From: Bdellovibrionia bacterium
GTDB taxonomy: Bacteria; Bdellovibrionota; Bdellovibrionia; Bdellovibrionales; JAUICD01
DNA length: 64,000 bases
Direction: 5' to 3'
Assembly (NCBI GenBank): GCA_030427965.1
Contig: JAUICD010000001.1
Span: 82,625 to 146,624 of the forward strand
Shown: positions 1 to 64,000 of the stretch, piece by piece
Position numbering within the stretch: position 1 is the stretch's first letter
Layout: each line of letters begins with the position of its first letter
The notes under the pieces: model-generated
Told to the model about the DNA's origin: nothing
Databases searched by the model: none
What the model saw: the letters and a program-made list of their open reading frames with translations, nothing else
Translations under genes and position numbers: made by a program

Positions 1-837
1 ATTGCTGCGTTTCTTGTTATTCGAGTTGCCATGAAGCCCGCCGACCGTGACCACCCTTATGGTCATGGGAAAGCAGAGTATTTTTCTTCTGCATTTGAGG
101 GAGGGTTGATTGCTTTTGCTGCTATGGCAATTTTTGTTGATGCCACTCGTGCTTTGATTCGTGGATATGAAGTTGAAGAAATTGGATTTGGGATTTTTTT
201 GACAAGTGCTACTGGAGTTGTGAATGCTATTTATGGCTGGCACCTGATTCGAGAGGGAAAGAAGTTAAAATCGAGTGCTCTTCAAGCAAGTGGGGCCCAT
301 CTTATTTCTGATTTTGTTACAACGGTGGCAGTTGTTCTAGGGTTGGTGCTTGTGCTTTTGACTAAAATTGTATGGATAGATGCAGTTGTTGCCTATCTTG
401 CTGCTTTAAATCTTCTTTGGTCGGGTCTGAAGATTTTCCGACGTTCCACTGCTGCATTGATGGATGAAGAGGATGATTCATTAATTCGGGAGATTGCAGA
501 TCTTTTTACGAAAAATTTTGTACCGGGAATTATTCGCATTCATGCCACACGTGTTATCCGATCAGGTCGTTATCATCATATTGATTCACATGTTGTGGTT
601 CCTGAGTTTTGGGATATAAAGAAGGCTCACGATATTACGGACAATTTTGAGAAGAGAGTGATTTCAGATTACTCCTATGATGGAGAAGTGCATTTTCATG
701 TCGATCCATGTCGTAGAGCCTATTGTCGGGTGTGTGACCTCAAAGATTGTTCTGTGCGAGAGGAGCCTTTTGAAAAAAGAATTCCTCTTTCGGTAAATGA
801 ATTGATCAATCCCGATGAACCCGATGAATTCTCTTAA
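1..837 (+). CDS. cation diffusion facilitator (CDF) family metal transporter, 5'-truncated by the window edge
   Basis: The frame is open from nt 1 (IAAFLVIRVA precedes the Met at 31). DRDHPYGHGKAEY motif, hydrophobic helices and a C-terminal cytoplasmic domain are typical of FieF/CzcD-type CDF proteins. Confidence 0.8.
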   Translation: MAAFLVIRVAMKPADRDHPYGHGKAEYFSSAFEGGLIAFAAMAIFVDATRALIRGYEVEEIGFGIFLTSATGVVNAIYGWHLIREGKKLKSSALQASGAHLISDFVTTVAVVLGLVLVLLTKIVWIDAVVAYLAALNLLWSGLKIFRRSTAALMDEEDDSLIREIADLFTKNFVPGIIRIHATRVIRSGRYHHIDSHVVVPEFWDIKKAHDITDNFEKRVISDYSYDGEVHFHVDPCRRAYCRVCDLKDCSVREEPFEKRIPLSVNELINPDEPDEFS

Positions 838-919
838 GGTACGAAAGGCGTTAGAGTTAGTTATGAATAGAAACGTTGTACTGGCAAGTTGAGTTCTGAG
901 TTGTGCTCGCTTCTGCAAA

Positions 920-1708
920 TTATTTCTGATAGGCTTTAAGTAGATCCTTTCCTTTTCTTTTTACAAAGAGTCTGAGGAAGGGAGTGAAAATAAAATGAAA
1001 AACATGAACAGATCTGGCTTGTAAGCATGCTAGAAATGTTGGGTAAATAATATTTCCTTTTTTATCCCGAGCTAGCCAAATTTTCTTAGCCACCTTGTTT
1101 GCACTCTCAGAGAGTGAATCAAATTTTTGTGCAGCCTGTGCATTCATTGAGTTTTTAGAGAATTCTGTTGCAATGCCACTGGGACAAAATGCTGTTGCAC
1201 TTACATTTGAATCAGCAAGTTCCAAATTTAAAGCCTTTGTAAAACCCACGACTGCATATTTTGAAGCAATGTAAGATGTCATATAGGGAACTTCCATAGT
1301 TCCAAGTACACTTGCGATATTGAGTATGCGTCCATTTTCTGATTTATGCAGTAAAGGCAAGCAGAGCCTTGTGAGATCACTTAAGGCCATAACATTTAAA
1401 TCATACATGTTTTTAAGATTGGAATATTCTTGATCTTGAAGACGTCCAAACCATCCAAACCCTGCGTTGTTAATCAAATAATCCACTTTGCCGTATTTCT
1501 GTGCTTCGTTTAGAATTTGGTCTCGGACGTTTCTCTCACAAAGATCGCCGGGCACAACACTCACTCGGTCATTTGCAAGAGTTTTGAGCTCTTGTAAGGG
1601 GTCTTCACGTCTTGCGTTCACAATCACTCTGTACCCTTCTTTGATTGCAAACTCTGAAATCAACTTTCCTATTCCACTACTTGCACCTGTTAGAACAACA
1701 ATCATCAC
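920..1708 (-). CDS. short-chain dehydrogenase/reductase (SDR)
   Basis: TGASSGIGK Rossmann motif, NNAG, catalytic YIASK (YxxxK). Its start overlaps the ggt stop by 4 nt. Confidence 0.85.
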   Translation of the reverse strand: MMIVVLTGASSGIGKLISEFAIKEGYRVIVNARREDPLQELKTLANDRVSVVPGDLCERNVRDQILNEAQKYGKVDYLINNAGFGWFGRLQDQEYSNLKNMYDLNVMALSDLTRLCLPLLHKSENGRILNIASVLGTMEVPYMTSYIASKYAVVGFTKALNLELADSNVSATAFCPSGIATEFSKNSMNAQAAQKFDSLSESANKVAKKIWLARDKKGNIIYPTFLACLQARSVHVFHFIFTPFLRLFVKRKGKDLLKAYQK

Positions 1709-3396
1709 TTTCCTCCAGCAGCACCCTCACCGCGTGAATCATAGGCGCCATCTAAGAGGCTATTTGGCCTCCTTTGAACTCCAAAGACCTTTGCTATATC
1801 CCGAGTTTTTATTTCGTGACCCCTGTCTTTGAGTTTTTGAATAATATCAGGGCTAATTCGAATTGGATCTACAAGTGCAATGTTGGGTAAAAATTGGTGA
1901 TGGACACGAGGGGCTTGAATGGCCTGATCGATATTATACCCGGTTACAAGCACTCGGTAGAGTGTTTGCAAGACTGCACTAATAATCAATGGACCACCAC
2001 GAGCGCCCAATGCGAGTACAGCTTTACCGTCTTTTCCAACAATGGTTGGGCTCATGGAACTTAAGGGGCGTTTGCCAGGTTCGACGACATTTCCTTCACC
2101 TTGAATGAGTCCAAACATATTGGGCTCACCTGGGCGTGTTGTGAAATCATCCATTTCGTTATTCAGTGAGATGCCAAATTTATTTGAGAAGACTCCAGAT
2201 CCAAAATTTCCGTTGAGCGTGGTTGTAATTGAAATTGCATTTCCATCTGCATCGATAGCTGCGTAGTGAGTGGTTTCAGTGCTTTCTTCAGAGAGTGTTG
2301 TTTGAGTTGTCGAACTTGAAGTTGTAGAGGAAGGTGTTGGTTTCGGAATGGTTTTCAAAGGCGCAAGTGCCACAGTTTCTGATGTGCTTATAGAGTCATG
2401 CATAGAGTTTAGGTATTCATCAGAAAGAAGATATTCAATTGGGTTCTTATGAAAATCAGGGTCGCCTAAATGAGCTCGTCCTCGAAAAGATCTTGCAAGG
2501 ATTTCGATTAATAGATGTGCCTCTAGACTTGAAAGTGCGGGATAAGTACTAAGCTCTCTTTTTTCTATGAGCTTAAGTGCAGAAGCAATAACGACACCAC
2601 CGCTACTTGGTGGAGGCATTAGATAAACAGTGTGATTTTTGAATCTTGTTTCAATAGGTTTCAACCAACGAACTTTGTAATCTTTCAGATCTTTGAGAGA
2701 CATAACACCGCCACCTTTTGATAGTGTGTTGACTATGTCTTTTGCAACTGGGCCCTTGTAGAATCCGTTTGTTCTGTATTTTTGAATTCGAGTGAGAGTA
2801 GTGGCAAGTCCGTTTTGTTTAAACATATCCCCGGGTTTTTTGATTTCACCGTTTTTATTGAGAAAAAGCTCCTGCCCTTTTTCATTGAAGCGTTTAAAAT
2901 TAGAATTCAGCGTTTCATTCATGACTCTAGAGACAATGACCCCTTTTTGAGCAAGTTGAATAGCTGGGTTTAAAAGCTTAGACCATTTCATTTTACCGTA
3001 TTTTTTATGTAGTGCGTGTAAGCCAGCGACAACCCCTGGAACGCCTACGGCATTTGATCCATTCACTGAGGCATCTTTTGCTTTGTCTAGATAAAATGTG
3101 GGATTGGTTTTAAGGGGTGCCATTTCTCTAAAATCCAGAACTTCTGTTTTAGTGCCAATTTTGATCATGGCAAATCCACCGCCGCCAAGAGACCCGCTTT
3201 GTGGGTGAGATACGGAAAGTGCAAATCCAGTTGCCACCGCAACATCGACAATGTTTCCGCCTTGAGACGCAATCTGTTGGCCCGCCCAAACAGCTTGGGG
3301 GGATTCGCTTGAAATCATGATCTTTTGAGATGTGTTGGGGACAGCAAAACAAAATTGACCAAATAAAAATAGGGTTGAAAAGAACAGGTATCTCAT
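1705..3396 (-). CDS. ggt: gamma-glutamyltranspeptidase
   Basis: N-terminal signal peptide. Autoprocessing/catalytic Thr context ETTHYAAIDADGNAISITTTLN and GGP/MDDF-type motifs of the GGT family. A Ser/Thr-rich insert precedes the cleavage site. Confidence 0.9.
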   Translation of the reverse strand: MRYLFFSTLFLFGQFCFAVPNTSQKIMISSESPQAVWAGQQIASQGGNIVDVAVATGFALSVSHPQSGSLGGGGFAMIKIGTKTEVLDFREMAPLKTNPTFYLDKAKDASVNGSNAVGVPGVVAGLHALHKKYGKMKWSKLLNPAIQLAQKGVIVSRVMNETLNSNFKRFNEKGQELFLNKNGEIKKPGDMFKQNGLATTLTRIQKYRTNGFYKGPVAKDIVNTLSKGGGVMSLKDLKDYKVRWLKPIETRFKNHTVYLMPPPSSGGVVIASALKLIEKRELSTYPALSSLEAHLLIEILARSFRGRAHLGDPDFHKNPIEYLLSDEYLNSMHDSISTSETVALAPLKTIPKPTPSSTTSSSTTQTTLSEESTETTHYAAIDADGNAISITTTLNGNFGSGVFSNKFGISLNNEMDDFTTRPGEPNMFGLIQGEGNVVEPGKRPLSSMSPTIVGKDGKAVLALGARGGPLIISAVLQTLYRVLVTGYNIDQAIQAPRVHHQFLPNIALVDPIRISPDIIQKLKDRGHEIKTRDIAKVFGVQRRPNSLLDGAYDSRGEGAAGGK

Positions 3397-3426
3397 TTGG
3401 ACTCCTTACTGGGGTATAGAGTCCAA
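3397..3426 (-). promoter_or_regulatory. 8-bp perfect inverted repeat abutting the ggt start codon and overlapping its Shine-Dalgarno
   Basis: Plus strand reads TTGGACTC (3397-3404), 14 nt, GAGTCCAA (3419-3426). On the mRNA the 3' arm GAGTCCAA contains part of AAGGAG and ends directly before the ATG (3396). Confidence 0.45.
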
Positions 3427-3538
3427 TCTATTTCAATCAAATTGGATGTCAAACATAGCTCTAATTTGAGTCGAAAAGATGGGCTGCAGTAGAATTTGAT
3501 CTTCTTCCATGCCAGAGGCGCAAACCCATTTCTTCTTT

Positions 3539-3958
3539 TTACTGTTTTGGCTTAAATTCTGCGACGTTGTCGGCAACAGTCTCTTCTGCGGGGGGTTCTG
3601 GAGAAGGGGGGGAAGTTTCATTTACAGATTCTGTTGTTTCAACAGGTTTGGCCTTAGCAACCTTTGCTTCGATCACTTCTTTTCGATACTGAACAAATCC
3701 ATCAATAAGCTTGTTTTCACCGATGCGGCTCTTCAATTTTTCAATAGCTTTTTCTGTTTTTTCAGATTCCATTAGAGGAGCGATGTACTCATGTACGAGA
3801 TCACTTGTTTTGGATTGTTCCACAAGCGCCTTTGCAGTGACTTCAACTGTCGCACGGGTTGTTTGGAGTTTTTCTTGTACATCTTTCTTGATTTGCTCGC
3901 GATTGTTCCAAGTGTTTTTGAGCTGTTCAATAATCTCATCACGTTTTGAAGTGTTCAT
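3539..3958 (-). CDS. hypothetical charged coiled-coil protein with Pro/Glu-rich C-terminus
   Basis: Start set at MNTSKRDE (ATG 3958), preceded by GGGAGG. K/E-rich heptad-like sequence. No family recognised; phasin-like is only a guess. Confidence 0.5.
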   Translation of the reverse strand: MNTSKRDEIIEQLKNTWNNREQIKKDVQEKLQTTRATVEVTAKALVEQSKTSDLVHEYIAPLMESEKTEKAIEKLKSRIGENKLIDGFVQYRKEVIEAKVAKAKPVETTESVNETSPPSPEPPAEETVADNVAEFKPKQ

Positions 3959-4130
3959 TTTAACCTCCCGCCCCTTTGGCATATTCTAAAATGAGCTAAA
4001 CCCATGAAAATTCAAGAGACTCATAGATGATTGTAAATATAACACACAATACCATCACTGTTTTTGGCTCACTTGTTACTTTTCTTCCGCTCTGTTACCC
4101 ATCTTCTTTTAAGCTGTAAAAAAGGAGCCG

Positions 4131-4814
4131 TTGCTATCAATGGAAAGGTCAGAGGGTTTTCGTGAAGAACTCAATCCATACATAGGCCTGATGAAGGGCA
4201 GGTGGGGGGAGTATACCTCGGAGATGAAAGATGCCAAAGAGTTCAAAGGAAGTTGGCGCACTCGTCTTGGCGGTACAGAGATCTCTCCACTGGATCTGGA
4301 AATTGGAACTGGCAATGGGTATTTTTTTGAACACCAATCAGTGAGCAATCCAAACCGCTTGTTGATCGGAGTTGAAAAAAAATACAAACCTCTTGTTCAA
4401 TCCATAAAACGAGCCCGTACAAGTGGTGCAGAGAATTGTCATATTATTCAAGGGGACGCTGAACTTTTGGATGAGTGCTTTGAGTGCGAAGAGATCGACA
4501 ATATTTATTTTCATTTTCCCGATCCTTGGCCAAAAAGAAAGCAAAGGAAAAACCGTCTAATTGATATTGGTTTTGTTAATACACTTTTTTCACTTCAAAA
4601 AGATGGTGGGTTTTTAGACTTTAAGACAGACAACTTAGATTACTTTGAATGGGCTCATGAAAGAATTGTTCGAAGTCCCTATCGAATTGAAAGGCTTTCC
4701 CGGAATTTGCATGAATCAAAGTGGGTTGATGAAAACTTTGAAACCCACTTTGAAAAGCTTTGGGTAAGTAAAGGCTTAAAAATCAATTACATTAGAGCTT
4801 ACAAAAGACTTTAG
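4131..4814 (+). CDS. trmB: tRNA (guanine-N7)-methyltransferase
   Basis: LEIGTGNGYF SAM-binding motif and FHFPDPWPKRKQRKNRL signature. AAAGGAG lies at 4121-4127. The start is TTG 4131 or ATG 4140. Confidence 0.88.
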   Translation: MLSMERSEGFREELNPYIGLMKGRWGEYTSEMKDAKEFKGSWRTRLGGTEISPLDLEIGTGNGYFFEHQSVSNPNRLLIGVEKKYKPLVQSIKRARTSGAENCHIIQGDAELLDECFECEEIDNIYFHFPDPWPKRKQRKNRLIDIGFVNTLFSLQKDGGFLDFKTDNLDYFEWAHERIVRSPYRIERLSRNLHESKWVDENFETHFEKLWVSKGLKINYIRAYKRL

Positions 4815-4823
4815 TGTGTGATT

Positions 4824-4860
4824 TGGCTTTTGTCTCTCCAAGAGACAAGCCACGCTTTTT
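4824..4860 (+). terminator. rho-independent terminator after trmB
   Basis: About 12-bp interrupted stem TGGCTT..TGTCTCT / AGAGACA AGCCA with loop CCA, followed by CGCTTTTT. Confidence 0.7.
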
Positions 4861-4917
4861 GCAAGCAACAAGTGTTTTAGCGCTTATAAAGTAAAGTGCC
4901 TTTGTGCTTCAGCATAT

Positions 4918-6246
4918 TCAATCCATAGAGCAATCTGGATCTCCTGTAAGACCTCCGTTCTTCAATTGAAACTGTTTTCCAAAATTTGTTGTCAATTGGA
5001 TTTTGCTAAATTCAAATTTATTTTCATCATCTGAAATACTTGCGTGATAAAGAGTGATGGGCTTTGACCCTAAAAACTGAAATATTCCACAAACGTGATC
5101 GTTTCTTCGTGCTTTTCGAGATACTTTTTTAGGCGGAACAATTTTGACGTCAATAACAGTGCTTTCAAGGGGTTCGATTTTGGCGACAGCGAAACTTCCA
5201 GATTTATTTGAAACACTTTCCCAAGACCTTGATGGAGAAATTTCGTAGCTGACTTTGTGTTTTAAAAACTCAAGTGGGAAATCCCCTAAAGGGTCTTTGA
5301 TATGTATTACAGGAGAGGGCTCATTGGTTTTTTGAGCAATGTAAATAGGATAGGTATTTGGGTTTTCTACATAAATTCGGCCGAGTTTAACAACTCCAAG
5401 TTTGGATCGAAAAAGGATATGGAAATCAGAATCAAATGAAACATTCAATCGAGGTTTTGGTAGTTGGTAATCAAATTCAGATCCAACAGCGAGAAGTGTG
5501 TCATTTTGTAAGATAAGGGTTTGGCAAAGAAGGTTTTTTCGCCCTAAGGGAAGAGGGTTTTGGGCGAGCGATTGTGGGTTTAGTAGTTCAGATAAATTTA
5601 TTTCATGTTTTCCACTCCACTGCACTGTTTGACTCCAAATGCTGCAGTCGATTGTCACATGTGATGGGTTTTTTACGAGAGATTTGGGGAGTGTCCACAG
5701 GTGACGTTGACTATGAAAGATGTTCTTATCTTGATTGGCATTTTGATTTTCCCAAAGCTGTTCTCTTAGCATATCAATAAGTTGAATATTTGAAAGGGAG
5801 TATTGTTTGGTGGAGCCTGTTTTGTTTGAAATTGTTATATGAACTCTGCAATTGGTTTGGGGAAGATACTCTTTGTTTTTTATTTCGACAATTTGCTTTG
5901 GAAGACTTGAAAGAACTAGAAAATTTGAAGAGTTAAATTGAGTTTCTTTTTCATATGTTGAATCACTTAGGTTGCAAATGGATCGCGTATAAATTTTTGT
6001 GATGTTTATGTCGATTTCACCGTTTTCTGGGTTTCGAAATTCAACAAGATCGCTGAGATGGGGGTTGGATAGACGAATGGAATTGGCATTATTTTTTTCG
6101 TTTGAAGGTACAATTATGAGATCTGGCTTTTTCCAAGTGTCGACTTTTGTTTCAGATTCATTTCCAGAATCTTTGTCCGAAGAGCAGGATATCAATCCGA
6201 ACACTAAGACTAAAAGTAAGCTAATTGATAGTGATTTTGATTTCAT
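4918..6246 (-). CDS. hypothetical lipoprotein
   Basis: Signal peptide with lipobox (LVFGLISCSS). No recognisable catalytic motifs. Confidence 0.6.
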   Translation of the reverse strand: MKSKSLSISLLLVLVFGLISCSSDKDSGNESETKVDTWKKPDLIIVPSNEKNNANSIRLSNPHLSDLVEFRNPENGEIDINITKIYTRSICNLSDSTYEKETQFNSSNFLVLSSLPKQIVEIKNKEYLPQTNCRVHITISNKTGSTKQYSLSNIQLIDMLREQLWENQNANQDKNIFHSQRHLWTLPKSLVKNPSHVTIDCSIWSQTVQWSGKHEINLSELLNPQSLAQNPLPLGRKNLLCQTLILQNDTLLAVGSEFDYQLPKPRLNVSFDSDFHILFRSKLGVVKLGRIYVENPNTYPIYIAQKTNEPSPVIHIKDPLGDFPLEFLKHKVSYEISPSRSWESVSNKSGSFAVAKIEPLESTVIDVKIVPPKKVSRKARRNDHVCGIFQFLGSKPITLYHASISDDENKFEFSKIQLTTNFGKQFQLKNGGLTGDPDCSMD

Positions 6247-6295
6247 TTTGTTCTCCCTTTTTCTGGGAGCTTAGAAAGCAAGTTGAATGCCAATT

Positions 6296-6583
6296 TTACC
6301 AGTAAGGAGCGTCGATGAGGATGTCACCCAAAACTTCAGTCTGACAACTTACGCGTTCAAATTTGGAGAGATCATGAATTTCTCTAAGGTCGTCTTCCAA
6401 TTCGTTTGGGCGGCTTAAATTTTCCCGCCCTGTGACGATATGAAGAACACACTTGATACAAACCCCTTCCCCTCCACATGAGCTTGCCACAGGAATTTCA
6501 GCAGCATTGAGTGCTTCAAACAAATTGGCTCCCTTAGGAACTTCTATGGGGTCTCTTTCTTTTTTAAATCGAATCCACGGCAT
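6296..6583 (-). CDS. [2Fe-2S] ferredoxin
   Basis: Cys pattern C-x5-C-x2-C (SSCGGEGVCIKC) plus a distal Cys (VSCQ), as in adrenodoxin-type 2Fe-2S ferredoxins. Confidence 0.8.
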   Translation of the reverse strand: MPWIRFKKERDPIEVPKGANLFEALNAAEIPVASSCGGEGVCIKCVLHIVTGRENLSRPNELEDDLREIHDLSKFERVSCQTEVLGDILIDAPYW

Positions 6584-6637
6584 AATGTTTGTCTCTTAGT
6601 TCTCCTAAAATTACTACCACCGTGGTAGAGGATAGAC

Positions 6638-7327
6638 ATGGAAAAAGTGGCGATATTAGGCGCAAGTCGCGGTCTTGGGGCAGCAATAGCTCATAAACTG
6701 GTCGAAACCCAAGATCCAGGTGCTTTACTATTGGTGTCGAGAAAAAGTGGGCTGCTATCAAAAGTTTGCGACACCCTGGGTCGGGGAGGTTGGAATCTTA
6801 CATTTCGATCTCATGATTTGAGTTGCCGAGACAGTTGGTTGGATCTTTTGGAGTTTTTAAAAGAGTTTGAACCCACTCGTATCGTATACACGGCAGGTGG
6901 CGGACCTTTTGGATCTTACTTTGATAAAAAATGGCTCGCACATGAATGGACTTACCGTGTGAATTTTTTGACTCCAAGCTTTTTAATGCACAATTGGATC
7001 ACATTTTTAAACCTTAAGCAGATGGTTTTTGTTGGTTCTGATATTGCTGAAAGCCAGCCTGACCCATACTCAGCAAGCTACAGCGCTTCTAAACATGCTC
7101 TACTTGGCTTGATTTCTTCTATTCGTGCCGGAGAAGACGAGAAAAGAGATATTCGACTTTTTAGTCCAACTTATTTGGATACAGATTTATTACCGGAATC
7201 CTCTTGGCCAAGAGAGAAGGGGCTTGTTCAAGATTTGGATGTTGCAGTCCAAGATTTCGTTCCTTGGATGATGCAAGAGACTGACCAATGGCACCGTGTT
7301 TTTCGACCCCAAAGTGATTTAGTCTAG
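6638..7327 (+). CDS. SDR-family oxidoreductase
   Basis: ILGASRGLGAAIA glycine-rich motif and YSASK catalytic motif. Confidence 0.75.
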   Translation: MEKVAILGASRGLGAAIAHKLVETQDPGALLLVSRKSGLLSKVCDTLGRGGWNLTFRSHDLSCRDSWLDLLEFLKEFEPTRIVYTAGGGPFGSYFDKKWLAHEWTYRVNFLTPSFLMHNWITFLNLKQMVFVGSDIAESQPDPYSASYSASKHALLGLISSIRAGEDEKRDIRLFSPTYLDTDLLPESSWPREKGLVQDLDVAVQDFVPWMMQETDQWHRVFRPQSDLV

Positions 7328-7375
7328 AGCAGATTTTGAAATGAGGACATGCCCTTAAAATCTTCAGGAGGCCTT

Positions 7376-8302
7376 ATGGCAGAAAAGGTAATTATAATTG
7401 GATCAGGTCCAGCGGGATTGACCGCAGCAATTTATACGGCTCGTGCAAACTTAGAACCACTCTGCATTGAAGGGGAAGAGCCTGGTGGACAATTGATGAT
7501 CACTTCCGATGTTGAGAATTATCCAGGTTTTGCTGAGGGTATCACTGGCCCTGCTTTGATGGAAATTCAGAGAAAGCAGGCTGAAAGGTTTGGAACAAAA
7601 TTTATCACGGCAAATGTAACCAAAGTGGATTTTTCAAGTCGGCCATTCAAAGTTTGGGTGGGAGATAAAGAATATCAATCTCACTCTATTATTATAAGTA
7701 CTGGAGCAACAGCGAAGTACCTTGGCTTGGAATCTGAGAAAAAACTTATGGGCCGAGGAGTGTCTGCATGTGCAACATGTGATGGAGCATTTTTTAAAAA
7801 TGTAGAAGTCGCTGTTGTTGGTGGTGGAGATACTGCGATGGAAGAGGCGACTTTTTTGACTCGTTTTGCAACCAAGGTTCATATTTTACATAGGCGTGAA
7901 GAGTTTCGAGCTTCAAAAATTATGGCAGATCGAGCACTTCAACACCCTAAAATACAAGTTCATTGGAACACAGAAGTGGTTGAAGTGCTTGGTGACAAAG
8001 CTGTGAATCAGTTGAAGCTAAATAATACAAAAGATGGGTCAAAAAGCACTTTGGATGTTGAGGGCCTCTTTATAGCAATTGGGCATAAGCCAAATACTTC
8101 AATATTTGAAGGGCAATTGGATATGAATGAAACAGGATATTTGGTGACTCAACCTGATTCGACATACACTTCAGTCGAGGGGGTTTTTGCGGCAGGCGAT
8201 GTGCAAGACCATGTCTATAGACAAGCTGTGACAGCTGCAGGTACAGGGTGTATGGCTGCAATCGATGCAGAAAGGTGGCTTGAAGCCAAAGAGATTGGAT
8301 GA
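7376..8302 (+). CDS. trxB: thioredoxin-disulfide reductase
   Basis: GSGPAG FAD motif, redox-active CATCDG, GGGDTAMEEA NADPH motif. Start chosen at MAEKVIIIG (ATG 7376) after AGGAGG at 7366-7371. Confidence 0.92.
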   Translation: MAEKVIIIGSGPAGLTAAIYTARANLEPLCIEGEEPGGQLMITSDVENYPGFAEGITGPALMEIQRKQAERFGTKFITANVTKVDFSSRPFKVWVGDKEYQSHSIIISTGATAKYLGLESEKKLMGRGVSACATCDGAFFKNVEVAVVGGGDTAMEEATFLTRFATKVHILHRREEFRASKIMADRALQHPKIQVHWNTEVVEVLGDKAVNQLKLNNTKDGSKSTLDVEGLFIAIGHKPNTSIFEGQLDMNETGYLVTQPDSTYTSVEGVFAAGDVQDHVYRQAVTAAGTGCMAAIDAERWLEAKEIG

Positions 8303-8802
8303 GCCAAAAAAACTTAAGTATCAAAGGTGTTGTAGAAAAAATTGAAAAAATGGCAAAAGCTCGGATGTCTGAGCAAGATGTTGTTTCGCTTGATAAATTT
8401 CGTGGCTTAAAAGATAAAAATAGCCCGAAGCACATCCTACTTATTGATGATGACCCTACGGTTCGAAAATCTTTGGTTCGAGCTCTTGAAAAAGACAACT
8501 ATAAGGTTTTGGCTATAGAAGATGGAACACGTCTTTCAGAGGTCTTGGACCCTAGTATTCCAATAGATTTTATTATTCTAGATATAGGGCTTCCTTGGTT
8601 GGATGGTTATGAACTCGCCTCTGTTTTGAAAGAAAGTGAAGAGCTTGAAGATATTCCTATGATTTTTCTATCTGGGCGCAAGGAAGAGGACGACGTGAAG
8701 CGTGGCTTTGAGGCAGGAGCAGATGATTATATCAAAAAGCCCTTTGACTTGAAGCAACTTAAAAAAACTATTGAAACGCTAATTTCATTGAGAGAGTCGT
8801 AG
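8299..8802 (+). CDS. single-domain response regulator (CheY-like receiver with about 55-aa N-terminal extension)
   Basis: Receiver motifs: DDD acidic pocket, phospho-acceptor context IILDIGLP, FLSG, KKPF. No output domain. ATGA overlap with the trxB stop. Confidence 0.85.
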   Translation: MSQKNLSIKGVVEKIEKMAKARMSEQDVVSLDKFRGLKDKNSPKHILLIDDDPTVRKSLVRALEKDNYKVLAIEDGTRLSEVLDPSIPIDFIILDIGLPWLDGYELASVLKESEELEDIPMIFLSGRKEEDDVKRGFEAGADDYIKKPFDLKQLKKTIETLISLRES

Positions 8803-8889
8803 ATGATATTAACCAACATAGAAATTGTTCCAAACGAAACAATTGAGGAACATTATGGATTTGTTCAGGGAAGTTTAAAAGCAAGATAA
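8803..8889 (+). pseudogene. truncated remnant of a YbjQ/UPF0145-family gene (28 codons)
   Basis: ATG 8803 immediately follows the regulator stop. Translation is MILTNIEIVPNETIEEHYGFVQGSLKAR-stop. It resembles the N-terminus of about 105-aa YbjQ-family proteins (M..TT..ieG..I.eylG.V.G) and stops early at 8887-8889. Confidence 0.4.
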
Positions 8890-8897
8890 GAAGTTGG

Positions 8898-9866
8898 TTA
8901 AAGCCTTAAGCAAGAAGCCAAGTGGTCTTTGCCATGTTCCTTCAGTTGGGGTGTATCGATTTTGCATGGATCAATAGCAATTGGACATCGAGGGTGAAAG
9001 TAACAGCCTGATGGTGGGTGGATTGGACTTGGAACGTCTCCAGAAAGAATGGTTCGGTCTTTTTTTCCATCAGGGTTTGGTATTGGAATCGCTGACATTA
9101 AAGCTTTGGTGTAAGGGTGCTTTGGCCCTCGATACATTTCCTCAGCTTCGGCCATTTCGACTATTCGGCCCAAATACATCACTGCAACACGCGTTGAGAT
9201 GTGTTCGACAACTTTGAGATCATGAGCAATAAAAAGATATGTCAGTCCAAGCTTCTGTTGAAGGTCCATGAGAAGATTGACAACCTGAGCTTGAATGGAA
9301 ACATCAAGAGCTGAAACGGGTTCGTCACATACAATAAACTCTGGGTCTACAGCAAGTGCACGGGCAATTCCAACTCGTTGACGTTGGCCACCAGAGAATT
9401 CATGAGGGTAGCGATGGATAACGTCTTTTCTAAGTCCGACAGTCTCAAGCAACTCTTGAACCTTATCTCGCCGATCACTTTTTGTTGCATAAAGATTATG
9501 GATTTTCATTGGCTCAGCAATGATTCCACCAATTGTCATTCTGGGGTTAAGGCTGGCATAAGGATCTTGAAAGATGATTTGCATTTGACGCCTCAAAGCT
9601 CTGAGGTCCTCGCCTTTTGATTGCGTGATGTCTTGATCTCGATAAATAATTTTTCCTGATGTGGAGTCGAGAAGTCTTATAATACAACGACCAAGAGTGG
9701 ATTTTCCACATCCAGATTCCCCGACGAGCCCCAATGTTTCACCCTTTCGAATATCAAAACTTACACCCGATACGGCCTTAACACTTGCGATTTCTTTTGA
9801 AAGAAGTCCTCCTTTAATTGGAAACGATTTATGTAGATTTTCAATTTTTAGCAGAGTTTCTGACAT
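8898..9866 (-). CDS. oligopeptide/dipeptide ABC transporter ATP-binding protein (OppF/DppF-like)
   Basis: Walker [10 protein letters not shown], signature FSGGQRQR, Walker B FIVCDEPVSALD. Cys-containing Opp C-terminal extension. Confidence 0.9.
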   Translation of the reverse strand: MSETLLKIENLHKSFPIKGGLLSKEIASVKAVSGVSFDIRKGETLGLVGESGCGKSTLGRCIIRLLDSTSGKIIYRDQDITQSKGEDLRALRRQMQIIFQDPYASLNPRMTIGGIIAEPMKIHNLYATKSDRRDKVQELLETVGLRKDVIHRYPHEFSGGQRQRVGIARALAVDPEFIVCDEPVSALDVSIQAQVVNLLMDLQQKLGLTYLFIAHDLKVVEHISTRVAVMYLGRIVEMAEAEEMYRGPKHPYTKALMSAIPIPNPDGKKDRTILSGDVPSPIHPPSGCYFHPRCPIAIDPCKIDTPQLKEHGKDHLASCLRL

Positions 9867-10856
9867 TTATCGTTGTCCTTGAAAGGGGTGAAAGCACGCA
9901 ACTGTGTGTCCGGGAAGAATTTCGTGAAGTTCAGGTTCAGTATCTTTGCAGTCATTTTGAACTGCGGTACACCGATCTTGAAACCGACAACCGGGAGGAA
10001 TGTCAGAAAGATTGGGTACAATGCCTGGTATTGTTTCAAGTCGAGTTAGGCGTTTTCCGCTATCAAAGTGAGGTACAGAATTTAAAAGCCCTTTTGTATA
10101 ATGGTGCTTTGGTCGATGGAAAATATCTCGCACAGAACCATATTCGATGATTTTACCTGCGTACATCACTGCGACGTTGTCGCAGGTTTCTGCAACCACT
10201 CCAAGATCATGCGTGATCAATATAACAGCCATCCCCAACTCTTTTTGAAGGCGATTGATGAGTTCTAAAATCTGCGCTTGAATTGTAACATCTAGAGCTG
10301 TTGTGGGCTCATCGGCAATGAGAAGTTCTGGTCCGCAACTGAGTGCCATGGCGATCATAATTCTTTGGCGCATTCCACCTGAGAGCTGATGTGGATACTC
10401 ATTTATTCTTGCTTCTGGTTCAGGAATTCCAACGAGTTGAAGCATTTCAATTGTTTTTTCATGAATCTGTGATTTTGTTAAACCCTTCATGTGGAGCTTA
10501 ATAGCTTCAGAAATTTGGTCGCCAACAGTAAAAACGGGATTGAGTGAAGTCATGGGTTCTTGGAAAATCATGGATATATGATTGCCTCGCACAGATCTCA
10601 TTTTCTTTTCGCTCAGTGCAAGGAGACTTTCGCCATTAAAAAGAATTTCTCCTTCGTAAATTTTGCCCGGTGGGTTTGGAATTAAGCGCATAATGGAGAG
10701 TGAAGTAACAGACTTTCCACACCCTGACTCACCGACGATTCCTAAAGTTTTGCCTTTTTCAACCTGAAAGCTAACATCGTCGACGGCCATCATGACGTCG
10801 TTTTCAGTTTTGAATCCAGTTTTGAGATTCTTCACTTCTAGTAATGCCACGCGCAT
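9867..10856 (-). CDS. oligopeptide/dipeptide ABC transporter ATP-binding protein (OppD/DppD-like)
   Basis: Walker [29 protein letters not shown]. It abuts the OppF-like gene with no gap. Confidence 0.9.
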
Positions 10857-10946
10857 TCTCCCTCGACTTAGCCCTTTTTGAGAGCAACTATCAACGATTA
10901 TTGGCTTTTTGGAACTTGGTCAAGGTTCCCGTAAAAATGGGGTGTT

Positions 10947-12629
10947 CTATTTATTTTCACTTAGAAGGAGAACGCGCTCGGCTGAGTCTACCTTCATATA
11001 TTTTAATGCATCGTATACTAGAGCACTCAAATCAAGTTTTTGAACCCAGCTGTTGGCAAAGATGACAGTTCTACCGTGAAAGATGGGAAACAAAGGGAGA
11101 TCTGTTGCGAGCGTTCTTTCAAGTGAAATAATGGCTTCATGTTGTTTGATCTTATCAAAACTTGATAGTCCAGAATATGCACTGTCGTATACAGGACTGG
11201 AGTAGAACATGAGGTTGGAGCCAGAGGGGTAGAAGTTTTTGGAAAGCGCAATTTGAAAAAAGTAGCTTGGTGAATTGAATTGAGATGTCCATGTTAAGAG
11301 AACAAGTTCAGTGCGCTTCTTTTCAATTCTTTGAAAAAGCTTGGACCATGAGTTTTTTCGAGTTTTTACTACAATTCCATGTTGCGAGAGTTCTTGCACG
11401 ATTTGACTTGCGTACCGACTTTCGTTTTCAGAGTCGATATAATCTAAAGTTATAACAGGTAGCCCTCGACCCTCTGGAAACCCAGCTTTTTTTAACAAAT
11501 CGGAAGTGAGTTGGTTATTGGATGCTGCTTCGTAAATAGAAGAGTATCTGTCAAACCCATTGAGTGGGCTTGGGACCATTCCCTTTGCTTCAGATCTGTA
11601 ATGTTTCATATAGCTGGAGTTTATTGTTTTACGATTTAATGCTGATACGAGAGCTCGTCTTAGGTTTAAGTTTTTGCCAAGTTTGGGGTGAAGCATGTTG
11701 ATGGCAAGAAATGTTGTTGAGGACTGAGGAAAGGATTTTAGAGAAATACGTCTGGGAATATTTTTTTGAAGTGTTCCATTCTTTGTTACGGAATAGTAGA
11801 GATAGACGTTTGAGAAAATGAAGTCCACTTCTCCTAAGGTCAGTGAATTGTAAAGTTCTGTATTGGATCGCCCTGATTGAAACGTGATTTTATCTACTAA
11901 AGGATATTGTGGATTCCAGTATTCTGTGTTTCGAATAAGTTCAATTGTATCTCCGTTTTTCTTTTTCAATTGAAATGCACCAGTTCCAACGGCGTCTCTT
12001 TCAAGGTCAATCCCCTTGGTTTGTGAACAATATTGGGAAACGACAGAGAAAGTCGTAGAGGAAAAGTAATTGGGAAACTCAGGATTTGGTGCTTTTAATT
12101 GGAAAGAAATGGTTTTTTGATCAATTTGGATACCTGCAATCGGATCTTGAAAGTTGGATTTGGCTTGCTCCTGCCATTTGGCCATTCCCAAAACTTGACT
12201 GGCAAAGGATTTCACGACAGGGTGATTTCTTTCTGTCATAATGGCTCTTTTGATTGAGTACAAAATATCTCGTGTACTCAAAAGTCTTCGCTCCTCATTT
12301 TTTTTAAAACATTTATGTGCGTGAAATTTAACGTTCTGACGAATCTGAAAAGTATAGGTGAGGTGATCTTCTGAAACTTTTGGAAGAGCAATGGCAAGTG
12401 ATGGTTTGAGTTTGAGTTGATCGTCTAAGTTTTCATTGGCGAGAAGGTTTTCGTAAAGAGCTCCTGCAATAAATCCAGACTCATTGTTTCTGCTAACAAT
12501 GGGATCGATATTTTGAATGGACCTTAAGGTGCTAATGGAAACTTCGTTTTTTGAAGATGGGTTTTGACACTGCCCGAATCCCAGTATTGTAAGTGATAGG
12601 ACAAAAATACAAACAGAGGAAGTTTTCAT
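10947..12629 (-). CDS. ABC transporter substrate-binding protein, family 5 (peptide/nickel type)
   Basis: Signal peptide. SBP_bac_5-like segment KPSLAIALPKVSEDHLTYTFQIRQNVKFH. Size about 560 aa. Confidence 0.85.
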   Translation of the reverse strand: MKTSSVCIFVLSLTILGFGQCQNPSSKNEVSISTLRSIQNIDPIVSRNNESGFIAGALYENLLANENLDDQLKLKPSLAIALPKVSEDHLTYTFQIRQNVKFHAHKCFKKNEERRLLSTRDILYSIKRAIMTERNHPVVKSFASQVLGMAKWQEQAKSNFQDPIAGIQIDQKTISFQLKAPNPEFPNYFSSTTFSVVSQYCSQTKGIDLERDAVGTGAFQLKKKNGDTIELIRNTEYWNPQYPLVDKITFQSGRSNTELYNSLTLGEVDFIFSNVYLYYSVTKNGTLQKNIPRRISLKSFPQSSTTFLAINMLHPKLGKNLNLRRALVSALNRKTINSSYMKHYRSEAKGMVPSPLNGFDRYSSIYEAASNNQLTSDLLKKAGFPEGRGLPVITLDYIDSENESRYASQIVQELSQHGIVVKTRKNSWSKLFQRIEKKRTELVLLTWTSQFNSPSYFFQIALSKNFYPSGSNLMFYSSPVYDSAYSGLSSFDKIKQHEAIISLERTLATDLPLFPIFHGRTVIFANSWVQKLDLSALVYDALKYMKVDSAERVLLLSENK

Positions 12630-13495
12630 ATTTTGTTTTCTGCTTTACAGCTACTTAGCTTTTGAACAACAGAGTGTTCACCTAATTTCAATAGAATGCT
12701 GTCATTTGACATACTGAAATTCCCAGTGCCTGAGTCCTGTCTGTTTTTATTGTAGGTGATAGAGTATTCGAGGTTTGTAACGTTTGTATTTGGACGGTAA
12801 CAGGGGTTGTTGAATGTAAATGTGCTTTGTCCTAGAGATCTTACTTTTGTGATTGCTTTTCCATATCGACTGACAGCTTGGAAATCTGGAAAATCAATTT
12901 GAAGACTCTGCTGTTCGTTGTCGAAGTGCATTTGTGAAGGGACACTGGATTGTTGGATTTCTAAAATATCAATCGGAGAGTTCATATCTGTAATGTCTTT
13001 AATGATCCCTTCTAACTGAAATGTCAGATGAGTTTTGAAGAGTTGAATATTGCGAGTTGTGGATTCCGTCCGAAGAACTCTCTCAATAACGGAATCTTTT
13101 CTGGTAATGGCGTTTTCCCAATAAATGATTTTATGAATTGTTCCTTCTTCGGCAAATTGAATTTGTCCTTCACGTATTAGAGTTCTTCTTGTTGAGAGTT
13201 CCGTTGTTATGGACCACTTATAACCGTTTTGTGTTTCTTCATATTCAGATGGAATTGGAACCCAATCGCGTTCTGTGAGGTAAAGTGCCAAATAGGTGAC
13301 TCGATTGAGTTCGTTAAACATTGCAATTCCAACATTGTGGATCGAGTTTCGTATTTCTAATGCCACGCGATCGTTTTGTGGATCATTGGGCTTTTTGTTT
13401 TCATCTCGCACATCTACGGGGTCATTGGACCTAGAGGGGTTACAGCCCATAAGTGCTGCAATAAGAATTGGATAGATCCATCTATTTAATTTCAT
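12626..13495 (-). CDS. hypothetical lipoprotein
   Basis: Start moved to MKLNRWIYPILIAALMGC (ATG 13495, preceded by GGGGGA) with a lipobox. 4-nt overlap with the SBP gene start. Confidence 0.55.
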   Translation of the reverse strand: MKLNRWIYPILIAALMGCNPSRSNDPVDVRDENKKPNDPQNDRVALEIRNSIHNVGIAMFNELNRVTYLALYLTERDWVPIPSEYEETQNGYKWSITTELSTRRTLIREGQIQFAEEGTIHKIIYWENAITRKDSVIERVLRTESTTRNIQLFKTHLTFQLEGIIKDITDMNSPIDILEIQQSSVPSQMHFDNEQQSLQIDFPDFQAVSRYGKAITKVRSLGQSTFTFNNPCYRPNTNVTNLEYSITYNKNRQDSGTGNFSMSNDSILLKLGEHSVVQKLSSCKAENKI

Positions 13496-13542
13496 TTTTT
13501 TCCCCCAGGTGATACAGGGATAAGAGTAACAGGAGGACAACC

Positions 13543-14199
13543 TTGAGAGAAAACGATGGCGCATCGCCAAAAGATCAATATGTGAATGATTTGTTTGCCA
13601 GTGAAGATGAGTTTCTTAAAAAGGCCCGTATGAGAGCAAATGAAATAAATCCTCATATGCTGATTTCACCTCGTGAAGGTAAAATGCTCTCAGTGTTTTC
13701 TAAGATGATTCAAGTAGAGAAAGCAGTGGAGATTGGGGCATTTACAGGCTACTCCGCTATTTGGTTGTCGAGGGCTTTGAAAGAAGGGGGGCACCTTTGG
13801 ACCTGTGAGTTTGATGAGAAACATGCGGATCTAACGACACAATCCCTAAGTGAAGCAGGACTTAGTGATCGAACAACGGTTTTAAGAGGTAGTGCTTTAG
13901 AGAAGTTACCTTCTATTGAAGGTGAGGGACCTTTTGATCTTGTTTTTATAGATGCGGATAAGGGTGGGTATATTGAGTATCTTTTGTGGGCAGAAAAGAA
14001 TGTAAGATCTGGTGGTCTGATAATAGGAGACAACACGTATCTTTTTGGGGATGTGTTTGTGGAGCCACGTCCTGACGGGGTAACAAAAAAGTCTTGGGAA
14101 TCTATGCGTGAGTTCAACAGACGACTTGCCACATCTTTGGATTTTGAGTCGATTCTACTTCCTACAGGTGAGGGAATGACATTGGCTTACAAAAAATAA
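13543..14199 (+). CDS. class I SAM-dependent O-methyltransferase (caffeoyl-CoA OMT / YrrM family)
   Basis: VEIGAFTGYSAIWL SAM motif and FDLVFIDADK motif. The start is uncertain (TTG 13543 to GTG 13582). Confidence 0.8.
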   Translation: MRENDGASPKDQYVNDLFASEDEFLKKARMRANEINPHMLISPREGKMLSVFSKMIQVEKAVEIGAFTGYSAIWLSRALKEGGHLWTCEFDEKHADLTTQSLSEAGLSDRTTVLRGSALEKLPSIEGEGPFDLVFIDADKGGYIEYLLWAEKNVRSGGLIIGDNTYLFGDVFVEPRPDGVTKKSWESMREFNRRLATSLDFESILLPTGEGMTLAYKK

Positions 14200-14203
14200 A
14201 AAA

Positions 14204-14229
14204 GCGGCCGGAGGGGGAGTCCGAGCCGC
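14204..14229 (-). terminator. rho-independent terminator functional on the minus strand
   Basis: GCGGC-CGGA / TCCG-(A)-GCCGC stem with a G-rich loop. On the minus strand it is followed by TTTTTTATTTTTT. On the plus strand it follows the methyltransferase stop but has no U-tract. Confidence 0.6.
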
Positions 14230-14457
14230 CAAGGGGGGGGGATAGGATGCTTGGGGTTCTATTACCCTATAGAGCAAGGTGGGTGCCAGGCCAGATCAAA
14301 ATGAAACAGGTCTTTATTAGATGTGTGCTGTGGGGTTGGAAAAAATAGACGTTGCTGGGTCAATCCAGGGCGGTGTGACTTATCTATAAATAGCTGACTT
14401 TACTTAATAAAGTAGAACTTTGTTGATCCTCTTTTCAGGGCGCCGATTTTGGGCTTC

Positions 14458-15393
14458 TTATCTCACCCTAATTTGGATTTCAGCAGGTAGGGTTCCTCCG
14501 ACAAGTCCTCTTACCCTATAGAGTCCCGGAGTTTCCCAATGGATTTGAATTTCATGTGACTCAAATTCGGTCCAAGATCCATCTTCGGTTTCCACTTCCC
14601 AGAGGGTGACAATTCGCCCTTCTTCAAGTGCTGGTTCGATTTGCCCAACAAGTTGAACTGTCTCATTTATCTGAACCTCACTTGATGTGGTTTTTAGATA
14701 TGCGAGAGGAAGTTCCGAAGAAAGGTCCCAACTAGGTCCATTTGGAGGGTTGTCAAAAAAGAGGAAGCTTAAAAAATCATTTCGCCAGTCGCAGTGTATA
14801 TGAGTTTCATAAAGGAGAGTAAAGGAAGACTCTTGATCTAAACACTGTTCTTGCATTTCGCCCAAAGAAATTGCTGGTGACCACATATCAACGGCGTCGC
14901 CATACATATGGCGTGACCATTTGGCAGATCCCGGAGTTCTTGCATTATAACCAGGGCTTCTGTAGCCGCTGTTGACTTTAATTGGTGCTTGAATTTGATC
15001 TCGAATAGCCTGCAGTTTGTCTATTAGAACAGGGGATATGATTCCATATCGTCCTTTTCTTAAAGAAATAAATTCGGAGAGTACAAAGTTTGGTGCGACC
15101 CGGGTGTTGGGGGCTATTTCAAATAAATCGAGGAATCGTACAGGTGTACGATATTGATCCGCATTGCGATGGGAGGGAAATGATGGGTCGGAATAGGAAT
15201 CCCTATATATATAATCATCATTGGGGTCGTCTAAGCTGTCGATTGAAACAAGTGAGTTGCAGTTGAAAAAAGAAGATTCAAACTCAGGGTTACATGAATT
15301 GGTACCATCATCTGAATTGGAGCTATGTTTGGAAGCCCCTTTTCCACATCCCGCAATCACAAGAAATGCAATTCCTAACCAAATTTTTCCCAT
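14458..15393 (-). CDS. peptidase M15A / DUF882 (YcbK/MepK-like) lipoprotein
   Basis: MGKIWLGIAFLVIAGC lipobox. NSGYRSPGYNARTPGSAKWSRHMYGDAVD matches the zinc-binding SGYRS...H..G.A.D core of M15A peptidases. C-terminal extra beta-rich domain. Confidence 0.72.
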   Translation of the reverse strand: MGKIWLGIAFLVIAGCGKGASKHSSNSDDGTNSCNPEFESSFFNCNSLVSIDSLDDPNDDYIYRDSYSDPSFPSHRNADQYRTPVRFLDLFEIAPNTRVAPNFVLSEFISLRKGRYGIISPVLIDKLQAIRDQIQAPIKVNSGYRSPGYNARTPGSAKWSRHMYGDAVDMWSPAISLGEMQEQCLDQESSFTLLYETHIHCDWRNDFLSFLFFDNPPNGPSWDLSSELPLAYLKTTSSEVQINETVQLVGQIEPALEEGRIVTLWEVETEDGSWTEFESHEIQIHWETPGLYRVRGLVGGTLPAEIQIRVR

Positions 15394-15454
15394 AGAGTTA
15401 GGATACGTGAGCACTTTAAAATAGTTAATAAAATGGAAAAGTTAAGACATTTGT

Positions 15455-16243
15455 CTAGGGTTTTTCATGAGAAGCAATAGAACTTAAAAAGTCACGCAGT
15501 CTTGGTTTATAAACCTCAGGTGCATCTCTTAATCCTGTTAAGTGTTCTGCAATTGGAATTTCTAAAATCTGTAAATCCAAGTGATCTTGGTTTTTGAAAG
15601 CATCATCAATTGCTGCAACTGGCACGAGTTTGTCTTTCCATGCTCGAATTGAGAGAATGGGAAAAGATGCAGGTAAATGAGAGAGGCTTTCACTTAAATA
15701 TTTTTTATGAAAAGGCGACCATAAAAAGTAGGTTCCAATGGAAGCGCCTAACCTGAGAATTGGGTTTTCTATTTGAAACTGCTCGCGCATCAAATTCCAA
15801 GTGCATAGGGGCATTCTCACAAACGGGCCTCCATCACAAATCAACCCCTTTACATCACTTCTCTCTGGTAGGGTCATAGCTTCTAAAGCACTCGCTGTTG
15901 GATTGGAAAAGGAGAATATAATTTTATCTCCGGAAACAAAGTCCAAAACATCGCGTATTTCATCAGCCCACTTGTGTTCTAAGCCAAATCTTTTTGAGAC
16001 CCTTGAATAGGGTTTGGATTTTAAAAAAGTTTTTTTATTGTAAGACAAGTTAAAGGCAATGGCATCAAAGCCAAGTGAATTCACTAGTCGAATGTGTCGG
16101 ATAAGGTGTTCCACAGAACCACCAAAGAAATGAACAAATACAATTTTTTCTTCATACTTTCGTGCGTTACTGGGAAAATGAAAGACGTCAGTTTTCCCCG
16201 CACGACCTAATCGTTGTTTTTCTGTGGCCATAGCTCTCGCCAA
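15455..16243 (-). CDS. putative alpha/beta-fold hydrolase (uncharacterised)
   Basis: VFVHFFGG oxyanion-like segment and overall length fit. The nucleophile elbow is not canonical (FSFSNP). The 5' end overlaps the E1 gene's 3' end. Confidence 0.4.
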   Translation of the reverse strand: MARAMATEKQRLGRAGKTDVFHFPSNARKYEEKIVFVHFFGGSVEHLIRHIRLVNSLGFDAIAFNLSYNKKTFLKSKPYSRVSKRFGLEHKWADEIRDVLDFVSGDKIIFSFSNPTASALEAMTLPERSDVKGLICDGGPFVRMPLCTWNLMREQFQIENPILRLGASIGTYFLWSPFHKKYLSESLSHLPASFPILSIRAWKDKLVPVAAIDDAFKNQDHLDLQILEIPIAEHLTGLRDAPEVYKPRLRDFLSSIASHEKP

Positions 16244-19083
16244 TCAGAGACTTTGTTAGTGGACCCCTGTACATCGTGTAGAACAGTGGGGCTCACTTTT
16301 ACAGTTTCGATTGCAGTTTCTGAAAGAACCTTACCAACAGTTTCGATTATCGAATCTTTGTCGATGCCGTGATAGCGATAGATCTCACTTGGCCGCCCAG
16401 ATTTGGAGTGTTTTCTAACGGCCAAGGATTCATGTCGAGTGCCAATAATGGATCCGATATTGTCTAGTAGTCCAGGTTCTCCATCATGAATGCTTACAAT
16501 TGGAATTCGGCGTCCTGCTAATGTGATCAAATCTGCACGATCTGCCCCTGCTCCGTTGTGATGGGGTTGAAAATAAAGATTTGCATCGATATTGAGATTT
16601 TCCTTGAGGTGAAAATATCCATTTTGATGCCCGAGATTTCCTATGAGAAGATCTGGTGATGTGATGACAATGACGTTTGCAAAAATACCTTTTTTAAGAA
16701 GTTCCTCAGACGCATCAATGGCTTCAGTTGTTGGAGAACCCATTGAAAAAAGATGAACCACATTATCGCCAGGTTCATATCCAGCATATCCTCTATAATC
16801 AATGAGGTAGTAGGCCCCTTGAAGCACATCATTTCGAATTTCGGCAAGGATTGTAGAATCATCAACGGTTTCTAAAGACGCCTCATCAATAGTGTTTTCT
16901 AAGTCAGACTCTCCGATAGAGAGAAACTTTGAAGAATTTGATTCAGATTTAAAACGACTTTGTCGTTTTAGGTATTTCATAAAGTGTTTTTGATCCACTC
17001 CACGCGTGGAACCTCGAACAAGGACACCTGTTTTCTGATCATTTTCTTCGAGTAGGTGTTTTTTAAGAGAATCCACTAAAATCCAATCTAATTCTTGGCA
17101 AAAGAATGGTTCCCAAGTGATTTGATTTGGAATTTGAAAATCAGATTTCCAGCCATGTTGAGCGCCCTCTGGTGAGAGAGTGACTCCTGCTGGAGTCCCT
17201 ACAAGTAGGAAGCTCGACTTCCAATAGAGATTGTAAAAATACTGATCTAGAGCACGTTTTATGAAAAAATCATAAACAGTCATTAATGGGATCAAGGGAA
17301 TTCCAAGAAGATCTCGCATTTTGCCAAAAGATCCAGCACATGACATAGCATTGGCCTCAGCTATTTCAAATCTCAAGAAACGGTCTGAGACATCCTCACC
17401 TGGGATTAAATCTGGTGACTTTTTATCTTTCACCTCAAGTTCAGCTTCATAGTCATCGACATCAACGGCACCAAAAATTTTACCATCCATTGCGGGATTC
17501 AAATTTGTTGAGGTCCCAACATCTGGTGCCATAGAGACCAAGAGTTCCCCGGGCAAACGAAAGGCACTTTCACTTTCATTTTTGAAATTGTTGGTATTTG
17601 AAATTCGAGTCAATTTGGCAGTCAATTGACCCAACATCCATTGAGTATGAGGATAGTTCACCATTTTTAGATTGATATCTAGTGAATCTGGTATGGATTG
17701 AATCACACTTGAAACTTTCTCGGCATTTCGAGACTTAATAGCGTACTGTTCTTTGATTTCAGTGAGAAGCTGTTGACCTCTTTTTTGAAGATACTTTGCT
17801 TCGTCACTCTCTTTTTTAAATTTCTCAAAAAGATTTGATTCAGAAATACCTTGTTGATTTCGTAAGTGATCGATTTCTTCTTGTGAAGGAAGAAGAGAGT
17901 GATTGGCCGACTTTGCGGCCATTTCGAGTTCCCACCCCTTTAGGGTATGGGCGATTATAATTGTTGGTCTGCGAGTTTCTTTTTTACTTGCTTCAAGAGC
18001 TTGTATAATTTCATCAAAATCATGCCCACCAAAGTCTTTTAATGAATCAATGAGGTCGGAATCCTTTACGGAATCGAGAAATGTTTTGAGTTTAGGTTGA
18101 GTTTTGAGAAGTTCTTTTCGAATGGCCTCTCCGTCTTTGCTTAACAAGAGTGCTTGTAATTCAAAATCAATAAGATCTTCTTCTAAGAATTTTTTGTACT
18201 CATCTCCCCCTTTTGATTCAAAGAGGCGTTTTCGAATTTGCCCGTGCTGAATTTCGATGACATGCCAACCATTGGCTTCTGCAGTTCGAGCAATTCGGTA
18301 ATTGTCGTTTCCGCCCATAATTTCTTTATTGATGATTCTTTGTCCATCAAGACTTTGGCGATTGTAATCTATGATCCATGTTAGATTTCCGAGTTCACGT
18401 TCGGCAAAATCAGGCATTGCTTCATAAAGAGAGCCTTCACGAAACTCAGAGTCACCAATGAGGGACCAAAAGTGAGCTTTAGGAACTTCATAACTATGTT
18501 CCTTGGCATAATCGTAAGCAAGTGCAAGGTAGCCGAGGTTGACTGGAGGAATTCCCACTGTGCCTGATGGTAGAAATCCATGATGATCTGAATCATACGC
18601 AGAATGATAGGATTGGAAAACGGGCTCTCCGTCTTGAGAAAACTTTCTTAGTCCATGCATGGCTTTTTCTGCCAAGTCTGCTTCAAGTGGGTTTTGCTCT
18701 GAATCAAGGAAAAGATTTAAAAGATAGTTGAATGAATGATCATTTGGAGAAGCATGAGGTTTAACGGCAAGGTGATCAAAGCCTGACTTAACAACCAAGT
18801 GAAGAGCACCCAATAGGTGGACGCAGCTTGCACAAGCGGCGGGGTGACCTCCAATTTTAGGATCCCCCTTTTCTTTATCTTTTCGATTGTTTGCCAAATG
18901 TATCATTTGGGTCGCATAGTAGTGCGCACGCTTAGTAATCTTATCGAGCAAATCTTTATTGTGTTTTTTTGAGCTCACAGTTGTTCCTCGCAAAAAATGA
19001 ATCAAGAAGTTTAAGAGCTTATCGGTAAATGCTCTGTCGATGTCAAGTTTTAGGGCCTTAAATGAGGTGTATAGATAGCTCAA
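16207..19083 (-). CDS. aceE: AceE-type (homodimeric) 2-oxoacid dehydrogenase E1 component, divergent
   Basis: Collinear with E. coli AceE landmarks: GGHPAA, GDSEFREGSLYEA...NLTWIIDYNRQSLDG (ThDP motif with GDS for GDG), GGHD, IIAHTLKG. Start is TTG 19083 or GTG 18978 (the latter preceded by GAGGAA). Confidence 0.8.
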   Translation of the reverse strand: MSYLYTSFKALKLDIDRAFTDKLLNFLIHFLRGTTVSSKKHNKDLLDKITKRAHYYATQMIHLANNRKDKEKGDPKIGGHPAACASCVHLLGALHLVVKSGFDHLAVKPHASPNDHSFNYLLNLFLDSEQNPLEADLAEKAMHGLRKFSQDGEPVFQSYHSAYDSDHHGFLPSGTVGIPPVNLGYLALAYDYAKEHSYEVPKAHFWSLIGDSEFREGSLYEAMPDFAERELGNLTWIIDYNRQSLDGQRIINKEIMGGNDNYRIARTAEANGWHVIEIQHGQIRKRLFESKGGDEYKKFLEEDLIDFELQALLLSKDGEAIRKELLKTQPKLKTFLDSVKDSDLIDSLKDFGGHDFDEIIQALEASKKETRRPTIIIAHTLKGWELEMAAKSANHSLLPSQEEIDHLRNQQGISESNLFEKFKKESDEAKYLQKRGQQLLTEIKEQYAIKSRNAEKVSSVIQSIPDSLDINLKMVNYPHTQWMLGQLTAKLTRISNTNNFKNESESAFRLPGELLVSMAPDVGTSTNLNPAMDGKIFGAVDVDDYEAELEVKDKKSPDLIPGEDVSDRFLRFEIAEANAMSCAGSFGKMRDLLGIPLIPLMTVYDFFIKRALDQYFYNLYWKSSFLLVGTPAGVTLSPEGAQHGWKSDFQIPNQITWEPFFCQELDWILVDSLKKHLLEENDQKTGVLVRGSTRGVDQKHFMKYLKRQSRFKSESNSSKFLSIGESDLENTIDEASLETVDDSTILAEIRNDVLQGAYYLIDYRGYAGYEPGDNVVHLFSMGSPTTEAIDASEELLKKGIFANVIVITSPDLLIGNLGHQNGYFHLKENLNIDANLYFQPHHNGAGADRADLITLAGRRIPIVSIHDGEPGLLDNIGSIIGTRHESLAVRKHSKSGRPSEIYRYHGIDKDSIIETVGKVLSETAIETVKVSPTVLHDVQGSTNKVSDWRELWPQKNND

Positions 19084-19157
19084 AGTTTCAATAATTTCTA
19101 CTATTTGCTGACCGATCGTTCTATAGGAGGTAGAGCTTGGTGGACTGAGGAGGAAAT

Positions 19158-20891
19158 GTGGACCAAAGACGAGGGCGAAAGACTGTAGAGCAGTTGGGCG
19201 AGGTGATCGACGTTGCGCGAGGACTAGAGAAAGCAGATCTTGTCGTAAAAAATGCGACCTATTTAAATGTATTCACGGGAGAGTGGAACACAGGGGATAT
19301 TGCACTTTATCAAGGTCAAATTGTTGGTATTTCAGAATCCTATGCGGGACGTGAAACGATTGATGCAAGTGGACTTACGGTGGTCCCAGGTTTTATAGAT
19401 TCTCACGTGCATATTGAAAGCACTTTGATGACCCCGAGTCAGTATGAAAAAGTTGTGCTTCCACGAGGTACAACAGGTGCAATTGTGGACCCACATGAAA
19501 TCGTGAATGTTCTCGGTGAAAAGGGTTTTGAGTACTTCTTGGAATGTGCGGATAAAAGTACAATGGATATCTTTGTCATGCTTTCCAGTTGTGTGCCAGC
19601 GACGACGGATTTGGAAACCTCTGGTGCCAAAATTGGGACGGAAGAACTTTTAAAATACAAAGATCATCCACAAGTTTTGGGACTAGCTGAGATGATGAAT
19701 TTTCCTGGGGTTTTATTTAAAGATCCCGAGGTTTTAAAAAAACTGGAGGCTTTTCAAGAGACACATATAGACGGCCATTGTCCTATGCTCAGAGGAAAAG
19801 ATTTGAATGCCTATATAGCAGCCGGAATTCGAACATGCCATGAGAGCATTGCTTTAGATGAGGCAAAAGAGAAACTTGAAAAAGGCATGGTGATTCAACT
19901 ACGTGAAGGTAGTGTTGCAAAAAACCTAAAAGATCTCTGTGGGCTTTTGAATTCCTATTCTTCTCCATCTGTGACTCTGGCAACAGATGATCGAAACCCT
20001 GTTGATATTTTAGATGAAGGCCATATCGATTATTTGATTCGTCTTGCAATTGAGTCTGGAATTCCTTCAGAGGTGGTTTATAGGTGTGCATCTTGGTCAG
20101 TTGCAAAGGTGTATGGTCTAAACAAAACGGGAGCGATTGCTCCTGGGTATATGGCAGATTTGGTCTTATTGAGTGATCGAGAAAAAGTTGAAATTCATTC
20201 TGTTTATAAGTCTGGAAAGTTGATTCAGAGCGAGAGGGACATACCGTCTCTTGATGTTCCGCCACCTTCAGGGAATTCGATGAAGTATGTCACTCCTCAG
20301 GTAAATGAAATTTCAATTTCTGGCCATGATGGTAAGTTTCGAGTGATTGAGGTTATTCCAGATCAGATTGTCACTCGCTCACTTGAGGTGGAGATAAAGA
20401 CGCAGTCAGGTGAGGTGAGAGCAGATATAGATTCTGATATTTTAAAAATTGCTGTAAAAGAACGTCATGGAAACCACAACTCTCCAAGTGTTGGTCTTGT
20501 GCGGGGTTTTGGTTTTAAAGCAGGCGCGATTGGTTCTAGTGTTGGTCATGATTCACACAATGCAGTTGTTGTGGGTACAAACGATGAAGACATGATTGCC
20601 TGCTTTGAGTGGTTGAAGCAAAAGGGTGGAGGGTTTGTCGCTATTGTAGATGGAAAAATAATAGGTGAACTTCCACTTCCAATTGCGGGACTGATGACAG
20701 ATGATAAATTGGAATCGATTTATGATAAGATGTCGGGGCTTCGAGTGGCGACAGAGAAAATGGGCTGTCAGTTGACAGAACCTTTCCTGCAGCTTGCTTT
20801 TTTATGTCTTCCTGTTATTCCGACGCTCAAGATCACAGATCGTGGTTTGGTGGATGTGGACCAATTTGAGCTTGTGGATGTTCAGGTTTAA
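19158..20891 (+). CDS. ade: adenine deaminase
   Basis: PGFIDSHVHIESTLMTP amidohydrolase metal motif, about 577 aa, collinear with the Ade family. GTG start after GAGGAGG. Confidence 0.88.
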   Translation: MDQRRGRKTVEQLGEVIDVARGLEKADLVVKNATYLNVFTGEWNTGDIALYQGQIVGISESYAGRETIDASGLTVVPGFIDSHVHIESTLMTPSQYEKVVLPRGTTGAIVDPHEIVNVLGEKGFEYFLECADKSTMDIFVMLSSCVPATTDLETSGAKIGTEELLKYKDHPQVLGLAEMMNFPGVLFKDPEVLKKLEAFQETHIDGHCPMLRGKDLNAYIAAGIRTCHESIALDEAKEKLEKGMVIQLREGSVAKNLKDLCGLLNSYSSPSVTLATDDRNPVDILDEGHIDYLIRLAIESGIPSEVVYRCASWSVAKVYGLNKTGAIAPGYMADLVLLSDREKVEIHSVYKSGKLIQSERDIPSLDVPPPSGNSMKYVTPQVNEISISGHDGKFRVIEVIPDQIVTRSLEVEIKTQSGEVRADIDSDILKIAVKERHGNHNSPSVGLVRGFGFKAGAIGSSVGHDSHNAVVVGTNDEDMIACFEWLKQKGGGFVAIVDGKIIGELPLPIAGLMTDDKLESIYDKMSGLRVATEKMGCQLTEPFLQLAFLCLPVIPTLKITDRGLVDVDQFELVDVQV

Positions 20892-21462
20892 AGAGGTTTT
20901 TCCAAAAAATTTTTGCAAGTATGAGAGCCATGAAATCATAAAGTGCGTGTACGACAATTGGAACGAAGAGACTGTCATAGTGATTCATAAGCCAACCTAG
21001 GTAAAGGCCCATCAGAGTTGCAAATACTGCATAAGTGAATGAGATCCAATGAAGCAGTCCAAACATCACTGATGCAAAATAAATATTGGTTTTTTCTTGT
21101 AGAAAACCTCGAAACAAAATTTCTTCACCCACTCCAGCGCTTAGGCTAACCAAAAGGAGTTGCCACCAATTGGATTTTAAAATGAGGGATTCAATTAAAG
21201 GTTGAACTCGTGAAAGAAGTCTTTTTATGGGTTGGGACTTTCGGGTACTTGGAGCTACATAAAGCAAGAGAAGTATCAGTGGTGGAATGGTTAGGAAAAC
21301 TGAAACTATAAGGAGCTCTAATGTGGGGTGCTTCACTACCAAAGAGTTGTTTGAGAAGAGACTTGCTAGAAACCATCCAAAAAGTCCTAGGAAGAGCTCA
21401 AAGCCAATAAATTTGAGATATTGAGGAACTGCAATGCGCTGTGATGTAGGTGAGGTTATCAT
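20833..21462 (-). CDS. CPBP-family intramembrane glutamic endopeptidase (CAAX protease-like)
   Basis: Multi-TM protein with GEEILFRGFL (EExxxR), FGLLH and HALYDF motifs. Confidence 0.8.
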   Translation of the reverse strand: MITSPTSQRIAVPQYLKFIGFELFLGLFGWFLASLFSNNSLVVKHPTLELLIVSVFLTIPPLILLLLYVAPSTRKSQPIKRLLSRVQPLIESLILKSNWWQLLLVSLSAGVGEEILFRGFLQEKTNIYFASVMFGLLHWISFTYAVFATLMGLYLGWLMNHYDSLFVPIVVHALYDFMALILAKIFWKNLFKPEHPQAQIGPHPPNHDL

Positions 21463-21727
21463 TAGTAAATTTTATTAAATTAATGTCATTTCTCAACACT
21501 TTAAGTCTAGTTTGTGGATAAATCGGTGGGGCGTGTGAGTAACTTTCTTAATTTAAGTCAGTCTATTTAAATAAAATCACCATATTGGCACCAAAGTCCA
21601 GTGTCATAAAGAACCAGTTGGTGTCGATATTGGGTCTGTCTAGGCAAATGAGCGCATACCTTAATATTTTAATAATTTCATAATTTGAACTTGCGAAATT
21701 GGTCTAAACCGAGAAGGATTTGCGCTG

Positions 21728-22789
21728 ATGAAAGTACTTCACATTGTGTCTCACTATCATAGAAATCGTGCGGAAGAGATGATTTGGCCGCTCAGCAGTC
21801 GTGTGACTCAATTGGAACAGCACAGTGCGTTTATTTCACCAGCTGAACCTCTTGTAAGGGGAAAAAACAATCACTGGATTGAGGCTCACTCGCTTTCATC
21901 TAAAAAGTGCTACAAATCACTTTCAAATCTTTCAAAAGAAGTTCACCCAGATGTTGTGCATGTTCATGGGATGGATGTTTTGCCAGTTGCTCTGGCTAGT
22001 TTTTCTAAAAAAACTCCTCTTGTTTTAAGTGTGCTTTATCCCAGAAGTTCCAACTGGTTTAAGAAAAAGTGGGAACGCTTGATGGATCAGTCTATTCGTT
22101 GGGTGGATCGTGTTTGTTTTTCATCTCGAGCGCTTGAGAAACAGTATCACGGTGAGGGGCTTCCTCTTAAAAAATCGCGATTCGTATTTGATGCGGTTTC
22201 GATTCCTAAAGCTGTAAACGCAAGAGAATTTAGAACCTGGCTTGAGGGACAGAGAGAAAGCATTCGAACTCGCCCACTTATTACTATTTATGAAGGTAGT
22301 CTTAAAAATAAAACTTTGCTTGCGGCAATAAAGTCATTTGAGAAGAAGTTTTCCCCTGCGTTTTTATTGAGCAAAGGGGATTTTGATAGATATCGAAATG
22401 AACTTAAAGGGTTTCCGATTGCAAATTTACCAGATCGTTTTTTTCTAGAAGCGTGTTCGTTGAGTTCTTCACTTGTGGTGGGAGCTTTGGATCCAGTTGT
22501 TCCTGTTGAAATTTATAAATCTCTTCATCTTGGAACACCTATTCTATTTTCTATGAACTCAGATCTAAAAGACTTTGTGAATCATTATGACGGAGGTTTC
22601 CAATGTCACCCAAGACGTCCGTATGATTGGGAGATGGGAATGCGAACGATCCAAAGTGACTTTGGTCTGAGAGAAAAGTTTAAGAAAAGCAATCGCAATA
22701 TGGCACTAATGAAGTTTACGGTCTTGAGATGGGAGCGTGAAATGACAAATATCTATCAAGAAATTTCAAACTCTATTGGTGATGGATAG
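21728..22789 (+). CDS. putative glycosyltransferase (GT-B, GT4-like, divergent)
   Basis: N-terminus MKVLHIVSHY and C-terminal segment ...EIYKSLHLGTPILFS...GGF resemble GT4 enzymes, but the key EX7E-type residues are not clear. Confidence 0.4.
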   Translation: MKVLHIVSHYHRNRAEEMIWPLSSRVTQLEQHSAFISPAEPLVRGKNNHWIEAHSLSSKKCYKSLSNLSKEVHPDVVHVHGMDVLPVALASFSKKTPLVLSVLYPRSSNWFKKKWERLMDQSIRWVDRVCFSSRALEKQYHGEGLPLKKSRFVFDAVSIPKAVNAREFRTWLEGQRESIRTRPLITIYEGSLKNKTLLAAIKSFEKKFSPAFLLSKGDFDRYRNELKGFPIANLPDRFFLEACSLSSSLVVGALDPVVPVEIYKSLHLGTPILFSMNSDLKDFVNHYDGGFQCHPRRPYDWEMGMRTIQSDFGLREKFKKSNRNMALMKFTVLRWEREMTNIYQEISNSIGDG

Positions 22790-23789
22790 AATGTATTGTT
22801 TGGGAGTCGACGTTGGTGGAACAAAGATAGAGACTCGTGTTTTTGCACTCAACAAGTTAGGTGAGTTGAGATGGAACAAAGATATTGGACTCGAAACTCT
22901 TTCTGTTGAGCGTATTTCAACGGAACGTGATAAGGGATTGGAATCCATACTACATCGATTTTTCCAATGTGTTGAAAGTGCAGTAAGTCATGCCAACTTA
23001 AGAATAGATCAAATTGAGAGTTTCGGAGTGGGACTTCCTGGATCTGTAGATCCAAGGTCACATAAGATGATAAAAGGCAATTCGATGGTTTTGGTGAATT
23101 GCGATTTTGAGAAAGAGATTCGAAATCACTTCAGCTACAAGAAAAGTATATTTTTTGAAAATGATGCCAACTGTTTTTCTTTGGCAGAGTTTATTTCTGG
23201 AGTAGGAAGAATTCAACGTGAATCAGAGAGATATAAAATGGAGTCTCAAACAGCCTTGGGGGTGATTTTAGGAACAGGCTTGGGTGGAGGGCTTATTGTC
23301 AATGGTAGAATGATTTCCGGAAGAAGAGGCACAGCAGGAGAGATTGGACACAATCAGTTGATTGAAAATGGTTTCAACTGTTATTGCGGAAAGAGGGGGT
23401 GTGGAGAGCAATACCTTTCTGGCCCAGCCTTTGAAGCTTCGTTTGATTTTAAAAAACATTCTCAACTGAAAAAACCAATCAAAGCTCAAAAGATATTTGA
23501 ATTGGCCATGGGGGGTGATTCCCTTGCCATGAGTTGTGTTGAAAACTATAAGACTCACCTGGCTCGATTTTTAGCTGAATTGAATAATATTTTGGATTTG
23601 GACTATATTGTTTTAGGGGGTGGAATGAGTCGGGAAGATTTGCTTTACACGGATTTTGGAAAATATATGAAAAAATACAGTTTTATAGAATCCTCTCTCC
23701 CTCAAGTTTTCAAAAATAGTTTGGGAGATTCGGCAGGAAGTATTGGAGCTGCAATGCTAGGTGTATTAGAAAAGGGTGTGATTCATTGA
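22782..23789 (+). CDS. ROK-family sugar kinase (glucokinase / N-acetylglucosamine kinase-like)
   Basis: CLGVDVGGTK ATP motif and ROK zinc motif CYCGKRGCGEQYLSG. The start is ambiguous (TTG 22776, ATG 22782 or ATG 22791). Confidence 0.85.
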   Translation: MDRMYCLGVDVGGTKIETRVFALNKLGELRWNKDIGLETLSVERISTERDKGLESILHRFFQCVESAVSHANLRIDQIESFGVGLPGSVDPRSHKMIKGNSMVLVNCDFEKEIRNHFSYKKSIFFENDANCFSLAEFISGVGRIQRESERYKMESQTALGVILGTGLGGGLIVNGRMISGRRGTAGEIGHNQLIENGFNCYCGKRGCGEQYLSGPAFEASFDFKKHSQLKKPIKAQKIFELAMGGDSLAMSCVENYKTHLARFLAELNNILDLDYIVLGGGMSREDLLYTDFGKYMKKYSFIESSLPQVFKNSLGDSAGSIGAAMLGVLEKGVIH

Positions 23790-24592
23790 TTGGATTAAAA
23801 GATGCTTATGGAGTTATTCAATTTACTGGAGTTGACGCAAAAGACTTTCTTCATAGACTGGCGTCACAAGATTTTCTTAAAAACCAACTGGATTCTGTGA
23901 TTTCGGGTGCGTTTTTAAGTGGTACGGGACGAATTTTAGCACTATGTGAATCTATTGCCACTGAAGATAGAGTTCTTCTTTTTTTTGAAAAAAATCGTGT
24001 GAACTCCATTTATGAATATTTTGAAAAAATGCATTTTGGAGAAGATTTAAGTTTTGAAATTTTAAAAGAAATAGCTTCTGAGGTTCGGGGAACAGAAGAA
24101 GAGCTTAGTGGGTTGTCTGGTTGGAGACTTTATGACTGGAAGGATGGACAAAAAGGGATGATCCTTTTGGGAACGACAGATGCAGATGTCGAGTGGTTGG
24201 CTCGTGACAGGTTTCTTTCAAAGCGTGCAGAAAATTCTGTGCCTACAGATGGTTTGGATATTGGTCCTCAAACAATGGTTTTGGATTGTGACTTTGATGA
24301 GCGTATAGATCGAGATAAAGGCTGTTATCCGGGGCAAGAGGTTGTTGAAAAGGTTTATACCTATGGAAGACGCCCTAAGAAGCTGATCAAACTAGAACTG
24401 GAACATAAAATTGAGAGTGAAGGTCCTTGGGAAATTGGAGAGGGGGGACAAAAGTTTGGGCAACTGACTTCTCAGCATCAATTGGTGAAGGGGCGATGGA
24501 TAGCGTTAGGCTTTGTGCGTCGTGAAAAGGCTGATGTTGGAAAAAAACTGGAAGTTTTTACCGACGGCTCAGTGGCTCAAATTGTCGATTGA
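23786..24592 (+). CDS. ygfZ: YgfZ-type folate-binding protein (GcvT-like fold)
   Basis: Signature KGCYPGQEVVEKV. TTG start overlaps the ROK stop (TTGA). Confidence 0.75.
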   Translation: MIGLKDAYGVIQFTGVDAKDFLHRLASQDFLKNQLDSVISGAFLSGTGRILALCESIATEDRVLLFFEKNRVNSIYEYFEKMHFGEDLSFEILKEIASEVRGTEEELSGLSGWRLYDWKDGQKGMILLGTTDADVEWLARDRFLSKRAENSVPTDGLDIGPQTMVLDCDFDERIDRDKGCYPGQEVVEKVYTYGRRPKKLIKLELEHKIESEGPWEIGEGGQKFGQLTSQHQLVKGRWIALGFVRREKADVGKKLEVFTDGSVAQIVD

Positions 24593-24657
24593 GTTGATCC
24601 AACCCAAGTTAATAGTTATCCTCTTTTAATCAGTATTAACTTTCATTGGAGGCTGTT

Positions 24658-25437
24658 TTGAAATCTCTTTTAAACGTGCTTGTTCTTTTACTTTTAGTTG
24701 CATTCATTGGTGGATGTACTTCGAAAGATCAAATTGCAGATATTTTAGAAAAAAACCCAGAAGTGTTAACAAATGCGATCGAAAAAAATCCAGATGTTTT
24801 CATGGAATCTCTGAACAAAGCGGCGATGGCTTATCGTCGAAAGCAGTTTGAGAGAGAGCAAGAGGACTTGGCCAAATCCCGAGAGGATGAGTACAAAAGC
24901 CCAAAAGAGCCTCAAATACTTGAAAGTCGAGCTATCTGGGGAAATAAAGATGCCCCAATTACGATCGTTGAATACTCAGATTTTCAGTGTCCGTTCTGTG
25001 CAGAGGGATACAAAAGAATTACGGCTTTAAAAGAGAAGTATGGAGATAAAATACGAGTGGTTTACAAGCACCTTCCGCTTCCAAGGCACCCACTTGCAGA
25101 ACCTGCAGCGCTTTATTATGAAGCTGTAGCTAAGCAAGATGCGAAAAAAGCTGAGAAGTTTCATGATTTAATTTTTCAAAACCAAGACAAACTTAATGCC
25201 GACGGTGTGGCTTATATTGAAAGAGCTGTAAAAGAAGTTGGTGCAAACCTTGGGCGTGCAAAAAAAGCCATTGAGACAGATGAAATCAAAAACATCATTG
25301 AAGCTGACAAGGCTGAAGCAAGTAAGTTTGGTTTTCGTGGAACACCGGGCTTTTTAGTGAACGGTGTTTCTTTAAGAGGGGCACTGCCGCTTGAAGAGTT
25401 TGTTTCGGTGATTGATCGTCACCTTGAGAAAAATTAA
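24658..25437 (+). CDS. DsbA-family thiol:disulfide oxidoreductase lipoprotein
   Basis: CPFC active site in a thioredoxin-fold context (EYSDFQCPFCAEG). TTG 24658 lies 5 nt after GGAGG and gives MKSLLNVLVLLLLVAFIGGC (lipobox). Confidence 0.8.
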   Translation: MKSLLNVLVLLLLVAFIGGCTSKDQIADILEKNPEVLTNAIEKNPDVFMESLNKAAMAYRRKQFEREQEDLAKSREDEYKSPKEPQILESRAIWGNKDAPITIVEYSDFQCPFCAEGYKRITALKEKYGDKIRVVYKHLPLPRHPLAEPAALYYEAVAKQDAKKAEKFHDLIFQNQDKLNADGVAYIERAVKEVGANLGRAKKAIETDEIKNIIEADKAEASKFGFRGTPGFLVNGVSLRGALPLEEFVSVIDRHLEKN

Positions 25438-26951
25438 TCTCCAGATGCCCTTTTGGGAACAAGGTCGGCCGCGCAACCGCGGTCGACAATTCTAATTTCA
25501 CCTAAATCAATAAACATCTCTGCGACTTTCCGATTTTCCTCTGAGAGGTTATTGAAGTCCTTTTTTGATATCAAAGTCAGTGTATTTTCTATTGGTTCAT
25601 TTCCGATATTTGTTTCTTCACTAGGTAAGCTTTTTCCTTGCGAATTTTCTTCAATCCAACTTTTAAAACGACCTCGAAAGACACCAATGTGTAAGCTTTT
25701 GCTTAAGCGTTTCTGATAAAATTGAAATGTTTCCTTAACCCAATCACGGAACATCCATCCTGCGGTTCCCCATGCTGAGAGTCCAAGTCCTGCAAAGATG
25801 ATGTTACTAAGCTCGTAGTTTTCCACCAGAAGAAGTCCTGCGGCGCTGGCGTAGACGAGTGAAGCGAGGCATGCAATAACATCGGCTTTCAAGTTGGCAT
25901 GTCTGTCAAACTCAGGGCTACTTTTATCTACAATTTCAGGATCTCCATTTCGTCGAATATGGCTACCAACAATTTCCCACATACCTTGTGAAAGTGTTGT
26001 CAGTGTAATTCCCCAAAAAAGATTTCCAAATCCAAATTCAGCAGGCCCTAGATTTGCGACAAGACGTGATACTTCGGTTGCGCTTAGAAAAAGCCCTTCA
26101 AGTACAAGTCCCCATTTGACCCAGATTGAAAATGCATCGATGGAAAGTCTCCGAAGAGGTGTTGTTCCATATTTTTTTTGTACGCGAGTTGTGACAGGGT
26201 CTTCGATTGCCCATTCACCGTAATGGGGGTTGGTTATCTGAAGGCTTGCTGAGATCAGTCCTGCAGTGAGGGCAACTGGCATTGCCGACATAATAGATGC
26301 TCCCTCATTGATCACAATACTTCCAGCCATCACGCCGCCAGTCCCAAAAATTCGAAAAACAGAGAAGAGGAGATTTCTTTTGGAGAACATCACATCTTTT
26401 TTACTTATAAACTCGGCGTATGTTTCTTGTAGGAATGATTTACTCTTTTTAAAAATTCCTTTGGAGACATTTACGTCAAGTGAGTCGACTTCTACAGAGG
26501 TGTCACCAAGTGTCTCCCCGAGTCTTTTGGTGACTTCCTCTAGTTCACTTGGATCAAGGTATGAGTTACGTGGATCTTCGATTCCTTGAACATCTGTAAT
26601 ATCAGAAAGTTCGTCTTTGAAGACAGATTGAACCTCTTCAGCGACTCTCTGGCCAAGTTCTTCATGTGTTTCACCTGGAAGAGGTGTCACTTCACCAAGA
26701 GTGATTTCAACGTGGCCAAGCTCACCATTTTCTCCTAGTGGAACTGTGACACGCGTTATATTTTCAGCATTTGTTGGATTGTCTGTTTCAGCTATTGCGG
26801 CAAAAGATGAGAGCAAAAGACAGCTGAGCACAAGTAATGCCACAACATCTCTTTTAAGGCTTCTGTACGTTAATCTAGAAATTCTACGCAAAATCACTTC
26901 TTGCCCTTGCCACTGCATTTCACCTAAATAAGGTTTCCTTATAACCCTCAA
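25434..26951 (-). CDS. hypothetical multi-pass membrane protein with acidic N-terminal exodomain
   Basis: Signal/TM segment, D/E-rich region, then several hydrophobic helices. No family recognised; start uncertain. Confidence 0.45.
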   Translation of the reverse strand: MRVIRKPYLGEMQWQGQEVILRRISRLTYRSLKRDVVALLVLSCLLLSSFAAIAETDNPTNAENITRVTVPLGENGELGHVEITLGEVTPLPGETHEELGQRVAEEVQSVFKDELSDITDVQGIEDPRNSYLDPSELEEVTKRLGETLGDTSVEVDSLDVNVSKGIFKKSKSFLQETYAEFISKKDVMFSKRNLLFSVFRIFGTGGVMAGSIVINEGASIMSAMPVALTAGLISASLQITNPHYGEWAIEDPVTTRVQKKYGTTPLRRLSIDAFSIWVKWGLVLEGLFLSATEVSRLVANLGPAEFGFGNLFWGITLTTLSQGMWEIVGSHIRRNGDPEIVDKSSPEFDRHANLKADVIACLASLVYASAAGLLLVENYELSNIIFAGLGLSAWGTAGWMFRDWVKETFQFYQKRLSKSLHIGVFRGRFKSWIEENSQGKSLPSEETNIGNEPIENTLTLISKKDFNNLSEENRKVAEMFIDLGEIRIVDRGCAADLVPKRASGD

Positions 26952-27151
26952 AAGCCCTGCTTCTCACGCCATGTGTAAATATATGATATTAAAGAGGAAT
27001 TCTCAATTTATTTAGTTATCTTTAAAATTTTTTCAGTGATTTCAAAAGTTTATACAAGTATTGCTTATGGGTCTTATAAATCTCTTTTCAGTTCCTACAT
27101 TTGTTGTCATTGTAGGCGCATAAATCTATAGGTAGCCTCTATGAGGTAATT

Positions 27152-28075
27152 ATGGCTCAAGCGATATTAAAAAAGCCAACTTGGCTAAAAGTAAAAGCGC
27201 CCGTAACAGAAAGTTATGCGGACTTGAAAAGCATGTTCAAATCTTTGGGCCTTGCAACAGTTTGCCAAGAGGCGCGTTGTCCCAACATTGGGGAATGTTG
27301 GGGTGGGGGAACTGCAACTATAATGATTATGGGAGATACTTGTACACGTGGATGTCGGTTTTGTGCTGTAAAAACAGGGAACCCTCGTGGTGTTATAGAC
27401 AACAAAGAGCCTGAGAAAGTGGGCGGTGCTGTTGCAAAAATGAAGCTTGATTACGTGGTCCTTACAAGTGTGGATCGAGATGACCTTCTTGACCAAGGTG
27501 CGGATCATTTTGGACGGACTGTAGAGACGATCAAAGATCGAAATTCCAAAATTATTGTGGAAGTATTGACCCCGGATTTTCAAGGAAATTTAGAGCATAT
27601 CAATCGAGTTGTGGACTCCAGGCCAGATGTTTTTGCTCACAATATTGAAACCGTGGAAAGACTAACGCCAAAGGTGCGAGATGCTAAAGCAGGGTACCGT
27701 CAGTCTTTGTATGTTTTAGAAAAGGTGAAAGAAAGAGCCCCTTCCCAGTACACGAAAACGTCAATCATGTTGGGTATCGGAGAACAGGATTATGAAATTC
27801 ATCAGGCACTCAAAGATTTGAGAGATGTGGGTTGTGATGTTGTAACTTTTGGACAGTACCTTCAGCCGACAATGAGACATTTGAAGCTTCATAATTTTGT
27901 CACTCCTGAAAAGTTTGAGTATTGGAAGAACACAGCCGAAGCCATGGGGTTTTTATATGTGGCAAGCGGGCCACTTGTTCGAAGTTCTTATCGAGCCGGA
28001 GAGTTTTTTATGAAAGGTGTAATTGAAAAGAAAAAAAATAAAGAGACAACGAGAGAGGGAGCAACAAATGTCTAA
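27152..28075 (+). CDS. lipA: lipoyl synthase
   Basis: Auxiliary cluster motif CPNIGECW and radical-SAM motif CTRGCRFCAV. Confidence 0.95.
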   Translation: MAQAILKKPTWLKVKAPVTESYADLKSMFKSLGLATVCQEARCPNIGECWGGGTATIMIMGDTCTRGCRFCAVKTGNPRGVIDNKEPEKVGGAVAKMKLDYVVLTSVDRDDLLDQGADHFGRTVETIKDRNSKIIVEVLTPDFQGNLEHINRVVDSRPDVFAHNIETVERLTPKVRDAKAGYRQSLYVLEKVKERAPSQYTKTSIMLGIGEQDYEIHQALKDLRDVGCDVVTFGQYLQPTMRHLKLHNFVTPEKFEYWKNTAEAMGFLYVASGPLVRSSYRAGEFFMKGVIEKKKNKETTREGATNV

Positions 28076-29369
28076 GCAAAATATTGAATTACCAGAAATT
28101 GGTGAGGGAGTAACTGAGGGAGAGTTGGTACAATGGCTTGTGAAACCAGGCGACACAGTGACAGTAGATCAACCTCTTGCAGAAGTCTTAACAGATAAAG
28201 CAACTGTAGAAATTCCAAGTTCTGTAAACGGAACAGTGGTTGAGACGAAGGGAAGTGAAGGGGATGTGATTGAGGTAGGTCAAACCCTAATGATTGTTGA
28301 CACCTCTGGTGCAAAGGCGAGCGAAAGCAAACCCGAAGTATCTGAAGCAAAAAATAATTCTGAACCTAAGAGCCCTGCTCCAACTTCAGCAGAAATAGAA
28401 AACAAGCCTTTGCGACAGCCGATGCAGGCTGTTTCAAGTGGAATGGAGGTTCATCCGCCCGTTGCTGAGTCTCGAGTTTTGGCGACGCCTTCGACAAGAA
28501 GATTGGCGCGTGAGCTTAACGTGGATATCAATCAAATCAATGGTTCTGGTAACGCTGGGCGCGTGACTCGTGAAGATGTGCGCGGAGTTTCCTCAGGAGC
28601 TGGAGCAACTTTAGCAGGACAACCTGCCTACCAATCTCCAAGACGAAATGTGGAGTACCAAAACTTTGAAGATGAAAGGGTTCCTCTTAGAGGAATTCGA
28701 AGAAAAATTGCTGAGAAAATGCAAATGGCAAAACGTGTGGTTCCACATTTTAGCTTGATGGATGAGGCCGATGTTACAGAACTTGTAAAAATGCGCGAGC
28801 AGATCAAAGAAGATTTTAAGAAACAAGATATCAAAGTGACATATTTGCCATTTGTTATAAAAGCGGTTATCGCGACATCACGTGAGTTTCCGATGTTCAA
28901 TGCAAGTATTGATGACGATGCTGGGGAAATTGTTTATAAGAAATCATTTAACATTGGTTTTGCAGCAGACACTCCACAGGGATTGATGGTTCCAGTCATC
29001 AAAAATGCAGATCAAAAAACTTTGATTGAAATTTCACAAGAGATTATGGAGCTTTCTTATAAAGCACGTGATGGAAAGCTTGCATTAGAAGACCTTCAGG
29101 GCGCGACGATCAGTATAACAAATATCGGTAGCATTGGCGGGTCCTACGCCACCCCGATCATCAACCATCCGGAAGTTGCGATTATTGGAATGTACAAGAT
29201 TCAAAAACGACCTGTGTACAGGGGGGATCAAGTTGTTCCAGCCCATATTATGAATTTTTCGTGTACGGCAGATCATAGATTGATCGATGGGGCAGTTGCG
29301 GCAAGGTACTTGGCAGCTTTGATTCAGCGTTTGGAGAATCCAAGTCGTCTGATGATGGACATGATGTAG
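28068..29369 (+). CDS. dihydrolipoamide acyltransferase (E2) of a 2-oxoacid dehydrogenase complex
   Basis: Single lipoyl domain (EVLTDKATVEIPS), peripheral subunit-binding domain (ATPSTRRLAREL), catalytic DHRLIDG. ATG 28068 overlaps the lipA 3' end by 8 nt. Confidence 0.92.
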   Translation: MSKQNIELPEIGEGVTEGELVQWLVKPGDTVTVDQPLAEVLTDKATVEIPSSVNGTVVETKGSEGDVIEVGQTLMIVDTSGAKASESKPEVSEAKNNSEPKSPAPTSAEIENKPLRQPMQAVSSGMEVHPPVAESRVLATPSTRRLARELNVDINQINGSGNAGRVTREDVRGVSSGAGATLAGQPAYQSPRRNVEYQNFEDERVPLRGIRRKIAEKMQMAKRVVPHFSLMDEADVTELVKMREQIKEDFKKQDIKVTYLPFVIKAVIATSREFPMFNASIDDDAGEIVYKKSFNIGFAADTPQGLMVPVIKNADQKTLIEISQEIMELSYKARDGKLALEDLQGATISITNIGSIGGSYATPIINHPEVAIIGMYKIQKRPVYRGDQVVPAHIMNFSCTADHRLIDGAVAARYLAALIQRLENPSRLMMDMM

Positions 29370-29375
29370 GGAGTG

Positions 29376-30833
29376 ATGATGAGTGAAGTCTATGATGTTT
29401 GTGTGATTGGCGCTGGTCCAGGCGGATATGTGGCAGCAATTCGTTCTGCACAGTTGGGTTTGAAAACTGCAATTGTTGAAAGAGAGTTTGTGGGTGGAGT
29501 TTGCTTAAATGTGGGCTGTATTCCATCAAAAGCAATGATTTCTGCAGCACATTTCCTTCACCGTGTTCAACATGATGCTGACGAGATGGGTATTAAAATT
29601 GGCGGGAAAGTGGACGTTGATTTTAAAAAGCTTCAGTCATGGAAGCAATCTGTTTGCGATAAAATGTCAGGTGGTGTGACTCAGTTATTAAAAGGCAACA
29701 ACGTTGATATTTTAAATGGTGAAGCGACATTTGTTGGAGAAGACAAAATTTCTATTCGTTCAAAGGCGGGGGCACAGCAGGTCAAAGCCAAAAACTTTGT
29801 TATTGCAACTGGCTCTCGACCAATTGAAATCCCTGGATTCAAGTTTGACGAAAAAATAGTCTTGTCATCAACAGGTGGTTTGGCTCTAGAGTCTCCGCCA
29901 AAACATTTGGTTGTGATTGGCGGAGGGTATATTGGTCTTGAGATCGGTGGGTTTTTGTCAAAACTAGGCTCTAAGATCACTGTGCTTGAAGCGGCAGACA
30001 AACTTTTTGGTGGTCTTGTTGAAAGCGATGCTGTTCAAGTTGTAGCTCGAAAATTAAAAAAACAGGGTGTTGAAATTATCACTGGAGCTAAGGCACTTGG
30101 GTTTAAAAAATCTGGTAAGGGTGTTGAGGTCGAGTACGAGGTAGGCGGTAAAAAACAAAAAATTGGTGCAGATAAAATTTTGGTGACTGTTGGCCGTAAG
30201 CCAAATTCAGATCAACTCAACTTAAAAGAAATTGGTGTTCAATTTGATGAGCGTGGATTTATAAAAGTGAATCCACAAATGAAGACCAACAAATCAGGGC
30301 TATATGCGATTGGAGATATTGCGGGTCAACCTATGCTTGCGCACAAAGCCTCCCATGAAGGCGTGCTTGTTGCTGAGGTTATATCGGGGAAGAATCGTGT
30401 ATTTGATGCGAAGACTGTGCCTGCAGTTATCTTTACAGATCCAGAGATTGCTTCAGTTGGTAGAACAGAGGCGGAATGTAAAAAAGATGGTTTTACAGAA
30501 CTGAGCATTGGAAAATTTCCTTTTGGTGCAAATGGTAGAGCTGTTTCAATTATGGAAACAGATGGGTTTGTTAAGATTATCGCTGATAAAAAGACCAATG
30601 TTGTACTTGGTGTACATATTGTAGGCCCAGAGGCGAGCAATCTTATTAGTGAAGCAGCTCTTGCGATTGAAATGGGAGCAACTCTTGAGGATCTTGCTTT
30701 GACCATACACCCACATCCAACATTGGGTGAAACTGTGATGGAATGTGCTGAGGCAGCATTGGGCCATGCAATCCATATTATTCAAAAGCCTTTAGGCGGA
30801 CCATCTAAAAGGCGACCGGGAGCAAGTGCTTGA
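29376..30833 (+). CDS. lpd: dihydrolipoyl dehydrogenase (E3)
   Basis: GAGPGGY FAD motif, redox disulfide GGVCLNVGCIPSK, C-terminal HPHPTLGE. Confidence 0.93.
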   Translation: MMSEVYDVCVIGAGPGGYVAAIRSAQLGLKTAIVEREFVGGVCLNVGCIPSKAMISAAHFLHRVQHDADEMGIKIGGKVDVDFKKLQSWKQSVCDKMSGGVTQLLKGNNVDILNGEATFVGEDKISIRSKAGAQQVKAKNFVIATGSRPIEIPGFKFDEKIVLSSTGGLALESPPKHLVVIGGGYIGLEIGGFLSKLGSKITVLEAADKLFGGLVESDAVQVVARKLKKQGVEIITGAKALGFKKSGKGVEVEYEVGGKKQKIGADKILVTVGRKPNSDQLNLKEIGVQFDERGFIKVNPQMKTNKSGLYAIGDIAGQPMLAHKASHEGVLVAEVISGKNRVFDAKTVPAVIFTDPEIASVGRTEAECKKDGFTELSIGKFPFGANGRAVSIMETDGFVKIIADKKTNVVLGVHIVGPEASNLISEAALAIEMGATLEDLALTIHPHPTLGETVMECAEAALGHAIHIIQKPLGGPSKRRPGASA

Positions 30834-31486
30834 GAACTGTCGACCTGGGACTTGTTGAGTATAACCAAGCTTTGAAGTTTCAGTTAGATACGCTCGAAGA
30901 TGTGAAACAGGGTGCGGATGAAACATTGATTGTTTGTTCACATCCTCGAGTATTGACTCGAGGACGCGCCACTGAAGACACAGATATTGAAGAATGGAAC
31001 GGAGAGATCGTCGATGTTCAAAGAGGTGGACGAGTCACCTTTCACAGTCCTGGTCAAATTATTGTCTATCCAATTGTGAATTTAAAAAGCCGTGGTAATG
31101 ACCTTCATCGATTTTTAAGAAATCTTGAAGATGGTGTTATCGAATTGCTGAAAACATTTGATATTCATTCAGTACGTGAAGAGGGGGCCACTGGTGTTTG
31201 GGTGAGTGACAAAAAAATCGCCTCAATTGGAATTGCTGCTAAAAATTGGATTTCTTATCACGGGGTTTCATTTAACTATCAGAACGAATTCAGTGAAAGC
31301 GGTAAATTTCTGGCCTGTGGGTTCTCGCAATCCAATATGATTGGCCTTGATGAACTCATGGTTGATGATTTGCCACCTAGAGAGCTGGTGACTTTTCGTC
31401 TGATAAAAATCTACAAGGAAATTTTTAAAAAAGTACGGCCGACCTTTGAAATACGTCGACCTGATGACCATCTGTCACCGGAGTGA
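30830..31486 (+). CDS. lipB: octanoyltransferase (lipoyl(octanoyl) transferase)
   Basis: LipB-like RGGRVTFHSPGQ motif and KIASIG catalytic Lys context. TTG start overlaps the lpd stop. Confidence 0.86.
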   Translation: MRTVDLGLVEYNQALKFQLDTLEDVKQGADETLIVCSHPRVLTRGRATEDTDIEEWNGEIVDVQRGGRVTFHSPGQIIVYPIVNLKSRGNDLHRFLRNLEDGVIELLKTFDIHSVREEGATGVWVSDKKIASIGIAAKNWISYHGVSFNYQNEFSESGKFLACGFSQSNMIGLDELMVDDLPPRELVTFRLIKIYKEIFKKVRPTFEIRRPDDHLSPE

Positions 31487-31522
31487 TGTCTTTCAAAGGC
31501 AGGTCGTGCCTTTTTACAGAGA

Positions 31523-31837
31523 TTAATTGGAACGATTGCGCTTTTCTTTACAGAGACACTGTCCAAGGCTCCAGCGAAAGAAGTAGGAGGGCCTGTAGCT
31601 TGTGTGGCAAAAGGCTTTTCTGCAGGAAGCAATCTCTCCCTCATCACAAGAGGCTGAACATTCTCCTACGTATATAATCGTATCACCGCATACGAATTCT
31701 GGCCATGTGGATTCACAATAAGTGTGGTCGTCTAAGTGGACAACAGTACCATACTCGTCAGTCCCAGCAAGGCTTTGGTGAGAATATGTGGATATAAGAA
31801 AAAGCATTGTAACTATAGTTTTGATTATTAAGTTCAT
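31523..31837 (-). CDS. small secreted cysteine-rich protein (8 Cys in mature part)
   Basis: Start taken at MNLIIKTIVTMLFLISTYSHQSLAG (signal peptide). The mature ~80 aa carries 8 cysteines and a basic C-terminus. No family recognised. Confidence 0.45.
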   Translation of the reverse strand: MNLIIKTIVTMLFLISTYSHQSLAGTDEYGTVVHLDDHTYCESTWPEFVCGDTIIYVGECSASCDEGEIASCRKAFCHTSYRPSYFFRWSLGQCLCKEKRNRSN

Positions 31838-31971
31838 GGCTTTAAAAAACACAATCTCAAAAAAGTCACAACCTCTTATAGATGATAGATATTTTTTTCA
31901 TAATGAAATACTAACGATAGGGCTCCGGGCCTTTTCACCTTGGCAGAATTCTCAAGTGTTTTTTTAAGCTA

Positions 31972-32379
31972 TTATTTTTTTTCTGTTGTTATTGCAAATT
32001 TCAAAATACCTGCGGTTTTTATCGCATCAATGACTGAAATGACTCGTCCATGACTCACATCTTGATCAGCTGAAATAATAGCTTGGACTTCAGGGTTTTC
32101 GGCAATTGAACTTCTTGCCCTTTCATTTAGAGCCTCAAGTGTGATTTCTTTGCCATTGACCTGAATTTTTCCATCAGCTGCAACAGCAACCGTTAACTGC
32201 GAGGGTACGGATTCTTCACCAGAAACGGCTTTGGGAAGTTGAATCTTAATGCTTGGTTGCATAATCATTGGAGTGGTCACCATAAAGATGATCAACACAA
32301 CAAGGATGATATCTACAAATGGAGTTACATTGATACTTGATATTGGTTCGTCATCTCCTGAGCCGAGTTGCATTCCCAT
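31972..32379 (-). CDS. ExbD/TolR-family biopolymer transport protein
   Basis: N-terminal INVTPFVDIILVVLIIFMV with the conserved Asp in the TM helix. About 135 aa. Confidence 0.85.
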   Translation of the reverse strand: MGMQLGSGDDEPISSINVTPFVDIILVVLIIFMVTTPMIMQPSIKIQLPKAVSGEESVPSQLTVAVAADGKIQVNGKEITLEALNERARSSIAENPEVQAIISADQDVSHGRVISVIDAIKTAGILKFAITTEKK

Positions 32380-32382
32380 AGT

Positions 32383-33036
32383 TTACGCCCGATCCTTTTT
32401 GGGGTTTTGTTTGGAGTAGGCGACACAGAGTTCTCTTACACCATCAAGATTATAGAGAATACTTTTCACTTGTCTTTGAAAATAGTTGAATGCAATGACA
32501 GCCGGGATTGCAACAAATAATCCGACGGCAGTTGCAACAAGTGCTTCAGCAATTCCATTCATAACCATAGAGGCATTGTTTCCAATAGCTGTACCTTGAG
32601 TCACTCCAAGGTCTTTAAAAGCTTTCATGATTCCTAAAACTGTACCAAGTAACCCGATGAAGGGAGCGTTGGAGCCAACAGTTGCCAGAAAGTTCAAACC
32701 TCGCTCCAACTTTGGTCTTTCCATAACGACATAGGAGTTGAACACTTCTTCAAAACCCTCATCTTTATTTTCTTTGAAATGGCGTAGAGAAAAATCCAGA
32801 GCTTGCCCTTCAAGTGAGTCGCGATCATGGCGTAAATTTTGAAGCTCCTCTAGCTTATCGTATTGTAAAGCATCTTGAACTTTGGATTTAAACTTGTCGC
32901 TTGCTTTGCGCAGAGATCTCAAATTGATATAACGATCGATCATTATTGCAACGCTAATGACGCTGAGTAAAAGTAAGAGCCACAATATAGCTTCCGCGCC
33001 ATTTTGTGCGACAAGAAAAAGTTTTTGGGTTAACAT
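32383..33036 (-). CDS. MotA/TolQ/ExbB-family proton channel
   Basis: Three TM helices and the conserved C-terminal segment APFIGLLGTVLGIMKAF...ALVATAVGL. Start moved to MLTQKLF (ATG 33036) after AAGGAG. Confidence 0.85.
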   Translation of the reverse strand: MLTQKLFLVAQNGAEAILWLLLLLSVISVAIMIDRYINLRSLRKASDKFKSKVQDALQYDKLEELQNLRHDRDSLEGQALDFSLRHFKENKDEGFEEVFNSYVVMERPKLERGLNFLATVGSNAPFIGLLGTVLGIMKAFKDLGVTQGTAIGNNASMVMNGIAEALVATAVGLFVAIPAVIAFNYFQRQVKSILYNLDGVRELCVAYSKQNPKKDRA

Positions 33037-33101
33037 TTGGACTCCTTGGTCAGTTAATAATGAATTATCCCAAGGGCATGAATTGAGGGTCAAGACAGGC
33101 A

Positions 33102-34919
33102 GTGTTTGCTGAAAAGCGTTATGCATTATTATTGTTACTTTTTTTTCTGAGTTCTTGTGACTTTAGCGGAACGCCTGGGAGATCTGTCCTGGTGCTTGCT
33201 ATAGATTCAATGGCCTTTGAAGATTTGGATTGTGATCAAACCTTTGGGGTTCTTTGTGAGGAATCTGTGCTTTTCTCCAATGCGTACACGACTTCGGTCT
33301 TATCTGTTCCGGCTTTAACATCTATTTTAACTTCAAAATACCCTCTTGAGCACGGAGTTTGGCATAATGGTCGACAATACTTGTCGGGTACAAACGAAAC
33401 TCTTCCTGAAAAACTTGTAAAAAAAGGGGTACGCACGGCCCTCTTTTCTGGTGGACCACCCATTTGGAGAAAATCAGGACTTTCTCAAGGCTTTGAGCTT
33501 TTTGATGACTATATATCTCTTTCTCCCAATCGTCTTTATAGGGGAGCAAAGAAAAATATTGAATTGTTTTTTGAGTGGTTAGATGAAAATGTTGGGAACT
33601 CCTCTTTTTTCTCAGTGATATATTTTCCAGACTTACAGTTTCCCCAAGTGGCAACTCAATCTAACCTAGGTGTTGTTCGAGAAAAAACATATGCTGGTCA
33701 GCTGAGTGAGCTCAATGAGTCGATTGAAGGTTTGGTGAATCAGCTCAAAAGACTAAATCGATGGAAAGACACGACGATAATTTTAGTGGGCCTTAATGGA
33801 CACCCTAAAAGGTTTCGAGAACGAGAGATTGGGGCTTATCAACTTTTTAGTGAGAATATTCGTATTCCGTTACTGATTAAACCGTTTCAAGTTCGAACGG
33901 ATAGAAAGGTCACTTGGAATGTTGATAAGGCTGTCAATCATGTTGATACAAGTCGAGCCATAGAAGAGATTTTTTTGAAAAGACATGCCTCTACACATGT
34001 GGAAAGATTGGGTGAAAGTCGAAGCCTTCTTAAGGTTATGAACTCCAATTCAACAGGGAAGTGGTTAGATCGACTACTCTTGGTGGAATCAGGTTGGCCC
34101 AATTGGCGTCTTAGTGGGAAAACCCGTTTTGGAGTTATAGCAGGAGAGAAATTGGTATTTTATCAAAAACCTCTCCTTGCATTTAATATGTGGTCGGATC
34201 GGTTTCAAGTTTCTCCAGTTGACGTCTCAGATGAAAATTTTAAATTGTTGTATGGCACTATAGAAAAATTTTTATCTAAAAAGGGGTTTGAAAAATTTCA
34301 ATATCCGTCTCGAGAGAAAATTTTTAAATATCAAATTGGGCGTAGAATTTGGAAGTCACAATCTTTATCAGAAGATGGCATGAATGAATTAAAAGCTTTA
34401 TTTCTTGGAAACCCAAATGACAGAGACATTCAGGGGTGGCTTGCATCTCATCTGCTACGTCTTGAAGATTGGAAAGGGTTGCTTCATCTTGGAAAGCGGA
34501 TCAAGAATGATATTCTTATATATGTGGCAAGTGAAAATTTAGGAATCCCACTTAATACCTTAGTTGATAGCTGTTTTAAACTGCTAGAGAAAGAAAACTT
34601 ATCTCCAGATGAAGCTTTGGGTTCATTTCGTGTTTGCAATGACGATCAGTTTTTGAGATTTTTAGCTTGGATGCGGGCACACAATTTGAAGAGAGATGCG
34701 GAGCCATTTCTTGAAAGTTTTATTCGAGGACACTACTACTGGGCTCTGGATGAAATTGTGCAGGCTTATAATTGGGGGAACAACAGGGTGTGGGACACCT
34801 CTGAAAGAGATCAATTGTTTCCTACGCGTGTACTACTTGCGTGGTCACTTCCTAAGTTTAGAAAGTTTCGAAATATTGCGAACCAAAGATTGCAACTTCT
34901 AACAAACGAGATAGAGTAA
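33102..34919 (+). CDS. alkaline-phosphatase-superfamily (sulfatase-like) lipoprotein with helical C-terminal region
   Basis: GTG start, lipobox FFLSSC. VLVLAIDSM and SVLSVPALTSILTSKYPLEHGV align to the sulfatase core, but the C/S-x-P-x-R motif reads S-V-P-A-L. Confidence 0.5.
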   Translation: MFAEKRYALLLLLFFLSSCDFSGTPGRSVLVLAIDSMAFEDLDCDQTFGVLCEESVLFSNAYTTSVLSVPALTSILTSKYPLEHGVWHNGRQYLSGTNETLPEKLVKKGVRTALFSGGPPIWRKSGLSQGFELFDDYISLSPNRLYRGAKKNIELFFEWLDENVGNSSFFSVIYFPDLQFPQVATQSNLGVVREKTYAGQLSELNESIEGLVNQLKRLNRWKDTTIILVGLNGHPKRFREREIGAYQLFSENIRIPLLIKPFQVRTDRKVTWNVDKAVNHVDTSRAIEEIFLKRHASTHVERLGESRSLLKVMNSNSTGKWLDRLLLVESGWPNWRLSGKTRFGVIAGEKLVFYQKPLLAFNMWSDRFQVSPVDVSDENFKLLYGTIEKFLSKKGFEKFQYPSREKIFKYQIGRRIWKSQSLSEDGMNELKALFLGNPNDRDIQGWLASHLLRLEDWKGLLHLGKRIKNDILIYVASENLGIPLNTLVDSCFKLLEKENLSPDEALGSFRVCNDDQFLRFLAWMRAHNLKRDAEPFLESFIRGHYYWALDEIVQAYNWGNNRVWDTSERDQLFPTRVLLAWSLPKFRKFRNIANQRLQLLTNEIE

Positions 34920-34939
34920 TTGTTGTGCAGAAATTTTAT

Positions 34940-35659
34940 ATGAGATCATTTGTACTAAAGTTAGTAACGTTGAGTATATTGATACTGCCGACAACTTCAT
35001 TTGCAAAACTCAATAGATTTACGGGCTTTGAAAACGGGGATATGGGTATCTCTGTTTTACTCGGACAACCCACCCAGGCACGTTTTGTTTACTGGGAAGA
35101 TTGGAAAACTCAGTGGAATTTTGGACTAGGCTATGATTTCAATAACTTTGTCGACGTTGAAGCCAATTACGCTCTTTACTCTTACAATGCTCGTGATATT
35201 TGGAAAAAAAATCGTGTTCGAAACGCTTTTCTTTTTAAATATGGACCTGGGGTATTTGTTTTAGGAAGACTTTTTGGTGGAGGTGGTGGAAAGAGTTTTA
35301 GAGCTGGTGCCAGAGCCTTTACTGGACTGGATTATATTTTTGGCGGTTCTAGATGGGCTTTAAATGGAGAAATTGCAGGCCTTGTGTTTGCTGTGGGTGA
35401 TGAGTTTCTGGGGTTTCAGGGAATGGTAGGGGTGACTTTTTACTTTGCTCCTTTAGGCCGTCGTAAAAAAAATGAGCCAAACCTTAGAGAGGACGATGAA
35501 TTTAGTGAAGCTCCTCCGCCGCGAAAGAGAAAGAAAAGGAAAAAAAGAAGACGAAGGCCTACAAAAAAGAAGCTAAAAGACCCCAATGCTTGGGAAGGAG
35601 AAGAGTGGGATGAAAAAGAGGCAGCCCCTGGAGATGAAAATCTGGATGAGTTTCTATAG
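34940..35659 (+). CDS. small outer-membrane beta-barrel-like protein with ~70-aa charged/polybasic C-terminal tail
   Basis: Signal peptide (…LPTTSFA). Alternating aromatic/Gly beta-strand pattern ending in an OMP-type beta-signal GVTFYF. Tail follows: ...PPPRKRKKRKKRRRRPTKKKLK...EEWDEKE... Confidence 0.55.
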   Translation: MRSFVLKLVTLSILILPTTSFAKLNRFTGFENGDMGISVLLGQPTQARFVYWEDWKTQWNFGLGYDFNNFVDVEANYALYSYNARDIWKKNRVRNAFLFKYGPGVFVLGRLFGGGGGKSFRAGARAFTGLDYIFGGSRWALNGEIAGLVFAVGDEFLGFQGMVGVTFYFAPLGRRKKNEPNLREDDEFSEAPPPRKRKKRKKRRRRPTKKKLKDPNAWEGEEWDEKEAAPGDENLDEFL

Positions 35660-36331
35660 CTCAAGAACTCCTATCCAATAAGGCTCTTTGCTATTTTTTG
35701 ACAAAATCCTTCCGACATTTTCAATATTTATTTCATCACTAGATAAATTATAAATCTCTTTGGAGATATGATCTCTTGAGATCATGAGAATCTTGTTTCC
35801 ACTCTTTGCATAAAACGATTCAGTTTGAAAATCAAATCGTCTTTCTAGGCCTAAAACTTGATTTGGAAGACGACTTTCACCCTGTTGATTCATTTGATAG
35901 TTCAAAGATGGAGTATGTTTAATTGGAATTGGAAAGTTTTCTGGATTGATAAAATATGTATTGGGTTGACCGACCTGGATAATAGAAATTTCATTTTGAC
36001 CTATAGCAATTAATACTGTTTCAACTCCAATAGTGTATTGTTCACGATTGAATTCTTGATATAGTTTTTCATTACCAAGCATAGCTGCTGTTCTTAAATG
36101 ATTGGCTGAATCTGAAAGTTGTGGCACTTTGGGAAAAGGAGACGTGGAATCACTGTCCCTGATTGCACTTAAGTAAAAATCAACGATTGTATCGGTAAAA
36201 ATTCTTGATTTTGATTTTGAACCCCACGGTGTTGTAGCCACAAAAAGGCCGTGTTCAGATTCTAAGTGAAAATCGGGTGCTTGTATATACGAACTATCTC
36301 CCTTAAAGGATCTCTGTTGAAACATTATCAT
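35654..36331 (-). CDS. PP2C-like protein with substituted metal-binding motifs (putative pseudophosphatase)
   Basis: Collinear with the bacterial PP2C layout, but DGMGG reads TTPWGS, GDSR reads GQPN and SDGL reads SRDH. ATGA overlap with the upstream FHA gene. Confidence 0.4.
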   Translation of the reverse strand: MIMFQQRSFKGDSSYIQAPDFHLESEHGLFVATTPWGSKSKSRIFTDTIVDFYLSAIRDSDSTSPFPKVPQLSDSANHLRTAAMLGNEKLYQEFNREQYTIGVETVLIAIGQNEISIIQVGQPNTYFINPENFPIPIKHTPSLNYQMNQQGESRLPNQVLGLERRFDFQTESFYAKSGNKILMISRDHISKEIYNLSSDEINIENVGRILSKNSKEPYWIGVLEL

Positions 36332-38316
36332 GGTCCATACTTCTTCATTTTGATTTTTGATTTTTTATAGTACTCACCATCAGGCACATCAATTTCTACA
36401 ATTTTTTTCCATTTCCCTTTGGCATTCTCAATATTGCCAAGGTTCTCTTCAAGGATTGCATCTTGAAACATAACTCTTGTTTTTTTCAGAAGCTCTTTGT
36501 TAGAGCGAGTGATTTGATCTCGAGCCCTACTATTTTGAGGATCGAGTGCCAGTGCTTTTCGTATTGTGAGTATTGCTGTTTTATAATCCTGGGCATCGTG
36601 AGCTTTGTTGGCTTCTGAAACATACTTTGAAACCTGTCCCTCAATTTTGGTTCGAATACTTTGTATACTTCGTTTGGACTTTTCTTTGAATTTTTTTGGA
36701 TCTGGGTAACTGGAATTTAAATGATGTTGGTAGGCATCGATGGCATCTAAGAGCTTTCCCTTTGCTTCAATCGATTTAGCTTTTTGATAAGATGCAATTC
36801 CTCGTCGAACCTGTGCTTGGAAGTGTTCTTTGCTGGCAAGCTTGCGCCTTCTTTCTTGTACAAGAGCTTCAACTTTTGCAATGATTTGTCTAGATTTTTG
36901 ATTCTCAGGATCTAGCTCTAAAGCTTTTTGTAGGCAAGTTCTTGTTTTATCAATGTTGGGTTTTGAATAGGCGTTCCTCTCACAACCAGACACGATGCGG
37001 TGGACTTTGCTTTTTAATTTAGATTCCTCTGCTTGCATTCGTTCAAGCTCTTCTTGTTGACGGAGAGTTTCAATGGCTTGTCGGCTATATCGCTCGATGT
37101 CTCTTGAGTCTTTGTAGTTTGGTAGAGTTTCATGAATTGTACGAATTTCAGCAAGAGCAAGTTCATATTTACTAGATTTGTAAAACTTGTCTGCAGATCG
37201 ATACTTGCTTTCAATCAATGCTTGTTTCTCTGGTGGAAGAGAGTCAAAGACATTCTTTGGCACTTTTTGTTCTGTGGCTAAGTCTTTCTTATTTGAATCA
37301 ACATCGTTGAGACCTATATACAGAGCTCCTAGAATTACTGAAATCACTATAATTCGAAAAACTCCTCTGGCTTTACCTGATTTCTTTGTTCGCCTTTCTG
37401 GAGGTGGAATTCGTACCGCTCCAGCTGGTCCAGGTAAATAAGCAGTGTCATTTGTATCAAAAGAATCTAGATCTTTTTGAAGAACTTGAAGTTGCTTTTG
37501 AAACCTAGGGTCTCGTAATTCAAAATAGATTTTAAATTCTTTTATTTCAAGTCGATCTCCACTATCGAGTGGAACGCGAGTTCCTGGATTTAAAGGCTCT
37601 CCATTTAAATTTGTACCATTTGAACTATTGAGATCTATAACAAAGTATTCTTTTGCAGATTTGACAATTTCAAAGTGTTCGCGACTTGCTCTTGGGTGGT
37701 TGATTTGAATTTGACAATCTTCATCTCGCCCCGCAGTCCAAGATTCACCTTCCAGCTTAAGTACTTCATCTGGTACTCCGGGAGAAGTCAGTCTGATATA
37801 GGGTTCAAGGTGACTTGCACTATCATCGTTTGAATCATAAAACTGTGTTTTTTCATCAAAACTGGAATCAGTTTCTGTGGCGCCATATGTTGGATTTTTT
37901 CCAGACTCAAAATCGACTTCTGAATCTTGATCCGGTGTAAATGAAATGTCTTCTTCTGATTGAGACCCTAGGGCTTCGGTTTCTCCAAGAACTTCGGTGG
38001 CTTTCAACTGTTCTTCAGTGGAATCCAAATCAAAGAAAATACGATATTGTGAAAACCACACTTCCTGAATGTCATCATTGATTTCAATTTCAGAAAGGTT
38101 GGTATCTCCAGTATGACTTAAGAGAGAAAATTTCGAAAGACATTCGATTTTCCAGTGATCATTATCAAATACAATTTTGATGTGCTTTCTTGAGATAGAC
38201 TCATCTTCAATCACAATATCACAATCTAAAGATCGACCAATGAGGACCTCCTGTTCAGGATTGAGATCCAGTTCCACAATGATACTATCTCTGTTGTATA
38301 ATATAAGTCTTGCCAT
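36328..38316 (-). CDS. dual-FHA, single-pass membrane protein with long TPR/coiled-coil C-terminal region
   Basis: FHA1 (aa ~22-96: IGRSLDCDIVIEDESISRKHIKI, distal motif degenerate). FHA2 (aa ~190-266: AGRDEDCQIQINHPRASREHFEIV...DLNSSNGTNLNG). TM at aa ~318-336, then TPR-like repeats. Confidence 0.8.
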   Translation of the reverse strand: MARLILYNRDSIIVELDLNPEQEVLIGRSLDCDIVIEDESISRKHIKIVFDNDHWKIECLSKFSLLSHTGDTNLSEIEINDDIQEVWFSQYRIFFDLDSTEEQLKATEVLGETEALGSQSEEDISFTPDQDSEVDFESGKNPTYGATETDSSFDEKTQFYDSNDDSASHLEPYIRLTSPGVPDEVLKLEGESWTAGRDEDCQIQINHPRASREHFEIVKSAKEYFVIDLNSSNGTNLNGEPLNPGTRVPLDSGDRLEIKEFKIYFELRDPRFQKQLQVLQKDLDSFDTNDTAYLPGPAGAVRIPPPERRTKKSGKARGVFRIIVISVILGALYIGLNDVDSNKKDLATEQKVPKNVFDSLPPEKQALIESKYRSADKFYKSSKYELALAEIRTIHETLPNYKDSRDIERYSRQAIETLRQQEELERMQAEESKLKSKVHRIVSGCERNAYSKPNIDKTRTCLQKALELDPENQKSRQIIAKVEALVQERRRKLASKEHFQAQVRRGIASYQKAKSIEAKGKLLDAIDAYQHHLNSSYPDPKKFKEKSKRSIQSIRTKIEGQVSKYVSEANKAHDAQDYKTAILTIRKALALDPQNSRARDQITRSNKELLKKTRVMFQDAILEENLGNIENAKGKWKKIVEIDVPDGEYYKKSKIKMKKYGP

Positions 38317-39254
38317 TAAAATTGATCCTTAATGAGTAGTATACATTCATTTAGTCTTTCTCGAGTTTCACGATAGAGTTTGCTGTTTTGGTCACGATTC
38401 AATCTTAAGACTTGTCGGTATTTTGCCGCCGCTTTTGTGAACATTTTCTGTTCATAGTGTCTATTTGCTTCAAGTAGGGTAATTTGAATCAATTCATCAA
38501 GTTTCGTTTGGGACTGAGTAAGGTATCTTCGTGCTAAACTGTGATTTGGATATATTGAAACAGCTCCTGAAAAATAATGAATTGCTCGTTGATAGTTTTT
38601 TTCTCGATAATCTCTGAAGCCTTGTATAAAAAGAGCTTGTGCTTCTTTGTACTCAGATGAATTTTTCCCAGAAGCTTGTCTGGATCGAATAATTTCATTT
38701 TGATTTTGTTTAATAGCATCTATGGATTGTTCGATATCAGAGTCAGATCTCAAACCATTTTCTTTGTCTTTTGTTGAACTGTCGGAAAGAAGAAAATAAA
38801 GAATAATCGAAATGACGCCAAGTATGGCATAAAATCGAAACTTAGAATTGTTGTTTTTGGGTTTTCCAATTTCTGGAAAATCATCAATAATCTCACCTAC
38901 AGCACCACTTCTGGGTTCTGCTGAACTCAATTGCCCGGTTTCTATAACTTTGAGTTTAGTTGATCCAATGAGTATGATGGTGTTTGAACCAACGAGTGCA
39001 TTGTCTTCTTTTTGTCCATTGATAGTGATTTGATTCTGTTTGCTCACGTTTACAATTTGCAAACCAGATTCAGAAACATAGATAGTTGCGTGCTGACGAC
39101 TGCATTTCGGATCATCTAAAATGATATCGTTTTCAGGGCCACGTCCAATGTGAATTTGTTCTCTGAGCAATTGATACTCGACTCCTTTGTCGGGTCCATT
39201 GAGAACTTTTAAGCGAAACTTATGTAAAGATACAGGAACGGGTTGATTGCTCAT
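38316..39254 (-). CDS. FHA-domain single-pass membrane protein with TPR-like C-terminal domain
   Basis: IGRGPENDIILDDPKCSRQHATI ... ITINGQ FHA motifs. TM FRFYAILGVISIILYFLLS. The C-terminus has TPR-like AQALFIQGFRDYREKNYQRAIHYF. Confidence 0.8.
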   Translation of the reverse strand: MSNQPVPVSLHKFRLKVLNGPDKGVEYQLLREQIHIGRGPENDIILDDPKCSRQHATIYVSESGLQIVNVSKQNQITINGQKEDNALVGSNTIILIGSTKLKVIETGQLSSAEPRSGAVGEIIDDFPEIGKPKNNNSKFRFYAILGVISIILYFLLSDSSTKDKENGLRSDSDIEQSIDAIKQNQNEIIRSRQASGKNSSEYKEAQALFIQGFRDYREKNYQRAIHYFSGAVSIYPNHSLARRYLTQSQTKLDELIQITLLEANRHYEQKMFTKAAAKYRQVLRLNRDQNSKLYRETRERLNECILLIKDQF

Positions 39255-40793
39255 TTAAAACCCTCCCGCATTTTGATCTGTGATAGTTACGATGACATAT
39301 CTTGGTCCATTTGTATCAGTTATAACTTGTGCTTCGATGTCATGAACAATAGATCTGAACTCAATATTTCCTGATGCCACAGAGTTGGGGTTTGAAATAG
39401 CAGTCTGAAGAATATCTTGAAGGTTGAGAAGTAGGGGGCCATCTGGGATTTCTTCAATAGGTCTGTTATAAAGTATGCCGCCATTTGCCCCAATGAGATT
39501 TTCACAATCAGAATTTATAGCAATAATTGTGTTATGCATATCAATAATCATTGCTGGAGATTTGATGACTTTAACAACATTGTTGGCTTCCACTGTCACA
39601 TCAAATGTGGGTAACAAATCATGATCTAGAGGAGTGCCAATTCTTGAGAGTGCGCTATTGATGTTGACTGAAAGGCGTTGAATGGGTGGGTAGTTATAAG
39701 GTACTGATGTTTCATCAGTACCTTCCTTTAGTGCTTGATCAATTTGCTGATTGAGATTTTTAATTGGATACTCAATAAGTTTATATAGCAAAAAGTAAAG
39801 AATGAATCCCAAAAGAATTGCAAATGCGAGAACTTGTACAAAAAGACGAAGTACATCACTTGTTCGAATAGCTCTTGAGCCCATGTCATAGATGACAATT
39901 GAAAAAGCTCTAATGGATCGTTCACCTGTATCTGGGTTTAAAACTTGTATGGGTGTACTGGCCCCAATGAGAGAATCTGTAATTTGTTTTGTAATTCCAC
40001 GTACTTTTTTTCTGGCAACGTGAACAAATGGAAGATCTGGGTTTTGTCCAATTTTTCGTGCAGGAGCAAGTATGTGGCCATCATTTGCATCCACAACCAA
40101 AGCCGTTTGAACTCCCTGCACTCTTTCTTCTTCAATGGTAAAAGTAGCTCCGAGCCCGGTATTTAAAGCCGCTCGATATCGATTGGCTAAGTTTTTTGAA
40201 ATATCGGTAGCTCGTAACTGACTTTCCTGCTCGATTCTCTCTTTTGAAATTTGAATCATTGGTACAATTGCAAGAAGAGTTACCATAAAAATATAAATCA
40301 ATATAAAGCTTCCAAGCAGCCATCGAAACTCAGCCCATTCAGCTAATTTGTAAACACCAGGGAGCGCAACATTCTCAATGTAACTCTGTAGTGTCTTCAG
40401 CAATGAGTTTTGTACAACAGCTCCCGTTGCACTTTCTACATCAACTTTTAAGTTCAAAGCGTTGTTCCCTTGAACTTGTAGTTCGTTTTGTACAGCAAGA
40501 GAGTTTTGTTGTTCGGTTATTTCTATAAAAATTTCGTTTACGGTGATTTTATCACCAGCCTGGAGTATTGCTGTTTTGACAAGTATTCCGTTAACAAATG
40601 TTCCGTTACTTGAGCTAAGATCTTGTAAAATATAGTTTTCATTTTGTTTTGTTATTTTAAAATGCTTTCTTGAAATACTGGCATGTGGAATTTGTAAATC
40701 ACAATTGGCTTCTCGTCCAACAATGTTGTCTCCAGGTTTGATCTGATAGGTTGTTCCGGATACTGGTCCGGTAAGGACTTTAATGTACAACAC
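39255..40793 (-). CDS. FHA-domain protein fused to a 2-TM sensor-like module (periplasmic loop, HAMP-like linker, PAS-like C-terminus), no output domain
   Basis: VGREANCDLQIPHASISRKHFKI...DLSSSNGTFVNG. TM1 WLLGSFILIYIFMVTLLAIVPMI and TM2 LFVQVLAFAILLGFILYFLLY flank ~140 aa. Downstream KLIEYPIKNLNQQIDQAL and a ~110-aa alpha/beta C-terminal region. Confidence 0.72.
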   Translation of the reverse strand: MLYIKVLTGPVSGTTYQIKPGDNIVGREANCDLQIPHASISRKHFKITKQNENYILQDLSSSNGTFVNGILVKTAILQAGDKITVNEIFIEITEQQNSLAVQNELQVQGNNALNLKVDVESATGAVVQNSLLKTLQSYIENVALPGVYKLAEWAEFRWLLGSFILIYIFMVTLLAIVPMIQISKERIEQESQLRATDISKNLANRYRAALNTGLGATFTIEEERVQGVQTALVVDANDGHILAPARKIGQNPDLPFVHVARKKVRGITKQITDSLIGASTPIQVLNPDTGERSIRAFSIVIYDMGSRAIRTSDVLRLFVQVLAFAILLGFILYFLLYKLIEYPIKNLNQQIDQALKEGTDETSVPYNYPPIQRLSVNINSALSRIGTPLDHDLLPTFDVTVEANNVVKVIKSPAMIIDMHNTIIAINSDCENLIGANGGILYNRPIEEIPDGPLLLNLQDILQTAISNPNSVASGNIEFRSIVHDIEAQVITDTNGPRYVIVTITDQNAGGF

Positions 40794-41124
40794 GGAGTTG
40801 ATCTCCTTTTTCTACATCATTGAGCTCACCGGATTGAAATTCAAACACAGAGTCGTATCTAAACCCAGGGAGAGTGAGTCTCCAAGGTTTGAGGTTGCGT
40901 ATTGTTTTTTTAACGATCAAGTTTTTATCTACAAAAATTGCATCAATAGAAAATTTCATGAAGAAAGTATGAATGCTACTACACTTTGATATCCAAAGAG
41001 CAGTTTGCTTAGGAAACTCTTGTTTGCCAAGAAGTCCAATTAATCGATCGACAAATGAATTTGCTAAAATCACGCTTTCAGCAATAACCGAATTTTCTTT
41101 TGAAGTGTTGATCAGACGACTCAT
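40780..41124 (-). CDS. DUF192 (COG1430) family protein
   Basis: Pattern ...FVDRLIGLLGK...ALWISKCSSIHTFFMKFSIDAIFVDKN... matches the DUF192 core (R.GLmgr ... ihm.gM.f.lDiiF.d). Starts 2 nt after the tadC-like stop. Confidence 0.68.
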   Translation of the reverse strand: MSRLINTSKENSVIAESVILANSFVDRLIGLLGKQEFPKQTALWISKCSSIHTFFMKFSIDAIFVDKNLIVKKTIRNLKPWRLTLPGFRYDSVFEFQSGELNDVEKGDQLRVVH

Positions 41125-41126
41125 CG

Positions 41127-42026
41127 TTACCCACCTCCACTGAAGAATTTAAGAACAGCAGGGCCAAAAACCATGATAAATACGGCAGGGATTATTATAA
41201 ACATCAACGGTACGAGTATAAGTTGGGAAGCGCGAGCTCCGGCCTTTTCAGCACGAGTCACTCGTTCCATTCTCATTTGAATGGATTGTTGTTTTAAAAC
41301 ATTTCCAACAGGTGTCCCACTAGCCTCAGCATCAACAACCACAACAACAAAACTTGTAATTTCTTGAATGTCGAGTCGATCAGCCATAGCTTTGAGAGCT
41401 TCGGATCGAGAAGCTCCAACTTTGATATCCCGAAGAACTGTACCAAGTTCATCTGCAAGTACGGAATGATCTGCTTTTTCAACAACCCTTTGAATTGCAG
41501 AAATGAAATCCATCCCTGCGGCCTGTGTAGAGAGAGCAAGTAGATCAATGAAGAAAGGGAGATCTGTGATAATTTCTGTGTAGCGTTTTTGCTTTTCAGA
41601 CTTCACATGCATGTGTGGAAAGAAAGAGCCTCCAAAGCCAAGCAAAATTAAAACTCCTGGGTGATATCCCAATTCCAGTGTGAAGTTTAAGAGTGCTAGT
41701 AGAAGTGGGAAAAGCAGTCCCCAAAGAATTTGCATTCCAATAAACTCATTTACGTTGAGTTCAGTTGAAAGACCTGCTGTAAGAATTTTTCTTTGCACGC
41801 GCTTACGGTAATCTGGAGCCTGTATCTTTGAGACAAGACTCATGCAAAACCTGTGGACAAGTGGACGGGAGAGTTCAATAAATTTGGATTTGGATTTGTC
41901 GGGCTCGTCACCACTTGCCCATGAGAGTGTGGCATTCTCTTCATTTGTTGTGAGAAGCACATTGGATATTAAATAAATGGCAACTCCAACAAGAAGTAGT
42001 CCGCCAATTATCAATAAATCTCCCAT
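41127..42026 (-). CDS. type II secretion system F-domain protein, TadC/TadB-like pilus platform component
   Basis: N-terminal TM, central TMs, T2SSF segment LPFFIDLLALSTQAGMDFISAI...GASRSEALKAMADR...AEKAGARASQLILVPLMFIIIPAVFIMVFGPA. Confidence 0.8.
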   Translation of the reverse strand: MGDLLIIGGLLLVGVAIYLISNVLLTTNEENATLSWASGDEPDKSKSKFIELSRPLVHRFCMSLVSKIQAPDYRKRVQRKILTAGLSTELNVNEFIGMQILWGLLFPLLLALLNFTLELGYHPGVLILLGFGGSFFPHMHVKSEKQKRYTEIITDLPFFIDLLALSTQAAGMDFISAIQRVVEKADHSVLADELGTVLRDIKVGASRSEALKAMADRLDIQEITSFVVVVVDAEASGTPVGNVLKQQSIQMRMERVTRAEKAGARASQLILVPLMFIIIPAVFIMVFGPAVLKFFSGGG

Positions 42027-42056
42027 TTTTACCCTTTACATGTTTTATTGAGCGCC

Positions 42057-42650
42057 ATGACTTCTTTGATATTGGCGTCTCAATCTCCACGTCGTAGCCA
42101 GCTTCTTAAGGAGCTGGGTTATAAGTTTCAAATCCTTACAGTAGAAGTATCGGAAATCCTTGATGAAAACCTGAATTTGGATGAGGGGATTCAGAACATT
42201 GCTAGACAAAAGGCGAGGGCACTTGTTGAAAGTGGTAAGCTTAAGAAATTACACGACTATGTGGTGCTTTCAGGGGACACAGTGGTTGTGTTGGAGGGTC
42301 GTATTTTAGGGAAACCCCAAAATGAAGCTCAAGCTCGTGAATATTTGCGGCTTCTTAGTGGAGCAACGCATAGCGTTAAGACTGGAGTCTGCTTCTACTC
42401 GTCCTTATCTGGCCAGGAGTTAACGACCATTGAAACTTCAGAAGTTGAATTTCACACTCTAACGGATCAGCAGATTTATGAGTACGTTGAGACAGGAGAT
42501 CCAATGGATAAGGCCGGGGCCTATGGCATTCAAAGTTTAGATCGAAATTTTATAAAAGAAATTCGAGGAAGCCGTGAAAATGTGATGGGACTTCCCGTAC
42601 AACTTGTGTCGCAAATAATAGAAAAAAGTGGTTGGAAGTTTGAAAGATAG
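42057..42650 (+). CDS. maf: Maf-family nucleoside triphosphate pyrophosphatase
   Basis: MTSLILASQSPRRSQLLKELG and GAYGIQ motifs. An upstream TTG 42048 is also possible. Confidence 0.88.
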   Translation: MTSLILASQSPRRSQLLKELGYKFQILTVEVSEILDENLNLDEGIQNIARQKARALVESGKLKKLHDYVVLSGDTVVVLEGRILGKPQNEAQAREYLRLLSGATHSVKTGVCFYSSLSGQELTTIETSEVEFHTLTDQQIYEYVETGDPMDKAGAYGIQSLDRNFIKEIRGSRENVMGLPVQLVSQIIEKSGWKFER

Positions 42651-43317
42651 AATTAAAAAAATTCAAAAAGAAATCCAAGAGAGTGCGGTGGGGGTGGGGC
42701 GTGACCCGAGCTCTGTTACTCTTTTAGCAGTATCAAAACGACAGCCAATAGAAAAGATCATCGAGGCGTTGAAGTGTGGGCTGGTTGAGTTTGGCGAAAA
42801 CTATGTTCAAGAGCTAGCAGAAAAAAGAAAGACTATTCAAGGTTGTAAGTGGCATTTGATTGGATCTATTCAATCTAAAAAGGTCAAATCTGTGGCTGGA
42901 CAGGTGGAGCTTATACACACTGTGGATCGTTTGAAGCTCTTAACTTTACTCAATGAAGAGTGTGCAAGAGTCGGGTGTAGGCAGAAAGTTCTTTTGCAAG
43001 TGAATATTTCAGGTGAAGCTTCCAAGTCGGGTTTTTCCCCGTCTGAGATTTTTGATGTTGTAGCAGAGTATGAAAAATACCCTCATTTAGAGATTGATGG
43101 ATTTATGACAATGCCTCCATTTACAGATCATCCGGAAGATTCACGTTCAATTTTTCGGGAATTGAGTGAAATTCAAAAGAAGGCTAGACTTAAGGTAAAC
43201 CAACTTGAATTTCCGACGCTTTCAATGGGTACGTCCCAAGATTTTCGTGTTGCGATTGAAGAAGGTTCTACGATTGTACGAGTTGGAACGGCCATATTTG
43301 GTGAGAGGAAGAGCTGA
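42628..43317 (+). CDS. yggS: YggS-family pyridoxal-phosphate homeostasis protein
   Basis: LLAVSKRQP (PLP Lys), FGENYVQE, LSMGTSQDF, RVGTAIFG. Start is GTG 42628 or TTG 42640. Confidence 0.88.
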   Translation: MVGSLKDRIKKIQKEIQESAVGVGRDPSSVTLLAVSKRQPIEKIIEALKCGLVEFGENYVQELAEKRKTIQGCKWHLIGSIQSKKVKSVAGQVELIHTVDRLKLLTLLNEECARVGCRQKVLLQVNISGEASKSGFSPSEIFDVVAEYEKYPHLEIDGFMTMPPFTDHPEDSRSIFRELSEIQKKARLKVNQLEFPTLSMGTSQDFRVAIEEGSTIVRVGTAIFGERKS

Positions 43318-44186
43318 TGTCGACATCCACAAGTCCGGTTTTAAGAGGAAAGAAAGTAGGCTTTGTTGGAACTGGTAATATGGGGCAAGCAATGATTCGC
43401 GCACTCGTTGAATCTGGTGTTTTGGAAGCAAAAGATATCTATGCATCCAATCGAGGGTTTAAAAAACTCAACAAAGTTGTAGAAGCTTATGGAGTGAACC
43501 CTGTGGAAGACCCAGAGGATTTAACCGACATATGTGACATCATAGTTTTAGCAACAAAACCCCAAGATCTTTTTGCGGCGATTGAGCCATTTCAAATGGA
43601 GTTTCATAGTGGTCACCTGGTGATCAGTTTGGCTGCGGGCATTCAGCTTGAAAGTTTGAGCCGTGTTCTTGAGAATGTTGTTTCCATTGCCCGAGTCATG
43701 CCAAACACGCCATCGCGAATACGGCGAGGAGTTGTTGGGTATTGTGTGTCTGAGGGAGCGGAGCATTCAGCAGATATTGTAGAAGAACTGCTTCGGCCAA
43801 TGGGATTGGTTGTTCGAGTTCAAGAGGGTGAAAACTTTGAAGCCTTTACAGTTGCTGCGGCTTCGGCACCGGGATTTATTTTTGAAATGATGGAGATCTG
43901 GAAAGAGTGGTTAGAGGATTATGATTTTGATGAAGAAGAAGCTAGGCAAATCGTGGTTCACACTTTTTCAGGAACTGCTGAACTTGCAAGGCGGGAGAGT
44001 GCAGTTTCACTCTCTGAACTTCAACATCAAGTCACCTCTAAGGGCGGAGTGACTGAAGCGGGATTACTTTCTATGCGTGAAATGGAGTTGGATCGACTGT
44101 TTCGTGTGAGCTTTGAGAAGGCAATCTTAAAAGATCGTGAACTCGGTGGACAGGTTAAGAAGAAGAAAAAAAAGAAAGGCCTTTAG
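43317..44186 (+). CDS. proC: pyrroline-5-carboxylate reductase with poly-Lys C-terminal extension
   Basis: VGFVGTGNMGQAMIRAL Rossmann motif, RVMPNTP, TSKGGVTEAGL. TGATG junction with yggS. The C-terminus reads ...VKKKKKKKGL. Confidence 0.9.
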   Translation: MSTSTSPVLRGKKVGFVGTGNMGQAMIRALVESGVLEAKDIYASNRGFKKLNKVVEAYGVNPVEDPEDLTDICDIIVLATKPQDLFAAIEPFQMEFHSGHLVISLAAGIQLESLSRVLENVVSIARVMPNTPSRIRRGVVGYCVSEGAEHSADIVEELLRPMGLVVRVQEGENFEAFTVAAASAPGFIFEMMEIWKEWLEDYDFDEEEARQIVVHTFSGTAELARRESAVSLSELQHQVTSKGGVTEAGLLSMREMELDRLFRVSFEKAILKDRELGGQVKKKKKKKGL

Positions 44187-44193
44187 CCTTTCT
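44173..44193. terminator. hairpin terminator between convergent proC and egtD, overlapping the proC stop
   Basis: AGAAAGGC / GCCTTTCT 8-bp stem with loop CTTTA. On the minus strand it is followed by CTTTTTTTTCTTCTTCTT (U-tract). On the plus strand only a weak T-run follows. Confidence 0.6.
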
Positions 44194-44244
44194 GCTTCAA
44201 TTGAAACTCAGTTTTTAAAATAAAAACCACACGTCACTTTTGAA

Positions 44245-45246
44245 TCAAAAGGTCTTTTTCTTCACTTTCCAGAGTGAGTCTGAAAAATATTTTTTTGAAT
44301 CAAAGTATGTTTCAACAACTTCAAATCCAGCTTCCTTTGATAGAAACTCAATATCCTCAATCAAGTACTTGTTGGAATACTCAAGGTGAATGGGTTCAAA
44401 TGCTTTAAAATGAAAAGATTTTTCGAGTGCTTTTATGTCTACGACTTGCTTCTTCTTTGAAATTAAATAGCTTTCCATAGCTCCAATAAGTGGATTGTAC
44501 GTTCCAAAGTGCATAAAGTTATCAAGATCAAAGTTTGCTTTAAGTTCTTTGTTCATGCGTTCCAGTAGGTTGAGATTGAACGCTTTGGTGATTCCTCTTT
44601 TATCGTTGTAAGCATATAGAAGTGTATCGATGTCTTTTTTGAGGTCAAACCCTATTAAAGTAAGGTCATCTTCATTGAGGTGTTTCCATAAAACTCGCAA
44701 GAAAACCAATGCTCCAGATTCATCAAAGTTACCAATTGTGGAGCCAAGAAAAAGAACAACGTTTCGAGCCTTTTTATTGAGATTGATCCAATCAAGTGCA
44801 TCAAGGTATTCTCCGACAATTCCTGAGTGATTGAGGTTTGGGAAATCTTTTTCAAGTGTTGAGTTGAGGTTTTGAACAGCAGCTTCTGAAATATCAATTG
44901 CAATGTACTCAAAATTCAAGCCTTGCTTTGTAAACTCTTCGAGTAAAATTTTGGTTTTTTGGCCATCTCCAGCTCCAAGTTCAATAAGGTTGAATGGTGC
45001 GTCTGAGAGTATATTTGTAATTTTATTTTTGTTTTTTTCAAATACCTCAGCTTCACAGCGAGTGGGGTAGTACTCATCTTGGCTTGTGATTTTAGTGAAC
45101 AGGCGACTTCCTTCATCATCATAAAAATATTTAGAAGGAAGGTATTTCTGTTTAGCTGAAAAGCCTTTGAGTACATCAATTGCAAATTGTTCAAGATGTG
45201 TATTTTCTTTTTTTGATTGGATGTTGTCTAGAATATGAACTGTCAT
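44245..45246 (-). CDS. egtD: L-histidine N-alpha-methyltransferase (ergothioneine pathway)
   Basis: Strong collinearity with EgtD: LPSKYFYDDEGSRLF...EYYPTRCEAEVF...LIELGAGDGQKTKILL. Start at MTVHILD (ATG 45246) directly follows the egtB stop. Confidence 0.85.
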   Translation of the reverse strand: MTVHILDNIQSKKENTHLEQFAIDVLKGFSAKQKYLPSKYFYDDEGSRLFTKITSQDEYYPTRCEAEVFEKNKNKITNILSDAPFNLIELGAGDGQKTKILLEEFTKQGLNFEYIAIDISEAAVQNLNSTLEKDFPNLNHSGIVGEYLDALDWINLNKKARNVVLFLGSTIGNFDESGALVFLRVLWKHLNEDDLTLIGFDLKKDIDTLLYAYNDKRGITKAFNLNLLERMNKELKANFDLDNFMHFGTYNPLIGAMESYLISKKKQVVDIKALEKSFHFKAFEPIHLEYSNKYLIEDIEFLSKEAGFEVVETYFDSKKYFSDSLWKVKKKTF

Positions 45247-46505
45247 AAATCCTCCGCAAGCCGAATGCCTGAAAACATCCATCTTTGATGTGGGTAATAA
45301 AAGTTACGATAAGTATTTCTAAAATGAGATCTAGGTGTTGCAAATGAGCCGCCTCGAAGGACGTATTGCCCACTCATAAATTTTGCATTGTACTCTCCAA
45401 TTGCGCCTTTTGGCCTTCTATACCCTGGGTAGGCAGAGTAACTTGAGGAAGTCCACTCCCAAAGAGTGCCAAATAAATTGGAGATACAATTTTCAGATAA
45501 AGAGGATGTTGGCGAAAGATCTCTAGAGTCACAGAACTGACCGTTGCTATTTCCGTGTGTTTGGCTTGCAATCTCCCACTCTTCTTCAGTTGGAAGCCTT
45601 TTGCCAGACCATTCAGCAAATGCTTCAGCTTCAAAGTGACTGACATGGCTGACTGGGGCATTGGGATCCAATTTTTGAATCCCGTAAAGAGATTTTTCAT
45701 ACCAGTCATTTTCTTTTTTGACCCAATAAAGAGGAGAAGAGAGATCTTCTTTCTGAATGAGATCCCATCCAACACTTTGCCAATAGGAGTAATTTTTGTA
45801 TCCCCCAGTATCGATAAATTCAGCAAAGTCACTGTTTGTTACAAGTCGATTGGAGATGCGTGAACCATTTAGATAGGTTTTGTGTTTTGGTGTTTCATTG
45901 TCGAATCGAAATGGGGATTTTTGGTTTGTACCAATGCTGTATTCTCCACCTGGGAGTTCTATGTATTTTTGAGGAATGTGCTCAGATATTTTGGCTGACC
46001 CCTTTGAATACTGAATGTTTGAAATACTCAAAGAGAAGTTACGCTTGATATCCATGAGCAATAGCTCTTGGTGTTGTTGTTCATGGTTGATTCCAATTTC
46101 AAGGTTCAATAGCAAGTTTTGATATTCAGGGTGACCTGAGTGTTTTTGAAGAACGTCTATAACTTTTTGTGTGATTTCTTTTCGGTAGGTCAAAATTTCT
46201 TTCACTGTCGGGCGTGATAAGTGCCCTCGTTCAGACTGTTTCCAGTGCGGACCAAGAGATTTGTAATACGAATTAAAAAGCACATTGTAGGAAGGGTTAA
46301 ATGGTGTGTAGTTCGGATTTATAAATTCCAAAACAAATTTTTCAAAAAACCATGTTGTGTGTGCAAGATGCCACTTCGGTGGGCTGACATCTGGATGGCT
46401 TTGAACAACAAAATCTTCAATTTCCAGATTTTGGCAGAGGCTTTCGGTGAAGGTCCGGGCTTCTAGGAATTTATGCTGCGCGGGGTCATCACTTGGTACG
46501 CCCAT
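45243..46505 (-). CDS. egtB: EgtB-type sulfoxide synthase (DinB-like plus FGE-sulfatase domains)
   Basis: DinB-type His ligands (HLAHTTWFFE; INHEQQHQELL = H-x3-H). C-terminal FGE-like domain ending RGGSFATP...MFSGIRLAEDL. Start is ATG 46505 (after AAGGAG) or ATG 46562. Confidence 0.85.
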   Translation of the reverse strand: MGVPSDDPAQHKFLEARTFTESLCQNLEIEDFVVQSHPDVSPPKWHLAHTTWFFEKFVLEFINPNYTPFNPSYNVLFNSYYKSLGPHWKQSERGHLSRPTVKEILTYRKEITQKVIDVLQKHSGHPEYQNLLLNLEIGINHEQQHQELLLMDIKRNFSLSISNIQYSKGSAKISEHIPQKYIELPGGEYSIGTNQKSPFRFDNETPKHKTYLNGSRISNRLVTNSDFAEFIDTGGYKNYSYWQSVGWDLIQKEDLSSPLYWVKKENDWYEKSLYGIQKLDPNAPVSHVSHFEAEAFAEWSGKRLPTEEEWEIASQTHGNSNGQFCDSRDLSPTSSLSENCISNLFGTLWEWTSSSYSAYPGYRRPKGAIGEYNAKFMSGQYVLRGGSFATPRSHFRNTYRNFYYPHQRWMFSGIRLAEDL

Positions 46506-46714
46506 CTCTTTTCTCCTTGTAGAGAGGTGGGGTGGTCCGAAATCTGATGGGTATACAAACATGAAGTTTGATGGAATTGAAGTTTTAACTCGCTATTTGT
46601 AGAGGTGAAACGCTCTATAAAAGAGGTGACATAATATTTCTAGACGTAAACCTTGGGGAATGTGGTTGCGTAAAGGTCAGATTCAACTTTATCCTATTGA
46701 TAGAGGGGTAAGTT

Positions 46715-47254
46715 ATGAAAATTGTGCCAATAGATGTCGCCCATAAGACTTTTAAAAAGAAGATGATGGGTTATGAAATTGATGAAGTGACCGAGTTTCT
46801 ACATGCTGTTGCTGATGAAATGGAGCAATTGATCAAAGAGCGAAATGATCTCAAGGAACAACTTCGGGATAAAGAGTTGAGAATTTTAGAGTATAAAGAA
46901 AGAGACAAAGTCCTCAATGGTACGATTGAAACAGCTCAAAAGATGAGTGCAAAAATTCAAGATGAGAGTGAGCGTGAGGCAAAGCTGATCATCAATGATG
47001 CTCATCATAAGGCTGATATCATCACTCGTGATGCGCGTGATTCTCTTAAAAAAGTGTATGGGGAGCTTTCAGACTTAAAGAAAACGCGTGTTCAAATAGA
47101 GGCGAATATGCGGGCTCTTTTGCAGGCGCACTTACAGCTCCTAGATGAACAGCTGAAAGTCATTCCAAATGTTTCTGCTCCAGTAACAGAGCCACGGGCG
47201 GATCAATCAGTGCCACAGCGATCAACTTCTATTTCTCCTTTAAGTAGTACATAA
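46715..47254 (+). CDS. divIVA: DivIVA-domain protein
   Basis: N-terminal PIDVAHKTFKKKMMGYEIDEVTEFL lipid-binding motif followed by coiled coil. Confidence 0.82.
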   Translation: MKIVPIDVAHKTFKKKMMGYEIDEVTEFLHAVADEMEQLIKERNDLKEQLRDKELRILEYKERDKVLNGTIETAQKMSAKIQDESEREAKLIINDAHHKADIITRDARDSLKKVYGELSDLKKTRVQIEANMRALLQAHLQLLDEQLKVIPNVSAPVTEPRADQSVPQRSTSISPLSST

Positions 47255-47267
47255 TAAAGCGGGGTAC

Positions 47268-47292
47268 AAAAAGGCGGCTTAGCGCCTTTTTT
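47268..47292. terminator. bidirectional rho-independent terminator (divIVA / convergent OMP gene)
   Basis: AAAAAGGCG - GCTTAG - CGCCTTTTT. The A-tract and T-tract flank a GC stem. Confidence 0.7.
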
Positions 47293-47318
47293 GCCCAATG
47301 TTTTTTGAGGACCTACGT

Positions 47319-48002
47319 TTAGAAGGCCTTGAGTAGACTGATAAAATAGACGTTTCCATGATAGATGAGTGTGCGATCATCTAGCGTTTCAAGTTTCTTT
47401 GTTTCACTTTGAATGAAGCGTGCGGCAGGTTTCACCCCCCAACTGTCAGAGAAGGCAATCTCAATCCCCACTTCCAGGTATCTTCCAAAATCAAGAAGCG
47501 AGTCTTTCAACTTTGGATCATCATCTGTTCCTTGAGTTCTTTCAATTTCATCTGCATCTGTTGTGTAGTTGAGTTGAAAGTACCCGCCGAGTCCACCAAA
47601 CTCCACGTATGGCCGAAACCAATATCCATCAATAAGTTTGAGTTTTAATCCCAATCCTGCTTGAAAGAGAGTGGCGTGAAAGTCGACATCATTGTCTTCC
47701 CAGACTGTGTCACCAGAAACAGACTCATAGTAGTAATTGGATTGGCCATTTGTATCCATGTACTGGAAAGAGATGGTGAGATAGAGGTTCATAAAATCAA
47801 ATCCCTTTTCTCCGCCAATGTAGAAGTATGTGGCTTGATCGATTTTTATATCAAAAGAGTCAGGTGACCGGACATCAAATGTTGCAAACCCTACTCCGGC
47901 ATAGCCATTGATACCATCGGGAGCAAATTCTGTAACAGATTGGGGAAAAGCTTCAAAGGAGATAAGTACCAAAAGGATTGGCAGTATCAAGTGTCTCATC
48001 AT
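47319..48002 (-). CDS. outer-membrane beta-barrel protein (OmpA-barrel/porin-like family)
   Basis: Signal peptide, alternating aromatic/Gly strands, C-terminal beta-signal ...YFISLLKAF. AAGGAGGG RBS. Confidence 0.6.
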   Translation of the reverse strand: MMRHLILPILLVLISFEAFPQSVTEFAPDGINGYAGVGFATFDVRSPDSFDIKIDQATYFYIGGEKGFDFMNLYLTISFQYMDTNGQSNYYYESVSGDTVWEDNDVDFHATLFQAGLGLKLKLIDGYWFRPYVEFGGLGGYFQLNYTTDADEIERTQGTDDDPKLKDSLLDFGRYLEVGIEIAFSDSWGVKPAARFIQSETKKLETLDDRTLIYHGNVYFISLLKAF

Positions 48003-48029
48003 TCCCTCCTTGGAATATAGAGTTAGAGC

Positions 48030-48137
48030 CTATTTTTTCTTTGCCGCTTCAATTCTCTTTTGAGTTCGAGCTTTCTTTTTTTCTTGGCTCTTTTTTCTTC
48101 TCATTTTCGGTGTACGGCGATTGTCTCCACGTCCCAT
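48030..48137 (-). CDS. unannotated 35-aa highly basic small protein (not in ORF track)
   Basis: ATG at 48137..48135 lies 5 nt after a perfect AAGGAG. Translation is MGRGDNRRTPKMRRKKSQEKKKARTQKRIEAAKKK-stop (TAG at 48032..48030). It sits 27 nt upstream of the OMP gene on the same strand. The N-terminus MGRGD.RRT is reminiscent of ribosomal protein bTHX. Confidence 0.5.
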   Translation of the reverse strand: MGRGDNRRTPKMRRKKSQEKKKARTQKRIEAAKKK

Positions 48138-48233
48138 ATGTTCTCCTTAATATTAACAAGTCCTTGGAAGGAGACACAGAAGTATCTTATTCTCCGAACG
48201 AAGGTCAAGAGATCCCCAAAGGAGATTGGCTTT

Positions 48234-48500
48234 GTGAGTGAGAAACAAGTGATTTTAGATGTTTATGTCCAGCCAAATTCCTCACATACAGAGGTTTCTG
48301 GGGAGTTTGACGGTCGAATCAAAATTCGAGTCAAATCTCCTCCATCTGATGGTGCAGCCAATCGAGAGCTACTGTCTTTTCTAGCCAAAGCTCTAGGTGT
48401 AAAGAAGAGTTCAATTCATTTGATTTCAGGAGAGAAGAATCGAAGAAAAAGAGTTCAAATTAAAGGCCTTACCGAAGAGGAATGTGCAAGTCGATTGTGA
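48234..48500 (+). CDS. yggU: DUF167 / YggU-family protein
   Basis: VQPNSSHTEVSG...IKIRVKSPPSDGAANRELLSFLAKALGVKKSSIHLISGEKNRRKRVQIKG matches the YggU core. GTG 48234 lies ~8 nt after AAAGGAGA. The tracked ORF's first 58 codons are low-complexity read-through. Confidence 0.75.
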   Translation: MSEKQVILDVYVQPNSSHTEVSGEFDGRIKIRVKSPPSDGAANRELLSFLAKALGVKKSSIHLISGEKNRRKRVQIKGLTEEECASRL

Positions 48501-48544
48501 TTGTTGAGAAGGTTTTTCTTGAAACCTCTAAGGCAAGTACGCGT

Positions 48545-49630
48545 TTAATTGTTTGTTGGTTTCTTTCGGAGTTTCAATTTCATTCCGTCCTGTTTCTTTT
48601 TTCGCTTTTTAGGAGCTCTTCTTTTTTTACGTGGAACCTTTTTTTCACTTTCTGGTTTTAAAGCTCGTTCAAATATTTTTTCACTATCATAGGTTTCAAC
48701 TTCAAATTGTTGTTTGTCCTCGTCTTCATCATCTTCATAGATATTTCTATAGTTGAGTGCTGGTGGGGTTTTGGATTTACCACTAGAAGGTAAGAAATCC
48801 AATATTGCAAAAAAGGAACTTCCATGGCTGGAGCGCACTCCGCGAATATCCATGCGATACCCAATCTTTGTACTGACACCCTTTCCTAAATACAGCCCAC
48901 CCCAGATCTTCCAATCTATGCGGCTTGGGTTGATTGAATCAAAAATTTGGCTTTCTGCATTGACTCGCTCAAAAGCATTTAAGCGATCTGTTGCAACACC
49001 TGTTTCGTCATCTTCACTCATGTACTCATACCCGGAAACACCTGTGCCAATTAGGAAATCTTTTATCTTAATATCTAAGTTTGCATGCCATGGTAAAAGT
49101 GAGGCACGTCCATCTCCACGATATGCGTACCCGACATAAATTGTTGGTTTAAGAAATGAAATGGGATAACTGAAGTGAACACCTGGGGTGATCGACCAAG
49201 CGCTTTCCCCGACATAGACCTCATCTCCATCTTCGTCATTGAAACCCAGGGGGTAGGAAAATTTTAGCTCTGGTACAATTTGAATGGGTTGATTTAAAAG
49301 TGAATATTGAATGCCTGCTCCAAGCTCTGAAACAGCAAATCGTTCTCTGTCTTCAGTGGAGGTGGAGCTCATAGAATAGCCGAGATCTAAGTTTGTAAAA
49401 ACTGACCAATCTCGATTGAAATCATAAGAACCAGTAAACTCGATGGATGTGTATGTAAACTTATTATCATCTGAGAGTTCTACAATTTCGGCATCATCAT
49501 CAAAATTTTCATTGGTTGTATAGTAATCTAGTCCGAGCGAAATACCGATCGTACCAGAATCAAACTGACTTGGTTTTGAGCCAAATGCAGGGCTTGATAG
49601 GAATAAAATAGCAATAAATAAAGTTCGCAT
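48545..49630 (-). CDS. outer-membrane beta-barrel-like protein with acidic-then-polybasic C-terminal tail
   Basis: Start at MRTLFIAILFLSSPAFG (signal peptide). Long alternating beta-strand region through ...SSFFAILDF. Tail then reads ...YEDDEDEDKQQ...KKVPRKKRRAPKKRKKKQDGMKLKLRKKPTNN. Confidence 0.55.
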   Translation of the reverse strand: MRTLFIAILFLSSPAFGSKPSQFDSGTIGISLGLDYYTTNENFDDDAEIVELSDDNKFTYTSIEFTGSYDFNRDWSVFTNLDLGYSMSSTSTEDRERFAVSELGAGIQYSLLNQPIQIVPELKFSYPLGFNDEDGDEVYVGESAWSITPGVHFSYPISFLKPTIYVGYAYRGDGRASLLPWHANLDIKIKDFLIGTGVSGYEYMSEDDETGVATDRLNAFERVNAESQIFDSINPSRIDWKIWGGLYLGKGVSTKIGYRMDIRGVRSSHGSSFFAILDFLPSSGKSKTPPALNYRNIYEDDEDEDKQQFEVETYDSEKIFERALKPESEKKVPRKKRRAPKKRKKKQDGMKLKLRKKPTNN

Positions 49631-49679
49631 ACGTATGGGTTCCAAAGCTTGATTCTAATATAAACTAAGGCTAGCGTTA

Positions 49680-50435
49680 ATGGGAAATTATAGCTTTGCG
49701 TCACAGGGGTTCATCTTGCGTTCCTTAATTTTTCTTTCTCTTACTTTGTTTGTTGATGTGGCTCTAGGCCTTCCAACCCGAGATTTTGAGATTCCTCAAG
49801 CAGAAGTGACTCCACCTGGTATTTTTCGAGTTGAAGTTGGAACTGAGCGTGCCTTTCAAAAGAAAGACGACAACCCTATAACAGACGGGCATTCCTCAAA
49901 CGTGGGTGTGGTGTATGGTTTGAGGAAAATGGGATTGATTGGCGTGGAAATGGGCATTGATTGGGCGGAGCCTGTTGACGCAGATCTTCCTGAGTCCCTT
50001 TCTGCCCATACGCGGGTTTCGACAGTCACTCTGGAAGAGCGTGGGTGGGGTACAGCTTTGGGAATACACTCCGTGGGATTTAAATCCAATGTGAATGATG
50101 CCAATATCATGTACGGCCTCATTCAAAATAAGTTCTGGGACAGTCTTTATGTGCAGTTTGGAGGGTATTCCGGTAGCAATAAAATTCTAGTCGATGAAGA
50201 TGGTGGTGACAGTAGCAGTGGATACATGTTTGGTCTTTGGTACAAGATACAACGTGAGGGGCGTGGCCGAATTGGATTGGAATGGGCTTCAGGTAGAAGC
50301 TATGTTGGGAAGACAAGCTTAGGGTTGTCTGTTGAAATTGATAAGGGTGTTTATGGTTATGTTCACGTTTCATTGCCTAACAACACAGAAACATACTCCA
50401 CTTCTACGTCGTTTCGATTTGTAGTTGATATGTAA
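49680..50435 (+). CDS. hypothetical secreted / outer-membrane beta-rich protein
   Basis: N-terminal hydrophobic signal-like segment and Gly/aromatic alternating strands. No family recognised. Confidence 0.42.
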   Translation: MGNYSFASQGFILRSLIFLSLTLFVDVALGLPTRDFEIPQAEVTPPGIFRVEVGTERAFQKKDDNPITDGHSSNVGVVYGLRKMGLIGVEMGIDWAEPVDADLPESLSAHTRVSTVTLEERGWGTALGIHSVGFKSNVNDANIMYGLIQNKFWDSLYVQFGGYSGSNKILVDEDGGDSSSGYMFGLWYKIQREGRGRIGLEWASGRSYVGKTSLGLSVEIDKGVYGYVHVSLPNNTETYSTSTSFRFVVDM

Positions 50436-50451
50436 TTTCCAAGAGGTTCAG

Positions 50452-51666
50452 TTGTCTAAAAAGAAATCTCCTTTGATCATAATTTTCTTAACAGTGTTTA
50501 TCGACCTTGTTGGTTTTGGAATAATTATTCCTTTAAGTCCATATTTGGCAAAAAGCTTTGGAGCAACTGGAATAGAAGTGGGTCTTCTTATGGCCGTCTA
50601 TTCCCTTGCGCAGTTTTTCTTTTCACCAATTTGGGGAAGATTGAGTGATAAATTTGGACGTAGGCCGATTATACTTATTAGTGTTTTAGGGGCTGCAATT
50701 TCACATCTTGCGTTTGCATTTGCTTCAGACCTTTGGATTCTTTTTGCAGCTAGAACTTTTGCTGGAATTTTTGGAGCAAATATTTCTGTTGCGACAGCTT
50801 ATATTGCAGATGTTACGGACTCAAAAAATCGATCCAAGAATATGGGAATTATAGGAGCTGCTTTTGGAATGGGTTTTATATTAGGGCCTGCCATTGGAGG
50901 ATTGCTTGCCGAATTGGGTGAGAGCTTAGGCTCTACTCCACCATATGGAATGGGATTTCCTGCTCTTGGTGCAAGCCTTATTTGTTTTTTCAATTTTTGT
51001 TTTGCCTATTTTAAACTTCCTGAGAGCCTAAAACCAGAAAATCGATCCGGAGTTGAGAAAAGAGTCAGTCGATTTAAGATGATTACGGAATTTATTGTGC
51101 GTCCCGTGATTGGCCCCTTGATGTTTGTGAATGGACTATTTGTTGTTGGAATGGGACAGATGGAAGCGACTTTGGCGCTTTTTGTAAAAGAAGAGTTCAA
51201 GTGGGATCTTAGAACAACAAGTTTTGCATTTGCCTATATTGGAGTGATGATTGCGTTTACTCAAGGGTATTTGATACGAAAGCTTCTTCCCAAGTACGGA
51301 GAGAGAAAACTATTGGCGTTTGGTTTGATACTTGCGGTATTGGGGATGGGTTGGATTGGACTTTCAAATAGCGTTACAGACTTGGCACTTGCAATGACAT
51401 TGTTTGCACTTGGAAATGGACTTGTTCAACCCACAAACCTTGGAAGTTTAAGTCTTCTTGCTTCAGAAAAAGAACAGGGACGAGTGATGGGAGTCAACCA
51501 GAGCTTTTCTGCGATGGGGCGAATTATAGGGCCATTTTTGGGAGGCGTGTTCTTTGACAAACTTGGAATGCAAAGTCCTTATCTTGTGTCGGCAGGTTTG
51601 ATGCTCGTTTGTTTTTTGATTGTGTCTATGATGTATAAAAAAATACCAAGCCGAGCTGAACAATAG
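50452..51666 (+). CDS. MFS transporter (drug:H+ antiporter / Tet-like, 12 TM)
   Basis: MFS motif A GRLSDKFGRRPI and the antiporter motif region. TTG 50452 lies 5 nt after AAGAGG and gives (M)SKKKSPLIIIFLTVF. Confidence 0.85.
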   Translation: MSKKKSPLIIIFLTVFIDLVGFGIIIPLSPYLAKSFGATGIEVGLLMAVYSLAQFFFSPIWGRLSDKFGRRPIILISVLGAAISHLAFAFASDLWILFAARTFAGIFGANISVATAYIADVTDSKNRSKNMGIIGAAFGMGFILGPAIGGLLAELGESLGSTPPYGMGFPALGASLICFFNFCFAYFKLPESLKPENRSGVEKRVSRFKMITEFIVRPVIGPLMFVNGLFVVGMGQMEATLALFVKEEFKWDLRTTSFAFAYIGVMIAFTQGYLIRKLLPKYGERKLLAFGLILAVLGMGWIGLSNSVTDLALAMTLFALGNGLVQPTNLGSLSLLASEKEQGRVMGVNQSFSAMGRIIGPFLGGVFFDKLGMQSPYLVSAGLMLVCFLIVSMMYKKIPSRAEQ

Positions 51667-51694
51667 AAGGCTCGCAAAGTACATGCGAACCTTC
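51666..51694. terminator. hairpin between convergent MFS and DUF4214 genes
   Basis: GAAGG-c-TCGC / GCGA-a-CCTTC stem with a 9-nt loop, followed by a partial T-run (GAATTTTT). Confidence 0.5.
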
Positions 51695-51704
51695 CTGAGA
51701 ATTT

Positions 51705-53561
51705 TTAGTGACCAATGATCTTTTCACGAAACTCTGAAGACTCAACAAGTGCTTCGGCCACCTGCCCAGATCTCCATTGATTCATAAGTGCTTGGTAGCT
51801 GCGTCGGCCATCAGAATCGACATTTCTTCCCAATAGATTTCTATAGAAACTATCAAGAAGTTGATCTGGAGTTCTTCTTCTGCGTCCACTATCTGCAGTG
51901 CCAAGTCGCACGGCTTGATTGAACTCAGGTGTTTTCTGCCAGTTGGCCATTGTGTTGGCTATACTTCCTAGACTGGAGATTCCATTACTACCAGCACGTA
52001 CAAGAGAGTCGACTTTTTCTTGAAGGCCACGCGGTTCAACTTCCCGAATGAGAATGGCTCTATAAAGTCGCTGCACGATATCGGTTGCGACTTGTCTTGT
52101 AAAACCTCTGAATCTTCCAAACTCTACATCCACAATAAGATCGACACTCATGGTCTGAGATCTGTCGTGATGAGAAGGGCGATCTTTAGATCGCGGCTTA
52201 TGTGCAGTGACTCGAACGATAGATTTTGGAGCACCTTTGTTGACGTTTACTACAACAATGCTTTCTCTTCTGAGTTGCAATCGATCAGAATCAGCGACGA
52301 TTTCGATTGAAAACGGTGTTGGCTGCATTTCATATCCAAATTGATCCAGAACTTGTGTACTTTCAATTCGTATAACAGAGCCTTTTACGGGTTTCATTGT
52401 TGAGCGTTGTCCGTAAGAGCTAAAACGTCCGTTTACTTCGGCAAGTACATTCAGTTGAGTTGCAATGGGGCGCTCTGGATGTTCGATGACATTTTGCCGT
52501 TCTCCGAAAACAAAAACTACAACCTCCACTTCAGATTTTAAATTGTTCTGAATTCTGTCGACTCCATCACATCCAAATTCTGCTGAGACTCGTACTCTGG
52601 CTTTTCCACTCTCATATCGATTTCTTACACGAATTTCGATATCCCCTCTCCAGGTGGAAAGATCGATATCAATATCAGATGTTCGTTCCACAACACTTGC
52701 GCTTAAATTGCAGACGGACTCATCAAACCCAAGAAGTTTTGGTTCAAGAGAAATACTTTGACCTGAAACAAGCATTACTCCACCTGTCATATCGATTTCA
52801 CGGTGAAAGTCATCGCGCCCTTCAAGATGAAGGCGACAGGCTGCAGGAGTTCGACCACTTTCGCGATCACGAATTTCCGTCTCAACTCTTCGGGCAACAT
52901 TTCTTAAAATTGTGACGACACGTCTTCTGTCGTTCCAGGAATCACTGCTCAATTGATCTGCACGACTCAGTAGTTCGTTTTTCTTTAACTCAAGTTGCTC
53001 GACACTTACTGTGCAAATATGGTCTTCAATACTTCCTACAAGAGAGTTCCCGGCAGCATCAAGTCCAGCAACCAATGCATCAATGAGTAATCTTGAGTTG
53101 TTTTGCTCACTTATTTCAGTGTCGATTTCTAGTAAAACTTCTTCAATTGTTCTTGGTGATCGAATTGCTGTAACAAGAGTGATGTCGTCTTGCACCTTTG
53201 CACTTAGCAACTCCTTGATAAGTCGATCATTTTCATATTTGAATCGAGAATGTCTTTCAAGTAGATGATCCACGGTGCGAACGTCTTCAAGTGTGTCTCT
53301 TAAATCACGTCCAGGGCGGGCGGAAATTTCTTTGAGGCTTAGTATTGCACGACGACTCGCAACTTGTAAGATTCGTTCTTTATAGTGTCGTTCTGAGGGA
53401 GAGAGACTAGGTCTTTGGCTATCTCGATAGGCCTGCTCGACAAGAGTCAACTCTTGTTCCAGTTGTCGGATAGGGTCGTCACTAGAAAAGTGCTCTGCAA
53501 ATAAGTTAGGTGAAGTAAAAAGTAAAACTGTGGCTAGTAAAACTTTTATCTGAAAAGACAT
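51705..53561 (-). CDS. secreted hypothetical protein with C-terminal DUF4214-like domain
   Basis: Signal peptide MSFQIKVLLATVLLFTSPNLFA. The C-terminus LLDSFYRNLLGRNVDSDGRRSYQALMNQ...AEALVESSEF fits the DUF4214 repeat pattern. Confidence 0.5.
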   Translation of the reverse strand: MSFQIKVLLATVLLFTSPNLFAEHFSSDDPIRQLEQELTLVEQAYRDSQRPSLSPSERHYKERILQVASRRAILSLKEISARPGRDLRDTLEDVRTVDHLLERHSRFKYENDRLIKELLSAKVQDDITLVTAIRSPRTIEEVLLEIDTEISEQNNSRLLIDALVAGLDAAGNSLVGSIEDHICTVSVEQLELKKNELLSRADQLSSDSWNDRRRVVTILRNVARRVETEIRDRESGRTPAACRLHLEGRDDFHREIDMTGGVMLVSGQSISLEPKLLGFDESVCNLSASVVERTSDIDIDLSTWRGDIEIRVRNRYESGKARVRVSAEFGCDGVDRIQNNLKSEVEVVVFVFGERQNVIEHPERPIATQLNVLAEVNGRFSSYGQRSTMKPVKGSVIRIESTQVLDQFGYEMQPTPFSIEIVADSDRLQLRRESIVVVNVNKGAPKSIVRVTAHKPRSKDRPSHHDRSQTMSVDLIVDVEFGRFRGFTRQVATDIVQRLYRAILIREVEPRGLQEKVDSLVRAGSNGISSLGSIANTMANWQKTPEFNQAVRLGTADSGRRRRTPDQLLDSFYRNLLGRNVDSDGRRSYQALMNQWRSGQVAEALVESSEFREKIIGH

Positions 53562-53758
53562 TGTTCCCCCTTTGATTCATAGCTTTGGATGAAATGGCTC
53601 CACTCAAATCATCTGGCCACTTAAAAGCAAAAGTCTTGCCAGCTTTCAAACTCAACGAGACAGGTGTTTGATGAAAGATCAGTGTCTGATTGTCCCTACA
53701 TAAAAGTCTTGGAGCCTGTTTTTTGGAATAATTTCAAGAGAAGTGGAGTTTTAGAAGT

Positions 53759-55039
53759 TCAAGTTTTATTTATAATTATTCGAGCTTCTCGGAGTTGTTC
53801 TGGAGGAACATACAAGCGTTCGATCCTACGACTCTCTTCGTATTTTTTAAAAATCTGTGTGCTTTCACCAATTGGCTCAGGAGGTACATTGTTGTTGTGT
53901 TGATCTATAACAAAGATGTCGCGCGTTCCAGAGTCTTTTGAAAGATGGTATTTTGAAAGCCTTGCTTCTGAGCTAGAGTGAATCACATCAATGCCTGCCT
54001 TTTTGAGTCTCTGGCCTAGTTCTTTTGGTCGATCTAGAGTTTTGGCTGCATGGAGTTCAAATGCCATCTTGTAGGGTTTTCTTTCGGCAATTCGTTTGGC
54101 CCATGAGTTGTTGGAATCTCTTAAGTGTTTATGAAGTAGAAAATCATCGTACTCAAGGTAGGCGTCAATGTCTGATGGTAGTTGGAAAGTGCAATCTTTT
54201 GATGTGAGGTAGCGGTGTAGCATTTCATCGTAAATCAGGGCTTTATGATGAAAGTATACCATTAGATACATGTGGTGACGTGAAACAAGAAAGTCATCAA
54301 ATGTGTAAATTGCACGCCTGCCAAGCCCAAGGTGGAGTGTTCCATCAATGTCATGGTAGGTGAGATTGGAGGTGATCCATTCCAATTCGACTTTTCCGTA
54401 GTTGATTCCACAGAAGTAGGAGTCCCTCAGTAGATAATCCATTCTGTCCATATCAAGTTCAGAGCTCACAATTTGCGAGAGGATTTTTTTCAGTTTTTTA
54501 TCTCCAACATTGAAATAATCTTCGTCGCACTCAATTTTGGAATTGATAAGGGATGCCACACAGACGGGGTTGACGTCTGGAAACTCACGCCGAATTGTTT
54601 CGCCGAGTTCGGAGTCAGTAATAAATTTGATTGTGAAATCTTCATGCGTGGCCTGATGGTCTGTTTTTATTTTGGAGTCCTTGTAGGCCTTGATGTTGAG
54701 GTCTTTTAACTGAGGCATGACCTCTTCAGTTGTATGACTAAGTGGACCGTGCCCCACATCATGAAGCATCGCGGCAAGTTTGACGGTTTGCCTGAGTCTC
54801 CACTTGGCACTTTCATTGTTAAAGGGGAATCCTTTAAAGATTGTATCAAAGGCCTGTCCAGCAAGGTGGCCAACTCCAATGGAGTGTAAAAAGCGACTGT
54901 GAGTGCCGCCAGGGTAACTGTACTCACCAAACCCCAGTTGTCTGATGTTTCTTAGGCGTTGAAATGCTCGAGTTTCAAGAACAGCGATTTCTTTGGGCAT
55001 AAATTCAATAGAGCCATGGATTGGATCGCGAATTTCCAA
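53759..55039 (-). CDS. HD-domain phosphohydrolase of the COG1078 / SAMHD1-like dNTP triphosphohydrolase group
   Basis: IRDPIHGSIEF...FQRLRNIRQLG...GGTHSRFLHSIGVGHLA...MLHDVGHGPLSH...DMDRMDYLLRDS. TTG start after GGGGGA. Confidence 0.8.
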   Translation of the reverse strand: MEIRDPIHGSIEFMPKEIAVLETRAFQRLRNIRQLGFGEYSYPGGTHSRFLHSIGVGHLAGQAFDTIFKGFPFNNESAKWRLRQTVKLAAMLHDVGHGPLSHTTEEVMPQLKDLNIKAYKDSKIKTDHQATHEDFTIKFITDSELGETIRREFPDVNPVCVASLINSKIECDEDYFNVGDKKLKKILSQIVSSELDMDRMDYLLRDSYFCGINYGKVELEWITSNLTYHDIDGTLHLGLGRRAIYTFDDFLVSRHHMYLMVYFHHKALIYDEMLHRYLTSKDCTFQLPSDIDAYLEYDDFLLHKHLRDSNNSWAKRIAERKPYKMAFELHAAKTLDRPKELGQRLKKAGIDVIHSSSEARLSKYHLSKDSGTRDIFVIDQHNNNVPPEPIGESTQIFKKYEESRRIERLYVPPEQLREARIIINKT

Positions 55040-55185
55040 AAAATCCCCCGGGGTAAATGTGAGCTATCTATTTATCGGAATTGGGACGCGTGAGCAAATT
55101 CTTAGAGAGCTAATATGCTGATTTGAGAAATTGACTCACCGTATGGCTTTGGTAATGTCTTGAGAGTCAAATTTAAGGAGTTCAA

Positions 55186-55656
55186 ATGAAGGGCGATAGC
55201 GAAGTCATCAAAGCATTAAATGAAATACTCACAGGTGAACTTACGGCCATCAATCAGTATTTTCTCCATTCGCGTATGTGTAAGGATTGGGGTTACGCGC
55301 GTCTTGCTGAGAAAATATACAAAGAGTCAATTGATGAAATGAAACACGCCCAAGAGTTGATTGATCGTATTTTATTTTTAGAAGGCCTGCCTAATATTCA
55401 ACGACTTGGCCCGGTTTCAGTTGGTGAAACGGTTCCTGAGCAGTTAGAGAACGACCTTGAGTTGGAGCACACAAATATTCCTAAAATTCGAAGTACGATT
55501 TCTTTGTGCAACGAAAAATCGGACCATGTAACAAGAGAAATGCTTGAGCATATTTTGGTCTCAGAAGAAGAGCATGTGGATTGGTTGGAAACCCAAATTG
55601 GGCTGATCAAGAGTGTCGGTAAAGAAAACTACTTGAGTGAAAATCTTTTTGAATAG
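55186..55656 (+). CDS. bfr: bacterioferritin
   Basis: MKGDSEVIKALNEILTGELTAINQYFLHSRM..., heme-ligand Met in SIDEMKHAQ, ferroxidase Glu/His pattern. Confidence 0.92.
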   Translation: MKGDSEVIKALNEILTGELTAINQYFLHSRMCKDWGYARLAEKIYKESIDEMKHAQELIDRILFLEGLPNIQRLGPVSVGETVPEQLENDLELEHTNIPKIRSTISLCNEKSDHVTREMLEHILVSEEEHVDWLETQIGLIKSVGKENYLSENLFE

Positions 55657-55724
55657 GGTTTGTTGATAGTTCAATCTGAGCTTCTTCACCAAAGAGATGA
55701 ATTGTCTGCAGATTTTAATAAGAA

Positions 55725-55922
55725 TTAAATCGAGTCTTTGCTGATTTGAACAGAAGAGGCCTCGCTCGCCTCTTGAATGATTTTGTCAAGCCTGTGTCGG
55801 CAGGAACCACAATCCCCACCAGCGCCGCATTTTGTTTCGATGTCTTCAGAGGTTTGGGCACCGTCTTGGATAAGGGTGTCGATTTCGCTTTTTGGAATAG
55901 CTTTACATAAACAGACGTACAT
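55725..55922 (-). CDS. bfd: bacterioferritin-associated ferredoxin (BFD-like [2Fe-2S])
   Basis: MYVCLCKAI ... CGAGGDCGSC (C-x-C ... C-x2-C). Start moved to ATG 55922 after GAGGGG. Confidence 0.8.
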   Translation of the reverse strand: MYVCLCKAIPKSEIDTLIQDGAQTSEDIETKCGAGGDCGSCRHRLDKIIQEASEASSVQISKDSI

Positions 55923-56204
55923 AATTTCCCCTCTGAACTTAGAGTGACTTAGACTCTCGGCGTTTTTCAAAGAAATTTGAATTATGAAAACGACCTGATC
56001 AGCTCAATGAAAGACAGTTGATATTTGGGTCTGGGGTGTCTTTAAAAAGCTCTTCAAAAGTCTTAAATCAAGGTGTCTCTTATTCACTTTTGTCATACAG
56101 CAGAGTGCCAAAATCTCTGAGCTCTTCCAAGCCCTTGAAAAGAGGTGAAATGCCGGGGGGCTTTTGGGGAAATTAATTTTTTTTCCGACCCAATGCTCTG
56201 GAGA

Positions 56205-56232
56205 TGGCCAGTCAGAAAAGGATTCGTATAAT
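56205..56232 (+). promoter_or_regulatory. candidate sigma-70 promoter for thyA-folA
   Basis: TATAAT at 56227-56232 with TGGCCA 16 nt upstream. It lies ~20 nt before the GGAGG RBS and ATG 56254. Confidence 0.4.
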
Positions 56233-56253
56233 AACAACATTGATGGAGGTCAG

Positions 56254-57048
56254 ATGAGACAATATTTGGACGTCTTAAAGTCTGTTTTGGAAAATGGAGA
56301 AGAGCGCGGGGATCGAACGGGGACAGGTACATTGAGTACCTTTGGTCATCAGTGCCGTTATGATTTAAAGAAAAGTTTTCCTCTTATTACGACAAAAAAA
56401 GTTCATTTGCGTTCGATCATCATTGAGCTTCTTTGGTTTTTAAAGGGTGACACCAACGTTAAATTTTTAAATGAAAACAAAGTTTCGATTTGGGATGAGT
56501 GGGCAGATGATGAGGGGAATCTTGGCCCTGTGTATGGAGCGCAGTGGAGATCTTGGAGATCGCGCGACGGACAGGTGGATCAAATAGGCCGAATCATCAA
56601 GGAAATACAAGAAAACCCAATGTCACGTAGACTTATTGTGAATGCATGGAATGTGGGTGAAATTGAGGATATGGCACTTCCTCCGTGCCACACGATGTTT
56701 CAGTTTTATGTGACAAACGATGGCCACCTTTCTTGTCAGCTTTATCAAAGAAGTGCTGACCTCTTTTTGGGCGTTCCTTTTAATATTGCAAGTTACTCGT
56801 TACTTACAATGATGGTGGCACAAGTTTGTGGTTTGAAACCAGGTGAGTTCATTCACACAATGGGAGATGCACATATTTACTTAAATCATGTGGATCAGGT
56901 GAAGCTCCAACTTTCTCGAACACCAAATCCGCTTCCTAGAATGTTGATCAATCCAGATGTAAAAAACATCTATGAGTTTAAGTTTGAAGATTTTCAACTT
57001 GTGGATTATGAAGCGCATCCACGTATTAAAGCTGAGGTCTCTGTTTGA
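56254..57048 (+). CDS. thyA: thymidylate synthase (ThyA type)
   Basis: [16 protein letters not shown]..., catalytic Cys in [13 protein letters not shown], 264 aa from ATG 56254 (GGAGG 5 nt upstream). The tracked 30-codon N-terminal extension is rejected. Confidence 0.95.
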
Positions 57049-57542
57049 TTCTTTCTCAAATAGCGGCGATGGCAAAAAACCGTGTGATTGGCCGAGGAAA
57101 TGATCTTCCTTGGCATATTCCTGAGGATTTAAAATATTTCAAACGCACAACAAAGGGTCACATGATAGTTATGGGTCGAAAGACCTTTGAGTCCGTGGGC
57201 GTAGGAAAACCGCTTCCAAATAGATTAAATATTGTCGTAACTCGAGATAAATCATTTCAAGCAGAGGGGATTGAGGTTTTTCACTCCATTGATGAAGCGA
57301 TTTTATTTTGTGAATCTAAAATTGGTGAATGGCCAGAAGAGGTATTTATCTGCGGTGGAAGCGAGATCTACAGACAAACACTAGACCGTGTGGACAAGCT
57401 TTATATCACGGAGATTGATAGAGAGTATGAAGGGGATACATTTTTCCCTGAGTTTGAATCAACCAAGATGAAAGTCGTGTCTGAAGACCTGCACGAAGGT
57501 GACCCCTCATTTCGATTTCTTGTCTATGAAAGAACCCGTTGA
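57045..57542 (+). CDS. folA: dihydrofolate reductase
   Basis: (M)[47 protein letters not shown] start overlaps the thyA stop (TTGA). Confidence 0.92.
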
Positions 57543-57756
57543 CATTCTGAATTTATTTACTAGACCTCAGTCTAGGTTATTTACACTAAAATTACACACA
57601 CTTAATAAACTCAAAAGAGATTCTTATATCAGACCTTTAAATCTTTATGAGCACCATATCAAAGTCGTAAAGACGATTGTCCAGTCCACCGTAGAGTGAG
57701 TTAATAGTTTATTAAGAACCAATACCAAAGACCCGCATTCTACACGGAGGTAGCCA

Positions 57757-59256
57757 ATGTTTTTTAGGAGTCTATTCTTGGTCTGTTGCCTTTTGATGTC
57801 AGCAACATCTTTTGGAGCGGACTACATCGTTAAATCAAAACAAGCTGGAAAAGTGAAAAGTTTGAATATGGCAGGCCTTACTGTGCTCGACTTTCACGAG
57901 GTTGGGCAGATTTATAAAGTCGCAATTGATGAAAAAGTGGAACTTGAAGTTCTCACTCGACTTCATCAAGACTCTAACATCGAATACGTTGTGAAGAACT
58001 TTCAACTTCACGCACTTCGGGCCCCATTTAATCCAACGAAACTTAAAGAGCAATGGGCAAATGCAAAGGTGCGAGCTGAAGAAGCTTGGCAAATTGCAGG
58101 GAACCGAGGCTCCAGGGATGTCATGATCGCTGTGATCGACACAGGTGTGGATTACAATCATGAATCTTTAAAAAGCAATGCGGTTCCTGGATATGACTTT
58201 AGAGACAATGACAATGATCCAATGGATGAGACGAGTTCCAAGAACCCAGGCCATGGTACACACTGCTCGGGATCACTTGGCGCAACAGGTGAAGCGGGTG
58301 ATGGTGTTATTGGGTTGAGTCCAGAGGTTTCTATTATGCCGATTCGTTTCTTGGGTGCAGATGGCTCAGGGGATTTGATGGCGGGTATCAAGTCAATTGA
58401 TTATGCAATTGAGAAAAAAGCACAGATTATATCTGCAAGTTGGGGAGCATCTGTTCCAAGGTCACAAGCCACTCCACTTATTGAAGCTGTACAGAGAGCA
58501 GATGATGCGGGAATTATTTTTGTTGCAGCAGCAGCAAACGACGGAAGAAACAACGACACTCGTGATGTATTTCCAGCAAATTCCAAGACTCCAAATATGA
58601 TTGCAGTTGCAGCAAGTGGCCCTCAGGACGAAAAGCCCTCTTGGTCCAATTATGGAACGGCGATGGTGGATCTTGCATCCCCTGGGTTAAATATTATGAG
58701 TACTCTGCCTCAGAACAAGTATGGAAATCTTTCCGGTACTTCTATGGCAACTCCACTTGTCGCTGGGCTTGTAGCACTTCTAAAGGCGCAGAATCCAGAG
58801 TTAACAGGTCGGCAGATTCGTTCTCTTCTTCAAACAACAGGAGCTAAGGTTTCAATTGAAACGGCTTGCAACTGCAGAGTGGACGCTGCCTCTGCGATGA
58901 AGGCCCTCAAAGAAGAGAAGATGTTTATTGCACCAGCGGCGGCGACTGTTCTTCCTAGTGGTACGCTTAACTTTGAAGTTGTAAATGGAAAAGCTCCATT
59001 TAGTTTTTCAACTTCAAACACTGCAGTTGGGGCAATCAATGATTCAGGTCTTTTCACTGCAACGGCAACGGAAGGTGAAACTGTTATTTCGGTAAAAGAT
59101 GTAGATGGACAAACAGTTCAGTCTCTTGCAATTCACGTCAAAGCTCCTGGTGGTGGCGGAGGAGGCGGTGGCGGTGGAGAGTGTCCAGTCCAAGATCCGG
59201 CACTTTGTGAAGCGCTTTGCCAAATTATGCCAGACCTTCCATTTTGTAATAATTGA
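57757..59256 (+). CDS. secreted subtilisin-family (S8) serine protease with Ig-like domain, Gly10 linker and 4-Cys tail
   Basis: Signal peptide. Catalytic triad contexts VIDTGVD, HGTHCSG, SGTSMATP. A BIG2-like segment follows, then ten Gly codons (59149-59178) and ECPVQDPALCEALCQIMPDLPFCNN. Confidence 0.88.
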   Translation: MFFRSLFLVCCLLMSATSFGADYIVKSKQAGKVKSLNMAGLTVLDFHEVGQIYKVAIDEKVELEVLTRLHQDSNIEYVVKNFQLHALRAPFNPTKLKEQWANAKVRAEEAWQIAGNRGSRDVMIAVIDTGVDYNHESLKSNAVPGYDFRDNDNDPMDETSSKNPGHGTHCSGSLGATGEAGDGVIGLSPEVSIMPIRFLGADGSGDLMAGIKSIDYAIEKKAQIISASWGASVPRSQATPLIEAVQRADDAGIIFVAAAANDGRNNDTRDVFPANSKTPNMIAVAASGPQDEKPSWSNYGTAMVDLASPGLNIMSTLPQNKYGNLSGTSMATPLVAGLVALLKAQNPELTGRQIRSLLQTTGAKVSIETACNCRVDAASAMKALKEEKMFIAPAAATVLPSGTLNFEVVNGKAPFSFSTSNTAVGAINDSGLFTATATEGETVISVKDVDGQTVQSLAIHVKAPGGGGGGGGGGECPVQDPALCEALCQIMPDLPFCNN

Positions 59257-59282
59257 GCATTTCTTAAAGTTTCAGAAAAAAA

Positions 59283-59304
59283 GGGAGCGTGAGCTCCCTT
59301 TTTT
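59283..59304. terminator. bidirectional rho-independent terminator
   Basis: AAAAAAA-GGGAGC-GTGA-GCTCCC-TTTTTT. It serves the protease gene (+) and the convergent 59303-59995 gene (-). Confidence 0.8.
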
Positions 59305-59995
59305 AATTGGATGGTGTTGTTGTCTTAGGTATGACAAGCGTTTTGATGACGTGGGCGTTTCTGGCTTTATAAGTAAACTTACAACCTGCTAGAGACGCAC
59401 ACTTTTCTAGTCTCGCTCGAGCTTCTTTGAGCTCTTCGGACTCTTCCTTGTCATTGTTAACAACCAAATCTTTGGCGCTAGAGTCTTGAGCGGCTCGAGT
59501 GTCAAGAGTCACAAACCTGAGTTCATCATCGTTATTTTCAAAGTCAAATTCAATGTGTTGAATGTCACTGTCTTTAAGGGAAAGGACGGATTCAATCAAC
59601 ATAAGGAAGGCAAGTTGAAAGACTTGAGAGGGTTTGGCCCAAAAAAGATTTTCTCCTTGGCACTTAAGAGAAATGGTCACCTTGCGTGCGCCAGATTGTC
59701 TTTCGATATAATCTAAAATCGGCATAATAACGGAATCAATGGAGATCGCTTTAGGTCTTTCGTTGATAATGTTGGTTGAAATAAGGGACTTTGCTATAAG
59801 GAGTTCATCTAGTATTTGATCAAATAACTCTTTGAATTGATTCAACTTTTCTTTGGTGGGCTGGGTTGAAAAAAGCGACAGGAGTTTGGAATTGGACTTG
59901 GCTTCTGAAGCAGAAAAAGAGCATTCTTTTAAATGTAGTTCTACACGTTCTAAAGACTCTGTCGCTAAGCTGTTCATCCAATCGATCGAATTCAT
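59303..59995 (-). CDS. hypothetical protein, possibly a degenerate histidine-kinase-like ATPase fold
   Basis: Start at MNSIDWMNSL (ATG 59995). The segment ISIDSVIMPILDYIERQSGARKVTISLKCQGENLFWAKPSQVFQLAFLMLIESV parallels the HK catalytic-domain layout. The N-box Asn and DxGxG are absent (LMLIES; DTRAA) and there is no H-box. Confidence 0.35.
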   Translation of the reverse strand: MNSIDWMNSLATESLERVELHLKECSFSASEAKSNSKLLSLFSTQPTKEKLNQFKELFDQILDELLIAKSLISTNIINERPKAISIDSVIMPILDYIERQSGARKVTISLKCQGENLFWAKPSQVFQLAFLMLIESVLSLKDSDIQHIEFDFENNDDELRFVTLDTRAAQDSSAKDLVVNNDKEESEELKEARARLEKCASLAGCKFTYKARNAHVIKTLVIPKTTTPSN

Positions 59996-60241
59996 GTGTA
60001 AAGTCACCTCAATAAACAAATTCTATTTAATACTCTATTTCTATACAAATGAATTGTTCAATAAGTCTAGTAAAATTGATGATGTCGAGTGAACTCATAG
60101 CGAAAAGAGGCTGTTTTATCGACAAATCAGTTACTGAGAGCTTTAAGGCGGAAAAATTTGCCTAAAACTAAGTAAAGTTGCTTCTGAAAAAAGTCCACTG
60201 CTTAAACTATTTTTGTTTATATGGTGTGTAGTTTTTAAATT

Positions 60242-60937
60242 GTGGAGAAAAATTTGAAATCAGAAGAGTTGCAATTAAAAATCATTCCAACAAGAAATCC
60301 AAAACCAGATTTTTATGAAGATTATACACAGGTGTTCAGTTGTTGGTTTGGAGTTTGGACGGAAACATATCGTGAGTTGAGCGGATCTGATCATTTGTCT
60401 TCAGATGACTTCACGCGCCAGGATGAGGCGCTTGCTCTTTTTTCCAAAGGAAAGTGTTTAGGCATGGTCTTTATGAGAAATGAAAATCTAGATAGCCCAG
60501 CAGTTATTCATGATTCTTACTTTGGTTCTTGGCCAGCATTTTTGGTTAATAGGTTAGCTCGTCATGGATCAAGTATGACAATTGTTAGCTATTTGACAGG
60601 TTCTCAAACTGCACGCGGTAATCCAATTGATGGTAAATTTAAAATGCAAGAAGTTTTGATGGCCCTCTCAGCTCTTCGGTTTTTAGATTTAAAAACTGAT
60701 GTAATGGTGGCAACTCCAAGAGTTGCAGTTGGTTCTGGAAATTCTTGTAAATTGGCAGGTTCTGAAGTCAGTTTCATGGGTAAACAAATGCACGGAGTGG
60801 ATATTGAATGTGTCGAGTTTTTGCCGAATCGGGTTAAGAAAATGAAGTTTTCTGATGTTGTCTACAAACTTTGGAATGAAAGAGTAACTTACGGTAGCAA
60901 TGAACTTAAATACAATTTAGAACTTTTAGGAGGATGA
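60242..60937 (+). CDS. putative GNAT-fold N-acyltransferase (N-acyl amino acid / autoinducer-synthase-like)
   Basis: No ATG start: GTG 60242, or TTG 60254 (6 nt after GGAG). The segment SSDDFTRQDEALALFSKGKCLGMVFMR resembles the D.fD..a.hl.v...g..vGt.Rl core of OlsB/N-acyl-amino-acid synthase/LuxI-like acyltransferases. Weak call. Confidence 0.35.
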   Translation: MEKNLKSEELQLKIIPTRNPKPDFYEDYTQVFSCWFGVWTETYRELSGSDHLSSDDFTRQDEALALFSKGKCLGMVFMRNENLDSPAVIHDSYFGSWPAFLVNRLARHGSSMTIVSYLTGSQTARGNPIDGKFKMQEVLMALSALRFLDLKTDVMVATPRVAVGSGNSCKLAGSEVSFMGKQMHGVDIECVEFLPNRVKKMKFSDVVYKLWNERVTYGSNELKYNLELLGG

Positions 60938-60938
60938 A

Positions 60939-61574
60939 ATGGATAAGGTAAAAGAAGCGGTCAGAGCTGAAATGGATGTAACAGGCCCCAAATTTCTTGG
61001 ATTAAACTGGGAAGATCCAGAAACGTATGGAATTTGGCTGAAGCAAACATATAATATGGTAAATTATTCTACAAGACTTGTGGCTCTTGCAGGTGCGTGG
61101 ACGGATCTTCCATTTGATTTTCTACATGATCGATTTGTTGATCACTCACGAGAAGAGAGAGGGCATCCAATTATGTGTATTCGGGATATGGAGCACTTGG
61201 GTTTCAATGTCGATGCATTTCCGGTTTTGTATGAATCAGAGGCTATGTATCAGTGCCAATATTTTTGGATTATGTGCAAAGACCCGGCATCTTTTTTTGG
61301 ATACACTTTGGCGTTGGAAACACTTGCTATTGAGTTTTGTGATGAAGTTTATGAAAGAGTGTCGAACGCACACGGGAAGAAGAGTGCAACATTTCTAAAA
61401 CTGCATTCAGGAGCTGATCATGAGCATACGGCAAGTGCTTACAAAGCGATTGCACAACTTAACGAAACTCAAATAGTTTCAGCATTAGAAAATCTTAAGT
61501 TGAGTTGCGAAATATATCGCGGAATGTTGGATCGAGTGAGTGAGTTGAAGGGTTCTTTAAAGCTGGCCGTGTAA
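60939..61574 (+). CDS. heme-oxygenase-like (TenA/PqqC/CADD-type) putative diiron redox enzyme
   Basis: Starts 1 nt after the upstream stop. All-helical composition with ligand-like motifs EERGH (aa 72-75), ALETLAIEF (aa 125-133) and HSGADHEH (aa 156-163, H-x3-D-x2-H). Confidence 0.5.
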   Translation: MDKVKEAVRAEMDVTGPKFLGLNWEDPETYGIWLKQTYNMVNYSTRLVALAGAWTDLPFDFLHDRFVDHSREERGHPIMCIRDMEHLGFNVDAFPVLYESEAMYQCQYFWIMCKDPASFFGYTLALETLAIEFCDEVYERVSNAHGKKSATFLKLHSGADHEHTASAYKAIAQLNETQIVSALENLKLSCEIYRGMLDRVSELKGSLKLAV

Positions 61575-61751
61575 GAAGCTATACAATTTGATATGGTGGG
61601 TTTTCAGAATAGAATTTGGTGAGGAGAAATTCTTCAGAATAGGTATCAAGAGCACTTTTTTCTATAACTGCTTTTTCTATAGCGATTGTTGCCACAGGCA
61701 TATTTTTTTTGAAAAGTGGGCCTCCGTAATGGAGGTCCACTTCAAGTTCGA

Positions 61752-62330
61752 TCAAGACAAGAAAGGTGAGCAGGATTCTTTGATTTTATACGGTGGAATC
61801 TTAAATGGTTTCATGTGGTTCCAGGTGCCAGTTTCAATTTGGTGAAACCACTTGCCTAAGTAGGCGATCGTAGAGTCATCGTATGTAAACAGCTCTTGAA
61901 TATCTTTGCAGTACAAAGATTCTAGGTCATAGCTGCTATAGCGGAAATAATTCAGATTTCTAAACAATTGTTTTGCTGAAAAATCGTGTATCTCGATTAC
62001 ATGGTCATTTTCAATGTATTCAAATAAGTCCGAGCTTGGGCGAAGCCCCAGTGACTTAATGCCTTGCCATGTAAATAACTTAGCATCTGACAGAGTGCCA
62101 CCCATTTTAGTTTTTTGGCAAATCTGTAAATAGGATCTTGCAGCATAAAGAGCGGTTATTTTCTCTTTAGGCTTAAGGGCGCTAAAAAATGGTAAATTTT
62201 CATTAAAATAAGGACGTACGTTTATTCCAATTTCTTTAGCAAGACTCGAGATTCCAAGAACCACATTAGAAAAGGCTTCTACTAGGTTATTATGGTCCTC
62301 TCTTTTAGATACGATCATAATCGACGACAT
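61752..62330 (-). CDS. hypothetical protein with PAS-like C-terminal half
   Basis: DHVIEIHDFSAKQLFRNLNYFRYSSYDLESLYCKDIQELF resembles the PAS core pattern (..i.y.N.a...l.gy..eEl.g). No other motif recognised. Confidence 0.35.
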   Translation of the reverse strand: MSSIMIVSKREDHNNLVEAFSNVVLGISSLAKEIGINVRPYFNENLPFFSALKPKEKITALYAARSYLQICQKTKMGGTLSDAKLFTWQGIKSLGLRPSSDLFEYIENDHVIEIHDFSAKQLFRNLNYFRYSSYDLESLYCKDIQELFTYDDSTIAYLGKWFHQIETGTWNHMKPFKIPPYKIKESCSPFLS

Positions 62331-62472
62331 TATTTTAGATTGGTGTGAAGATCAAGGAAATTGGATCTATTTTTCAGATGGTTGTGCTGTGGGTTTCTAT
62401 TCAGATAAAATTAACAAAGCTAAATAGAAATTATTGACATAGGCCGAAGAATATTTAGAAAATGGCAACAAG

Positions 62473-62751
62473 ATGTCAAAACACTTTGAACCACTAGGTC
62501 AGTTTTTAAGAAACGCAAGAATTTCGGCAGATCTCTCGCAAGATGAAGTTGCTCAAACCCTTGGATTTTCTTCTCCTCAGTTTATTTCCAATTGGGAGCG
62601 TGGCAAATGTAAGCCACCTCTTAAGTCGCTTGAGGAGCTTTGTTCCCTCTACAAAATTCAAAAACGTAAGATGATTGAAGAATTCATGAAATGTCATGAG
62701 CATGAGCTCAAATCTTACCTTAAACCCACACGTCGTGCTTCTGGCAACTAA
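62473..62751 (+). CDS. XRE-family helix-turn-helix transcriptional regulator
   Basis: LRNARISADLSQDEVAQTLGFSSPQFISNWERGK is a canonical HTH_3/XRE motif. 92 aa. Confidence 0.8.
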   Translation: MSKHFEPLGQFLRNARISADLSQDEVAQTLGFSSPQFISNWERGKCKPPLKSLEELCSLYKIQKRKMIEEFMKCHEHELKSYLKPTRRASGN

Positions 62752-62792
62752 CTCGGCTTAAGCCCAGTTTTATCTCATATTGATTCAATTTC

Positions 62793-62819
62793 TAAAGCCT
62801 CATTTTGAAACACCGATAG
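62793..62819 (+). promoter_or_regulatory. sigma-28 (FliA) promoter of the flagellin gene
   Basis: TAAAGCCT-N11-ACCGATAG versus consensus TAAAGTTT-N11-GCCGATAA. It lies ~90 nt upstream of the flagellin ATG. Confidence 0.7.
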
Positions 62820-62858
62820 GTTCTTTGTAGGAGAATTCGTCTTCTACGAGCAACCCAG

Positions 62859-62880
62859 AGGAACCACGGAATAGGTTCCT
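62859..62880 (+). promoter_or_regulatory. 5'-UTR hairpin presenting a GGA loop (CsrA-type site) upstream of a GGA-rich SD
   Basis: AGGAACC (62859-62865) / GGTTCCT (62874-62880) 7-bp stem with loop ACGGAATA. The SD region AAGGAGGAGGAG sits at ~62895-62906. Confidence 0.5.
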
Positions 62881-62909
62881 GGTAATTACTCTTCAAGGAG
62901 GAGGAGAAT

Positions 62910-63755
62910 ATGGGACTCAGAGTCAATACCAACGTAGCTTCGTTGAACGCTCAACGAAACTTATTTGGGACAAAGTTAAGACTTGATAAAAGTCTAGAAC
63001 GATTGTCCTCAGGTTACCGGATTAATAAAGCTGGTGACGATGCGGCAGGTTTGGCCATCTCGGAAAATCTCCGTGCTCAAATTAGGGGGCTCAAGCAGGC
63101 CAGCCGAAACGTCCAGGATAGTATTTCGCTGATCCAGGTCGCAGAAGGTGGACTGAATGAAACCTCAAGTATATTGATTCGGCTTCGTGAACTTGCAGTT
63201 CAAGCCGCATCAGATACTATTGGGCCGGTTGAGAGGCAGTTTTTGAATGTGGAATACGATCAGTTGGTCTCAGAGATCGACCGAATTGCAGATGCCACAG
63301 AATTTAACGGCACAAACCTACTTAATGGAACGGGAGCTATCCTGGATTTTCAGATCGGTATTCGTAACGATCCGTCAATTGATAGACTCTCATTTGATGC
63401 TTCCAAAGCAGATTCAAATTCGGCAGCACTAGGTGTAAATCTCACCTCGGTTGCAGATAAAGCATCTGCGCAAAACAGTCTTGCGGCTCTTGACGGTGCA
63501 ATTATGAACGTCAACGCCATGAGAGCTGATTTTGGAGCACTACAAAGTCGCCTTCAGTCGACATTTACGAACCTGCAGATCTCACATGAGAACTTATCTG
63601 CGGCAAACTCTCGGATTCGTGACGTAGATGTTGCAGAAGAGACGGCTGAGTTGACGAGAAATAATGTGTTATTACAAGCTGGTACTTCGGTTCTCGCGCA
63701 AGCGAACCAGTCCTCGTCTGTTGCACTATCACTCCTGAACCAGACATTTAGTTAA
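62910..63755 (+). CDS. fliC: flagellin
   Basis: MGLRVNTNVASLNAQRNL...LSSGYRINKAGDDAAGLAISE N-terminal D0/D1 and conserved C-terminus ...VLAQANQSSSVALSLL. Short (281 aa) variable region. Confidence 0.93.
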   Translation: MGLRVNTNVASLNAQRNLFGTKLRLDKSLERLSSGYRINKAGDDAAGLAISENLRAQIRGLKQASRNVQDSISLIQVAEGGLNETSSILIRLRELAVQAASDTIGPVERQFLNVEYDQLVSEIDRIADATEFNGTNLLNGTGAILDFQIGIRNDPSIDRLSFDASKADSNSAALGVNLTSVADKASAQNSLAALDGAIMNVNAMRADFGALQSRLQSTFTNLQISHENLSAANSRIRDVDVAEETAELTRNNVLLQAGTSVLAQANQSSSVALSLLNQTFS

Positions 63756-63865
63756 TAACTAAGTGTCACATGGTTTAAGAGCTCTAACTCGATTGATTTT
63801 TTGACTCGGGTAAAGCAGCAGCTGGGCAAACGCTAATTCTTTTTTCTGTTTCCTGCAAAACTGTA

Positions 63866-63898
63866 GGTGGGGGTGTTCAACACTCCCGCCATTTTTTT
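63866..63898 (+). terminator. rho-independent terminator after flagellin
   Basis: GGTGGGGGTG / CACTCCCGCC 10-bp stem (two G-U pairs) with loop TTCAA, followed by ATTTTTTT. Confidence 0.75.
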
Positions 63899-63938
63899 GC
63901 GACCATAGACCTGTTTCTCATTTTCTTACGCACCAATA

Positions 63939-63964
63939 TAAAACATTCGGAATTTATTGCCGAT
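63939..63964 (+). promoter_or_regulatory. possible second sigma-28 promoter reading out of the window
   Basis: TAAA-N16-GCCGAT (spacing one longer than consensus). No downstream gene is visible before the window ends. Confidence 0.3.
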
Positions 63965-64000
63965 CCATATTATAGCAGGATAGGCCTGCGAACTCGGTTT

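Follow-up and report, generated by a model that had tools for sequence, protein, structure and literature searches.

A conserved tadC operon of predatory Bdellovibrionales encoding three membrane-anchored FHA proteins and a probable pseudophosphatase

Introduction

Myxococcus xanthus uses a Tad-like machine, Kil, for predation, and Kil cluster 2 comprises MXAN_4648-4651 (Seef et al. 2021, PMC8460266). The TadC orthologue, KilH, lies directly beside MXAN_4649 (FHA, PrgH-like) and MXAN_4648 (FHA plus TPR), FHA proteins are over-represented in the Kil clusters, TadD and RcpB are absent, and the ATPase KilF itself has an FHA domain (PMC8460266). The Kil authors proposed that the machine is activated by contact (PMC8460266).

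In Bdellovibrio bacteriovorus the Tad machine is located at the invasive pole and is required for both attachment to and invasion of prey (bioRxiv 10.64898/2026.07.08.737194). Tad locus 1 (Bd0110-Bd0119) holds tadB, the ATPase and other partners, while the gene for TadC lies apart from it, in the locus considered here; attempts to delete tadC failed, and TadC is found at the invasive pole with RomR and the secretin RcpA (bioRxiv 10.64898/2026.07.08.737194). Bd0470 is the reciprocal-best-hit orthologue of KilH, and tadB is Bd0110 (PMC8460266). Bd0470-Bd0475 form one operon (PMC12034629), and Bd0475 has been predicted to interact with Bd0473. A Bd0470::tn mutant neither attaches nor kills, and a Bd0474::tn mutant attaches, yet neither kills nor rounds its prey; both were complemented, and they represent class I and class II phenotypes, respectively (PMC6561027). 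Bd0474 has been described as a twin FHA-TM-TPR protein whose TPR region binds Bd0075 in a two-hybrid assay; Bd0075, its only experimental partner, is a GYF-TM-TPR protein and no Tad component (PMC12034629).

The operon is thus already known by name, and mutants in Bd0470 and Bd0474 have been described (Duncan et al. 2019, PMC6561027; PMC12034629, 2025; bioRxiv 10.64898/2026.07.08.737194, 2026). Added here are the order-wide conservation of gene order and junctions in the Bdellovibrionales, evidence that the sixth protein is a probable pseudophosphatase, the sensor-like FHA-TM-periplasmic-TM-PAS architecture predicted for one FHA protein, a Thr motif of another that is almost invariant and sits in the linker ahead of its second FHA domain, and the parallel with MXAN_4648/4649 adjoining KilH.

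Results

Six ORFs run head to tail on the minus strand at 35654-42026 of the window, the 64-kb stretch of DNA that was analysed, as an earlier note on this sequence had placed them. The features are as follows.

42027..42056, no strand: tadC-maf intergenic region, divergent, only ~30 nt
41127..42026, minus strand: tadC, 299 aa; Pfam T2SSF; orthologue of Bd0470 and KilH
40780..41124, minus strand: DUF192 protein (Bd0471 equivalent), 114 aa; Pfam DUF192 2.6e-13
39255..40793, minus strand: FHA-A (Bd0472 equivalent), 512 aa; Pfam FHA 2.7e-19, 69.8 bits
40524..40781, minus strand: FHA domain of FHA-A, ~residues 5-90; canonical pThr-binding residue set
39846..40262, minus strand: predicted periplasmic domain of FHA-A, residues 178-316; weak Cache matches
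39279..39611, minus strand: PAS-like domain of FHA-A, ~residues 395-505; C-terminal, predicted cytoplasmic
38316..39254, minus strand: FHA-B (Bd0473 equivalent), 312 aa; cytoplasmic FHA, one TM, periplasmic TPR
36328..38316, minus strand: FHA-C (Bd0474 equivalent), 662 aa; two FHA stretches in Pfam, 6.4e-30, 103.8 bits
37846..37848, minus strand: Thr157 codon of FHA-C; the coordinates translate to FDEKTQFYD
35654..36331, minus strand: gene 6 (Bd0475 equivalent), 225 aa; stand-alone PP2C fold

What lies here is the conserved tadC operon of a predator from the Bdellovibrionales, orthologous to B. bacteriovorus Bd0470-Bd0475. Read from the sequence, a 2-nt gap separates tadC from the DUF192 gene (TAA-CG-ATG), which in turn overlaps FHA-A by 14 nt, the GTG start of FHA-A having an AAAGGAG Shine-Dalgarno-like motif 5' of it. 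FHA-A and FHA-B abut (TAA directly followed by ATG), FHA-B and FHA-C have TAATG in common, and FHA-C and gene 6 have ATGA in common. The five accessory proteins are translationally coupled to tadC, and the arrangement with all of its junctions is exactly as the earlier note had claimed.

The order maf <-> T2SSF-DUF192-FHA-FHA-2xFHA-~225 aa was found both in MAG contigs and in strains of B. bacteriovorus. Among 80 species-representative loci, essentially all that extend far enough to reveal gene order have it too, and maf is the neighbour in the 85 fetched loci with 6 exceptions. Junctions were counted in about 57-76 non-redundant loci each, across which overlaps of -1, -4 and -14 nt recur, with the 14-nt overlap of DUF192 stop and FHA-A start kept in 47/75 loci. 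Because it recurs in essentially every fetched relative that is long enough, the arrangement is far beyond chance, and the gene order, on whose conservation the earlier note had made its reading depend, is conserved. Gene 6 is missing in a few relatives (L002, L009, L011, L059, L077 and L078) and is therefore dispensable in some lineages.

TadC carries a single T2SSF (GspF-like) domain (2.4e-16 at residues 159-287, with 124/125 positions of the Pfam model covered) and has the polytopic character and ~300-aa length of a platform protein, with hydrophobic/TM segments at 2-20, 95-113 and 269-287. It is 54-72% identical to its orthologues in 80 Bdellovibrionales loci, B. bacteriovorus included and all with the same synteny; identity to the B. 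bacteriovorus protein is 57% over 94% of the length. The product of tadC is one of two subunits that make up the inner-membrane platform of a Kil-like Tad (type IVc) pilus machine. A Pfam scan of 56 window ORFs, including the six operon genes, found no Hanks kinase, TadA-type ATPase, TadB or other second T2SSF protein, secretin or Flp-type pilin, in agreement with the earlier note, and no Pkinase match was found in the flanks of related loci. The note was also right that this is not a textbook tad locus, and the link that it drew from Tad-like machines to predation is correct, as the Kil system (PMC8460266) and the Tad machine of Bdellovibrio (bioRxiv 10.64898/2026.07.08.737194) show.

The DUF192 protein is predicted to be cytoplasmic because it is without a signal peptide or TM segment. 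Its orthologues are 110-119 aa long, the N-termini that were inspected are without a hydrophobic signal-like segment, and comparison with PDB sequences gave no match.

Four FHA domains are found in the operon by Pfam, with FHA-A, FHA-B and FHA-C all above the gathering cutoff of 20.7, and each domain is N-terminal to a hydrophobic helix by TM prediction. The profile searches thus bear out the T2SSF, DUF192 and FHA assignments that the earlier note had made from the sequence, and the predicted topology, with FHA domains in the cytoplasm and TPR or sensor parts outside, is upheld. Every one of the four FHA domains has Gly-Arg and Ser in at least 61 of its 63-71 orthologues, and three reach 100%. 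Full retention of the motif His is confined to FHA-A (70/71) and FHA-C domain 1 (63/63), whereas the Asn loop is retained by FHA-A and FHA-C domain 2. The closest PDB relatives include the genuine pThr readers FhaA, GarA, DgcB and Rv1747, and no phosphoproteomic data on the operon proteins were found in the literature searched. All three proteins also match Pfam Yop-YscD_cpl strongly (6e-14 to 4e-19). Full-length identity with SctD was rejected, since NCBIfam type_III_yscD reaches 18-38 bits against a cutoff of 86, over the N-terminal FHA region only, and the periplasmic parts are generic TPR; identity with GltG was likewise rejected (16-31 bits against a cutoff of 650, with only the FHA region aligned).

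FHA-A comprises a cytoplasmic FHA domain, TM1 (159-177), a ~140-aa periplasmic domain, TM2 (317-335), a helical linker and a C-terminal PAS domain, an architecture that, as predicted, is sensor-like. The FHA motifs are GR26-27, SRKH41-44 and NGT63-65, with G26, R27, S41, S61, N63 and G64 identical in 71/71 orthologues and H44 in 70/71, and the best PDB matches of the family profile are FhaA, Ki-67, GarA and Bdellovibrio DgcB (6hbz), with Rv1747 lower. The periplasmic domain is possibly Cache/PDC-like: sCache_3_2 matches weakly in 3/15 orthologues (best 0.015) and dCache_1 in 1/15 (0.007), with nothing significant in the PDB. PAS-family matches (PAS, PAS_9, PAS_4, PAS_8) occur in 13/28 orthologues (best 6e-8), and the same region gives a weak match to the PAS domain of the ThkA sensor (3a0r, E 0.041).

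FHA-B has a TM segment at 139-157 and matches Yop-YscD_cpl (3.6e-19), FHA (1.8e-12, 47.9 bits) and TPR_2 (2.4e-08) in Pfam, its periplasmic part matching only consensus TPR designs. G37, R38 and S52 are kept in 67/67 orthologues, H55 in 60/67 and N74 in 54/67.

FHA-C runs from FHA1 through a variable, acidic linker to FHA2, followed by a single TM segment (318-336) and a periplasmic TPR-rich region of ~320 aa, in which the Pfam TPR matches are sub-threshold. FHA1 has G27, R28, S42 and H45 in 63/63 orthologues and is without the Asn loop, whereas FHA2 keeps G196, R197, S211, S231 and N233 in at least 61/63, its motif His position being His in 41 and Gln in 22. Within the otherwise hypervariable linker, the position of Thr157 is Thr in 61/63 orthologues, in a motif of the form [D/E]-[K/A/R]-T-[V/F]-[V/I]-G that mostly precedes the Gly-Arg of FHA2 by 33-36 residues (range 32-39). 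The motif is a candidate phospho-acceptor or, alternatively, a candidate structural extension of FHA2. It has Gly at pT+3, where FHA domains usually prefer a hydrophobic or acidic residue, and because its distance from FHA2 is nearly fixed it may be just a structural strand.

The cytoplasmic gene 6 protein alone has no Pfam match, but the PPM fold, a central beta-sandwich between helices, is confirmed by both model and profile. The AF2 model (pLDDT 89.4, pTM 0.87) retrieves PstP (2e-13), tPphA, MsPP, PppA (6e-11, structure 6jkv), Stp1, SpoIIE and RsbX in Foldseek, with probability 1.00 and TM-scores mostly of 0.6-0.7 among the top matches, and the family profile matches tPphA at 2e-5. Of the four catalytic motifs (DGxGG, GDSR, SDG and DN), the explicit alignment takes in two, GDSR and SDG, and in both the conserved metal-binding aspartates are gone: VGDSR of tPphA corresponds to vGqP and CSDG to lsrs. 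Judged by the secondary structure of the model, T-x-W-G stands where DGxGG would be. There is no invariant Asp among the 71 family members; D59, assigned here to the loop after helix 1, is the sole near-invariant one, and the invariant residues are W36, T63, N95, E104, G121 and G161. The alignment indicates that catalysis has been lost and that the product is a probable pseudophosphatase, which bears out the degenerate PP2C-like protein of the earlier note.

Discussion

The best joint explanation, to which a probability of roughly 0.6 is given, is that this is the tadC operon orthologous to Bd0470-Bd0475 and that its accessory proteins read phosphothreonine on behalf of the Tad machine. The three FHA proteins would surround the TadB/TadC platform as a transmembrane layer that reads phosphothreonine. 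Their TPR or sensor parts in the periplasm would touch envelope partners, as in the contact of the Bd0474 TPR region with Bd0075, and their cytoplasmic FHA domains would dock on sites phosphorylated on Thr by a Hanks-type kinase, presumably encoded elsewhere, outside the operon. The Thr157 motif of FHA-C would be one candidate site. Through docking, Tad activity would be gated or positioned once prey has been contacted, and the pseudo-PP2C would bind without catalysis and so cover a phospho-site or an FHA domain. The mutant phenotypes of Bd0470 and Bd0474 differ, and the FHA proteins may therefore not act directly on the platform.

Association of TadC with FHA proteins is ancestral, because Myxococcus KilH adjoins MXAN_4649 and MXAN_4648, the Myxococcus proteins being likened to those here by gene position and domains. 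Unlike the gene here, KilH stays beside KilG (TadB) and pilin genes, and no DUF192 or PP2C-like gene is listed for the Kil cluster (PMC8460266). In its logic the proposed mechanism resembles the PpkA/PppA/Fha1 switch of the Pseudomonas aeruginosa H1-T6SS (kinase, PP2C phosphatase and FHA protein, respectively), another envelope-spanning machine with FHA readers and a PP2C-fold protein. However, the machine here is a Tad pilus, no kinase is encoded in cis, the apparently dead PP2C-like protein is without catalytic aspartates at the aligned motifs, and the FHA proteins are membrane-anchored with periplasmic TPR/sensor domains, whereas T6SS Fha1 is soluble. FHA-C, with its twin FHA domains and acidic linker bearing a conserved Thr, can also be compared with twin or self-recognising FHA regulators (M. 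tuberculosis Rv1747, GarA/OdhI, Bdellovibrio DgcB), and the FHA domains of Rv1747, GarA, OdhI and DgcB are among the profile matches of the operon proteins. Self-docking on a phospho-Thr would be comparable to these cases, although the Gly at +3 and the nearly fixed spacing of the motif differ from them, and where those regulators have an ABC transporter, an enzyme inhibitor or a GGDEF domain as effector part, FHA-C has a TM segment with periplasmic TPR.

A more specific version, in which the predatory Tad pilus is governed by a phospho-switch without any enzyme in cis, is put forward tentatively and is, taken as a whole, unlikely. Here a remote Hanks kinase would phosphorylate the Thr157 motif, and possibly further sites; self-docking or cross-docking of the FHA proteins would cluster or activate TadB/TadC after prey contact, which would be sensed through the periplasmic and PAS modules of FHA-A and the TPR-Bd0075 link; and the dead PP2C of the Bd0475 family would protect the phospho-site rather than erase it. 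If true, regulation of this kind would be unusual among type IV filament machines.

FHA domains can also work without phosphate, as in SctD of the T3SS, and the FHA proteins could instead be a structural scaffold, an inner-membrane ring or alignment complex like SctD/PrgH/YscD that replaces TadD and RcpB and uses FHA domains for protein-protein contacts with the ATPase or platform. The Yop-YscD_cpl matches of all three proteins, their SctD-like build, in which a cytoplasmic FHA is followed by one TM and a periplasmic part, and the PrgH-like annotation of MXAN_4649 are consistent with such a role, as are the lack of a kinase in operon and window, the catalytic degeneracy of the PP2C-like protein, and TadD and RcpB being missing both from Kil systems and from the listed B. 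bacteriovorus Tad parts. Yet SctD-type FHA domains are not known to keep the pThr-binding residues, whereas here Gly-Arg and Ser are near-invariant over 63-71 species, joined by His and Asn in FHA-A; moreover, the periplasmic parts are generic TPR rather than ring-building motifs, and FHA-A has sensor-type PAS and possibly Cache modules. A purely structural role is improbable on this evidence, but scaffolding and phosphothreonine reading are not mutually exclusive.

That the accessory genes merely share an attack-phase operon with tadC, and serve another predation step without acting on Tad, is quite improbable. Post-attachment breaching of the envelope, or coupling to gliding or polarity via Bd0075, would be the candidate steps; the gliding machine pairs an FHA protein, GltG, with a GYF protein, GltJ, and the pairing of Bd0474 with a GYF protein outside Tad, its sole experimental partner, recalls this. 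The normal attachment but failure to kill or round prey of Bd0474::tn, set against the failure of Bd0470::tn to attach, would also fit. Against this stand the tight overlapping junctions with tadC, kept over roughly 57-76 loci, and the TadC-FHA-FHA/TPR adjacency in the Myxococcus Kil cluster; and since Tad acts in invasion, a post-attachment step (bioRxiv 10.64898/2026.07.08.737194), the Bd0474 phenotype is compatible with a role in Tad.

The earlier note had itself read the operon as a self-contained, phospho-regulated module built on an orphan TadC paralogue and independent of canonical Tad, and its compact, translationally coupled layout, with no other tad genes, kinase or ATPase within 64 kb, could be taken that way. 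A single T2SSF-domain protein needs a TadB partner to make a platform, as the TadB/TadC and PilC architectures illustrate, and cannot form one alone. Bd0470 is no orphan: it is the platform TadC of the B. bacteriovorus Tad machine and the KilH orthologue, which resisted deletion and co-localises with the secretin. Since it is the machine's own TadC and its partners lie elsewhere (tadB and the tadZA ATPase in tad locus 1, with rcpA and flp genes likewise needed), the module is not self-contained, and this reading is largely refuted and very unlikely indeed.

The locus matches that of B. bacteriovorus HD100 in its six genes, their order, domain layouts and flanks (divergent maf upstream, sulfatase and exbB/exbD downstream). 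The source here is a different, uncultured Bdellovibrionales lineage of ~40% GC, and the accessory proteins are only 24-45% identical, compared with 57% for TadC. Protein lengths are alike: 299/114/512/312/662/225 aa in this lineage and 302/116/555/383/680/228 aa in strains of B. bacteriovorus. An EgtD/EgtB-like pair breaks the upstream yggS-proC-divIVA synteny, and there is an extra convergent signal-peptide ORF (34925-35659), without a Pfam match, that overlaps the end of gene 6; this gene and the divergent maf, the latter identified in the Pfam scan, correspond to the flanks that the earlier note described, the former being called a beta-barrel gene there. maf probably starts with the ATG at 42057. 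Sigma-70-like sites in the tadC-maf region are no commoner than in shuffled sequence, and with an intergenic region of only ~30 nt, there is room for the tadC promoter only inside the start of maf or beyond it.

A divergent member of a published predation operon

The six-gene operon in the window is a new, divergent member of an operon already in the literature, Bd0470–Bd0475 of B. bacteriovorus, and is of the Kil-like Tad machine kind; the window holds no new system. In B. bacteriovorus HD100 the Tad machine is complete but dispersed, with TadC encoded apart from tad locus 1 beside TPR, FHA and PAS genes; attempts to delete tadC failed, and TadC-mCherry was seen as a focus at the invasive pole, where RomR and the secretin RcpA also localise (preprint, July 2026, 10.64898/2026.07.08.737194). 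The signalling genes beside tadC were remarked on in that work but not studied. The tadC gene was named Bd0470 by Duncan et al. 2019 (PMC6561027), where Bd0470::tn neither attached to nor killed prey, while the mutant of Bd0474, an FHA protein encoded downstream in the same operon, was assigned to class II, i.e. it attaches but prey killing and rounding do not follow; both mutants were complemented. Bd0474 (674 aa) has two cytoplasmic FHA domains and an extracytoplasmic TPR domain and binds the predation-essential Bd0075 in a two-hybrid assay, and an interaction between Bd0475 and Bd0473 has been predicted with an ipTM of 0.604 (PMC12034629, 2025).

Bd0470 is the reciprocal-best-hit orthologue of KilH, the TadC of the Myxococcus Kil system, and KilH is directly adjoined in Kil cluster 2 by MXAN_4649 (FHA, PrgH-like) and MXAN_4648 (FHA plus TPR) (Seef et al. 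2021, PMC8460266). The TadC–FHA–FHA/TPR linkage seen in the window is therefore common to both predatory lineages, a likeness by gene adjacency and annotation. The FHA proteins of the kil clusters were called "promising candidates" in a 2025 review. The earlier note had described the operon as a self-contained, phospho-regulated envelope module built around an orphan TadC paralogue, and only part of that reading survives. Its observation of the operon holds, but TadC is the machine's own platform subunit, Bd0470 being the KilH orthologue and polar with RcpA, and the module is not self-contained, since the B. bacteriovorus TadC belongs to the dispersed Tad machine from whose locus 1 it is encoded apart.

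Gene layout and conservation

The six genes of the operon (ORF listing), with the identity of relatives to the window protein (tblastn):
41127–42026, minus strand: TadC-like protein, 299 aa; identity 54–72%
40780–41124, minus strand: DUF192 protein, 114 aa; identity 35–56%
39255–40793, minus strand: FHA-A, 512 aa; identity 28–46%
38316–39254, minus strand: FHA-B, 312 aa; identity 25–43%
36328–38316, minus strand: FHA-C, 662 aa; identity 26–36%
35654–36331, minus strand: gene 6, 225 aa; identity 24–36%

All six ORFs match exactly the coordinates in the earlier note, and its five junction descriptions agree with the sequence read directly at each: a 2-nt gap between tadC and DUF192 (TAA-CG-ATG), a 14-nt overlap between DUF192 and FHA-A, which has a GTG start with AAAGGAG upstream, abutment of FHA-A and FHA-B (TAA followed directly by ATG), TAATG common to FHA-B and FHA-C, and ATGA common to FHA-C and gene 6. 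Of the domains assigned there, Pfam likewise backs T2SSF in the TadC-like protein (2.4e-16), DUF192 in its neighbour (2.6e-13) and four FHA domains in total across FHA-A, FHA-B and FHA-C, the last of which carries two. The divergent start codons of maf and tadC lie only ~30 nt apart (42027-42056), so each promoter must sit within the other gene or farther off. Promoter-like sites were no commoner in a consensus scan than in shuffled sequence, a terminator consensus scan gave weak terminator-like sites only, and a sigma-28-type pattern had no match upstream of tadC.

The TadC homologues found are named Bdellovibrionales, Bdellovibrionaceae or Pseudobdellovibrionaceae, and three on long contigs present one order: a divergent maf, then T2SSF–DUF192–FHA–FHA–2×FHA and an unannotated protein of 223–232 aa. 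When species-representative genomes were scanned with a TadC alignment, 330 relatives were recovered; the 80 best are all Bdellovibrionales, including B. bacteriovorus and several Bdellovibrio isolates. By tblastn, essentially every fetched Bdellovibrionales locus that was long enough carries all six window proteins, ordered and on a single strand, which answers the earlier question of whether the gene order is conserved. Junction distances cluster at −1, −14, −4/−1, −1 and −1/−4 nt across 57–76 non-redundant loci per junction; these figures are biased towards tight junctions because starts near the upstream stop were favoured, although a start codon must nonetheless exist at the positions counted. 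Of the 85 fetched loci, all but 6 keep maf adjacent to tadC, and synteny with relatives extends to the sulfatase and exbB/exbD genes that lie downstream of the operon. The B. bacteriovorus loci, reached via the gene 6 orthologue, encode T2SSF (302 aa), DUF192 (116 aa), FHA (555 aa), FHA (383 aa), 2×FHA (680 aa) and a last protein of 228 aa, and their two flanks, as in the window, are maf and sulfatase–exbB–exbD. On this comparative sequence evidence, the five accessory genes are tightly coupled with tadC order-wide in the fetched Bdellovibrionales loci.

One MAG (JBBKWS01) carries a complete operon copy on each of two contigs with near-identical layouts (L023 and L025), which probably reflects a bin of mixed strains and not a true duplication.

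The FHA proteins

Hydropathy places a single TM helix after the FHA domain of FHA-B (139–157) and after those of FHA-C (318–336); for FHA-A it gives two (159–177 and 317–335). No N-terminal signal peptide is present in any of the three proteins; the default reading is therefore a cytoplasmic FHA portion and a periplasmic C-terminus. A TPR_2 match in FHA-B is above the Pfam threshold and those in FHA-C are sub-threshold. These predicted periplasmic TPR regions are generic, with weak mutual similarity, matches to consensus TPR designs and no specific similarity to TadD, PilF or PilW, and their NCBIfam matches to PilW, BamD and Amuc_1098 fall far under the cutoffs of those models. The idea that they stand in for the TadD pilotin was dropped as unsupported for these reasons. 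Meanwhile, the DUF192 protein had no PDB sequence match and no informative literature was found for it.

Conservation of the phosphopeptide pocket across orthologues:
FHA-A (71 orthologues): Gly-Arg and Ser 71/71; His 70/71; Asn loop Ser, Asn and Gly 71/71
FHA-B (67 orthologues): Gly-Arg and Ser 67/67; His 60/67; Asn 54/67
FHA-C domain 1 (63 orthologues): Gly-Arg and Ser 63/63; His 63/63; Asn loop absent
FHA-C domain 2 (63 orthologues): Gly-Arg and Ser at least 61/63; His in 41 and Gln in 22; Ser and Asn at least 61/63

By these counts the FHA pockets are strongly constrained. The FHA-A C-terminus matched PAS-family domains in 13 of 28 orthologues (best 6e-8) and its 140-residue periplasmic segment gave weak Cache hints only, a predicted architecture that is that of a sensor without kinase output. 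The linker that joins the two FHA domains of FHA-C is acidic and hypervariable in length (28–111 residues), yet within it Thr157 (codon 37846–37848) is kept in 61 of 63 orthologues, including as T131 in the B. bacteriovorus Bd16 locus (L072). It lies in a [D/E]-[K/A/R]-T-[V/F]-[V/I]-G motif, mostly 33–36 residues upstream of the FHA2 Gly-Arg (range 32–39), and is not mentioned in the Bd0474 paper (PMC12034629). By analogy with GarA, OdhI and Rv1747, Thr157 could be a candidate phospho-acceptor; alternatively, it could belong to a structural extension of FHA2.

Gene 6, a probable pseudophosphatase

Gene 6 alone had no Pfam match and found only itself in a word-indexed homologue search, leaving a weak NCBIfam Stp1/PP2C match (E = 0.042) as the sole lead, and its family was reached through a profile built from locus-derived orthologues. 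Among 28 of these, weak SpoIIE matches were found in 5 and PP2C matches in 2, and a PDB profile search from their alignment returned Stp1 only, at E = 1.3; some family members recovered by profile are named PP2C or PPM domain proteins by their source. An AlphaFold model built with 48 sequences was confident (pLDDT 89.4, pTM 0.87), and Foldseek against the PDB matched it to PPM phosphatases only, with PstP first (2e-13), followed by tPphA, MsPP, the T6SS regulator PppA (6e-11), Stp1, SpoIIE and RsbX. A wider profile, of 71 sequences, extended to tPphA (E = 2e-5), and in that alignment the VGDSR and CSDG motifs of tPphA are replaced by vGqP and lsrs; these two motifs are explicitly aligned, while the DGxGG and DN positions were mapped by reading secondary structure. 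The residues invariant in the 71 sequences are W36, T63, N95, E104, G121 and G161, and the only near-invariant aspartate, D59, is placed in the loop after helix 1. The modelled fold is thus that of PP2C but the catalytic residues at the aligned motifs are not, and gene 6 most likely encodes a pseudophosphatase that appears unable to bind catalytic metals. An exhaustive profile search among 1.84 billion proteins recovered just 398 clusters (50% identity), and almost all of the 150 listed are stand-alone proteins of ~210–245 aa.

Gene 6 is missing in six loci (L002, L009, L011, L059, L077 and L078), the first three of which form a close-relative subclade (TadC identity 70-72%) without it altogether; to judge by gene content, some lineages can therefore do without the pseudo-PP2C. 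FHA-C is followed in L002 by a GCV_H gene, and the gap from FHA-B to FHA-C is larger (16-23 nt) in these loci.

Proposed mechanism

The comparative analysis sharpens the question of how prey contact is converted into activation of the Tad/Kil machine in predatory bacteria, through an accessory set kept with tadC, constrained FHA pockets, a PP2C-fold gene 6 and a near-invariant linker Thr in the Bd0474 family. Work by others places TadC in a polar Tad machine on which prey attachment and invasion depend. We propose that the FHA proteins would form a phosphothreonine-reading transmembrane layer that connects the TadB/TadC platform with partners or cues in the periplasm, with a kinase encoded elsewhere supplying the phosphorylation and the pseudo-PP2C serving as a non-catalytic binder. 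The logic would be similar to that of the Pseudomonas T6SS PpkA/PppA/Fha1 switch, although the operon lacks the kinase and the catalytic phosphatase of that pathway.

The main rival to a phosphothreonine-reading layer is that the FHA proteins are a phospho-independent, SctD-like scaffold. The best PDB relatives of the FHA-A family profile are FhaA, Ki-67, GarA and Bdellovibrio DgcB, Rv1747 ranks below them, and most of these are genuine pThr readers; together with the conserved pockets, this argues for real phosphopeptide reading by the FHA domains here. Under a second rival, the accessory genes would serve another predation step and be only co-expressed with tadC. A defence-system reading of the operon was rejected because PADLOC models gave nothing relevant. 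Interest now centres on the role of the FHA, pseudo-PP2C and DUF192 set, and the analysis supplies specific testable residues for it: the FHA pockets, gene 6 and the linker Thr offer defined targets for mutation in a predator amenable to genetics.

The rest of the window

The 56 ORFs scanned with Pfam, which span the window and include the six operon genes, represent a housekeeping gene content; neither a Hanks kinase nor a T2SSE/TadA ATPase, a second T2SSF protein, a secretin or a pilin was found among them, in agreement with the absences first noticed from the sequence. Outside the operon, the only genes for signalling or motility found in the window encode a stand-alone response-regulator receiver protein (8299-8802) and a flagellin (62910-63755), and neither adjoins the operon. 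A convergent plus-strand ORF (34925-35659), labelled a beta-barrel gene in the earlier note, shares 6 nt with the 3' end of gene 6. It encodes a signal peptide, a middle part rich in Gly and a Lys/Arg/Glu tail of high charge, has no Pfam match and is present in a subset of relatives only (L003, L006, L010, L023, L025, L040 and L043). On the minus strand, 44245-46562 holds an EgtD-like gene with a Methyltransf_33 match (5e-98) and an EgtB-like one with DinB_2 and FGE-sulfatase domains, which look like an ergothioneine-synthesis pair. They lie between proC and divIVA, and since proC, divIVA and a yggU-like gene are adjacent or nearly so in three related loci (L003, L004 and L005), the pair looks like a lineage-specific insertion.

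What the first reader, a model, noticed from the sequence alone, without database searches (positions are those of the whole stretch)
60242..61574. Two-gene cassette: N-acyltransferase-like protein tightly coupled to a heme-oxygenase-like putative diiron enzyme
**Seen:** the two plus-strand ORFs are separated by 1 nt. The first has no ATG start (GTG 60242 or TTG 60254 after GGAG) and contains SSDDFTRQDEALALFSKGKCLGMVFMR. This resembles the acyl-acceptor core of OlsB, N-acyl-amino-acid-synthase and LuxI-type GNAT-fold acyltransferases. The second is all-helical and carries E-x2-H (EERGH), an ExxxxE segment (ALETLAIEF) and H-x3-D-x2-H (HSGADHEH).

**Established:** three His plus three carboxylates on a helical bundle is the ligand set of heme-oxygenase-like diiron oxidases/oxygenases (the family including UndA, CADD, SznF and BesC). 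These often tailor fatty-acyl or amino-acid-derived metabolites.

**Inference:** this is a minimal pathway making an oxidised or decarboxylated N-acyl compound, possibly a signal or lipid.
Basis: partly seen in the sequence, partly recalled or inferred. Interest (0 to 1): 0.55.

Follow-up and report, generated by a model that had tools for sequence, protein, structure and literature searches.

The report
Acyltransferase, diiron oxidase, PAS sensor cassette
Predatory bacteria of the phylum Bdellovibrionota carry a conserved, unstudied gene cassette that joins a quorum-signal-synthase-like acyltransferase to an oxygen-activating two-iron enzyme, a small-molecule sensor protein and a regulator, which suggests an undescribed pathway for an oxidised fatty-acyl amino-acid metabolite or signal.

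Summary
ORF A (TTG 60254 or GTG 60242 to 60937) and ORF B (60939-61574) are 1 nt apart, and each has a Shine-Dalgarno site.

- **B:** it passes Pfam's threshold for PF14518 (heme-oxygenase-like diiron oxidases, HDO). All six metal ligands are invariant in 47 relatives. It lacks the seventh Glu, as in substrate-triggered HDOs (UndA, BesC).
- **A:** it matches no curated profile. A confident AlphaFold model best matches AHL synthases and FeeM, but the LuxI signature residues are not conserved. A belongs to a large unannotated GNAT family (about 1000 clusters). One branch sits in oxzAB-like operons, whose acyltransferases are proven N-acyl-amino-acid synthases.
- **Linkage:** A lies next to B in 13 of 13 genomes found through B alone, in high-GC lineages, and as a natural fusion protein.
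- **Cassette size:** a convergent helical+PAS protein (C) follows B in 11 of 11 testable genomes, often with an XRE regulator (D). In this window a 5-bp tandem duplication breaks C.

[quoted passage not shown] I found no published description.

The parts
60254..60937 (+). Gene A: 227-aa GNAT-fold acyltransferase with LuxI/FeeM-like architecture. An alternative GTG start lies at 60242, and the SD site GGAG is at 60244-60247. Family-invariant residues are W31, D51, F53, S88-Y89-F90, R121 and R156.
   Evidence: ORF and sequence. No hit in Pfam, NCBIfam or PDB sequences. Family alignment. AF2 model with pLDDT 89.3 and pTM 0.88. Foldseek top hits are RpaI, BjaI, EsaI, LasI and FeeM. 1019 related clusters.
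60939..61574 (+). Gene B: 211-aa heme-oxygenase-like diiron oxidase/oxygenase (HDO, PF14518). The SD site GGAGG is at 60929-60933. Ligand codons are E73 (61155-61157), H76 (61164-61166), E127 (61317-61319), H156 (61404-61406), D160 (61416-61418) and H163 (61425-61427).
   Evidence: Pfam 36.1 bits against a cutoff of 28.9. 3dde_A at E = 7e-8 (single sequence) and 6e-13 (profile), with ligands aligned. Ligands invariant in 47 sequences and no acidic residue conserved on the aux-alpha2 stretch.
61579..62330 (-). Gene C, convergent with B: an N-terminal helical region plus a PAS domain. It is disrupted here. The reading frame breaks at a 5-bp tandem duplication, leaving a 192-aa N-terminal ORF (61752-62330) and a C-terminal remnant (61579-61749).
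   Evidence: Frames. Removing one repeat copy restores a 248-aa protein that scores 346 bits on the C HMM and is 49% identical to P0233. Model of homolog P0233 with pLDDT 86.6. All top 50 Foldseek hits are PAS/LOV domains. Present after B in 11 of 11 genomes with flank.
61753..61762 (-). 5-bp tandem duplication, (TCTTG)x2 on the minus strand (CAAGACAAGA on the plus strand), which frameshifts gene C.
   Evidence: DNA alignment with intact homologs shows 5 extra nt. In silico repair. The same lesion is in Logan contig L009.
62473..62751 (+). Gene D: 92-aa XRE-family helix-turn-helix regulator, divergent from C.
   Evidence: Pfam HTH_31 at 6.9e-10 and HTH_3 at 2.5e-9. Adjacent to C in about half of the lineages in three different orientations, including a 4-nt C/D overlap in L026 and L033. 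Weaker XRE-like neighbours in three more lineages.

Best explanation
This is a self-contained biosynthesis-plus-regulation cassette.

Step 1 (inferred from fold, family context and neighbours): A, a GNAT with the LuxI/FeeM/TyzA-type architecture, transfers a fatty or short acyl group from acyl-CoA or acyl-ACP to the amino group of an amino acid. The product is an N-acyl amino acid that keeps a free carboxylate.

Step 2 (inferred from family membership and the ligand pattern): B, a heme-oxygenase-like diiron enzyme with the full 3-His/3-carboxylate site but no seventh Glu, binds that carboxylate-bearing product. It uses O2 to oxidise the product, most plausibly by UndA/BesC-like oxidative decarboxylation or desaturation to an enamide or dehydro-amino-acid derivative, or alternatively by hydroxylation.

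Step 3 (more speculative): C, a stand-alone helical+PAS protein, binds the product or a precursor. Together with the small XRE repressor D it sets transcription of the cassette or of target genes. That would make the module a candidate small-molecule signalling unit of Bdellovibrionota.

In the genome of this window C is knocked out by a 5-bp duplication, while A, B and D are intact.

Shown here: the ORFs, the folds, the ligand conservation, the gene linkage, the fusion and the lesion in C. Inferred: substrates, reaction order, product and the sensing role.
For: B:
- It is in PF14518 above the gathering score.
- Six ligands are invariant in 47 sequences and align with 3dde.
- The published HDO criteria are six ligands on core helices 1-3, with a seventh Glu about 26 residues upstream only in the substrate-independent N-oxygenases (PMC13133933). 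B has Leu at that position and no conserved acidic residue in residues 28-62.

A:
- The model is confident.
- The nearest structures are AHL synthases and FeeM. These include the two structures (FeeM, BjaI) reported as closest to the proven amino-acid N-acyltransferase TyzA (PMC10404671).
- Family member P0083 overlaps a 727-aa ThiF+nitroreductase fusion by 4 nt. That is the oxzAB/trzAS layout, in which the acyltransferase makes N-acyl amino acids from acyl-CoA.
- An acyl-AMP/CoA ligase gene overlaps A in L032.
- A membrane fatty-acid desaturase is coupled to A in L012, L017 and L030.

Coupling of A and B:
- The gap is between -1 and about 60 nt in all loci.
- A is adjacent in 13 of 13 genomes found via B alone.
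- The pair persists where A is only about 20% identical to the window's A, and in genomes of 66-70% GC.
- A natural 469-aa A-B fusion is seen in three samples.

C and D:
- C has a PAS fold.
- C is present in 11 of 11 genomes with flank, with 3' ends that overlap or abut B.
- C and D overlap by 4 nt in two lineages.

A, B and C match no defence or phage family.
Against: - There are no biochemical data and no cultured carrier; all hits are MAGs or metagenomes.
- A shares no significant sequence similarity with any characterised acyltransferase. Profile-profile probability against AHL synthases is only 12-24%.
- I could not compare A directly with OxzA, TyzA or TrzA sequences.
- The acyl acceptor could be an amine other than an amino acid.
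- The order of A and B is unknown.
- The subgroup assignment of B rests on sequence spacing, not on a structural alignment, and no model of B was made.
- D is confidently adjacent in only about half of the lineages.
- No conserved operator or promoter was found.
- C has no output domain, and its N-terminal region has no recognisable fold match.
- C is broken in this very genome, so the sensing branch cannot be essential here.
Confidence: 0.5

Rival explanations
1. Reverse order. B first transforms a free amino acid or another carboxylate, as the HDOs BesC, AetD and SktA do. A then N-acylates the resulting amine, either as a maturation step or as self-protection.
For: Most characterised HDOs act on free amino acids or simple carboxylates (PMC13133933). 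GNATs often acylate pathway end products. Gene order and the fusion order (A then B) do not fix the reaction order.
Against: Related A-family members sit in oxzAB-like operons, where the acyltransferase acts first on proteinogenic amino acids. The recurrent partners of A (acyl-CoA ligase, fatty-acid desaturase) point to the acyl donor side rather than to an unusual amine.
Confidence: 0.15
2. Membrane aminolipid pathway. A is an OlsB/GlsB-like N-acyltransferase that makes an ornithine-, glycine- or other amino-acid-containing lipid, and B hydroxylates or desaturates that lipid. C and D adjust expression to membrane stress. The product would be a structural lipid, not a signal.
For: A has the LuxI/FeeM-type GNAT fold; from my own knowledge, this architecture is also attributed to aminolipid N-acyltransferases. 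A membrane FA_desaturase gene is coupled downstream of A in L012, L017 and L030.
Against: Neither A nor any of 52 superfamily members hits the aminolipid acyltransferase profile (Acetyltransf_5) or any other lipid profile. No O-acyltransferase (OlsA-like) partner is conserved. Both A and B are predicted soluble. A dedicated PAS/XRE pair and patchy distribution are unusual for a housekeeping lipid.
Confidence: 0.15
3. Genuine AHL-type quorum sensing. A is a divergent LuxI that uses SAM plus acyl-ACP or acyl-CoA to make an acyl-homoserine lactone, B modifies the acyl chain or the ring, and C/D replace LuxR.
For: The top structural matches are AHL synthases. The convergent arrangement of synthase and sensor genes with overlapping 3' ends recalls several luxI/luxR pairs (from my own knowledge).
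Against: There is no Autoind_synth profile hit. In the profile-profile alignment the LuxI signature is not kept: E98, S100 and R101 map to V, Y and L, D47 to T, and E42 to S. Only D44 maps to a conserved residue (D51). A lactone product has no free carboxylate to trigger a subgroup-2 HDO.
Confidence: 0.07
4. The genes are neighbours with no shared pathway, or a mobile defence or toxin cassette. For example, A would be a generic acetyltransferase and B a TenA/PqqC-like salvage enzyme.
For: Integrase genes lie 2-4 kb away in three lineages, and an XRE regulator is common in mobile cassettes.
Against: Adjacency holds in every locus across deep divergence, and there is a natural fusion. B keeps the full diiron ligand set; from my own knowledge, TenA and PqqC enzymes are not metal-dependent. 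A, B and C have no PADLOC or PHROG hit.
Confidence: 0.03

Closest known systems
OxzA/OxzB (Pseudoalteromonas rubra), TyzA/B/C and TrzA/TrzS (Mycobacterium tuberculosis): the N-acyl amino acid to acyl-oxazolone pathways
   Same: In both cases a small soluble acyltransferase with a FeeM/BjaI-like fold is encoded immediately next to an O2-dependent oxidative tailoring enzyme that acts on the N-acyl amino acid. A-family member P0083 actually sits in the oxzAB layout. The product class is AHL-like lipids of unknown physiological role.
   Different: In the window the tailoring enzyme is a diiron HDO rather than a flavin nitroreductase plus an ATP-dependent ThiF cyclase, so an oxazolone is not expected. 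A dedicated PAS protein and an XRE regulator are attached. Sequence homology of A to OxzA or TyzA could not be tested.
LuxI-type AHL synthases (LasI, EsaI, BjaI, RpaI) with LuxR receptors
   Same: They are the best structural matches to A (E = 3e-7 to 4e-6, TM 0.5-0.54). Synthase and sensor genes are convergent with overlapping ends. A ligand-binding alpha/beta sensor fold is combined with an HTH.
   Different: A has no Autoind_synth profile hit and does not keep the LuxI signature residues. The sensor is a PAS protein with a separate XRE HTH rather than a LuxR. An extra oxidase is obligatory.
FeeM and related N-acyl amino acid synthases from environmental DNA
   Same: The fold is shared (TM 0.50-0.56), and the predicted chemistry, N-acylation of an amino acid, is the same.
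   Different: There is no significant sequence match: PF21926 reaches E = 0.16 in one member only, and there is no PDB sequence hit. FeeM is ACP-dependent, while A's donor is unknown.
Substrate-triggered HDOs: UndA, BesC, AetD, SktA
   Same: Members of the HDO family share the six-ligand diiron site. These four, like B, lack the seventh aux-alpha2 Glu, which implies that a substrate carboxylate completes the site.
   Different: B has no detectable pairwise sequence similarity to them; only 3dde is found in the PDB. No known HDO takes an N-acyl amino acid, and none is paired or fused with a GNAT.
PDB 3dde (Shewanella denitrificans TenA/THI-4-annotated protein with a heme-oxygenase-like fold)
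   Same: It is the closest solved relative of B (profile E = 6e-13 over about 170 residues), and all six ligand positions are identical.
   Different: It is a structural-genomics entry with no assigned function, so it gives the fold but no chemistry.

Membership tests
HDO (heme-oxygenase-like diiron oxidase/oxygenase; Pfam PF14518) - gene B | Profile match above Pfam's gathering score | tested here: met
   36.1 bits against a cutoff of 28.9, covering residues 33-178. Relatives also carry PF14518.
HDO - gene B | Six conserved metal ligands: E and H on core helix 1, E on core helix 2, HxxxDxxH on core helix 3 (PMC13133933) | tested here: met
   E73, H76, E127, H156, D160 and H163 are invariant in 47 sequences. 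They are kept in distant B proteins of L026, L030, L032 and L031 and align with 3dde.
HDO - gene B | Seven-helix heme-oxygenase-like bundle with the ligands converging | not tested
HDO subgroup 1 (substrate-independent N-oxygenases SznF and RohS) - gene B | Seventh ligand: a Glu on aux helix 2, about 26 residues upstream of the core-helix-1 Glu | tested here: not met
   Position 47 is Leu in 46 of 47 sequences, and no acidic residue is conserved in residues 28-62. The mapping is by spacing only.
HDO - gene B | Binds two Fe (or Fe/Mn) and activates O2 | not testable with these tools
   This needs metal analysis and spectroscopy.
LuxI-type AHL synthase (Pfam Autoind_synth) - gene A | Profile match | tested here: not met
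   There was no Pfam or NCBIfam hit for A or for 52 superfamily members.
LuxI-type AHL synthase - gene A | Conserved signature residues R23, W33, E42, D44, D47, R67, E98, S100 and R101 (1ro5 construct numbering; invariant in the LasI/TofI/BjaI/RpaI alignment) | tested here: not met
   hhalign probability is 12-24%. In the alignment, E98, S100 and R101 map to V112, Y114 and L115, D47 to T54, and E42 to S49. Only D44 maps to an invariant residue, D51.
LuxI-type AHL synthase / FeeM-type N-acyl amino acid synthase - gene A | GNAT-derived alpha/beta/alpha fold of the AHL-synthase type | tested here: met
   The model has pLDDT 89.3. The Foldseek top 10 are RpaI, BjaI, EsaI, LasI and FeeM, with E = 3e-7 to 6e-6 and TM 0.49-0.56.
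FeeM family (Pfam PF21926) - gene A | Profile match | tested here: not met
   There is only one non-significant hit (E = 0.16, 12.2 bits against a cutoff of 27) in the L010 homolog. PDB sequence searches found nothing.
OxzA/TyzA/TrzA-type acyl-CoA:amino acid N-acyltransferases - gene A | Gene adjacent to ThiF and nitroreductase (oxazolone synthetase) genes | tested here: not met
   The window has an HDO in that position. However, A-family member P0083 (profile E = 7.5e-29) does have a 727-aa ThiF+nitroreductase fusion overlapping its stop codon.
OxzA/TyzA/TrzA-type acyltransferases - gene A | Sequence homology to the characterised enzymes | not tested
   No OxzA, TyzA or TrzA sequences were available. 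tblastn against plasmids found nothing, and the paper supplements hold only figures and primers.
PAS domain - gene C | Five-stranded antiparallel sheet flanked by helices (PAS fold) | tested here: met
   The model of homolog P0233 has pLDDT 86.6, with strands and helices in PAS order at residues 107-220. All top 50 Foldseek hits are PAS/LOV domains, with target-normalised TM up to 0.70. No Pfam PAS profile is matched.
XRE-family HTH regulator - gene D | HTH_3 / HTH_31 profile above threshold | tested here: met
   HTH_31 scores 39.5 bits (cutoff 27) and HTH_3 scores 37.5 bits (cutoff 23).
Known anti-phage defence systems (PADLOC) - whole cassette | Any component matching a defence-system model | tested here: not met
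   A, B and the repaired C give no hits, and D gives only generic HTH matches.

The most novel reading that the evidence does not exclude
The cassette is a complete, previously unrecognised cell-cell signalling system of predatory Bdellovibrionota. A LuxI-fold acyltransferase and a diiron oxidase would make a new class of diffusible signal, an oxidatively decarboxylated or desaturated N-acyl amino acid such as an enamide. A split receptor made of a PAS ligand-binding protein (C) and an XRE DNA-binding protein (D) would sense it. This would also be the first HDO shown to act on an N-acyl amino acid. The 5-bp duplication in C would then mark a 'signal-blind' variant.
Probability: 0.2. Interest if true: 0.85.

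Novelty: new variant of a known kind. Interest (0 to 1): 0.6.

Why it matters
If the inference holds, it would matter in four ways.

1. **New HDO substrate class.** It would add N-acyl amino acids to the substrates of the fast-growing HDO enzyme family, and probably a new reaction outcome.
2. **A function for a large unnamed family.** It would assign a function to an acyltransferase family of about 1000 clusters at 50% identity that no Pfam or NCBIfam model covers.
3. **A testable signalling candidate.** It would give a concrete candidate for small-molecule signalling in Bdellovibrionota. I found no described autoinducer synthase for these predators in the searchable literature. The candidate comes with its likely sensor and regulator.
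4. **A compact experimental system.** The natural A-B fusion and the two- to four-gene size make the system easy to express heterologously.

The oxzAB/tyz precedent shows that such N-acyl-amino-acid-derived lipids exist in pathogens and have been linked to survival under oxidative stress.

Tried and rejected
- **Sequence-level assignment of A.** Pfam, NCBIfam and PDB searches found nothing significant, whether run with single sequences, the 23-sequence profile or the 52-sequence profile.
- **LuxI membership.** I rejected it after profile-profile alignment with real AHL-synthase sequences recovered from the PDB.
- **Conserved operator or promoter.** The promoter and terminator scan was no better than shuffles. 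The 11-nt inverted repeat in the window's C-D spacer (62394-62430) is absent from L001 and L004, and no shared repeat lies upstream of A.
- **The upstream 238-aa gene (59303-60019, minus strand) as a histidine-kinase-like part of the module.** It has no Pfam hit and no similarity to the kinases next to the cassette in L004 and L006.
- **Defence-system or phage origin.** A, B and C have no PADLOC or PHROG hits.
- **Direct comparison with OxzA, TyzA or TrzA.** No sequences were obtainable: tblastn against plasmids was empty and the supplements hold only figures and primers.
- **Genome scan with the A alignment.** The alignment was too divergent to give a search pattern, so I used the B alignment instead.
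- **Folding C from locus-derived sequences.** I solved it by registering the same proteins through the cluster look-up.
- **Literature searches.** I found no description of an HDO paired with a GNAT or LuxI-like enzyme, or of this cassette.
Full report
**1. The observation**

- A runs from GTG 60242 or TTG 60254 to the TGA ending at 60937. B runs from ATG 60939 to 61574, so the gap is one nucleotide.
- GGAG (60244-60247) lies 6 nt before the TTG, and GGAGG (60929-60933) lies 5 nt before B's ATG.
- Gene callers on an identical public contig use the TTG start, giving 227 aa. The N-termini of homologs line up with it.
- The quoted peptides are all present.
In 'ExxxxE' only the first Glu (E127) is conserved.

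**2. Gene B**

- B scores 36.1 bits on Pfam PF14518 (Haem_oxygenas_2), above the 28.9-bit gathering score.
- Its only sequence relative in the PDB is 3dde, a structural-genomics entry described as a heme-oxygenase-like fold. The E-value is 7e-8 with the single sequence and 6e-13 with a 47-sequence profile.
- In that alignment the residues E-E-x-G-H, E and H-x3-D-x2-H are identical.
- Across 47 relatives, E72, E73, H76, E127, H156, D160 and H163 are invariant. The same ligands survive in much more distant B proteins (L026, L030, L032, L031).
- A 2026 structure paper on RohS sets out the family definition (PMC13133933):
  - PF14518 is the HDO family.
  - It has a seven-helix bundle and six conserved ligands.
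  - A seventh Glu on auxiliary helix 2, about 26 residues upstream, occurs only in the substrate-independent N-oxygenases SznF and RohS.
  - UndA, BesC and AetD lack it and use the substrate's carboxylate as the seventh ligand.
- B has Leu at the equivalent spacing and no conserved acidic residue in residues 28-62.
- So I place B with the substrate-triggered group. This rests on spacing, not on a structural superposition. I made no model of B, so the geometric convergence of the ligands remains untested.

**3. Gene A**

- A has no hit in Pfam, NCBIfam or PDB sequences, either as a single sequence or as profiles of 23 or 52 sequences.
- The word-indexed search found few relatives (6, then 23 with a profile). 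The exhaustive profile search found 1019 clusters at 50% identity, 495 of them below 1e-30. A therefore belongs to a large family that no curated model covers.
- With the 23-sequence alignment, AlphaFold2 gave a confident alpha/beta/alpha model (pLDDT 89.3, pTM 0.88).
- Foldseek against the PDB ranks the AHL synthases RpaI, BjaI, EsaI and LasI first, then the N-acyl amino acid synthase FeeM. Their E-values are 3e-7 to 6e-6 and TM scores 0.49-0.56. Generic GNATs follow.
- Family membership is another matter.
  - I recovered real LasI, TofI, BjaI and RpaI sequences from PDB alignments and aligned them.
  - I then ran profile-profile comparisons. Probability was 12-24%, and the alignment was colinear over 123-143 columns.
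  - In that alignment the LuxI signature is not kept. The ELSR-motif residues E98, S100 and R101 fall on V, Y and L. D47 falls on T and E42 on S. Only D44 meets an invariant residue of A (D51).
- A has its own signature: W31, W35, S50-D51-x-F53-x-R55, S88-Y89-F90, R121, R156.
- R121...G127 lies in the loop between the fourth strand and the following helix. In GNATs that loop carries the pyrophosphate-binding motif (model topology). This last point is a coarse reading only.

**4. A functional anchor for A**

- One family member, P0083, matches the profile at E = 7.5e-29 and shares the invariant residues. Its stop codon overlaps by 4 nt the start of a 727-aa ThiF+nitroreductase fusion.
- That is the layout of oxzAB in Pseudoalteromonas rubra and trzAS in Mycobacterium tuberculosis. 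It is also the unfused equivalent of tyzA/tyzBC.
- In those systems the upstream acyltransferase (OxzA, TrzA, TyzA) has been shown in vitro to N-acylate Tyr, Phe or Trp from acyl-CoAs. The ThiF/nitroreductase partner then desaturates and cyclises the product to an acyl-oxazolone.
- The TyzA paper reports FeeM (2G0B) and BjaI (5W8C) as TyzA's closest structural homologs. Both are among the top matches to A.
- I could not obtain OxzA, TyzA or TrzA sequences for a direct comparison. The link is therefore by fold and by context, not by demonstrated homology.
- Two other neighbours point to fatty-acyl chemistry:
  - The 3' end of an acyl-AMP/CoA ligase gene overlaps A in L032.
  - A membrane FA_desaturase gene overlaps or directly follows A in L012, L017 and L030.

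**5. Linkage of A and B**

- A scan of one genome per GTDB species with the B profile returned 13 loci, all Bdellovibrionota MAGs.
- Local HMMs found A within 1 kb of B in 13 of 13.
- The pair also occurs where A is only about 20% identical to the window's A (L026, L030).
- It occurs in contigs of 66-70% GC as well (L031, L032).
- The A-B gap ranges from -1 to about 60 nt.
- One superfamily member, P0176 (469 aa), is a natural A-B fusion with all B ligands. It was recovered identically from assemblies of three samples.

**6. The cassette is larger than two genes**

- In every Bdellovibrionota locus with sequence beyond B (11 of 11 from the genome scan, plus all metagenomic loci), a 227-263-aa gene C runs convergently into B. 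The 3' ends overlap or abut.
- C has no Pfam or PDB sequence hit.
- A model of the full-length homolog P0233 (49% identical to the window's repaired C over 242 aa) was confident even with a 7-sequence alignment (pLDDT 86.6).
- That model shows about 100 helical residues followed by a PAS-ordered beta/alpha/beta unit. All top 50 Foldseek hits are PAS or LOV domains, with TM up to 0.70 normalised to the target.
- C has no recognisable output domain.
- A 90-95-aa XRE-type HTH gene D lies next to C in about half of the lineages, in three arrangements:
  - divergent from C (window, L001, L004);
  - upstream on the same strand (L006, L010, L016, L022);
  - downstream with a 4-nt overlap (L026, L033).
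- Three further lineages have weaker XRE-like neighbours.
- Genes outside A-D are not conserved between loci.

**7. State of the cassette in this window**

- A, B and D are intact.
- C is split. The 192-aa ORF at 61752-62330 stops early, and the last 56 residues continue in another frame down to 61579.
- DNA alignment with intact homologs shows five extra nucleotides.
- They are a tandem duplication, (TCTTG)x2, at 61753-61762. Deleting one copy restores a 248-aa protein that matches the C family end to end (346 bits).
- The same lesion is in a Logan contig of run ERR3428547, which may be the same underlying data.
- A 5-bp duplication is not a typical homopolymer error. I therefore read it as a real and probably recent inactivation, with an assembly artefact not excluded.

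**8. Mechanism proposed**

- Shown here: the folds, the ligand set, the linkage, the fusion and the lesion.
- Inferred:
  - A makes an N-acyl amino acid from acyl-CoA or acyl-ACP.
  - B, triggered by that product's free carboxylate, oxidises it with O2. The oxidation would be decarboxylation or desaturation to an enamide or dehydro derivative, or hydroxylation.
- More speculative: C senses the product or a precursor and acts with D on transcription.
- Overall confidence is about 0.5. It is higher for the A-B enzymatic coupling and lower for the sensing role.
- The rivals, given separately with their refuting experiments, are:
  - reversed reaction order;
  - a membrane aminolipid pathway;
  - a true AHL system;
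  - unrelated or defence functions.
- The defence reading found no support in PADLOC or PHROGs.

**9. Comparison with what is known, and novelty**

- The system works like oxzAB/tyzABC, an acyltransferase plus an O2-dependent tailoring enzyme. It looks like a luxI/luxR locus, with a LuxI-fold synthase convergent with a ligand-sensor gene. It is a member of neither.
- B is a member of the HDO family by profile and by ligands.
- A is a GNAT of the AHL-synthase architecture, in a family of its own.
- I found no paper describing an HDO paired or fused with such an acyltransferase, or this cassette. The library lacks most subscription journals, so this is not proof of absence.
- I rate it a new variant of a known kind.

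**10. Limits**

- All carriers are uncultured genomes.
- No chemistry was or could be tested.
- B was not modelled.
- The extent of HDO linkage across the roughly 1000 A-family clusters is unknown, because contexts could be fetched for only a few.

Noticed in passing
window 61753-61762 (minus strand), within gene C at 61579-62330: A 5-bp tandem duplication, (TCTTG)x2, frameshifts the PAS-protein gene. Removing one copy restores a full-length 248-aa protein. It is either a recent inactivation or a reversible slipped-strand switch, and an assembly artefact is not excluded.
   Followed up: yes
L033:5001-6410 (also L034 and L035): A natural single-polypeptide A-B fusion (P0176, 469 aa) is present in assemblies from three samples. 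It is followed by a convergent C gene whose stop overlaps the start of D, and then by a response-regulator gene.
   Followed up: partly
L028:2400-5287 and L029:3153-6040 (72% GC): A distant A-family member overlaps a 727-aa ThiF+nitroreductase fusion. This is the oxzAB/trzAS (acyl-oxazolone) layout, with no HDO and no C gene.
   Followed up: partly
L012:7528-9237, L017:6534 onward, L030:5001-6640: In one sublineage the order is rearranged (B, C, then A), and a membrane fatty-acid desaturase (PF00487) is coupled directly downstream of A.
   Followed up: partly
L032:1-678 (70% GC): The C-terminal part of an acyl-AMP/CoA ligase gene overlaps the start of A by 8 nt, suggesting a dedicated acyl-activating enzyme in that lineage.
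   Followed up: partly
L028:5276-5752 (minus strand) and L032:2118-2624 (minus strand): In the two high-GC loci, convergent 158- and 168-aa proteins with no Pfam match share a G-x-G-F-R-A-A-A-V-R motif. They may be a lineage-specific counterpart of C.
   Followed up: no
L012:9997-10539, L030:7416-7952, L033:9714-11186: Phage-type integrase genes (with an HTH_17 excisionase-like gene in L033) lie 2-4 kb from the cassette in three lineages, and the flanking genes differ in every genome. This hints that the cassette moves as an island.
   Followed up: no
L004:6331-7425, L006:2249-4984, L010:7845-8216, L026:2347-2763, L033:7540-8196: Histidine-kinase or response-regulator genes recur within one to three genes of the cassette in five lineages. 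The window's own upstream gene (59303-60019, minus strand) is unrelated to them and has no Pfam hit.
   Followed up: partly
window 62394-62430 and 62434-62479: The C-D spacer holds an 11-nt inverted repeat (TTTCTATTCAG N15 CTAAATAGAAA) next to divergent promoter-like hexamers. It is not conserved in L001 or L004, and the promoter scan is not above chance.
   Followed up: yes
window 57757-59256 (plus strand): A subtilisin-like S8 peptidase (PF00082 in the identical contig L009) ends in a run of about ten glycines followed by a Cys-rich tail (ECPVQDPALCEALCQIMPDLPFCNN). This may be a sorting or anchoring signal.
   Followed up: no
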